Assembly (NCBI RefSeq): GCF_003790525.1 | Contig: NZ_CP033635.1 | Direction: 5' to 3' (one strand) | Length of the DNA: 64,000 nucleotides | Source: Escherichia coli | GTDB taxonomy: Bacteria > Pseudomonadota > Gammaproteobacteria > Enterobacterales > Enterobacteriaceae | In this document: positions 1-64,000 of the stretch, one piece after another | Numbering within the stretch: position 1 is the stretch's first letter | Layout: each line of letters opens with the position of its first letter | Position numbers and translations under genes: made by a program | The notes under the pieces: model-generated | What the model saw: only the letters and a program-made list of their open reading frames with translations | Database searches by the model: none | Told to the model about the DNA's origin: nothing

Positions 1-255
1 ATTAATGCGACGTTCCGGCTCCAGTGCCGGAGCAGACTCATCCTTGCCGCGTTTTTCATAAATCAGGCCATTGAGGAATGACGACAAAACAATGTCCGGA
101 CAACGCTGAAAACCCTCTTCGTCTTCTTTACGTAGCCAGACGGCGATCTGTTCCGCGGTGGCTTCGACATTACCCAGCGCCAGAATACGCACCAGGTCAT
201 TATTATTGGCTTTCAAAATGTAGCGCACGCTGCGCAGAATATCGTTACTTAGCAT
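1..255 (-). CDS. yehS: DUF1456-family protein YehS, 3' part truncated by window edge (N-terminal 85 codons present)
   Basis: Reverse-strand ATG near 255; translation MLSNDILRSVRYILKANNNDLVRILALGNVEATAEQIAVWLRKEDEEGFQRCPDIVLSSFLNGLIYEKRGKDESAPALEPERRIN matches remembered YehS; sits next to yehT as in E. coli. Confidence 0.8.
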   Translation of the reverse strand, partial: MLSNDILRSVRYILKANNNDLVRILALGNVEATAEQIAVWLRKEDEEGFQRCPDIVLSSFLNGLIYEKRGKDESAPALEPERRIN

Positions 256-301
256 GAGGCCTTCAGGTGTTGATGAGGCAAAAAGCCATTTTAGCAGTCT
301 T

Positions 302-1021
302 TTACAGGCCAATCGCCTCTTTTAAGCTTTTCAGATAACGGCGGCTGACCGGCACGGTTAAGCCATTACGCAAAATCAACTCGGCCTGGCCGTTATCTTC
401 CAGACGAATCTCCTGTAAATGCGCGAGGTTAACCAGATACTGACGATGGCAGCGCAGTAGTGGTGTACGACTTTCCAGGGTACGTAATGTCAATTCGGTA
501 AAGCCCTCTTTCCCTTCGTGGCTGGTAACGTAGACACCGCTCATCCGACTGCTGACAAATGCCACATCTTTCATTTGCAGCAAATAAATCCGACTATGCC
601 CCGTACAAGGGATAAATTTCAGCGCCTGTTGATTTTCCGGTAACAGCGAAACATCCTGCTTGCTGCGCTCCTGACGCAATCGCGCCAGCGTTTTCTCCAG
701 TCGCGCTTCATCAATTGGCTTCAGCAGATAATCAAAGGCATGTTCTTCAAAGGCTTTAATTGCGTATTCGTCAAACGCAGTGAGAAAAACAATATACGGG
801 CGATGTTCCGGGTCAAGCATCCCCACCATTTCCAGACCACTGATGCGCGGCATCTGGATATCGAGAAACAGCACATCCGGGCGCAGTTTATGCACCGCGC
901 CGATCCCTTCCACGGCGTTTGAACACTCTCCAACGATTTCAATATCGCTCTGCTCCTGCAAAAATACACGCAGGTTCTCCCGTGCTAACGGTTCATCATC
1001 GACAATTAAGACTTTAATCAT
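302..1021 (-). CDS. btsR: LytTR-family response regulator BtsR (YehT)
   Basis: ORF 302..1036; receiver-domain start [18 protein letters not shown] 5 codons into the ORF gives 239 aa; 4-bp overlap with upstream kinase gene. Confidence 0.92.
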
Positions 1022-2703
1022 GCCTCGTCCCTCCATGGTAGTCGTAACGTTATTCGGGTGTAACTATCAGGCTCACAGGCGACGCTTATTCCATAGTCAT
1101 CGCCAAACCGTTCACGTAAACGCTTATCCACCAGATTCATCCCCAGCCCACTGGCATTGGTTACCGGTTGATACAAACCGGCATTGTCTTCGATCTCCAG
1201 CATCAAATGTTGCCCCTCACGTCGGGCGCTGATTGCCACTCGCCCTGTATCCAGCAGTTGTGATGTCCCATGTTTAATGGCGTTTTCCACTATCGGTTGC
1301 AGGGTAAACGCGGGCAATTGCTGCTGGGATAATTCTTGCGGAATAGCAATGTTGACCTGCAACCGCGACTGGAAGCGCGCCTTTTCAATTTGCAGATAAG
1401 CATTCACATGTTCAATTTCGTCGGCGAGAGTAACAAACTCCGAAGGCCGCTTTAAGTTTTTGCGGAAAAAAGTGGAAAGATACTGCACCAGCTGGCTGGC
1501 CTGTTCGCTGTCGCGGCGGATCACCGCTTTAATGGTGTTAAGCGCATTAAACAAAAAATGGGGATTCACCTGGGCGTGAAGCAGTTTGATCTCTGACTGG
1601 GTGAGCATCGCTTTTTGCCGCTCATATTGCCCGGCAAGGATCTGCGCCGAAAGCAATTGCGCAATCCCCTCACCCAACGTGCGGTTGATTGAACTGAATA
1701 AACGGTTTTTGGCTTCATACAATTTGATGGTGCCCATCACCCGCTGATTTTCACCACGCAACGGAATTACCAGCGTCGACCCCAGTTTGCATTGCGGATG
1801 CAAAGAGCAACGGTAAGGTACTTCGTTGCCATCAGCGTAGACCACTTCACCGGTTTCAATCGCTTTTAAAGTATAAGTTGAAGAAATCGGTTTGCCGGGT
1901 AAATGGTGGTCGTCACCAATTCCGGTAAAGGCCAGCAATTTCTCTCGATCGGTAATCGCGACTGCACCAATATCCAGTTCCTGATACAGCACCTGAGCCA
2001 CTTTCATGCTGTTCTCTTCGTTAAACCCCTGGCGCAAAATGCCTTCCGTCGAGGCTGCCACTTTCAGCGCAGTGGCAGAAAAAGCCGAAGTGTATTTTTC
2101 AAACATCGCGCGTTTATCGAGCAATATACGCATAAACAGCGCCGCGCCGACGGTATTGGTGACCATCATTGGCGCAGCAATATTACTCACCAGACGCACC
2201 GCATCTTCATAAGGTCGGGCGATCGCAAGGATGATCAGCATTTGCACCATTTCAGCGACGAACGTGACGGCACCGGCGGTAATGGGGTTAAAGACTTTAT
2301 CAGTGCGCCCGCGGCGGATCAGGATGCTGTGTACCAGGCCACCGAGTAATCCTTCAACGATGGTCGAGATCATGCAACTTAACGCGGTCATGCCCCCCAT
2401 CGAATATCGATGTAAGCCGCCGGTCAGCCCAACCAGCCCACCGACGACCGGACCGCCGAGTAAGCCGCCCATTACCGCGCCTATCGCACGGGTATTGGCA
2501 ATAGAATCGTCAATGTGCAACCCAAACCAGGTGCCCATGATGCAGAAGATGGAAAAGACGATGTAGCAGAGAAATTTATGCGGCAGACGAACCGTGACCT
2601 GCATTAACGGTATGAATAATGGCGTTTTACTCATTAACCATGCAATGACTAAAAAAACGCACATCTGCTGAAGCAGCAGCAACACCAGATTAAAATCGTA
2701 CAT
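1018..2703 (-). CDS. btsS: Sensor histidine kinase BtsS (YehU), 5TM-LytS type
   Basis: ORF 1018..2718; start [13 protein letters not shown] gives 561 aa; membrane N-terminus, GAF and HATPase regions. Confidence 0.92.
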
Positions 2704-2924
2704 ACCCGCAAACCACACTTCCCTTTAAAACGCGTAACATACATTGCCTGCGTTTAACTTTCTTTGAACTCTTGCAGAAAAATGAGAATTCGTGAGTACG
2801 ATCACTCAAAATCGCCTGGCAAAAATAAAATCACCCTATAGATGCACAAAAAACGGGCAAAACTACCTGGTTCGCAAAACTGCGTCTAAAGTTAAACCGG
2901 GACCTCGCGAGCAAGGGTGAGACG

Positions 2925-3656
2925 ATGGCGCTTTACACAATTGGTGAAGTGGCGTTGCTTTGTGATATTAATCCTGTCACGTTACGCGCGTGGCAGAGGC
3001 GTTACGGATTGCTGAAACCGCAACGGACAGACGGCGGTCATCGGCTGTTCAACGATGCCGATATTGACCGGATCCGCGAGATCAAACGCTGGATCGACAA
3101 CGGCGTGCAGGTCAGCAAAGTTAAAATGCTGCTCAGTAATGAAAATGTTGATGTGCAGAACGGCTGGCGCGATCAGCAAGAAACATTACTGACTTACCTG
3201 CAAAGCGGCAATCTACATAGCCTGCGAACGTGGATCAAAGAGCGCGGTCAGGATTACCCCGCCCAGACACTCACCACACATCTGTTTATTCCTCTGCGCC
3301 GACGGCTTCAGTGCCAACAACCGACTCTCCAGGCGCTGCTGGCGATCCTCGACGGCGTACTGATCAACTACATCGCCATTTGTCTGGCTTCGGCACGTAA
3401 AAAACAGGGTAAAGATGCGCTGGTGGTTGGCTGGAATATTCAGGATACCACCCGTCTGTGGCTGGAGGGCTGGATTGCCAGTCAACAAGGATGGCGCATT
3501 GATGTCCTCGCCCACTCGCTCAATCAACTACGCCCTGAACTATTCGAAGGCCGTACATTGCTGGTGTGGTGCGATGAAAATCGAACCTCCGCCCAACAGC
3601 AGCAACTCACCAGTTGGCAAGAACAAGGCCATGATATTTTCCCACTCGGCATTTAA
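2925..3656 (+). CDS. mlrA: MerR-family transcriptional regulator MlrA (activator of csgD)
   Basis: 243-aa ORF MALYTIGEVALLCDINPVTLRAWQRRYGLL with MerR HTH; divergent from btsS as in E. coli. Confidence 0.92.
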   Translation: MALYTIGEVALLCDINPVTLRAWQRRYGLLKPQRTDGGHRLFNDADIDRIREIKRWIDNGVQVSKVKMLLSNENVDVQNGWRDQQETLLTYLQSGNLHSLRTWIKERGQDYPAQTLTTHLFIPLRRRLQCQQPTLQALLAILDGVLINYIAICLASARKKQGKDALVVGWNIQDTTRLWLEGWIASQQGWRIDVLAHSLNQLRPELFEGRTLLVWCDENRTSAQQQQLTSWQEQGHDIFPLGI

Positions 3657-3715
3657 TGATTCGTTAACAAATGCGCTTTACTGTACAATCCTTTCGTTAA
3701 CATAAGGAGTGCATT

Positions 3716-3823
3716 ATGCGCATAGCTAAAATTGGGGTCATCGCCCTGTTCCTGTTTATGGCGTTAGGCGGAATTGGTGGCGTCATGCTCGCAGGTTATA
3801 CCTTTATTTTGCGTGCTGGCTAA
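3716..3823 (+). CDS. yohO: Small membrane protein YohO (35 aa), below ORF-track cutoff
   Basis: Read from sequence: SD taaggagt then [38 protein letters not shown] stop; coordinates approximate. Confidence 0.7.
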
Positions 3824-4535
3824 GCGCCTGCACCAGCCTTTCAAACAGGCGGTCTGCGATGATCGCCGCCAGTGCCACCAGTAACGCCCCCTGGATCACA
3901 TACGCGGTATTAAATCCGCTAAGCCCGATGATGATGGGCGTACCCAGCGTGCTGGCCCCTACCGCTGAGGCGATCGTCGCCGTACCAATGTTGATAATCA
4001 CCGAAGTTCGCACGCCCGCCAGAATCACCGGAGCCGCCAGCGGTAGCTCGACCTTACGCAGTCGCTGACCACGACTCATTCCCATACCTTTCGCAACTTC
4101 TGTCACGCTGGCATCAATCGCTCCCAGCCCGGCAAGTGTCGCCTGCAGGACGGGCAGCACACCGTAAAGGATCAAGGCGATAATCGCTGGTTGCAGACCA
4201 AAGCCGATCACCGGAACGGCGATCGCCAGCACTGCGACGGGCGGAAAAGTCTGTCCAACGGCGGCAATAGTTTCCACCAGTGGGCGAAATTCCGCGCCCC
4301 ACGGGCGAGTGACAGCAATTCCGGCACCAGTGCCAATGATCACCGCAAACAAACTCGAAATTCCCACCAGCCAGAAATGAGCCAGTGCCAGAGCTGCAAA
4401 ACTTTCTTGCTGATAAACGGGTCGTGGCAGTTGTGGGAACAAGGCAGCAAACAGCGGCTGGCTGTAAGGCAGCCAGAAAATCAGCGCCACAAACAGAGCA
4501 ATGAGCCAGAACAGCGGATCGCGCAACATCTTCAT
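3804..4535 (-). CDS. yehW: Osmoprotectant ABC transporter permease YehW
   Basis: 243-aa ORF, multi-TM ABC permease; first gene of the yehZYXW (osmF) operon order. Confidence 0.9.
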
Positions 4536-4539
4536 ACGC

Positions 4540-5466
4540 TTACGCCTCCACCAGCAGATCCTGAAAATGCAGCGTGCCGCAAGGCTGGCCCTGCATGTTC
4601 ACCACCGGCAGCACCTCGCATCCCCGCGCAACAAACAGAGAGAGCGCATCGCGTAGCGTCATCTCTTCTGCCAGTGCCTCACCATCTGCTCGTTCTTCGC
4701 GACGCACGTAATCCGCCACACTACGTAACGAAAGCAGGCGCACACCCAGTTCACTACGTCCAAAAAACTGGCGGACAAAATCATTCGCCGGACGAGTCAG
4801 CATCGTCAGCGGATTGCCCTGCTGCACTACTTCACCGTGATCCATCAATACCAGATGTTCTGCCAGCCGTAGCGCCTCATCAATATCATGAGTGACCAGC
4901 ACAATGGTACGCCCCAGCAAACGGTGAATGCGCGTCATCTCTTGTTGCAACGCGCCGCGCGTTACCGGGTCCAGTGCGCCAAAAGGTTCATCCATCAGTA
5001 AGACTTGCGGATCGGCAGCCAGTGCACGCGCCACTCCCACACGTTGCTGCTGACCACCGGAAAGCTGATGCGGATAACGCTCACGCAAATTTGACTCCAG
5101 CCCCAGTAGCGCCATTAATTCGTCGATACGATCGTCAATCCGCGCCCGCGACCATTTTTGTAATTGCGGCACGGTAGCGATGTTTTGCGCCACGCTCCAG
5201 TGGGGGAACAGGCCAATAGATTGAATGGCATAGCCCATCCGGCGGCGCAACTCCAGTACTGGCAGCGAGCGAATTTCTTCTCCGGCAAAGCGGATCACTC
5301 CGCTGTCATGCTCCACCAGGCGGTTAATCATTTTCAGGGTGGTGGATTTGCCGGAGCCAGATGTGCCAATCAGCACCGAAAAACTCCCTTCCTGAAAATT
5401 GAGATTGAGATCGTTAACGGCTTTTTGTGCGCCGAACAGTTTGCTGACATGGCTAAATTCAATCAT
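4540..5466 (-). CDS. yehX: Osmoprotectant ABC transporter ATP-binding protein YehX
   Basis: 308-aa ORF with Walker [13 protein letters not shown] signature [10 protein letters not shown]-terminal CBS-like region. Confidence 0.9.
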
Positions 5467-6616
5467 TACGTTTCACCTTCAGCAGTGCGATAAGCAAATC
5501 GAACAGCGCGTCGGTAAGCACCGCCAGAACAATTACCGGGATCACCCCCAGCAACACTAAATCAATGGCGCTGCTTAGCAGCCCCTGGAAAACCAGCGCA
5601 CCAAAACCGCCTGCGCCGATTAACGCCGCAATCACCGCCATACTTACAGTTTGCACCATCACCACCCGCAGGCTGCGCAGAAATACCGGTAACGCCAGTG
5701 GTAACTGAACATGCAGGAATCGCCGCGCCCCGCTCATGCCCATCGCTCTGGCGCTCTCCAGCACATCGCGCGGGATCTGGTTCAAGCCGACTACCACGCC
5801 GCGCACCAGCGGCAGCAAGGCATAGAGCACCAGCGCAATCAGTGCGGGTGTCATTCCGGTTCCTGCTATGCCGAGCTTCCCCAGCCACGGAAAGGCCGTC
5901 ACCAGCGCGGCAAGCGGCGCAATCAACAGGCCAAAGAGCGCCACCGAAGGCACGGTCTGAATGACATTGAGCAGAGAAAAAATTGCCCCCTGCCGAGCAG
6001 TGGAAAAGTAGCACCAGATGCCCAACGGCACACCAATCACTAACGCAGGCAGCACCGCACCAAACAGCAACGTCAGATGTTGTGCCAGCGCGTCGTCAAA
6101 CACATCCTGACGGTTGGCGTATTCTTTCATTAGTGAGAGATCGTTAAGCGTGCCGGAGTACAGCAACCACAGCGGAATAATGGCAATCTGCATATGCAAC
6201 AACCAGCGCCACAGCGGATGCGTGGAGATTCGGCGGATGGCATCGCTACAGGCCAGCAATGCCAGCGCCGCAGCCAGCCAGAAACCACTGCCGAGGCTGG
6301 TACGCGCCAGCGCACTGCCATTTTGCGCCAGTTGGGTCGCCGCCTTTCCAGCTCCCCACACCAGCAATACGAAGACGAATTGCGCCAGAATGAGTGCACA
6401 AATGCTGCCTTTTTTACCGGGAATAAAACAGGCCGTCAGCCAGGCGCAACCAACGCCCACCAGCATCCAGATCGTTTGCGGCCACAGCTGCCAGAGATGA
6501 CGCCCCTCACCCGAAACTAAACGATTAGGCGCGTAACTGATAAACGGCAGCGCCGCTGCGATTGCCGTCAGCAACAGCAGCAGCGCCAGAACAGGATTAA
6601 TACGGAAATAAGTCAC
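5459..6616 (-). CDS. yehY: Osmoprotectant ABC transporter permease YehY
   Basis: 385-aa ORF, polytopic permease; overlaps yehX start by 8 bp. Confidence 0.9.
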
Positions 6617-6622
6617 GGGAAA

Positions 6623-7540
6623 TTACTTCGTCCACCCTTTTTGTTTCAGGTAGTCGGCAGCCACTTTTTTGGCATCCAGTCCTTCCACAGCAATGCTGGC
6701 ATTCAGTTGCTGCAATGTTTTTGCATCGAGGCTGGCGAAGACTGGCTGTAGCCACTGTGCCATTTGCGGATACTCCCTCAACACCGACTCACGCACCACT
6801 GGTGCAGGCGCGTAGATAGGTTGCACACCTTGCGGATCGCTTAAGGTTTGTAGCCCCAGCGCCGCGACCGGACCGTCAGTGCCGTAAGCCATTGCGGCAT
6901 TAACGCCAGAAGTTTGCTGGGCAGCGGCTTTAATCGTTACCGCCGTGTCGCCACCAGCCAGTGACAGCAACTGATCCTGACCGAGCTTAAAGCCATAGGC
7001 TTTTTCAAAGGCGGGTAACGCATCGGCGCGTTCGATAAACTCTGCCGAGGCTGCCAGTTTGAAGGTGCCGCCCTCTTTCAGATAACGACTCAGGTCAGCA
7101 AGCGAAGTGAGTTTGTTTTTCTCTGCCACATCCTGACGCACGGCGATGGTCCAGGTGTTATTCGCTGGTGCGGGCGTCAGCCAGATTAACTTGTTTTGCT
7201 CTGCATCGAGTTTTTTGACTTTCTCGTAGCCTTGCCCGGCATTTTTCCACACCGCATCGTTTTCATCTTTAAAGAAGAACGCCCCATTGCCGGTATATTC
7301 CGGATAGATATCCAGTTCACCAGAGGTGATCGCCCCGCGCACCACAGGAGTCGTTCCCAGTTGCACTTTATTGACCGTTGGTACGCCGTGACTTTCGAGT
7401 ACCTGCAAGATGATGTTGCCGAGCAGCGCGCCTTCGGTATCGATTTTTGAACCGACTTTAACGGGGGAAGCCGCGTGCAGCGGCAGGCTCACGGCTGCCA
7501 ACAAAACCAGTGAACCTGCCCAGACCTTTGAGAGTGGCAT
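6623..7540 (-). CDS. osmF: Periplasmic glycine-betaine-binding protein OsmF (YehZ)
   Basis: 305-aa ORF with signal peptide MPLSKVWAGSLVLLAAVSLPLHAASP; substrate-binding protein fold. Confidence 0.9.
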   Translation of the reverse strand: MPLSKVWAGSLVLLAAVSLPLHAASPVKVGSKIDTEGALLGNIILQVLESHGVPTVNKVQLGTTPVVRGAITSGELDIYPEYTGNGAFFFKDENDAVWKNAGQGYEKVKKLDAEQNKLIWLTPAPANNTWTIAVRQDVAEKNKLTSLADLSRYLKEGGTFKLAASAEFIERADALPAFEKAYGFKLGQDQLLSLAGGDTAVTIKAAAQQTSGVNAAMAYGTDGPVAALGLQTLSDPQGVQPIYAPAPVVRESVLREYPQMAQWLQPVFASLDAKTLQQLNASIAVEGLDAKKVAADYLKQKGWTK

Positions 7541-7669
7541 GATGCTTTCCTCATTCTTTTACTGTTGTTTTCAGCGAATTAAGAGAAAAGCATAGTTGAT
7601 AATGGCGGGATTAGCCTGAGCGGACGGATTCAGTTGCAGAATCAGATAAATACTTAAGAGGCATATTCG

Positions 7670-7725
7670 GTCCGGCGTTTCCTGCCGGATGCGGCGCGAG
7701 CGCCTTATCCGGCCTACAAAGTGCG
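7670..7725. repeat. REP (repetitive extragenic palindrome) element
   Basis: GCCGGATGCGGCGCGAGCGCCTTATCCGGCCTAC-type sequence between osmF and bglX; coordinates approximate. Confidence 0.6.
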
Positions 7726-7786
7726 AAAATTCAGCAAGTTAAGATAATCAGGCAAAGGGCGCAAACGTCGCGCCCTTACTAAAGCA

Positions 7787-10084
7787 TTACAGCAACTCAA
7801 ACTCGCCTTTCTTAACGCGTGCGGAATCAGTGCCGATAAAGACATTGAACATGCCAGGCTCGGCGTCATATTTCATCTGTTGATTCCAGAACTTCAGCGC
7901 CTCGATATCAATCGGGAAGCTGACGGTCTGAGTTTCGCCCGGCTTCAGGGTGATTTTCTCAAAGCCTTTCAGCTGCTTCACTGGACGGCTCATGGAAGCC
8001 GTCACATCCTGCAAGTACATCTGCACTACCGTGGCCCCTTCGCGTTTACCGGTGTTCGTCACCTGCACGCTGGCCGTCACTTTGCCGTCACGCTTCATGG
8101 TCGGCGCAGAAAGTTTCACATCAGAGACGGTGAAAGTGGTATAGCTCAGACCATAGCCGAACGGATAAAGCGCCCCGTTAGCTTCATCAAAATAACGCGA
8201 AGTGTATTTGTTCGGCTTGTCGGCATTATACGGACGACCGGTATTCAGATGGCTGTAGTACACCGGGATCTGCCCGACAGAACGCGGGAAGGACATCGGC
8301 AGCTTGCCGGACGGGTTGTAATCGCCAAACAATACATCGGCAATTGCATTACCGCCTTCAGTCCCCGCAAACCAGGTTTCCAGAATCGCATCAGCCTGCT
8401 GATCTTCTTTCACCAGCGCCAGCGGACGCCCGTTCATCAGCACCAGCACCAGCGGTTTACCGGTGGCTTTCAGCGCCGCAATCAAGTCACGTTGGCTTTG
8501 CGGAATAGTGATATCGGTCCGGCTGGAGGCTTCGTGCGCCATCCCCTGTGCTTCACCGACCACAGCCACCACCACATCAGATTGTTTCGCGGTCTGCACC
8601 GCTTCATCAATCATCTCTTGCGGCGAGCGCGGATCGACTTTGACCGCTTCTTCATACTGATTCAGGAAATCGATAATGCCTTTGTCACTGGTGACGTTCG
8701 CCCCTTTGGCGTACAGCACTTTACCGTTTTCACCGACGGCATTTTTAATCCCGGTCAGTACGGTCACGGATTGATCGGCAACACCGGCTGCGGACCAGCT
8801 GCCCATCACGTCACGTTTACTGTCCGCCAGTGGCCCAACCACCGCAATGGTGGCTGATTTTTTCAGCGGTAACGTTTCGAGACGGTTTTTCAGCAACACC
8901 AGGCTTTCGCGCGCCACTTCACGCGCTTCTTTACGGTGCAGGCGGCTTTCGGCATTGGTATCCACCGGGTCAGACTCTTTCGGCCCCAAATGGCTGTATG
9001 GGTCGTTAAACAACCCCATATCATATTTAACGTTCAGTACATGGCGGGCAGCATCGTCCAGCTCTGCCATCGTCACTTTGCCGGATTTGATCAACCCAGG
9101 CAGATACTTCGAGTAGTACTCGTCGCTCATGCTCATGTTGATTCCGGATTTCAGCGCCACGCGCACCGCATCTTCCGGGTCTGCCGCCGTGCCATGTTTA
9201 ATCAGCTCTTTGATTGCACCGTGATCGGAAACGGTGATGCCTTTAAAGCCCCACTGGTCGCGCAGAACATCTTTCAGCAGCCAGGAATCGGAGGTGGCTG
9301 GCGTGCCGTTCAGCGAGTTCAGCGCCACCATCACCGCGCCGCTGCCTGCGTCCAGCCCCGCTTTGTACGGCGGCATATAATCATTAAACAGGCGCTGCGG
9401 ACTCATATCGACGGTGTTGTACTCTTTACCGCCTTCTACCGCGCCGTATGCGGCAAAGTGTTTGACGCTGGTCATCACCGAGTAGCGATCTGCCGGGCTT
9501 TTACCCTGCATCGCTTCCACCATGGTTTTACCCATTGTTGAGGTGAGATACGTATCTTCGCCAAAACCTTCGGAAGCACGTCCCCAGCGCGGATCGCGCG
9601 AGACATCGACCATCGGTGCCCAGGTCATATTCAGGCCATCATCTGCCGCTTCATAAGCAGAGACACGTCCGACCGTTTTCACTGCATCGAGGTTAAAAGA
9701 CGAGGCCAGACCGAGGCTAATCGGGAACACCGTGCGCTGACCGTGCAGCACGTCGTAAGCAAAGAAAAGAGGAATTTTCAGGCGGCTTAATTCCATCACC
9801 TGATCCTGCATGGCGCGGATATCCTGACGGGTTACGGTGTTGAAAATCGCCCCAACCTGACCGTCTTTGATCATCTCGCGGATCGCCTCTTTCGGGTTAT
9901 CCGGGCCGACGCTGATTAAGCGCAGCTGACCAATTTTCTCATCAACTGTCATTTTCTTAAGCAGTTCGGTGACGAACGCATCCCGCGCTTCGGGCGTTAA
10001 TGGATGGTTGCCGAATAAATCATCCGCCAGTGCTGGCTGCAGGGCCAGACTCACCGCGATTCCTACTGAACATAGCCATTTCAT
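7787..10084 (-). CDS. bglX: Periplasmic beta-glucosidase BglX (GH3)
   Basis: ORF 7787..10156; start MKWLCSVGIAVSLALQPALA (signal peptide) gives 765 aa. Confidence 0.92.
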   Translation of the reverse strand: MKWLCSVGIAVSLALQPALADDLFGNHPLTPEARDAFVTELLKKMTVDEKIGQLRLISVGPDNPKEAIREMIKDGQVGAIFNTVTRQDIRAMQDQVMELSRLKIPLFFAYDVLHGQRTVFPISLGLASSFNLDAVKTVGRVSAYEAADDGLNMTWAPMVDVSRDPRWGRASEGFGEDTYLTSTMGKTMVEAMQGKSPADRYSVMTSVKHFAAYGAVEGGKEYNTVDMSPQRLFNDYMPPYKAGLDAGSGAVMVALNSLNGTPATSDSWLLKDVLRDQWGFKGITVSDHGAIKELIKHGTAADPEDAVRVALKSGINMSMSDEYYSKYLPGLIKSGKVTMAELDDAARHVLNVKYDMGLFNDPYSHLGPKESDPVDTNAESRLHRKEAREVARESLVLLKNRLETLPLKKSATIAVVGPLADSKRDVMGSWSAAGVADQSVTVLTGIKNAVGENGKVLYAKGANVTSDKGIIDFLNQYEEAVKVDPRSPQEMIDEAVQTAKQSDVVVAVVGEAQGMAHEASSRTDITIPQSQRDLIAALKATGKPLVLVLMNGRPLALVKEDQQADAILETWFAGTEGGNAIADVLFGDYNPSGKLPMSFPRSVGQIPVYYSHLNTGRPYNADKPNKYTSRYFDEANGALYPFGYGLSYTTFTVSDVKLSAPTMKRDGKVTASVQVTNTGKREGATVVQMYLQDVTASMSRPVKQLKGFEKITLKPGETQTVSFPIDIEALKFWNQQMKYDAEPGMFNVFIGTDSARVKKGEFELL

Positions 10085-10279
10085 ATGGATTTTTCTTCCT
10101 TTGTTGCCCGACGTGGCAGCGAAAATGGTGCAAAAACCGTAGTTTGCCATAAGCATGATGGAGAGAGAAAAAGAATGCTCAGTTTATTGTCTGAATTTTC
10201 AAAATATTCACTCGCTGAATTGTTATACAAGGCGCTATTCTAGTTTGTGATATTTTTTCGCCACCACAAGGAGTGGAAA

Positions 10280-19018: not shown

Positions 19019-19918
19019 ATGTTTTCTGGGCTGTTAATCATTCTGGTTCCCCTGATTGTGGGTTACCTCATTCCGCTTCGCCAAAAAGCTGCATTAAGAG
19101 TTATTAATCAGCTATTAAGCTGGATGGTTTACCTTATTCTCTTTTTTATGGGTATCAGTCTGGCGTTTCTCGATAACCTCGCCAGTAACCTGTTGGCGAT
19201 TCTGCATTATTCTGCTGTCAGTATTACCGTTATTTTACTGTGTAATATTGCCGCCCTGATGTGGCTGGAGCGCGGCCTGCCATGGCGCAACCACCATCAT
19301 CAAGAAAAACTCCCGTCGCGTATTGCGATGGCGCTGGAGTCGCTAAAACTGTGCGGCGTAGTAGTGATTGGTTTTGCCATTGGCCTGAGTGGACTGGCTT
19401 TCTTACAACATGCGACCGAAGCCAGTGAATACACCTTAATTCTGCTACTTTTCCTCGTCGGTATTCAGTTGCGCAATAATGGCATGACCTTAAAGCAGAT
19501 TGTCCTTAATCGCCGGGGAATGATTGTCGCCGTGGTGGTGGTTGCCAGTTCATTAATTGGTGGTTTAATTAACGCCTTTATTCTTGATCTTCCCATCAAT
19601 ACCGCGCTGGCAATGGCCTCCGGTTTCGGCTGGTATTCTCTTTCCGGTATTTTATTGACCGAATCTTTTGGTCCGGTAATCGGGAGCGCGGCGTTTTTTA
19701 ATGATCTGGCCCGTGAGCTGATTGCTATTATGTTGATCCCTGGGCTGATTCGCCGTAGCCGCTCGACTGCACTGGGCTTATGTGGTGCGACGTCGATGGA
19801 TTTCACCCTGCCCGTTCTTCAACGTACTGGCGGGCTGGATATGGTCCCGGCGGCGATTGTTCACGGTTTTATTCTTAGCCTGTTAGTGCCGATCCTCATC
19901 GCCTTTTTCTCTGCATAA
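19019..19918 (+). CDS. lysO: Lysine exporter LysO (YbjE)
   Basis: ORF 18971..19918; start MFSGLLIILVPLIVGYLIPL gives 299 aa polytopic membrane protein. Confidence 0.9.
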   Translation: MFSGLLIILVPLIVGYLIPLRQKAALRVINQLLSWMVYLILFFMGISLAFLDNLASNLLAILHYSAVSITVILLCNIAALMWLERGLPWRNHHHQEKLPSRIAMALESLKLCGVVVIGFAIGLSGLAFLQHATEASEYTLILLLFLVGIQLRNNGMTLKQIVLNRRGMIVAVVVVASSLIGGLINAFILDLPINTALAMASGFGWYSLSGILLTESFGPVIGSAAFFNDLARELIAIMLIPGLIRRSRSTALGLCGATSMDFTLPVLQRTGGLDMVPAAIVHGFILSLLVPILIAFFSA

Positions 19919-20024
19919 TACCTCTCTGGCGGTAGATCCCTGCCGCCAAAATTGCGCTAAATCAATCTCCCCTAAAGTTGCATTAAAAATCTCTTTTATC
20001 CCCGCGTTAAGCGTCTTAACCTTA

Positions 20025-20045
20025 AACATGTATATTAAATATAAC
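20025..20045. promoter_or_regulatory. AT-rich near-palindrome in hcp promoter region (possible NsrR-type operator)
   Basis: AACATGTATATTAAATATAAC about 20 bp upstream of hcp; hcp is known to be NsrR/FNR regulated; site assignment is inference. Confidence 0.25.
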
Positions 20046-20061
20046 TTTAAAAGGTGTGATC

Positions 20062-21714
20062 ATGTTTTGTGTGCAATGTGAACAAACTATCCGTACTCCG
20101 GCAGGAAACGGCTGCTCATACGCGCAGGGGATGTGTGGTAAAACGGCGGAAACCTCTGACCTTCAGGATTTACTCATCGCGGCGCTGCAAGGGCTTTCGG
20201 CCTGGGCGGTAAAAGCGCGTGAATACGGCATCATCAACCACGATGTAGACAGCTTTGCACCACGTGCCTTTTTCTCAACCCTGACCAACGTTAACTTCGA
20301 TTCCCCGCGTATTGTCGGCTACGCTCGTGAAGCGATTGCCCTGCGCGAGGCGCTGAAAGCACAATGCCTGGCTGTAGAAGCCAACGCCCGCGTCGATAAC
20401 CCGATGGCTGACCTGCAACTGGTGAGCGACGATCTCGGCGAGCTGCAACGTCAGGCAGCAGAATTTACCCCTAACAAAGATAAAGCGGCGATTGGCGAAA
20501 ACATTCTCGGCCTGCGTCTGCTGTGCCTGTATGGCCTGAAAGGTGCGGCGGCCTATATGGAACACGCGCATGTTCTCGGTCAATACGACAACGATATTTA
20601 TGCCCAGTACCATAAAATCATGGCGTGGCTGGGGACCTGGCCTGCCGATATGAACGCGCTTCTTGAGTGTTCAATGGAAATCGGCCAGATGAACTTCAAA
20701 GTGATGAGCATTCTGGATGCAGGCGAAACCAGTAAATACGGTCACCCGACGCCAACCCAGGTCAACGTCAAAGCGACGGCAGGTAAATGCATTCTGATTT
20801 CCGGTCACGATCTCAAAGATCTCTACAACCTGCTGGAACAGACCGAAGGCACGGGCGTTAATGTCTACACCCACGGTGAAATGCTGCCTGCGCATGGCTA
20901 CCCGGAGCTGCGTAAATTCAAGCATCTGGTCGGTAACTACGGCAGCGGCTGGCAGAATCAGCAAGTGGAGTTCGCTCGTTTCCCTGGCCCCATCGTGATG
21001 ACCTCGAACTGCATCATCGACCCAACCGTAGGCGCTTATGACGATCGTATCTGGACCCGCAGCATCGTTGGCTGGCCGGGTGTGCGTCATCTGGATGGCG
21101 AAGATTTCTCTGCGGTCATTGCCCAGGCGCAACAAATGGCAGGCTTCCCGTACAGCGAAATTCCGCACCTGATCACCGTGGGCTTTGGCCGCCAGACGCT
21201 GCTTGGCGCAGCGGATACGCTGATTGATCTGGTGAGCCGTGAAAAACTGCGTCATATCTTCCTGCTTGGTGGCTGTGACGGCGCACGCGGCGAACGTCAC
21301 TACTTCACCGATTTCGCCACCAGCGTGCCGGATGACTGCCTGATCCTGACCCTCGCCTGTGGTAAATATCGCTTTAATAAACTTGAGTTTGGCGATATCG
21401 AAGGTCTGCCGCGTCTGGTAGATGCAGGTCAATGTAACGATGCTTACTCAGCGATTATTCTGGCTGTCACTCTGGCAGAGAAACTGGGCTGCGGAGTCAA
21501 CGATCTGCCGCTGTCGCTGGTGCTATCCTGGTTTGAACAGAAAGCGATTGTCATTCTGCTGACGCTGCTTTCTCTGGGTGTGAAAAATATCGTCACCGGC
21601 CCGACTGCACCTGGTTTCCTGACACCAGACCTGCTGGCAGTGCTGAACGAGAAATTCGGCCTGCGTTCTATCACCACTGTTGAAGAAGACATGAAGCAAC
21701 TGTTGAGCGCGTAA
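20062..21714 (+). CDS. hcp: Hybrid-cluster protein Hcp (hydroxylamine reductase / NO reductase)
   Basis: ORF 20056..21714; start [27 protein letters not shown] (Cys-rich N-terminus) gives 550 aa. Confidence 0.93.
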
Positions 21715-21725
21715 GGAGTTTGTCG

Positions 21726-22694
21726 ATGACGATGCCAACGAATCAATGCCCGTGGCGGATGCAGGTTCATCACATTACGCAAGAAACGCCGGATGTGTGG
21801 ACGATTTCCCTGATTTGCCACGATTACTACCCATATCGCGCCGGGCAATATGCACTGGTCAGCGTGCGTAACTCAGCGGAAACGCTGCGTGCTTACACCA
21901 TTTCCTCCACGCCAGGCGTGAGTGAATACATCACCCTGACTGTGCGGCGGATTGATGACGGTGTCGGCTCCCGGTGGCTGACGCGCGATGTAAAACGCGG
22001 TGATTATCTCTGGCTTTCGGACGCGATGGGGGAATTTACCTGCGACGATAAAGCAGAAGATAAATTCCTGTTGCTGGCGGCAGGCTGCGGCGTTACGCCG
22101 ATTATGTCGATGCGTCGCTGGCTGGCGAAGAACCGTCCACAGGCCGATGTGCAGGTGATCTACAACGTGCGTACGCCGCAGGATGTGATTTTCGCCGATG
22201 AGTGGCGTAACTATCCGGTAACGCTGGTGGCGGAAAATAACGTTACCGAAGGCTTTATCGCTGGTCGTCTCACTCGCGAACTGCTGGCAGGTGTCCCTGA
22301 TTTAGCCTCACGTACCGTGATGACCTGTGGCCCTGCTCCATATATGGATTGGGTAGAGCAGGAAGTGAAAGCGCTCGGCGTGACGCGTTTCTTTAAAGAG
22401 AAATTCTTCACCCCAGTAGCGGAAGCGGCGACCAGCGGTCTGAAATTCACCAAACTGCAACCGGCACGAGAATTTTACGCCCCGGTTGGCACCACGCTAC
22501 TGGAGGCGCTGGAAAGCAATAACGTTCCGGTTGTCGCCGCCTGCCGCGCAGGTGTTTGCGGCTGCTGTAAGACGAAAGTGGTTTCCGGTGAATATACGGT
22601 GAGCAGCACAATGACGCTGACCGACGCCGAAATCGCTGAAGGTTACGTACTGGCCTGCTCCTGCCATCCGCAGGGGGATTTGGTTCTCGCATAA
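21726..22694 (+). CDS. hcr: NADH oxidoreductase Hcr (FAD/NAD-binding, 2Fe-2S)
   Basis: ORF 21720..22694; start MTMPTNQCPWRMQVHHITQETPDVW gives 322 aa; C-terminal CRAGVCGCCK ferredoxin motif; which of two close ATGs is used is uncertain. Confidence 0.9.
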   Translation: MTMPTNQCPWRMQVHHITQETPDVWTISLICHDYYPYRAGQYALVSVRNSAETLRAYTISSTPGVSEYITLTVRRIDDGVGSRWLTRDVKRGDYLWLSDAMGEFTCDDKAEDKFLLLAAGCGVTPIMSMRRWLAKNRPQADVQVIYNVRTPQDVIFADEWRNYPVTLVAENNVTEGFIAGRLTRELLAGVPDLASRTVMTCGPAPYMDWVEQEVKALGVTRFFKEKFFTPVAEAATSGLKFTKLQPAREFYAPVGTTLLEALESNNVPVVAACRAGVCGCCKTKVVSGEYTVSSTMTLTDAEIAEGYVLACSCHPQGDLVLA

Positions 22695-22826
22695 TCGCCT
22701 GATGCCCGATGATATTCCTTTCATCGGGCTATTTAACCGTAAGTGCCTCCTTTTTCTCCCATCCCTTCCCCCTCCGTCAGATGAACTAAACTTGTTACCG
22801 TTATCACATTCAGGAGATGGAGAACC

Positions 22827-24545
22827 ATGAAACAAACGGTTGCAGCATATATCGCCAAAACACTCGAATCGGCAGGCGTGAAACGCATCTGGGGAGTCAC
22901 GGGCGACTCTCTGAACGGTCTTAGCGACAGTCTTAATCGCATGGGCACCATCGAGTGGATGTCCACCCGGCATGAAGAAGTGGCGGCGTTTGCCGCTGGC
23001 GCTGAAGCACAACTTAGCGGAGAACTGGCGGTCTGTGCCGGATCGTGCGGTCCCGGTAACCTGCACTTAATCAACGGCCTGTTCGATTGCCACCGCAATC
23101 ACGTTCCGGTACTGGCGATTGCCGCTCATATTCCCTCCAGCGAAATTGGCAGCGGCTATTTCCAGGAAACCCACCCACAAGAGTTATTCCGCGAATGTAG
23201 TCACTATTGCGAGCTGGTTTCCAGCCCGGAGCAGATCCCACAAGTGCTGGCAATTGCTATGCGCAAAGCAGTGCTAAACCGTGGCGTTTCCGTTGTCGTG
23301 TTACCGGGCGACGTGGCGTTAAAACCTGCACCAGAAGGGGCAACTACCCACTGGTATCATGCGCCACAGCCAGTCGTGACGCCGGAAGAAGAAGAGTTAC
23401 GCAAACTGGCGCAACTGCTGCGTTACTCCAGCAATATCGCCCTGATGTGCGGCAGTGGCTGCGCGGGGGCGCATAAAGAGTTAGTTGAGTTTGCCGGGAA
23501 AATTAAAGCGCCTATTGTTCATGCCCTGCGCGGTAAAGAGCATGTCGAATACGATAATCCGTATGATGTCGGAATGACGGGATTAATCGGCTTCTCGTCA
23601 GGTTTCCATACCATGATGAATGCCGATACGTTAGTGCTGCTCGGCACGCAATTTCCCTACCGCGCGTTCTACCCGACCGATGCCAAAATTATTCAGATTG
23701 ATATCAACCCAGCCAGCATCGGCGCGCATAGCAAGGTAGATATGGCGCTGGTCGGCGATATCAAATCAACCCTGCGGGCATTGCTGCCACTGGTGGAAGA
23801 AAAAACCGATCGCAAGTTTCTGGATAAAGCGCTGGAAGATTACCGCGACGCCCGCAAAGGGCTGGATGATTTAGCTAAACCGAGCGAGAAAGCCATTCAC
23901 CCGCAATATCTGGCGCAGCAAATTAGTCATTTTGCCGCCGATGACGCCATCTTTACCTGTGACGTTGGTACGCCAACGGTGTGGGCGGCACGTTATCTGA
24001 AAATGAACGGCAAGCGTCGTCTGTTAGGTTCGTTTAACCACGGTTCGATGGCTAACGCCATGCCGCAGGCGCTGGGTGCGCAGGCAACCGAGCCGGAACG
24101 TCAGGTGGTCGCCATGTGCGGCGATGGCGGTTTCAGTATGTTGATGGGCGATTTCCTCTCAGTAATGCAGATGAAATTGCCAGTGAAAATTATCGTCTTT
24201 AATAACAGCGTGCTGGGCTTTGTGGCGATGGAGATGAAAGCCGGAGGCTACCTGACAGACGGTACTGAGCTGCACGACACCAACTTTGCCCGCATTGCCG
24301 AAGCGTGCGGAATTACGGGTATTCGCGTGGAAAAAGCCTCTGAAGTCGATGAAGCCCTGCAACGCGCCTTTTCCATCGACGGTCCGGTGTTGGTGGATGT
24401 GGTAGTAGCCAAAGAAGAGTTAGCCATTCCACCGCAGATCAAACTTGAACAGGCCAAAGGATTTAGCTTGTATATGTTGCGCGCAATCATCAGCGGACGC
24501 GGTGATGAAGTGATCGAACTGGCGAAAACGAACTGGCTAAGGTAA
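22827..24545 (+). CDS. poxB: Pyruvate oxidase (ubiquinone) PoxB, TPP/FAD enzyme
   Basis: 572-aa [35 protein letters not shown]…. Confidence 0.95.
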
Positions 24546-24581
24546 AAAGGGTGGCATTTCCCGTCATAATAAGGACATGCC

Positions 24582-25583
24582 ATGATTGATTTACGCAGTG
24601 ATACCGTTACCCGACCGAGCCGCGCCATGCTCGAAGCAATGATGGCCGCCCCGGTTGGGGACGACGTTTACGGAGACGACCCTACCGTTAATGCTCTGCA
24701 GGACTATGCGGCAGAGCTTTCCGGTAAAGAAGCCGCCATTTTTCTGCCGACCGGCACCCAGGCTAACCTGGTCGCTCTGCTCAGTCACTGCGAACGCGGC
24801 GAAGAGTATATTGTCGGTCAGGCCGCACACAACTATCTGTTTGAAGCCGGTGGCGCAGCGGTGCTGGGCAGTATTCAACCGCAACCCATCGACGCGGCTG
24901 CCGACGGCACGCTACCGCTGGATAAAGTGGCGATGAAAATCAAACCCGACGATATCCATTTCGCCCGCACCAAATTACTCAGTCTGGAAAACACTCACAA
25001 CGGCAAAGTGCTGCCGCGTGAATACCTCAAAGAAGCATGGGAATTTACCCGCGAGCGCAATCTGGCGCTGCATGTGGACGGTGCGCGCATCTTTAATGCT
25101 GTGGTGGCTTACGGCTGCGAACTGAAAGAGATCACACAATATTGTGATTCGTTCACCATTTGCCTGTCGAAAGGTCTTGGGACGCCAGTCGGTTCATTAC
25201 TCGTCGGTAATCGTGATTACATTAAACGTGCCATTCGCTGGCGGAAAATGACAGGTGGCGGGATGCGCCAGTCCGGCATTCTGGCTGCCGCCGGAATATA
25301 TGCCCTGAAAAATAACGTTGCGCGCTTGCAGGAAGACCACGACAACGCTGCCTGGATGGCGGAGCAGCTGCGTGAAGCAGGCGCGGATGTGATGCGTCAG
25401 GACACCAATATGCTGTTTGTTCGCGTCGGGGAAGAAAATGCTGCCGCGTTAGGCGAATACATGAAAGCGAGAAACGTGCTGATTAACGCCTCGCCGATTG
25501 TCCGCCTGGTGACGCATCTTGACGTCTCGCGCGCTCAGCTGGCGGAAGTCGCCGCCCACTGGCGCGCATTCCTGGCGCGTTAA
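24582..25583 (+). CDS. ltaE: Low-specificity L-threonine aldolase LtaE
   Basis: 333-aa [43 protein letters not shown]. Confidence 0.93.
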
Positions 25584-25593
25584 GGAGGGAGAC

Positions 25594-27024
25594 GTGCCGC
25601 AACGCATTTTAGTTCTCGGTGCCAGTGGCTACATTGGTCAGCATCTGGTGCGAACACTCAGCCAGCAGGGGCATCAGATCCTGGCGGCGGCACGTCATGT
25701 CGACAGGCTTGCAAAGCTGCAACTGGCAAATGTCAGTTGCCATAAAGTCGATCTCAGCTGGCCGGATAACCTTCCGGCCCTGTTGCAGGATATCGATACG
25801 GTCTATTTTCTGGTGCACAGCATGGGCGAAGGCGGCGATTTTATCGCTCAGGAGCGCCAGGTGGCTCTCAACGTCCGCGATGCGCTACGTGAAGTCCCAG
25901 TTAAGCAATTAATCTTTCTCAGTTCGTTGCAGGCCCCGCCACATGAGCAGTCGGACCATCTGCGCGCCCGTCAGGCTACGGCGGATATTCTTCGTGAAGC
26001 GGGTGTCCCGGTGACCGAATTGCGTGCCGGAATAATCGTTGGTGCAGGTTCAGCGGCGTTCGAAGTCATGCGCGATATGGTCTACAACCTGCCGGTGTTA
26101 ACGCCGCCACGCTGGGTTCGTTCACGCACCACGCCCATCGCGCTGGAAAACTTGCTGCACTATCTGGTGGCGCTGTTAGACCATCCAGCCAGCGAACATC
26201 GCATCTTCGAAGCCGCCGGACCAGAAGTGCTCAGTTATCAGCAACAGTTTGAACATTTTATGGCGGTGAGCGGTAAGCGCCGCTGGTTGATCCCCATCCC
26301 CTTCCCCACCCGCTGGATTTCGGTGTGGTTTCTCAATGTGATTACTTCCGTACCGCCCACTACCGCCAAAGCGTTGATTCAGGGGCTGAAACACGATCTG
26401 CTGGCAGATGACACCGCGTTACGTGCACTCATCCCACAACGGCTGATTGCTTTCGATGACGCGGTACGTCGCACCCTGAAAGAGGAAGAAAAGCTGGTCA
26501 ACTCCAGCGACTGGGGATACGACGCTCAGGCCTTTGCCCGCTGGCGACCGGAGTACGGTTATTTCGCCAAACAGGCGGGGTTTACCGTTAAAACGTCCGC
26601 CAGCCTTGCGGCTTTATGGCAGGTGGTGAATCAAATCGGCGGTAGAGAGCGTTATTTCTTTGGTAATATTTTGTGGCAGACCCGGGCGCTGATGGACCGC
26701 GCGATCGGTCATAAGCTGGCGAAAGGCCGCCCGGAGCGTGAATATTTGCAAACTGGCGATGCGGTAGACAGCTGGAAAGTGATTATCGTCGAGCCGGAAA
26801 AACAACTTGCGTTGTTATTTGGCATGAAAGCGCCGGGGCTGGGACGACTGTGTTTTACCCTGGAAGATAAAGGCGACTATCGTACTATCGATGTTCGCGC
26901 ATTCTGGCATCCGCACGGGATGCCGGGGCTGTTTTACTGGTTACTGATGATCCCCGCGCATCTGTTTATTTTTCGCGGAATGGCAAAACGAATCGCCAGA
27001 CTGGCAGAACAAAGCACAGATTAA
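25594..27024 (+). CDS. ybjT: NAD(P)-binding epimerase/dehydratase-family protein YbjT
   Basis: ORF 25519..27024; likely GTG start preceded by [26 protein letters not shown], gives 476 aa. Confidence 0.85.
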
Positions 27025-27122
27025 TCGACAAAACCTGCGTTATTCTTTCATGTTTCCCATTGCATCATAGGGGAAATCACGGAAGAATGCGCACGTCATT
27101 TTCTCAACAACAGTGGATTGAT

Positions 27123-28136
27123 ATGAAGGTACTGGTTACCGGCGCCACCAGCGGCTTAGGTCGAAACGCGGTAGAGTTTTTATGCCAGAAAGGCATCAGC
27201 GTGCGTGCGACCGGTCGCAACGAGGCAATGGGTAAATTGCTGGAAAAAATGGGCGCAGAGTTTGTTCCGGCGGATCTGACCGAGCTGGTCTCATCACAAG
27301 CTAAAGTGATGCTCGCAGGCATTGATACGCTGTGGCACTGCTCCAGCTTTACCTCGCCCTGGGGGACACAACAGGCTTTCGATCTGGCTAACGTTCGCGC
27401 CACTCGCCGCCTGGGTGAATGGGCTGTCGCCTGGGGTGTGCGTAACTTTATTCATATCTCTTCCCCCTCCCTGTACTTCGATTATCACCACCATCGCGAT
27501 ATTAAAGAAGATTTTCGCCCTCACCGCTTCGCCAACGAGTTTGCCCGTAGCAAAGCAGCCAGCGAAGAAGTGATCAATATGCTTTCGCAGGCGAATCCAC
27601 AAACGCGCTTTACTATTCTGCGCCCACAAAGTCTGTTCGGACCGCACGATAAAGTCTTTATCCCCCGTCTGGCGCATATGATGCACCACTACGGCAGCAT
27701 TCTGTTACCGCACGGCGGCAGTGCGCTGGTCGATATGACCTACTATGAAAATGCCGTGCACGCCATGTGGCTGGCAAGCCAGGAAGCCTGCGATAAGCTA
27801 CCTTCCGGGCGTGTGTACAACATCACCAACGGCGAGCATCGCACACTGCGCAGCATCGTGCAGAAGCTGATCGATGAGTTGAATATTGACTGTCGTATTC
27901 GTTCGGTTCCTTACCCGATGCTGGATATGATCGCCCGCAGCATGGAGCGTTTAGGCCGCAAGTCAGCAAAAGAGCCGCCGCTGACCCACTACGGCGTCTC
28001 CAAGTTGAATTTTGACTTTACGCTGGATATTACGCGTGCGCAGGAAGAGTTAGGTTATCAACCAGTCCTCACCCTGGATGAAGGTATCGAGAAAACTGCC
28101 GCCTGGCTACGCGACCACGGAAAACTGCCGCGCTAA
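27123..28136 (+). CDS. ybjS: NAD-dependent epimerase/dehydratase-family protein YbjS
   Basis: ORF 27060..28136; start [20 protein letters not shown] gives 337 aa. Confidence 0.85.
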
Positions 28137-28963
28137 TCCTGCCCGTATTTCTCCAGCAACGCTTCGGCAATCGCCTGAGTTTCTGCATCCGCTTCGCCGT
28201 TGTATAACGTCGGGCGGAAATGCATCTGGAACGCCATAATCACGCGCCGCTGCTCGCGCGGTGTCATATCAGGTTTAACGTCATAACCGTAGCGCGCCAA
28301 AAGCTCCAGCAATGACGCGGTATCTACCGGTGTGTGCGGCGCGCGCCCGGCAAGGTAAAAGTTCACCCGCTGCGCATCCGGCCAGGCACCAATCCCCTGC
28401 TGCGCCAGTTGCTGCCAGGGAAATAATGGCCCCGGATCGTCTTTGCGCTGCGGGGCGATATCCGCATGTGCCACTACGTTTTCCGGCTTGATGTGATAAC
28501 GGGCAATAATATCTTTCGCCAGTGGAATAAGCGCCTGAATCTGTGCCGGTTCAAACGGGGCAAAATATTTCACTCCGGCTGATTTCTGCCAGCCACGGTT
28601 TTCCAGCTCAATGCCAATAGAGGTGTCGTTAAGGCGCGTTGCCCCGCGCCAGGCGCTAATCCCCGCATGCCAGGCCAGTTCCTGTTCCGGCACCAGTTGC
28701 CAGATGCGCGGTTTACCGTTGTATCGCGGTGGCACCGCAGGGACCAGATAATGCGAGCTGACCTGCTTGTCGGTCAGTGTCGCCAGCGAGCTATCAAAAT
28801 CATCTGCGGTGTAGTGGATAACCATCACTTTAATGCGCGGATACGCCGCCTGCGCCTGGCGTCGGGTATCAAGCTGATATCCCTCTTTCTCGACAATGCC
28901 CTTTTCGCCTGCACACCCTGCCAGTAACAGAGCGGCGGCGACCAGCCAGAAGACTCTTCTCAT
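28133..28963 (-). CDS. amiD: N-acetylmuramoyl-L-alanine amidase lipoprotein AmiD
   Basis: 276-aa [23 protein letters not shown] (lipobox), amidase_2 fold. Confidence 0.9.
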
Positions 28964-29283
28964 CGACGCGTTTTCACCGCCGTACCGCTGACGCTAACCA
29001 TCAGCATACTGCCGTTTTGCCCGACCGTTTCATAGTCGATATCAATACCGACTACGGCATCGGCCCCCAGCGCCCGGGCCTGATCGCCGAGCTCCTCAAA
29101 GGCGATCTCCCGCGCTTTACGCAATTCTTTTTCATAAGCCCCGGAGCGTCCGCCAACGATATCGCGGATACCGGCAAAGAAATCACGGAAAATATTGGCA
29201 CCTAAAATCGCTTCGCCGGTCACCACACCGCAATATTCGACGATGGTCTGGCCTTCCAGAGTTGGGGTTGTAGAAAATTGCAT
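28960..29283 (-). CDS. ybjQ: UPF0145 protein YbjQ
   Basis: 107-aa [33 protein letters not shown]…; 4-bp overlap with amiD. Confidence 0.9.
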
Positions 29284-29493
29284 GATCGATCTCCTTGTTT
29301 GTTAAGCCTTCGATCTCTAAAGCATTATCGGACTGATATGCCATGTTGGGAAGAAGGTTTTGATCAGTTTAGGAAATCATCTCATTGTGTCAAAAACAGG
29401 TACATAAGCCTGTACAATTATCTGTTTCGTAACCGGATATTGGTTTCATTATGGAGCACCGCTTACCTGCCCTATTATGTTGTGCCGGCAACA

Positions 29494-31296
29494 TTAATGA
29501 GTGGGAAGAGCCAACTTATATTGTAAATGATTCCTAAAGTCTTCCCCATCTTGCGCCTGAGGTATATACCTCTGGATTGCTTTTTGGTCAGCCGCCGCAA
29601 AACAAGAAAGTAATAAGATCTCAATGCTTTTGTCATTAATATAAGCGAAGATCATTCTTGCAAATTCGTATATAAACGCCCGATCCTGAGCGCTTAATAG
29701 TTTAATACAATATTTATTTTTAAGAAAATAAAGTATTTCAAGGAAAGCATCCGCAGCAACCTTCACGTTATTACCGGCGGTCATATTATATATATCTCTT
29801 GCACAGATAGAGTACAGAGATAGTAAACAGCCATACAAATAATCATTTATTAATTCTTTTGTCCATTTTACTGGCAACCATGGTTTTATCTTGACACCAT
29901 GCATACTACAGTCATGAAAAAGACATTTACTGAAATTAACTCTTATCATATCAACATTGAAAAAATGGCAGTTAATAAATTTTAAAGAATGAGTATTTAC
30001 GTTGTTAATTTTAACAGATCTAAACGAAATATTTTTGAATACACTGTTTATTACATTGCTATTTGTGATTTTAACATCACCTAAACTGCCGTTTTCAAAA
30101 CAACATTTTTTCAATATGCTTTCATTCACAATAGTGTGTGATAAATAGAGATTATTTATGTTTTGCTTTATTAATGCCACGTCATTAAAATGACTATATT
30201 TAATAAAGCAACCATCATTGAGTAGTGTTTTAAGATTGACTAAATTAGTTGCATCTTCACGTACCATCATGGCAACTGGAACAGGCAACGACATAAGAAC
30301 TTCTTCATTCACCATCAAGTGAATCATGCATTGCGTTCCCTTTGTCATATCCACACTTACGCTACAAATATCGTTGTAATGCGAAGAGTGCATTTCAGGA
30401 AACAAATTAAACACGGTATCTTGAAAGGCACTAAATCGTGTTAATAAATCCTGATAATGAACAGGTTTTGTTTCAAAATTATCATCAGCAAATCCAAGTA
30501 CTATTGCATGCTCGATATTTAACGCAGTTTCAAATGATTCTTCTTCTGTAAAATCATTATTTAAAACCTCACCTGACGTATTTTCACTGTCATAAAAAGT
30601 ACTCATCAATGCGATATTGTTTGTTACAGCGTCTTTTGCGATATTCTCACTAATTGCATATCGCCTGCTATAATCATAAAAATGAATAAACGCATCCTTT
30701 ATAAAGGATATATATTGCTCTTTGTTAAAGTCAATACGACTGTATAATTTTTCAAAAATCACATTCGCAATCTTACTACCCATAGTATGCCTGTATAATA
30801 ATGGATGCGATTCAATCGTAAAATGCTTGTCTAATTGATGTTGTAATTTATTCTCATAGTCCAGTGGGAAAAGAAATTTTTGTCTTTCAAGTTTCCCATT
30901 CGATACATTACGTATTCCAATGGTAATTCTTTCATTACCCACTTTTATTTCAACTTCGTTATCTTCTGATTTGCCAAGATATTTTTTAACATCAATCTCG
31001 AAAGCATTACTAAAAAATATATTAAATTGATAATTCGCTGATGTAATATTTTCCGCTAGCAACTCATCATTTTTTATGAGATCACTATCAGCATTTATTG
31101 CTAATATCAGATGCAAGTAGATGGTGTCCCATGTAGACAACTCACCCTTACGACTGGAATTTAATATCGCGAAAAATTCCCTCAGTGAATCGAGGAAATT
31201 ATCACTTTGATTCAGTTGTGTGCCTGGAAATGATGATGCTTGATCAGATATATTGTTTATCATATTAAAAATCACCCAAGGGAAAAGATATTCCAC
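29494..31296 (-). CDS. Hypothetical 600-aa protein with C-terminal pentapeptide-repeat segment, in an AT-rich island; function unknown
   Basis: Long uninterrupted ORF in strongly AT-rich DNA inserted between ybjQ and ybjP; residues about 405-465 read as tandem pentapeptides with F/M at the central position (…FKNIS FRSVK INNVN THSLK FINCH FFNVD MIRVN FSKCL FHDCS MHGVK…). Confidence 0.75.
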   Translation of the reverse strand: MEYLFPWVIFNMINNISDQASSFPGTQLNQSDNFLDSLREFFAILNSSRKGELSTWDTIYLHLILAINADSDLIKNDELLAENITSANYQFNIFFSNAFEIDVKKYLGKSEDNEVEIKVGNERITIGIRNVSNGKLERQKFLFPLDYENKLQHQLDKHFTIESHPLLYRHTMGSKIANVIFEKLYSRIDFNKEQYISFIKDAFIHFYDYSRRYAISENIAKDAVTNNIALMSTFYDSENTSGEVLNNDFTEEESFETALNIEHAIVLGFADDNFETKPVHYQDLLTRFSAFQDTVFNLFPEMHSSHYNDICSVSVDMTKGTQCMIHLMVNEEVLMSLPVPVAMMVREDATNLVNLKTLLNDGCFIKYSHFNDVALIKQNINNLYLSHTIVNESILKKCCFENGSLGDVKITNSNVINSVFKNISFRSVKINNVNTHSLKFINCHFFNVDMIRVNFSKCLFHDCSMHGVKIKPWLPVKWTKELINDYLYGCLLSLYSICARDIYNMTAGNNVKVAADAFLEILYFLKNKYCIKLLSAQDRAFIYEFARMIFAYINDKSIEILLLSCFAAADQKAIQRYIPQAQDGEDFRNHLQYKLALPTH

Positions 31297-42359: not shown

Positions 42360-42709
42360 ATCTCTTTCCTTCTGAAAGTTCGTTAACAAACGAACAAAAG
42401 TTGTCACACTGAAAGATATGCAATAAACGTGCATATTTTTTATCGGCGCGGTGTAAGAAAAGAGAACTCTCTCCCGGCCAGCACTGCTCGCTATATAAAA
42501 GCATCGCAAGAATAACTTTAGCCAGGGTTTGAGACTATAGCTCGGATTAAAAAACGGTATTTAACAAATTTTTATGCGTATTTGCTCTATGTGATAAAGC
42601 CAAATCGACACAAGAGAAGTGAAACAATCTTTAAGAAAAGATTAAAAACAGCAGATAATTTTGCAGCGCGCAGTCACTGCACCAGCGACTGCGTGCTCGA
42701 AAGGAGTTA

Positions 42710-43186
42710 TCAGTGGAGGAAATAGTTTTCAGTAACGTTGTTTTGCCCTTCATCGTCAGTCGGTAACAGCAGTTGATGGGCATTAGCTTCAAGAATGACC
42801 ATCGAAATCTGCTCTTCGCTCTGACGCACGAACCATGCAAACTGCTCATAGGTTACGCCCTGCATAACGGATAAAGACTGGCAAACCACCAGCTTTGGCA
42901 GATTATCATCCTGCATATCAAGAAATGCTTTCACGGTCAGCGAACTGGCATTGATGGCAGATAAATCCGCCGCCAGCGGCAATACGGCTGAAGGTCGGAC
43001 TTCCGCCATGGCAGAAAACAGGATCGTGTTATCGATCAGATCGATTTTGGCATCAAAGACACCGTCGAAATTCTGCATATGGGGCAGATGCAGAGCCTGA
43101 CAGTTATCACATTCAAAAAAACTCATCCCCAGGTCATCGAGCCATTGACGCAGCGTATCCAGACCAGGAACGACCAGCGATGTCAT
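42710..43186 (-). CDS. ybjN: YbjN-family protein (putative sensory transduction regulator)
   Basis: ORF 42710..43234; start MTSLVVPGLDTLRQWLDDLG gives 158 aa. Confidence 0.88.
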   Translation of the reverse strand: MTSLVVPGLDTLRQWLDDLGMSFFECDNCQALHLPHMQNFDGVFDAKIDLIDNTILFSAMAEVRPSAVLPLAADLSAINASSLTVKAFLDMQDDNLPKLVVCQSLSVMQGVTYEQFAWFVRQSEEQISMVILEANAHQLLLPTDDEGQNNVTENYFLH

Positions 43187-43273
43187 AATTTTGTACAACC
43201 TCTTTCGATAAAAAGACCGGCACAGCTTACGCAAAAAGCGCAGGCAAAACCATGATCAGCAATGTGATTGCGA

Positions 43274-44176
43274 CTAGCCACCCGTTTTCAGGCAATATTC
43301 TGTCGTAGCGTGGCGTTCGATCCAGCGGATCATTTTACCCGCGATGTCGATACCGGTGGTTTTTTCTATTCCTTCCAGCCCTGGCGACGCATTCACTTCC
43401 ATCACCAACGGCCCGCGATTAGCACGCAGAATATCCACACCAGCAACGTCCAGCGCCATCGTTCGCGCGGCTTTTATCGCGATTTCACGCTCCTGTGGTG
43501 TGATTCTGGCGACGCTTGCCACGCCGCCACGATGCAAATTGGAACGAAAATCGCCCTCTTTCGCCCGCCGTTCAATCGCAGCGACCACTTCATCGCCAAC
43601 AACCAGACAGCGGATATCGCACCCTTGCGCCTCTTTGATATATTCCTGCACCAGAATATGCGCGTTCAGACCGCGGAAAGCGTCAATCACGCTTTCCGCC
43701 GCCTGACGCGTCTCCGCCAGCACGACGCCAATTCCCTGCGTGCCTTCAACCAACTTGACCACCAGCGGCGCACCACCGACCATGTCGATTAAATCGCTGG
43801 TATCATCCGGCGAATGCGCAATGCCCGTGACAGGCAGGTCGATGCCCTGACGCGCCAGCAGTTGCATCGAACGCAATTTGTCACGCGCCCGGGCAATGGC
43901 GACCGACTCATTGAGCGGATAGCTCCCCAGCATCTCGAACTGGCGCAGTGCCGCCGTCCCATAAAAGGTAATGGCGGTACCAATACGCGGGATCACAGCA
44001 TCAAAATGGGGTAACTTGCGGCCTTTGTAGTGAATAGAAGACGCCGCAGGATTTATGTTCATGTAGCAAGAAAGCGGATCAAGAATTTCAACCAGGTGAC
44101 CGCGCTGTATAGCGGCTTCACGCAGCCGCTTACACGAATAGAGCGTTCCATCCCGGGACAATATGGCAATTTTCAC
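43274..44176 (-). CDS. rimK: Ribosomal protein S6 glutamate ligase RimK (ATP-grasp)
   Basis: 300-aa [30 protein letters not shown]…. Confidence 0.93.
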
Positions 44177-44236
44177 CCTGCACCTCTCTGTCAGACCTGG
44201 TCAAAAGCCCGCGTATCATACATCGGCGTGGCGGTT

Positions 44237-44959
44237 TTAGCGCGTTGCCCAACCCTGTTTGTGCAAATAATCCAGAATAAATGGGCGGCTTTCTTTAATG
44301 ATTGTTCGGCGGATATGATCGCTCCAGGTATCCCGGCGATTATTGCTGCCACGGGTGAGGTAATATTCCGCCAGTTGTTCGTCATACTGCGCCAGTGCGT
44401 CTTTATCCAGCGGTTGATAGCTGTTTTCATGCACCAAAATGGAGGCCGGTAAACGCGGCTTAAGATCCGGATTATCCGCAGGCCAGCCAAGGCACAGCCC
44501 AAACAACGGCAGAACATGCCGCGGTAATTTCAGCAGCTCCGTCACCGCTTCAATATTATTGCGCAGGCCGCCGATATATACCCCGCCCAATCCCAGCGAT
44601 TCCGCTGCGGTTAATGCATTCTGCGCCATCATTGCCGTATCAACGACACCGAGCAACAGTTGTTCCGCCAGGCCAAGTTGTGCATCCGGACAGATCTGTA
44701 AATGGCGGTTAAAGTCGGCACAGAACACCCAGAACTCCGCCGCTTGCGCTACGTGTTTTTGCCCGCCGGTCAGTGTCACCAGTTCATCACGTAACGCTTT
44801 GTCGGTAATGCGAATAATGCTACTGCACTGCAAAAAACTGGAACTGGACGTCGCACGGGCGCTGTTAATAATCGCCTCACGCTGCGCTTCGGAAATGGGT
44901 TCATCAGTGAAATGGCGAATGGAGCGATGGCCACAAATAAGTTCAATGGTTGGCGTCAT
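44237..44959 (-). CDS. nfsA: Oxygen-insensitive NADPH nitroreductase NfsA
   Basis: 240-aa ORF MTPTIELICGHRSIRHFTDEPISEAQ…. Confidence 0.93.
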   Translation of the reverse strand: MTPTIELICGHRSIRHFTDEPISEAQREAIINSARATSSSSFLQCSSIIRITDKALRDELVTLTGGQKHVAQAAEFWVFCADFNRHLQICPDAQLGLAEQLLLGVVDTAMMAQNALTAAESLGLGGVYIGGLRNNIEAVTELLKLPRHVLPLFGLCLGWPADNPDLKPRLPASILVHENSYQPLDKDALAQYDEQLAEYYLTRGSNNRRDTWSDHIRRTIIKESRPFILDYLHKQGWATR

Positions 44960-45230
44960 TATCTTTTTCTCTTTCTGAACGTGAATATTGCGGTGGACGG
45001 TTCATCAGCTGTGGGGCAAGACGTTTTACCACCTGAAGAATAACCACCACCGCAGCGGGAAGCATGAGCAAAACACCGAGAAAAATCATCAGAATCTGCA
45101 CTTCTGGCCGAGAAAATGGCTCAGGCAGCGACAGGGGGTCGCTTACCGACAGCAGCGCCACCGCCAGCGACATCATTCCGATAAATTCCAGTATCAACAC
45201 GCTTTTAGGCAATTTACCGATCGCGCGCAT
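44943..45230 (-). CDS. ybjC: Small membrane protein YbjC
   Basis: 95-aa ORF MRAIGKLPKSVLILEFIGMMSLAVALL…; overlaps nfsA start. Confidence 0.88.
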   Translation of the reverse strand: MRAIGKLPKSVLILEFIGMMSLAVALLSVSDPLSLPEPFSRPEVQILMIFLGVLLMLPAAVVVILQVVKRLAPQLMNRPPQYSRSEREKDNDANH

Positions 45231-45389
45231 ACGCTTCCCTCTGCAAAGTGAGCCTTCAGTCTAAAACTTTTCACTGTATTGTGTTTAACAGTTATAGCTT
45301 TTAGCAATTAATGCAACAGGTTAAACCTACTTTCAGCGAATACATTTTAGCGTGATCATTACAGGCATAAATCTATGAGGAGAGAAATA

Positions 45390-45647
45390 ATGCAAACCGT
45401 TATTTTTGGTCGTCCGGGTTGCCCTTACTGTGTGCGTGCAAAAGATCTGGCTGAGAAATTGAGCAATGAACGCGATGATTTTCAGTATCAGTATGTTGAT
45501 ATTCGTGCGGAAGGGATCACTAAAGAAGATCTACAACAAAAGGCAGGTAAACCCGTAGAAACCGTGCCGCAGATTTTTGTCGATCAGCAACATATCGGCG
45601 GCTATACCGATTTTGCTGCATGGGTGAAAGAGAATCTGGACGCCTGA
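45390..45647 (+). CDS. grxA: Glutaredoxin 1 GrxA
   Basis: ORF 45375..45647; start MQTVIFGRPGCPYCVRAKDL (CPYC active site) gives 85 aa. Confidence 0.93.
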   Translation: MQTVIFGRPGCPYCVRAKDLAEKLSNERDDFQYQYVDIRAEGITKEDLQQKAGKPVETVPQIFVDQQHIGGYTDFAAWVKENLDA

Positions 45648-45654
45648 TCGTCTG

Positions 45655-45690
45655 ACAAGCCCTCGCGTTGAGGGCTTTATTGATTTTTTC
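45655..45690. terminator. Hairpin terminator between grxA and ybjM
   Basis: AAGCCCTCGCGTTGAGGGCTTTATTGATTTTTT read from sequence; approximate. Confidence 0.5.
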
Positions 45691-46054
45691 TGTGCTGTGG
45701 TTTAAACAAACTACTGATAAATAAGAAACACAGTGCCCCCAGCGCACACCAGAACACCGCACTTAATAACCATGCCAGCTCTTGCCAGAATGAGCGCGTC
45801 GGTGAAAAAAACAGCCGCATAATAAGCATTGAACAGGGTGCCGCCAGCATTGCGCCAAACAGAGGTTTCAGGACTTCTCTACGCTGTGAAAAGAAGCTGG
45901 CAACTGCTCCAGGAAGAATGAAAAACAGCAAGCCGATTTCAGGATGCCCGGCAGCCCGAAAAGCGCCTTTCATGTGCGTCGCCAGAAAAAGGCACACCAC
46001 AATGAAGAGGACAAAACAGCAGATTGCCCCCGCCCAACGTTGTTTATGTTTCAC
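45677..46054 (-). CDS. ybjM: Inner membrane protein YbjM
   Basis: 125-aa ORF MKHKQRWAGAICCFVLFIVVCLFLATH…. Confidence 0.85.
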   Translation of the reverse strand: MKHKQRWAGAICCFVLFIVVCLFLATHMKGAFRAAGHPEIGLLFFILPGAVASFFSQRREVLKPLFGAMLAAPCSMLIMRLFFSPTRSFWQELAWLLSAVFWCALGALCFLFISSLFKPQHRKNQ

Positions 46055-46323
46055 TCGTTCCTCCTGACACTGCGTCTATCGAACACATTTTTCGCCAGTG
46101 TGGCGTTCAGTAAGATAAAGCCGCTTCGCATTCCATGCTAATATAGGCCAACGCAATTCATATAGCCGTTGATACCTAATGTGATTACACTAGTAAAATA
46201 TATTGTTACTTTACTATCGTTTAGGTGCGCTGAATGAATCTGCGCCCTGAATTCTGGTAAAAAACATTATCGTAAATTACCATTTCTTTCAACAGCTTAC
46301 TAGTAAACAAGAAGTTAGCCTCC

Positions 46324-48009
46324 GTGAATATAAACGTCGCCGAATTGTTAAATGGGAATTACATTCTGTTATTATTTGTGGTCCTCGCGCTTGGGCTATG
46401 TCTCGGGAAATTACGACTTGGTTCGATCCAACTGGGTAATTCCATTGGCGTTTTAGTCGTATCGCTGTTATTAGGCCAACAACATTTCAGCATTAACACC
46501 GACGCGCTTAATCTTGGCTTTATGCTGTTTATTTTCTGCGTCGGGGTCGAAGCCGGACCGAACTTTTTTTCCATTTTTTTTCGCGATGGGAAAAATTACC
46601 TAATGTTAGCACTGGTGATGGTTGGCAGTGCGCTGGTCATCGCCTTAGGGTTAGGTAAGCTGTTTGGCTGGGATATTGGCCTGACGGCCGGTATGTTAGC
46701 AGGCTCTATGACGTCAACACCGGTTTTGGTCGGTGCTGGCGATACACTGCGTCATTCCGGCATGGAAAGCAGGCAGCTCTCACTGGCACTGGATAATCTG
46801 AGCCTCGGGTATGCCTTAACCTATTTAATCGGTCTGGTGAGTTTGATTGTTGGTGCGCGTTACTTGCCGAAATTGCAGCATCAGGACTTACAGACCAGCG
46901 CCCAGCAAATCGCCCGCGAACGTGGCCTGGACACAGATGCCAACCGTAAGGTTTATTTGCCGGTGATCCGCGCCTACCGCGTCGGCCCGGAGCTGGTGGC
47001 CTGGACCGACGGCAAAAATCTGCGTGAACTGGGTATTTATCGACAAACCGGCTGCTACATTGAACGTATTCGACGTAACGGGATTCTGGCAAATCCAGAC
47101 GGTGATGCCGTGCTACAAATGGGCGATGAAATAGCGTTGGTAGGCTATCCCGACGCCCACGCCCGACTCGATCCCAGTTTCCGTAATGGCAAAGAAGTTT
47201 TCGATCGTGACCTTCTCGACATGCGTATCGTCACTGAAGAAGTGGTCGTTAAAAACCATAACGCTGTAGGCAAACGTCTCGCACAACTGAAGTTGACCGA
47301 TCACGGTTGCTTCCTTAACCGCGTCATTCGTAGCCAGATTGAGATGCCGATTGATGACAACGTCGTGCTTAACAAAGGTGACGTTTTACAAGTCAGCGGC
47401 GATGCCCGTCGCGTAAAAACCATCGCCGATCGCATCGGCTTTATCTCGATTCACAGCCAGGTCACTGACTTGCTGGCATTCTGCGCCTTCTTTGTGATTG
47501 GGCTGATGATCGGGATGATCACCTTCCAGTTCAGCACATTCAGTTTCGGCATGGGGAACGCTGCCGGGTTGTTATTCGCCGGAATTATGCTGGGCTTTAT
47601 GCGTGCTAACCACCCGACCTTCGGTTACATTCCGCAAGGTGCATTAAGCATGGTGAAAGAGTTCGGCTTGATGGTGTTTATGGCAGGCGTTGGTCTGAGC
47701 GCCGGTAGCGGTATTAATAACGGCCTGGGCGCGATTGGCGGTCAAATGTTGATTGCCGGATTGATTGTCAGTCTGGTGCCAGTGGTTATCTGCTTCTTGT
47801 TCGGTGCTTATGTATTGCGAATGAACCGCGCACTGTTGTTCGGCGCAATGATGGGCGCACGCACCTGCGCGCCGGCAATGGAGATCATCAGTGATACAGC
47901 TCGCAGTAACATCCCGGCGCTGGGCTATGCGGGCACCTATGCAATCGCCAACGTCCTGCTGACGCTAGCAGGGACAATCATCGTCATGGTATGGCCAGGA
48001 TTAGGATAA
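46324..48009 (+). CDS. ybjL: AAE-family transporter YbjL (TrkA-C domains)
   Basis: 561-aa [31 protein letters not shown]…. Confidence 0.9.
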
Positions 48010-48049
48010 AACTGAAGTTGCCCTGAAAATGAAATTTTTTTGCACAACC

Positions 48050-48085
48050 GCAGAACTTTTCCGCAGGGCATCAGTCTTAATTAGT
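48050..48085 (+). promoter_or_regulatory. Sigma-E-type promoter of rybB
   Basis: GAACTT (-35-like) and GTCTTAA (-10-like) immediately upstream of the rybB 5' end; rybB is known to be sigma-E dependent; approximate. Confidence 0.4.
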
Positions 48086-48164
48086 GCCACTGCTTTTCTT
48101 TGATGTCCCCATTTTGTGGAGCCCATCAACCCCGCCATTTCGGTTCAAGGTTGGTGGGTTTTTT
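48086..48164 (+). ncRNA. rybB: sRNA RybB (sigma-E-dependent, Hfq-binding; represses OMP mRNAs)
   Basis: GCCACTGCTTTTCTTTGATGTCCCCATTTTGTGGAGCCCATCAACCCCGCCATTTCGGTTCAAGGTTGGTGGGTTTTTT matches remembered RybB, including terminator hairpin and U-tail; lies between ybjL and rcdA as in E. coli. Confidence 0.8.
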
Positions 48165-48183
48165 GTTGCCTGAAATTTATCTA

Positions 48184-48720
48184 CTACCCTGCAACCCTCT
48201 CAACCATCCTCAAAATCTCCTCGCGCGATAGCGGCTTACGGTCGGTGACAAAATGCAGCGTCATCCCCTCAATAAACGCATCAAGCGCGCGGGCGGTTCC
48301 GGGTTCAAACCATTGTTCGAGCGTTTGCTGACTGCGCTGCATCCAGTTTTGCATTACCGTTTTTAATAGCGGTTTTCGGCTAGCCAGCGCGTAGAGCTGG
48401 TACATCAGCTCCATGTTATCCGGCGTTGCAACCTGTGAGCTGTAGATCATATCGGTGATAGCCTGGCATGCGCCCGGAGCATCACTAACATCGCTAAAAA
48501 ATGCCTGATATTGCCGGGACATGATCTCAGTAAAACGGCTGAACGCCTCCAGCAACAACTCATCAATTCCTGAAAAATAGTAAGTCATCGATCCCAACGG
48601 TACCCCGGCAAGGGTAGCAATTTTGCGGTGCGTAACAGCATGTATTCCGTAAAGTTTCACCGCCTCCAGCGTGGCCTGGATAATTTTTTCTCGCCGTTGT
48701 GGATCGTTAGCGCGACGCAT
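48184..48720 (-). CDS. rcdA: TetR-family transcriptional regulator RcdA (YbjK)
   Basis: ORF 48184..48750; start [35 protein letters not shown] gives 178 aa. Confidence 0.88.
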
Positions 48721-48803
48721 GTCATTTCCTCTGTCTGCAATTGTGTACAAATGTACACAACCTTGCTAATGTTGTCTTCCCTCTTCTTATTTTGACGTGA
48801 TCT

Positions 48804-50012
48804 ATGACCGTAAATTCTTCACGTAATGCATTGAAACGCCGAACCTGGGCGCTGTTTATGTTCTTCTTTTTGCCAGGCCTGTTAATGGCGTCCTGGGCAA
48901 CCCGTACACCTGCTATCCGCGACATTCTTTCTGTCTCGATCGCTGAAATGGGTGGAGTCCTCTTTGGTCTGTCGATCGGTTCAATGAGCGGTATTCTCTG
49001 CTCGGCGTGGTTAGTGAAACGCTTTGGAACGCGTAATGTCATCCTGGTCACGATGTCCTGCGCATTGATCGGGATGATGATACTAAGTCTGGCACTCTGG
49101 CTGACATCGCCCCTGCTCTTCGCGGTTGGTCTCGGCGTCTTTGGGGCAAGTTTTGGTTCTGCGGAAGTGGCGATAAACGTTGAAGGTGCCGCCGTTGAGC
49201 GAGAAATGAATAAAACGGTTTTGCCGATGATGCACGGTTTTTATAGCCTGGGCACGCTGGCAGGCGCTGGTGTCGGGATGGCACTGACGGCCTTTGGCGT
49301 TCCGGCAACGGTGCATATTTTATTGGCGGCGCTGGTAGGCATCGCACCTATTTATATCGCCATTCAGGCAATCCCTGACGGTACGGGCAAAAATGCTGCC
49401 GATGGCACCCAGCATGGCGAAAAAGGCGTACCTTTTTATCGCGATATCCAGTTGCTGTTGATTGGTGTTGTGGTGCTGGCGATGGCCTTTGCCGAAGGTT
49501 CTGCCAACGACTGGTTACCCTTATTAATGGTTGACGGTCACGGTTTTAGTCCTACTTCCGGCTCGCTGATTTATGCCGGTTTTACCCTGGGGATGACTGT
49601 TGGACGCTTTACCGGCGGTTGGTTCATCGACCGTTACAGTCGCGTTGCCGTGGTTCGGGCCAGTGCACTAATGGGGGCGTTGGGTATTGGGATGATTATT
49701 TTTGTCGATAGTGCCTGGGTCGCTGGGGTGTCTGTTGTACTTTGGGGACTGGGTGCCTCGTTGGGCTTCCCGCTGACCATTTCTGCCGCCAGCGATACCG
49801 GCCCCGATGCACCGACCCGCGTCAGCGTGGTAGCAACGACCGGTTATCTGGCTTTCCTCGTTGGGCCGCCGCTGCTGGGCTATCTCGGCGAACATTATGG
49901 ATTACGTAGTGCAATGCTGGTTGTACTGGCGCTGGTTATTCTCGCGGCTATTGTCGCGAAAGCCGTCGCCAAACCCGATACCAAAACGCAGACGGCGATG
50001 GAGAATAGTTGA
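48804..50012 (+). CDS. ybjJ: MFS transporter YbjJ
   Basis: 402-aa [30 protein letters not shown]…. Confidence 0.9.
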
Positions 50013-50827
50013 TGAGCATTAAATTAATTGCGGTAGACATGGATGGTACTTTCTTAAGCGATCAAAAAACCTATAACCGTGAGCGGTTTATGGCTCAGTA
50101 TCAGCAAATGAAAGCACAAGGCATTCGCTTTGTGGTCGCCAGCGGGAATCAATATTATCAGTTGATCTCTTTCTTTCCGGAAATTGCTAATGAAATAGCC
50201 TTTGTGGCTGAAAACGGCGGCTGGGTAGTGAGCGAAGGCAAAGATGTTTTTAATGGCGAGCTGTCGAAGGATGCGTTTGCTACTGTCGTGGAACATTTGC
50301 TGACGCGCCCGGAAGTGGAAATTATTGCCTGCGGAAAAAATAGCGCCTATACCCTCAAAAAATATGACGATGCCATGAAAACGGTGGCGGAAATGTATTA
50401 TCACCGTCTGGAATACGTCGATAACTTTGACAACTTAGAAGATATCTTCTTTAAGTTTGGTCTGAATCTTTCCGATGAACTGATTCCACAAGTACAAAAA
50501 GCATTACATGAGGCCATCGGCGATATTATGGTGCCGGTCCACACCGGCAACGGCAGCATCGATCTGATTATCCCCGGCGTACATAAAGCCAATGGCCTTC
50601 GCCAACTGCAGAAATTATGGGGAATAGACGACAGCGAAGTGGTGGTCTTTGGCGATGGCGGTAACGATATTGAGATGCTGCGTCAGGCAGGCTTTAGTTT
50701 TGCAATGGAAAATGCCGGCAGCGCGGTCGTCGCAGCAGCAAAATACCGGGCAGGCTCCAATAACCGTGAAGGCGTACTGGATGTGATCGATAAAGTTCTT
50801 AAACACGAAGCGCCATTTAACCAATAA
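50012..50827 (+). CDS. ybjI: HAD-family (Cof-type) phosphatase YbjI
   Basis: ORF 50009..50827; start [17 protein letters not shown] (DxDGT motif) gives 271 aa; start overlaps ybjJ stop. Confidence 0.9.
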   Translation: MSIKLIAVDMDGTFLSDQKTYNRERFMAQYQQMKAQGIRFVVASGNQYYQLISFFPEIANEIAFVAENGGWVVSEGKDVFNGELSKDAFATVVEHLLTRPEVEIIACGKNSAYTLKKYDDAMKTVAEMYYHRLEYVDNFDNLEDIFFKFGLNLSDELIPQVQKALHEAIGDIMVPVHTGNGSIDLIIPGVHKANGLRQLQKLWGIDDSEVVVFGDGGNDIEMLRQAGFSFAMENAGSAVVAAAKYRAGSNNREGVLDVIDKVLKHEAPFNQ

Positions 50828-50912
50828 AAACGGCAGCACGCCCGGCAACACAATGCCTGAATGAAGGCTGCATAATTCGCGGAAATTAACCCGCTGCATT
50901 ATTTCAGGCGAA

Positions 50913-51197
50913 ATGATTATGAAAAATTGTCTACTGTTGGGCGCGCTTTTAATGGGCTTTACTGGTGTGGCGATGGCGCAAAGTGTCACCGTCGATGTGC
51001 CGAGTGGATACAAAGTGGTTGTGGTTCCTGATTCAGTCAGCGTTCCACAAGCGGTCAGCGTCGCGACTGTGCCGCAAACCGTCTATGTGGCTCCTGCGCC
51101 AGCTCCGGCTTACCGCCCGCATCCTTATGTTCGCCATCTTGCCAGCGTAGGTGAAGGGATGGTTATCGAACACCAGATTGACGACCATCACCATTAA
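50913..51197 (+). CDS. ybjH: Small secreted protein YbjH
   Basis: 94-aa ORF MIMKNCLLLGALLMGFTGVAMAQ (signal peptide), C-terminal His-rich tail. Confidence 0.85.
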   Translation: MIMKNCLLLGALLMGFTGVAMAQSVTVDVPSGYKVVVVPDSVSVPQAVSVATVPQTVYVAPAPAPAYRPHPYVRHLASVGEGMVIEHQIDDHHH

Positions 51198-51202
51198 TTT
51201 GA

Positions 51203-51239
51203 GAATGCCTGATCGCACAAAGCAATCAGGCATTTTTTT
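51203..51239. terminator. Rho-independent terminator (ybjH / mdfA convergent)
   Basis: GAATGCCTGATCGCACAAAGCAATCAGGCATTTTTTT, 10-bp stem plus T7; approximate. Confidence 0.6.
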
Positions 51240-52470
51240 ACCCTTCGTGCGAATTTCCCATCTGTTTATCTTTTAAAAAGATAACCATCAGCAACAGCCA
51301 CAAAATGCCGTTGACAAGGTTGAAGAGATTAAACAGTCCGTTGCCCCCGTTCAGCCAGGCATGTTTGCTGATTTCAATACCGACGGTAAAGATCAGCATT
51401 TGCAGCATCCCCATCGCCGCAGAAACCGTACCTTTACTCATATCGCTGGCAAACAGGGTTAATCGCACCAGTCCCGCATTCGCCAGACCAATACCGAAAG
51501 CATAAAGACTTAACCCGGCGGTCATCCATAAATACGCATGCGATGAGATAACCGTTGCCGCAGCAGCGACCAACAGACCAATCATAATCGGCCAGCCGCC
51601 CATAATAATCAGCGAACGTACGGTGCGGCGCGAGGTCAGACGCGCTAACAGCAAGTTACCCGCAATTAACGCCCCGAAAATAGGCACTTGCAGCAAACCA
51701 TATTCATAGCTGCTCAACTGCTCGCCGGTAATGATGATAATCGGCGACTGGGCGATCCACGCCAGCAATGGCAGGCTAACGAATCCCAGCGCCAGCGCCC
51801 CCGCCACAAAGCGACCGTTCTTCAGCACCAGCTTATAGTCACGACCGAGTTCTTTCAGCGACAGTTTCTCGCCTATACGCGTGGCGGTTTCAGGCATGGC
51901 TCGTTGTAGACCGAAAAAGGAGATCGCTGCCAATGCGGCAAACAAGACAAACATCCCCTCCCAGGGCAGCACATGGATCCACGCCGCGCCCACCAGCGGA
52001 CCAAGTAGCGGAGCAATCAGCGCCACGTTCGCCATCAGCGCGGTGATCTTGATACAAACCGCCTCTTCGAAGGATTCCTGAATTGCGGCGTATCCCACAG
52101 CGCCAATGAAACAGAGGCTTATGCCCTGCAAGAAGCGCAACAGGGTGAATTGTTCAATGTTTTGCGCCAGTAATATTGCCAGACAGGTGACGATAAACCA
52201 CACCACTCCCGCCAGCATCACCGGACGGCGGCCAATACGATCCGACAGCGGCCCCAGGAGCCATTGTAAAAACATCCCGCCCGCCAGATACGCGGTCATC
52301 GAAGTAGGAACCCAATCAATGCCCGCCTGATATTGTTCCACCACCGCCAACATACCGGGTTGAATCATATCGTTGCCGATATAGGTTGAAAATTCGTAAA
52401 GCACCAGACAGAGAGGGAAAAGTAACGCCTGACGTCCAAGCCTGGCACCGGAAGCTAATTTATTTTGCAT
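51238..52470 (-). CDS. mdfA: Multidrug efflux MFS transporter MdfA (Cmr)
   Basis: ORF 51238..52500; start [27 protein letters not shown] gives 410 aa. Confidence 0.93.
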
Positions 52471-52754
52471 GCAATTTCTTCGCCAATAATAATCGCGCAA
52501 AGTTTAATAAAAGCGCAGCTAACGAGAAAGCGAATTTTGTAGCTGAAACCACGGTTAAGCACATTCTTACATTATTGCGAGTATAGCTACGCTTTCTTTA
52601 AGTTTTATTTAACCTATGCCCGTTACAATCACCCACCGTAAACAGGCCGCTTGAGGGAAATAAGACGATGCCGCTTTACCCAGTTTAACCTGCACTTTAT
52701 TCTCAACGACTTGCCTGTATTGGCTCCCTTTTAATCACTTTGCGTCGGGAAGTT

Positions 52755-53351
52755 ATGCTGGAAAATTTGAATCTCTCTCTATTCTCTCTTATTAACGCGA
52801 CGCCAGACTCTGCGCCGTGGATGATCTCGTTGGCGATTTTTATTGCAAAAGATTTGATTACCGTGATGCCGCTGCTGGCCGCAGTACTTTGGTTGTGGGG
52901 GCTTACAGCACAACGGCAACTGGTGATAAAAATCGCTATCGCGCTGGCGGTCAGCCTGTTTGTGTCCTGGACGATGGGGCATCTTTTTCCGCACGACCGA
53001 CCCTTTGTCGAAAATATCGGCTATAACTTCCTGCATCATGCGGCGGATGACTCATTCCCGAGCGATCACGGTACGGTGATTTTCACCTTTGCACTGGCAT
53101 TTTTATGCTGGCATCGCCTGTGGTCCGGCTCACTTTTAATGGTGCTGGCCGTCGTCATTGCCTGGTCGCGCGTTTATCTTGGTGTCCACTGGCCGCTGGA
53201 TATGCTCGGTGGATTGCTGGCAGGTATGATTGGCTGCCTTAGCGCCCAGATTATCTGGCAAGCGATGGGGCATAAACTCTATCAACGTCTGCAATCGTGG
53301 TATCGCTTCTGTTTTGCATTACCGATCCGCAAAGGCTGGGTGCGTGACTGA
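52755..53351 (+). CDS. ybjG: Undecaprenyl-diphosphate phosphatase YbjG (PAP2)
   Basis: ORF 52740..53351; start MLENLNLSLFSLINATPDSAPWMI gives 198 aa. Confidence 0.9.
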   Translation: MLENLNLSLFSLINATPDSAPWMISLAIFIAKDLITVMPLLAAVLWLWGLTAQRQLVIKIAIALAVSLFVSWTMGHLFPHDRPFVENIGYNFLHHAADDSFPSDHGTVIFTFALAFLCWHRLWSGSLLMVLAVVIAWSRVYLGVHWPLDMLGGLLAGMIGCLSAQIIWQAMGHKLYQRLQSWYRFCFALPIRKGWVRD

Positions 53352-53408
53352 TCTCTGCTAAAAAGTGTAGTATTGAGCGGCTCGCTTCAATAACTATTCA
53401 GAGGGATT

Positions 53409-54167
53409 ATGGAAACACGTCGCGAAGAGCGTATCGGGCAGCTGCTGCAAGAATTAAAACGCAGCGATAAGTTACATCTTAAAGACGCCGCCGCCCTGCT
53501 TGGGGTTTCGGAGATGACGATTCGTCGCGATCTGAACAACCACAGTGCGCCCGTCGTTTTGCTCGGCGGCTATATTGTTCTGGAACCGCGCAGTGCCAGC
53601 CATTACCTGTTAAGCGATCAAAAATCCCGCCTGGTGGAAGAAAAACGCCGGGCGGCAAAACTGGCTGCGACGATGGTAGAACCCGATCAGACCCTCTTTT
53701 TTGACTGTGGCACCACCACACCGTGGATTATTGAAGCGATTGATAATGAAATCCCTTTTACCGCCGTTTGTTATTCGCTAAATACCTTTCTGGCGCTGAA
53801 AGAGAAACCTCATTGCCGCGCGTTTCTGTGTGGTGGTGAATTTCACGCCAGCAACGCCATTTTCAAACCCATCGATTTTCAGCAAACGCTGAATAATTTT
53901 TGCCCGGATATCGCTTTTTATTCTGCGGCGGGCGTGCATGTCAGTAAAGGCGCTACCTGTTTTAATCTTGAAGAGTTGCCGGTAAAACACTGGGCCATGT
54001 CGATGGCGCAAAAGCATGTGCTGGTTGTCGACCACAGTAAATTTGGCAAGGTGCGTCCGGCGCGCATGGGTGACCTGAAACGCTTTGATATTGTTGTGAG
54101 CGATTGTTGCCCGGAAGATGAGTATGTGAAGTACGCGCAGACGCAGCGTATTAAGTTGATATATTAA
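53409..54167 (+). CDS. deoR: DeoR transcriptional repressor
   Basis: 252-aa ORF METRREERIGQLLQELKRSDKLHLKDAAALLGVSEMTIRRDL. Confidence 0.93.
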   Translation: METRREERIGQLLQELKRSDKLHLKDAAALLGVSEMTIRRDLNNHSAPVVLLGGYIVLEPRSASHYLLSDQKSRLVEEKRRAAKLAATMVEPDQTLFFDCGTTTPWIIEAIDNEIPFTAVCYSLNTFLALKEKPHCRAFLCGGEFHASNAIFKPIDFQQTLNNFCPDIAFYSAAGVHVSKGATCFNLEELPVKHWAMSMAQKHVLVVDHSKFGKVRPARMGDLKRFDIVVSDCCPEDEYVKYAQTQRIKLIY

Positions 54168-54173
54168 TGACGT

Positions 54174-64000: not shown

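Follow-up and report, generated by a model that had tools for sequence, protein, structure and literature searches.

Two small membrane protein genes of Escherichia coli, yohO and yohP, hidden by an ORF length cut-off and intact in a strain with an IS-bearing inversion junction

The two short frames that an ORF track had passed over in this 64,000-nucleotide stretch of E. coli DNA (the window) are almost certainly the genuine and already catalogued genes yohO and yohP. They are known and routinely annotated, not new or unannotated; RefSeq/PGAP carries both in thousands of E. coli genomes. The identification rests first on exact matches. The yohO ORF together with 60 nt of upstream sequence is 100% identical at the nucleotide level to K-12 b4542, and the yohP ORF with its own 60 upstream nucleotides is 100% identical to b4679, so that the match to the K-12 proteins, which the sequence-only reading had named as the check to make, is exact for both; the names, the lengths (35 and 27 aa) and the coordinates that it had given are likewise correct by ORF listing and by the K-12 match. 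The window is 99.99% identical to E. coli SMS-3-5 (NC_010498.1, reverse strand) over the 59.7 kb compared. RefSeq places “protein YohO” and “small membrane protein YohP” at the matching positions in genomes identical over the stretches queried; yohP is annotated in SMS-3-5, and yohO is covered by an annotation at the same place in a genome that shares an identical 801-bp stretch. The region around yohO is found in 5423 of 5426 complete E. coli genomes, and yohO is annotated in all 15 genomes among the matches listed (of the 5423 holding the region), with the same result for yohP.

That both frames were missed by the ORF track is true, and the cause is its length cut-off and nothing else: the default minimum of the ORF tool is 60 aa, and our listing was made with a minimum of 20 aa. 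An ORF of this length is by itself not above chance, since 339 ATG-started ORFs of 20 to 50 aa occur in the window. Among those 339, only yohO and yohP combine a 19-residue Kyte-Doolittle maximum of at least 2.3 with a Shine-Dalgarno-like motif, a contrast that is illustrative only, as the 2.3 threshold was picked post hoc with the values already seen. The plausible Shine-Dalgarno sequence claimed for each frame is indeed present, AAGGAG for yohO and AAGGA for yohP, both 6 nt 5′ of the ATG.

The yohO coding sequence (3716..3823, + strand) starts with ATG and encodes 35 aa with a single hydrophobic helix of the UPF0387 / NF010225 family. The NCBIfam equivalog model NF010225 matches YohO at 80.1 bits against a cut-off of 57, covering residues 1-35 of 35. 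A Pfam search of YohO gave no family, the sole match being to B12D at chance level (E = 0.36), and B12D was rejected as the family of YohO on that ground. By hydrophobicity, YohO and YohP are both of transmembrane grade. The gene occupies the position expected of its family, between mlrA (2925..3656, +), its upstream neighbour across a 59-bp spacer, and yehW (3804..4535, −), encoding a glycine betaine ABC transporter permease, with which it is convergent and overlapping; the last 20 bp of yehW overlap the 3′ end of yohO, so that the overlap, put at about 20 bp beforehand, is exactly 20 bp (3804-3823). K-12 YohO (b4542; UPF0387, NF010225) shares the 108-bp coding sequence and upstream region, the mlrA-yohO-yehW order and the 20-bp overlap, and no difference from the window is detectable.

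The AAGGAG of yohO (3704-3709, +) lies in columns that are near-invariant across 55 species. Just upstream is a conserved block (3650..3702, +; column conservation 0.8-1.0 in the 55 species loci) that holds a -10-like hexamer, TACAAT (3684-3689, +), flanked by the two copies of a direct repeat, TTCGTTAACA (3660-3669 and 3693-3702, +), 33 bp apart. To judge from its layout and conservation, this block looks like a promoter with a regulator site, and it would then serve as promoter and operator of yohO. A sigma-70 consensus scan of the + strand upstream of yohO called no site, and sigma-70 promoter and intrinsic-terminator scans around yohO and yohP gave nothing above shuffled sequence, with no terminator for either gene. 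The promoters named here for the two genes are accordingly those indicated by cross-species conservation and the literature only.

The yohP coding sequence (17069..17152, +) also starts with ATG and encodes a 27-aa protein, MKIILWAVLIIFLIGLLVVTGVFKMIF, with a single transmembrane helix. The NCBIfam equivalog NF011345 matches it at 67.3 bits (cut-off 58; residues 1-27 of 27 covered), and Pfam PF25659 (YohP) at 50.6 bits against a cut-off of 27. With a GRAVY of 2.47 and a best 19-residue window of 2.96, the protein consists of little more than one transmembrane helix, with Lys2 and Lys24 on either side and containing Gly15. Its AAGGA (17058-17062, +) was read directly. The only conserved island 5′ of yohP in the cross-species columns is CCTATACTT at 17031-17039, which contains the heptamer CTATACT (17032..17038, +). 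This heptamer agrees with the sigmaS -10 consensus. Because it combines that fit with a place in the conserved island, and because YohP is sigmaS-dependent in Salmonella, we infer that CTATACT is probably the sigmaS-type -10 element of yohP. The divergent upstream neighbour is mdtQ (15409..16845, −), encoding an outer-membrane efflux protein, which is intact here at 478 codons and also in SMS-3-5, and which is annotated as a pseudogene in K-12 MG1655. K-12 YohP (b4679; PF25659, NF011345) has the identical 84-bp coding sequence and 60 upstream nucleotides and the same divergent mdtQ neighbour. The two loci differ downstream, where K-12 has an intact TRIP1c repeat followed by dusC, whereas the window has a TRIP1 split by an insertion sequence (IS) and then lysO. 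Thus the mdtQ side of the orthologous position is kept, and the dusC side is now IS plus lysO.

Conservation of the two frames was next compared beyond E. coli. A scan of species-representative genomes anchored on Dld, with 10-kb flanks, yielded 80 loci covering the neighbourhoods of both genes, from Escherichia, Citrobacter, Salmonella, Enterobacter, Klebsiella, Raoultella, Kosakonia, Siccibacter and others. YohO is full-length in 55 of the 80, always with an ATG start and a length of 34-37 aa; its pN/pS over these 55 loci is 0.24, and residues G19, G22, V23, M24, L25, G27 and Y28 are invariant. YohP was found in 37 loci with its length unchanged and the frame intact in 36 of the 37. Its pN/pS is 0.048, its variable columns fall mostly at third codon positions (11/1/24 for the first, second and third), residues 11-27 are invariant in the 37 species, including G15 and K24, and column conservation is 0.83 in the ORF vs 0.44 upstream and 0.30 downstream. 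The conservation in related genomes whose absence had been named as grounds for giving up the two genes is therefore present for both. Because the frames are intact, pN/pS is low and residues are conserved, and because yohP varies at third positions, both frames are, on this comparative evidence, under purifying selection as proteins across Enterobacteriaceae.

The same data bear on the notion that these are chance ORFs in non-coding DNA, yohP being only an sRNA and yohO only a 3′ or antisense transcript of yehW. The abundance of short ORFs noted above lends this notion some initial appeal, as does the fact that yohP of Salmonella was first listed as non-coding (STnc1330; PMC5437024). Chance ORFs, however, would not be expected to show the pN/pS values of 0.048 and 0.24, the single variable second position of yohP against 24 third positions, starts and stops conserved across genera, conserved Shine-Dalgarno sequences, and curated HMM matches above cut-off for both proteins, and a purely non-coding role is contradicted by the published detection of tagged YohP and of YohO by mass spectrometry (MS) and Ribo-seq. 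We regard this reading as refuted by codon-level conservation and published protein detection, and its residual probability as negligible.

Both mdtQ and dusC lie within the flanks in 19 of the 37 yohP loci, mostly with yohP directly between them. YohO stands beside yehW in 54 of 55 loci, the remaining one having no yehW that could be found; this co-occurrence is confounded by synteny, since the 25 loci without yohO are likewise missing, within the flanks fetched, the entire mlrA-yehW neighbourhood. The exception is Escherichia sp. MOD1-EC7003, in which yohO lies only 3 kb from dld, an arrangement that suggests deletion of the yehWXY-osmF-bglX block with yohO spared. In every one of the 54 species loci having both genes, the convergent coding sequences overlap by 17-26 bp. 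The length of the overlap (17, 20, 23 or 26 bp) goes with that of YohO, which runs from 34 to 37 aa; orthologues from Klebsiella-, Enterobacter- and Kosakonia-type genera are 37 aa long, carry two additional residues at the C-terminus and overlap yehW by 26 bp.

For YohP there is by now a substantial literature. The K-12 protein is an integral inner-membrane protein, mostly in a C-in/N-out orientation, that forms SDS-resistant dimers for which Gly15 is required and that is inserted post-translationally by SRP via SecYEG or YidC (PMC7549839); targeting of the yohP mRNA to SecY or YidC is also possible independently of SRP (reviewed in PMC12648545). Its level rises in stationary phase, in minimal medium and when oxygen is limiting (PMC12719787), and Salmonella YohP, originally catalogued as the non-coding sRNA STnc1330, is sigmaS-dependent (PMC5437024). 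Production of YohP lowers membrane potential and fluidity, raises cardiolipin, switches on the psp and stringent responses and leads to a condensed nucleoid, an outcome that the authors term “metabolic silencing”, and the depolarisation is sublethal (PMC12719787, PMC12542507). Survival of stress is reported to be lower without YohP (PMC12719787 / PMC12542507). Since the sequence is identical, this K-12 biology probably carries over to the strain studied here. In stationary phase, or when nutrients are limiting, a short sigmaS-type transcript of its own would then give rise to YohP, which would dimerise through Gly15; accumulating protein would partly dissipate the membrane potential, and this depolarisation would set off the phage-shock and stringent responses, condense the nucleoid and leave the cell metabolically silent and tolerant of stress.

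A small membrane peptide that depolarises the cell and drives it into dormancy could also be described as, in effect, a chromosomal type I toxin. Like type I toxins, YohP when produced does depolarise the membrane, reduce metabolic activity and condense the nucleoid (PMC12542507, PMC12719787), and the comparison has been drawn in a review (PMC12648545). YncL, YshB, YkgR and AzuC, and the toxins TisB, HokB and DinQ, share with YohO and YohP a length below 50 aa and a single hydrophobic helix, and YncL, like YohP, depolarises the membrane and condenses the nucleoid (PMC12542507). Neither these stress proteins nor these toxins, however, have any sequence relationship to YohO or YohP. Unlike the type I toxins, yohP and yohO have no known antitoxin RNA, antisense or otherwise, and the effect of YohP is reported as sublethal and protective, with stress survival reported to fall when the protein is lost. 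Nor does the locus itself argue for an antitoxin: the flanks of yohP are poorly conserved save for the -10 box, with no antitoxin-like conservation, and the one weak consensus match for an antisense promoter opposite yohP, on the − strand, is no more than shuffled sequence gives. We thus consider it quite unlikely that YohP is a type I toxin in this sense and favour the sublethal, protective silencing described for K-12.

YohO, according to the literature, is translated and membrane-associated. It has Ribo-seq coverage and is described as membrane-bound, with Hemm et al. 2008 as the source, in 10.1101/2020.05.05.079178, and it has been detected by top-down MS (PMC12529367). The yohO-yehW pair has been listed as a convergent excludon from RNA-seq coverage (PMC12288877). 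The invariant residues suggest how the protein might work: YohO may pack by a face of small residues (G19, G22-V-M-L, G27-Y) against itself or against a larger inner-membrane partner, for which the osmoprotectant transporter YehZYXW, convergently overlapping with it, is the obvious candidate. The conserved 3′ overlap may in addition couple transcription of yohO and yehW antagonistically, as an excludon. Both the partner and the excludon role are ones that we infer only. Taken to its extreme, the excludon idea would make yohO act mainly at the RNA level, its transcript reaching into yehW as a convergent antisense regulator of yehZYXW and the peptide being secondary, and both the excludon listing and the retention of a 17-26 bp coding overlap in 54 of 54 loci fit such a role. 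Constraint on the peptide, however, extends far beyond the overlap, as its invariant GxxGVMLxGY core and its pN/pS of 0.24 show, and the protein itself has been detected (PMC12529367). A mainly RNA-level yohO is thus doubtful in our estimation, with the proviso that RNA and peptide roles are not exclusive, and a translated, membrane-associated YohO is the reading that we prefer.

The second subject is the junction downstream of yohP. Up to 17380, 228 bp beyond the stop codon of yohP, the window is collinear with the 2.23-Mb region of K-12; starting at 18765 it matches the 0.91-Mb region in reverse, with genes such as lysO, hcp, hcr and poxB. That yohP is the last gene collinear with K-12 before the IS and the breakpoint had been seen rightly. 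The further argument, that the integrity of yohP places the junction 3′ of its stop codon, gets the side right but supplies only a loose bound; direct comparison fixes the junction at 17380/17381, inside a TRIP1 repeat. The last collinear stretch is the left part of TRIP1 (17202..17380; TRIP1c type, the yohP/dusC side). It is followed by an IS110-family insertion sequence of 1384 bp (17381..18764, −), delimited by annotation, Pfam matches and reading of its ends, and then by the right part of TRIP1 (18765..18860; TRIP1a type, the lysO side), where the reverse match to K-12 at 0.91 Mb begins. The first gene beyond the junction is lysO (ybjE; 19019..19918, +). It stands in the place of dusC because of an inversion, and dusC is found at the reciprocal junction. 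The yohP gene, its Shine-Dalgarno sequence and its -10 box are untouched by the IS 228 bp downstream.

The transposase gene of the element (17654-18679, −) encodes an N-terminal PF01548 domain (56.7 bits) and a C-terminal PF02371 domain (87 bits), as expected of the DEDD type. The element has no long terminal inverted repeats, only subterminal ones of 11 bp (ATGGACGCTCC / GGAGCGTCCAT), and a non-coding end of 273 nt 3′ of the transposase gene; an Rfam scan inside the IS gave no match at the gathering threshold. The insertion point (GGTAACAT|..|ATCCCTG) is identical in both TRIP1 copies of SMS-3-5, with the AT at that point possibly duplicated. Sequence-specific insertion into a repeated target, with a duplication of at most 2 bp, is a trait of the IS110 family, whose members also encode a guide (bridge) RNA able to pair with target and donor.

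TRIP1 itself is about 245 bp long. It is intact in K-12 in both the yohP-dusC and the lysO-aqpZ spacers, and is split here by the IS. A REP/BIME element was considered for the junction repeat and rejected, the repeat being the published TRIP1 (TRIP1a, TRIP1c; PMC10888264). The intact K-12 repeats align over their full length with the Rfam motif TwoAYGGAY (RF01731) at 30.9 and 30.6 bits, below the gathering score of 43 (17230-17381, −, and 47037-47176, +, of the K-12 stretches compared), and membership of that family is not claimed from these sub-threshold scores. This alignment shows two hairpins, whose loops read CAUGGAUG and CAGGGAUG, and the IS insertion point falls within the second hairpin loop (the window is split at 17380/18765). 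One possibility is that TRIP1 is a structured RNA, another that the IS recognises its target as a hairpin.

The inversion is not new. The junction in the window is one of the two formed by the ~1.3-1.4 Mb terminus inversion of SMS-3-5, for which the TRIP1a/TRIP1c inversion and the inverted termination area have been published (PMC10888264, PMC8347550), with ybjE/lysO beside yohG/mdtQ, as here, and a reciprocal aqpZ-dusC junction. In SMS-3-5 that reciprocal junction, aqpZ-IS-dusC, lies at 2.314 Mb (positions 2364-3980 of the stretch compared) and carries a second copy of the IS, inverted and 99.35% identical to the first. What differs from the published inversion is the IS: a 1384-bp IS110-family element sits at the same position in both junction repeats, whereas a term search of the main text of PMC10888264 found no mention of an IS or transposase at the junctions, nor of yohP. 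Among 5426 complete E. coli genomes, the yohP-TRIP1-IS arrangement occurs in 95, the aqpZ and dusC flanks are joined across an IS-sized insert in 85, and a yohP-TRIP1-lysO junction without an insert occurs in none. Every inverted junction found carries the IS, which is the one mildly new point. Because there are 95 and 85 IS-bearing junctions and none without an insert, the IS copies, not the bare TRIP1 repeats of the published account, may be the substrate on which the inversion arose, whether by homologous recombination between the copies or by the recombinase itself.

Several other features of the window were noted in passing. Rfam matches the Peptidase-S11 RNA motif in the pbpG leader region (12971-13051, −; 72.8 bits vs a gathering score of 34.8) and the sRNA RybB (RF00110) in its expected place between rcdA and ybjL (48089-48167, +; 104 bits). 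Relative to K-12 there are two inserts, whose contents are known from the SMS-3-5 annotation: one of ~2.5 kb (about 29345-31892) between ybjP and ybjQ, with a truncated pentapeptide-repeat protein gene as a pseudogene (about 30058-31296), and one of ~1 kb (about 59439-60434) between dgcI and rimO, whose genes (about 59659-60364) encode a RelE/ParE-family toxin and an HTH antitoxin.

The boldest proposal that we would put forward has two separate parts, namely that YohO is a dedicated subunit or regulator of the glycine betaine transporter YehZYXW (OsmF), coupled to it by the overlap, and that the inversion was made by the IS110-family copies and not by bare TRIP1; taken whole, it is speculative and improbable. 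If it were true, yohO would be the first small protein of such a kind to be tied to its partner by a built-in excludon. Apart from that proposal, the analysis draws attention to YohO as a small membrane protein that is both conserved and expressed. Neither the IS insertion nearby nor the megabase inversion has disrupted yohO or yohP in this strain, and the pair shows how real, conserved genes of under 50 codons are lost from view when a length cut-off is applied.

Follow-up and report, generated by a model that had tools for sequence, protein, structure and literature searches.

Misfolding of OMPs releases sigma-E, upon which the small RNA gene rybB is transcribed in both E. coli and Salmonella, and the RybB RNA, together with Hfq, reduces the amounts of many omp mRNAs, to which it base-pairs through a seed at its 5' end; the stress is thereby relieved, with feedback on sigma-E (PMC1804206, PMC6694218). 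The decay of omp mRNAs is accelerated by RybB (PMC1804206), the seed and its part in OMP repression have been described (PMC6694218), and the 3' end of the RNA comprises an Hfq-binding domain and the terminator (PMC6694218). The rybB promoters of Salmonella are strictly sigma-E dependent, with activity falling to near background in a delta-rpoE strain, and the gene there likewise lies between ybjL and ybjK/rcdA (PMC1804206). For E. coli, the RpoE dependence of rybB is credited to Johansen 2006 and Thompson 2007, as cited in PMC6694218. The upstream regions of rybB fit the sigma-E consensus near-perfectly across the gamma-proteobacteria, the consensus being quoted as GGAACTTTT for the -35 element and GTCAAA for the -10 element (PMC1804206).

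Other systems are built on the same logic. A sigma-E promoter that drives a small Hfq-dependent repressor of abundant envelope proteins is common to RybB, to MicA and MicL, which are the remaining sigma-E-dependent Hfq sRNAs of E. coli, and to VrrA/MicV of V. cholerae. MicV, VrrA and RybB also have a CRCUGCUUUU seed in common (PMC6694218), whereas the genes, loci and RNA bodies of these other sRNAs differ from those of rybB. The gene is also described as a site of prophage integration. Felsduovirus prophages integrate within rybB, which constitutes the E. coli defence-island hotspot #29 (PMC10121019), and the island Kpn38RybB is located within rybB of Klebsiella pneumoniae (PMC4048246). The gene, its sigma-E promoter, the seed mechanism and the use of the locus by prophages are all published already.

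The DNA analysed here, henceforth referred to as the window, is a stretch of 64,000 nucleotides of an E. coli genome (contig NZ_CP033635.1). A first-pass annotation of the window had noted a near-exact match to the 79-nt RybB RNA in the ybjL-rcdA intergenic region and had proposed a covariance-model scan and an alignment to the K-12 locus as checks. A cmscan search of the whole window with Rfam 15 returned two matches above the gathering score, and the match to RF00110 (RybB) at 48089..48167 (+) was decisive, with 104.1 bits and an E value of 2.5e-20. The match is full-length, covering model positions 1-79 of 79 without truncation, and its score is 2.6 times the curated gathering score of 40 bits. 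In the same scan the element scored as RybB and as none of MicA, MicL, VrrA or MicV.

The ends of the gene were taken from K-12 MG1655, in which rybB (b4417) is a curated 79-nt ncRNA on the minus strand at NC_000913.3 887979..888057, between rcdA and ybjL. Alignment of 201 nt placed the K-12 span at window positions 48086..48164 (+), with 78 of 79 nucleotides identical and a single difference, G48154. Agreement with K-12 was 100% across the promoter region, and not one difference was present in the 76 nt that separate the ybjL stop codon from the RNA 5' end. The intergenic placement was borne out by the neighbouring open reading frames, which match annotated genomes at 100% DNA identity: upstream, ybjL (46324..48009, +), an aspartate:alanine antiporter family gene identical in SMS-3-5 and others, and downstream, the transcriptional regulator gene rcdA (ybjK; 48184..48720, -), named from the SMS-3-5 annotation. 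The rybB gene therefore shares its strand with ybjL and converges on rcdA, which is also the arrangement in K-12. Locus, strand relations, 5' seed and terminator architecture are all shared with K-12 b4417 and with Salmonella RybB. Relative to K-12, the promoter is identical and the RNA agrees at 78 of 79 positions, whereas G48154 and a short box beyond the terminator differ. From these results, the element is almost certainly canonical E. coli rybB, encoding a sigma-E-transcribed, Hfq-binding, omp-repressing sRNA.

The locus is nearly universal in the species. A 501-nt query centred on the rybB locus matched 5422 of 5426 complete E. coli genomes and was 100% identical in several of them, including SMS-3-5 and an ST648 strain, and the 79-nt RybB sequence was found in 5418 of the 5426. 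The description of the element as conserved core regulatory content rather than novel was judged to be right, the gene being already known. The same annotation had held that an ORF-only annotation would miss the element; indeed, no feature lay under the 79-nt match in any of 30 sampled RefSeq/PGAP genomes.

The orientation of rybB had been said to agree with an inverted orientation of the whole ybj block, and compared with the dld-pbpG part of the window that inversion does exist. A junction at ~17.7-18.7 kb joins the bglX-dld-pbpG-yohCDF-mdtQ side to the lysO/ybjE (hcp-hcr-poxB-...-ybj) side; there the best-matching genome carries an IS110-family transposase, flanked by yohP and lysO (about window 17654..18679). 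A 24-kb query showed the arrangement of the window to be uncommon, with no more than 85 of the 5426 complete E. coli genomes sharing it. We take the dld/pbpG region to be far from the ybj block in K-12. A large inversion mediated by IS elements probably has one of its ends at this junction, and it is because the window crosses this lineage-specific, IS-associated junction that the ybj block appears inverted. The rearrangement is without bearing on rybB, whose neighbour relations are as in K-12.

Two further features of the window were recorded. A Peptidase-S11 RNA motif (RF03039; 72.8 bits, gathering score 34.8) was detected at 12971..13051 (-). It adjoins the upstream side of pbpG (12034..12975, -; NCBIfam NF008668, 599.6 bits), next to dld, and this motif too would be missed by an ORF track. 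In many E. coli genomes the match ends at window ~29338-29344, and ybjQ and ybjP of the best-matching genome enclose a truncated pentapeptide-repeat gene at window ~29340..31900 (L124 21340..23900). Since ybjQ and ybjP are adjacent in strain WCHEC050613, window ~29340..31900 is a variable insertion.

The promoter had been proposed from GAACTT and GTCTTAA motifs at sigma-E spacing, and both were located, at 48053-48058 and 48074-48080, identical to K-12 and with conserved boxes. The putative -35 element, GAACTTT (-33..-27), occupies 48053..48059 (+), and the putative -10 element, GTCTTA (-12..-7), occupies 48074..48079 (+). The gap from GAACTT (-33..-28) is 15 nt to GTCTTA and 16 nt to TCTTA, and the RNA 5' end, G 48086, lies 6 nt past the -10 hexamer. 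Extended to aGAACTTTT (48052-60), the upstream element carries one mismatch to the quoted -35 consensus, and GTCTTA carries two mismatches to GTCAAA. A search with the pattern GAACTT-N16-TCNNA gave exactly one match in the 64-kb window on both strands, compared with a mean of 0.39 matches in shuffled sequences, 31 of 100 of which contained at least one. Occurrence of the pattern alone is thus not rare; its position and strand, directly before the RNA, are what is informative. A sigma-70 promoter scan found no plus-strand promoter at the locus.

Conservation of the promoter was assessed in rybB loci from other species, of which at least 120 were fetched with an exact 21-mer of the seed region. 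A footprint was built from 114 Enterobacterales sequences among the matches listed, aligned without gaps and anchored on the RNA 5' end. Across these 114 sequences, each column from G-33 to T-27 (GAACTTT) was conserved at 98-100%, G-12, T-11, C-10 and A-7 at 100%, A-13 at 95%, T-4 at 99% and T-1 at 100%, while the spacer columns -25..-14 showed entropies of 1.2-1.95 bits. Because the alignment was ungapped and anchored on the 5' end, the spacing between the -35 and -10 elements is invariant. Invariant boxes, a fixed spacing and a free spacer together form the signature of a functional promoter. A tract of seven T residues at 48035..48041 (+; about -51..-45) is also conserved in the same 114 listed sequences, with 88-92% T (~90% overall) in columns -48..-45 and near-random flanks, and it is possibly a UP-like A/T promoter element. 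In published work, no robust binding of NsrR to the rybB promoter was observed in vitro (PMC12249550), and for this reason no extra operator is proposed at the locus.

The reading of these elements as a sigma-E promoter is supported by identity to K-12 and by the phylogenetic footprint, and transcription of rybB in this strain would be expected to depend on sigma-E, given the identical promoter sequence and the published work. An alternative is that the hairpin serves primarily as the terminator of ybjL and that the ~80-nt RNA arises by processing from the 3' UTR of the ybjL mRNA. Consistent with this, ybjL and rybB share a strand, and a terminator scan of the stretch that leads from the end of ybjL (stop codon at 48009) to the rybB hairpin found no terminator-like site. 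Such a product would not, however, account for the conserved sigma-E-type promoter 6 nt before the mature 5' end in the 114 listed sequences, and published promoter fusions demonstrate sigma-E-dependent transcription of the rybB region (PMC1804206). This explanation is accordingly very unlikely. Transcripts reading through from ybjL probably also end at the rybB terminator, as the two roles are not exclusive.

With rybB thus read as an independently transcribed gene, the structure of its RNA was predicted from the window sequence. The first-pass annotation had included a terminator stem and U-tail, and the minimum free energy (MFE) fold contains both, as a 12-bp stem followed by U6GUU. The whole-RNA MFE is -24.6 kcal/mol, with a z-score of only -2.1; this modest value is expected because the 5' half of RybB is unstructured. 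The Rho-independent terminator hairpin spans 48120..48160 (+) and pairs 48120-48131 with 48149-48160 around a 17-nt loop that contains a small inner helix. The simple terminator scanner, which allows loops of 3-8 nt only, missed the rybB terminator because the 17-nt loop exceeds its limit. The terminator tail is the U-tract UUUUUUGUU (48159..48167, +), made up of U6 (48159-48164) and then GUU.

Evolutionary support for the fold was evaluated by MAFFT alignment of 66 distinct Enterobacterales sequences, drawn from the at least 120 loci, in which three candidate helices were pair-counted. In the terminator stem, 97.3% of cells were paired among the 66 distinct sequences in the matches listed, and changes on both sides were present at 6 of the 12 pairs (e.g. 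AU 40 / GC 24 and CG 40 / UA 22). The covariation score of the three helices together was reached by none of 500 shuffles, and sliding the partners by 1-3 columns reduced their pairing from 95% to 21-46%. Downstream of the stem, the T-run measured 6 nt in 108 of 113 sequences among the matches listed, and the TT located two and three bases past the T-run was 99-100% conserved among these matches. By analogy with published work on RybB and other sRNAs, the U-tract is likely to form part of the Hfq-binding 3' module.

The same alignment bears on the possibility that the element encodes a small protein, either from a 29-codon GTG open reading frame at 48084..48173 (+) or from small open reading frames on the opposite strand. 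Mechanically called reading frames do overlap the rybB region. The GTG of the 29-codon frame, however, lies upstream of the RNA 5' end; indels of 1, 2 and 3 nt in cross-genus alignment columns 26-27 and 54-56 break every reading frame; and the substitutions observed are compensating stem pairs, with three-base periodicity absent. The first 25 nt are also invariant, would-be third codon positions included. A coding function is vanishingly improbable on this evidence, and the element is treated below as a non-coding RNA.

The target-recognition seed GCCACUGCUUUUCUUUGAUGUCCCC occupies 48086..48110 (+) and is predicted to be single-stranded. Its conserved core GCCACUGCUUUUCUUU is positioned at the extreme 5' end of the RNA and is identical to K-12. 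All 25 seed columns were invariant in the 66 distinct sequences, although 21 of these columns were fixed by the exact 21-mer search pattern. A helix in the MFE fold that would hide the seed, pairing nt 2-5 with 31-34, was considered and rejected, as it displayed no covariation and was broken in 20 of 66 sequences; a free seed is the preferred view.

Every base of GCCACUGC, the 8 nt with which the RNA begins, is complementary to GCAGUGGC, a sequence that occurs both in the ompC 5' UTR and early in the ompA coding region. Duplexes were predicted between the first 25 nt of the window RybB and the K-12 ompC and ompA leaders. The predicted ompC duplex has an energy of -24.4 kcal/mol and a z-score of -3.0 and was matched by 1% of shuffled seeds. 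The predicted ompA duplex was not significant, as 6.7% of shuffled seeds did as well.

Taken with the published E. coli and Salmonella work, on which expression, Hfq binding and target repression in this strain would rest, these features are compatible with the following sequence of events. Under envelope stress, polymerase carrying sigma-E (RpoE) would recognise GAACTTT and GTCTTA and start transcription at G 48086, and the resulting RNA of ~79 nt would end at the intrinsic terminator formed by the stem (48120-48160) and the U-tract. The terminator hairpin, the U-tail and the upstream U-rich sequence would bind Hfq, and the free 5' end, beginning with GCCACUGCUUUUCUUU, would pair with many OMP mRNAs, such as ompC and ompA. 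This pairing would block OMP translation and hasten decay of the mRNAs, and the consequent fall in unfolded-OMP load would exert negative feedback on sigma-E.

The sole difference from K-12 within the RNA, a G for A at 48154 (+) identified in the K-12 alignment, falls in the 3' arm of the terminator stem. It is predicted to convert the U41-A69 pair into a U.G wobble with the predicted structure unchanged. The hairpin energy is calculated at -20.5 kcal/mol with G48154 compared with -21.1 kcal/mol for K-12, a loss of ~0.6 kcal/mol. The exact RybB allele of the window was present in 738 of 5420 E. coli records, while 4681 records differ from it at one position, as K-12 does. The allele has been found in more than one lineage, being carried by phylogroup-F-type strains and by an O103:H2 strain.

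A single stem substitution relative to K-12 and most other genera, with a hairpin predicted to be less stable by 0.6 kcal/mol, might be taken as the mark of a weakened or decaying allele in which termination or Hfq binding is harmed. Against such a reading, U.G still pairs, the predicted fold is the same, and promoter and seed are both intact. The allele recurs in the 738 records, moreover, and U.G is present at this pair in other genera (4 of the 66 cross-genus sequences among the matches listed). Decay of the gene is considered extremely unlikely, and the window allele is regarded as a minor one that preserves the structure.

The 3' end of rybB in the window coincides with an unoccupied attachment (att) site of P2/Fels-2-type prophages. 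The 26-nt att core TGGGTTTTTTGTTGCCTGAAATTTAT lies at 48155..48180 and covers the U-tail of rybB together with the final 4 bases of its stem, and the rcdA stop codon is located 3 nt past it. The core was delimited as 26-27 nt, (A)TGGGTTTTTTGTTGCCTGAAATTTAT, by aligning the two junctions of one lysogen with the window, and these limits agree with the BLAST break points (window 48179-48180 and 48154-48155) and with phage records that include the flanks. In NZ_CP019213.3, attL and attR share ATGGGTTTTTTGTT..CT.AAA.TTAT with the window site. The window thus carries the same 26-nt core as the Felsduovirus attB at rybB described for hotspot #29 and Kpn38RybB, but in an empty state: no prophage was found at the rybB site of the window, where rybB runs straight into rcdA as in K-12.

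Occupation of the site is common elsewhere. Approximately 1200 of 5426 complete E. coli genomes (~22%) are split at the rybB att site, and in one split genome a P2/186-type remnant between rybB and rcdA was found to carry integrase, CI, CII, Fil, tail genes and Ogr. A P2-like ogr gene lay directly downstream of rybB in 11 of 110 cross-genus loci among the matches listed. As a separate observation, the prophage at the rybB site of strain WCHEC050613 is a ~10-kb remnant that is interrupted by IS1 and has lost most structural genes (L003 26053..26750), which shows that prophages integrated here undergo decay without leaving the site.

Within the att core, directly past the U6 run, a 13-nt box, GTTGCCTGAAATT, was delineated at 48165..48177 (+) on the basis of its cross-genus conservation. 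In 102 prophage-free loci among the matches listed, the majority base accounted for 64-100% of each column of the box, and the mean entropy was 1.05 bits for the box versus 1.85 bits for positions 17-30. The mean entropy of the promoter spacer in these 102 listed loci, 1.5 bits, was likewise above that of the box. Conservation of the box spans the range of genera from Escherichia to Serratia and Yersinia, and the sequence beyond it is random. Agreement with the consensus is 13 of 13 positions for the window version, compared with 9 of 13 for the K-12 version, GTTATCTAAAACT, whose four differences from the window fall within 12 nt past the terminator tail. Consensus-like boxes are a minority in E. 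coli, being found in about one-sixth of 30 evenly spaced matches among those listed, O157:H7 included.

Four of the five differences between the window and K-12 in 200 nt lie within the att core, and the window version equals the phage-side (attL) version of a lysogen. The idea that the window carries a phage scar from a past integration and excision was examined and rejected: the window version is the consensus of 113 listed Enterobacterales sequences. Since the window box is the pan-enterobacterial consensus, it is the K-12 version that is derived. Conservation of the box was also considered as a lysogen artefact, and this was discarded because dropping the 11 of 110 listed loci flanked by ogr changed nothing. 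A further candidate, antiterminator pairing between the box and the terminator loop, was dismissed because differing loop sequences (GTTTTGG, ATTTAGG, GCTTAGG) accompany a constant box, with no covariation between them.

A sequence upstream of the rybB promoter, GTTGCCCTGAAAAT (48018-48031), resembles the post-terminator box. It was evaluated as one copy of a flanking direct repeat and not retained, as 117 listed loci yielded 8 loose matches, the good ones in Escherichia only, and a repeat search of the window did not report GTTGCCCTGAAAAT as a repeat. The resemblance was judged to be due to chance or to be lineage-specific.

As to why the box is conserved, a tentative suggestion, which we regard as rather doubtful, is that it is a functional part of the rybB locus that sets termination efficiency, the 3' end and Hfq-binding tail, or a longer isoform. 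As an alternative, the similarity of the box across genera may have been kept by repeated phage traffic and not by host function.

For the annotation of E. coli genomes, the result means that an envelope-stress regulator is missing from PGAP-style tables, whereas a covariance-model scan finds rybB immediately and so provides an annotation sanity check. If the box is indeed a functional part of the locus, P2/Fels-2-type phages would have taken it over on account of its conservation, and it would now make up the right half of the attachment core. K-12 would then be atypical, and the majority E. coli allele would have lost 4 of the 13 box positions.
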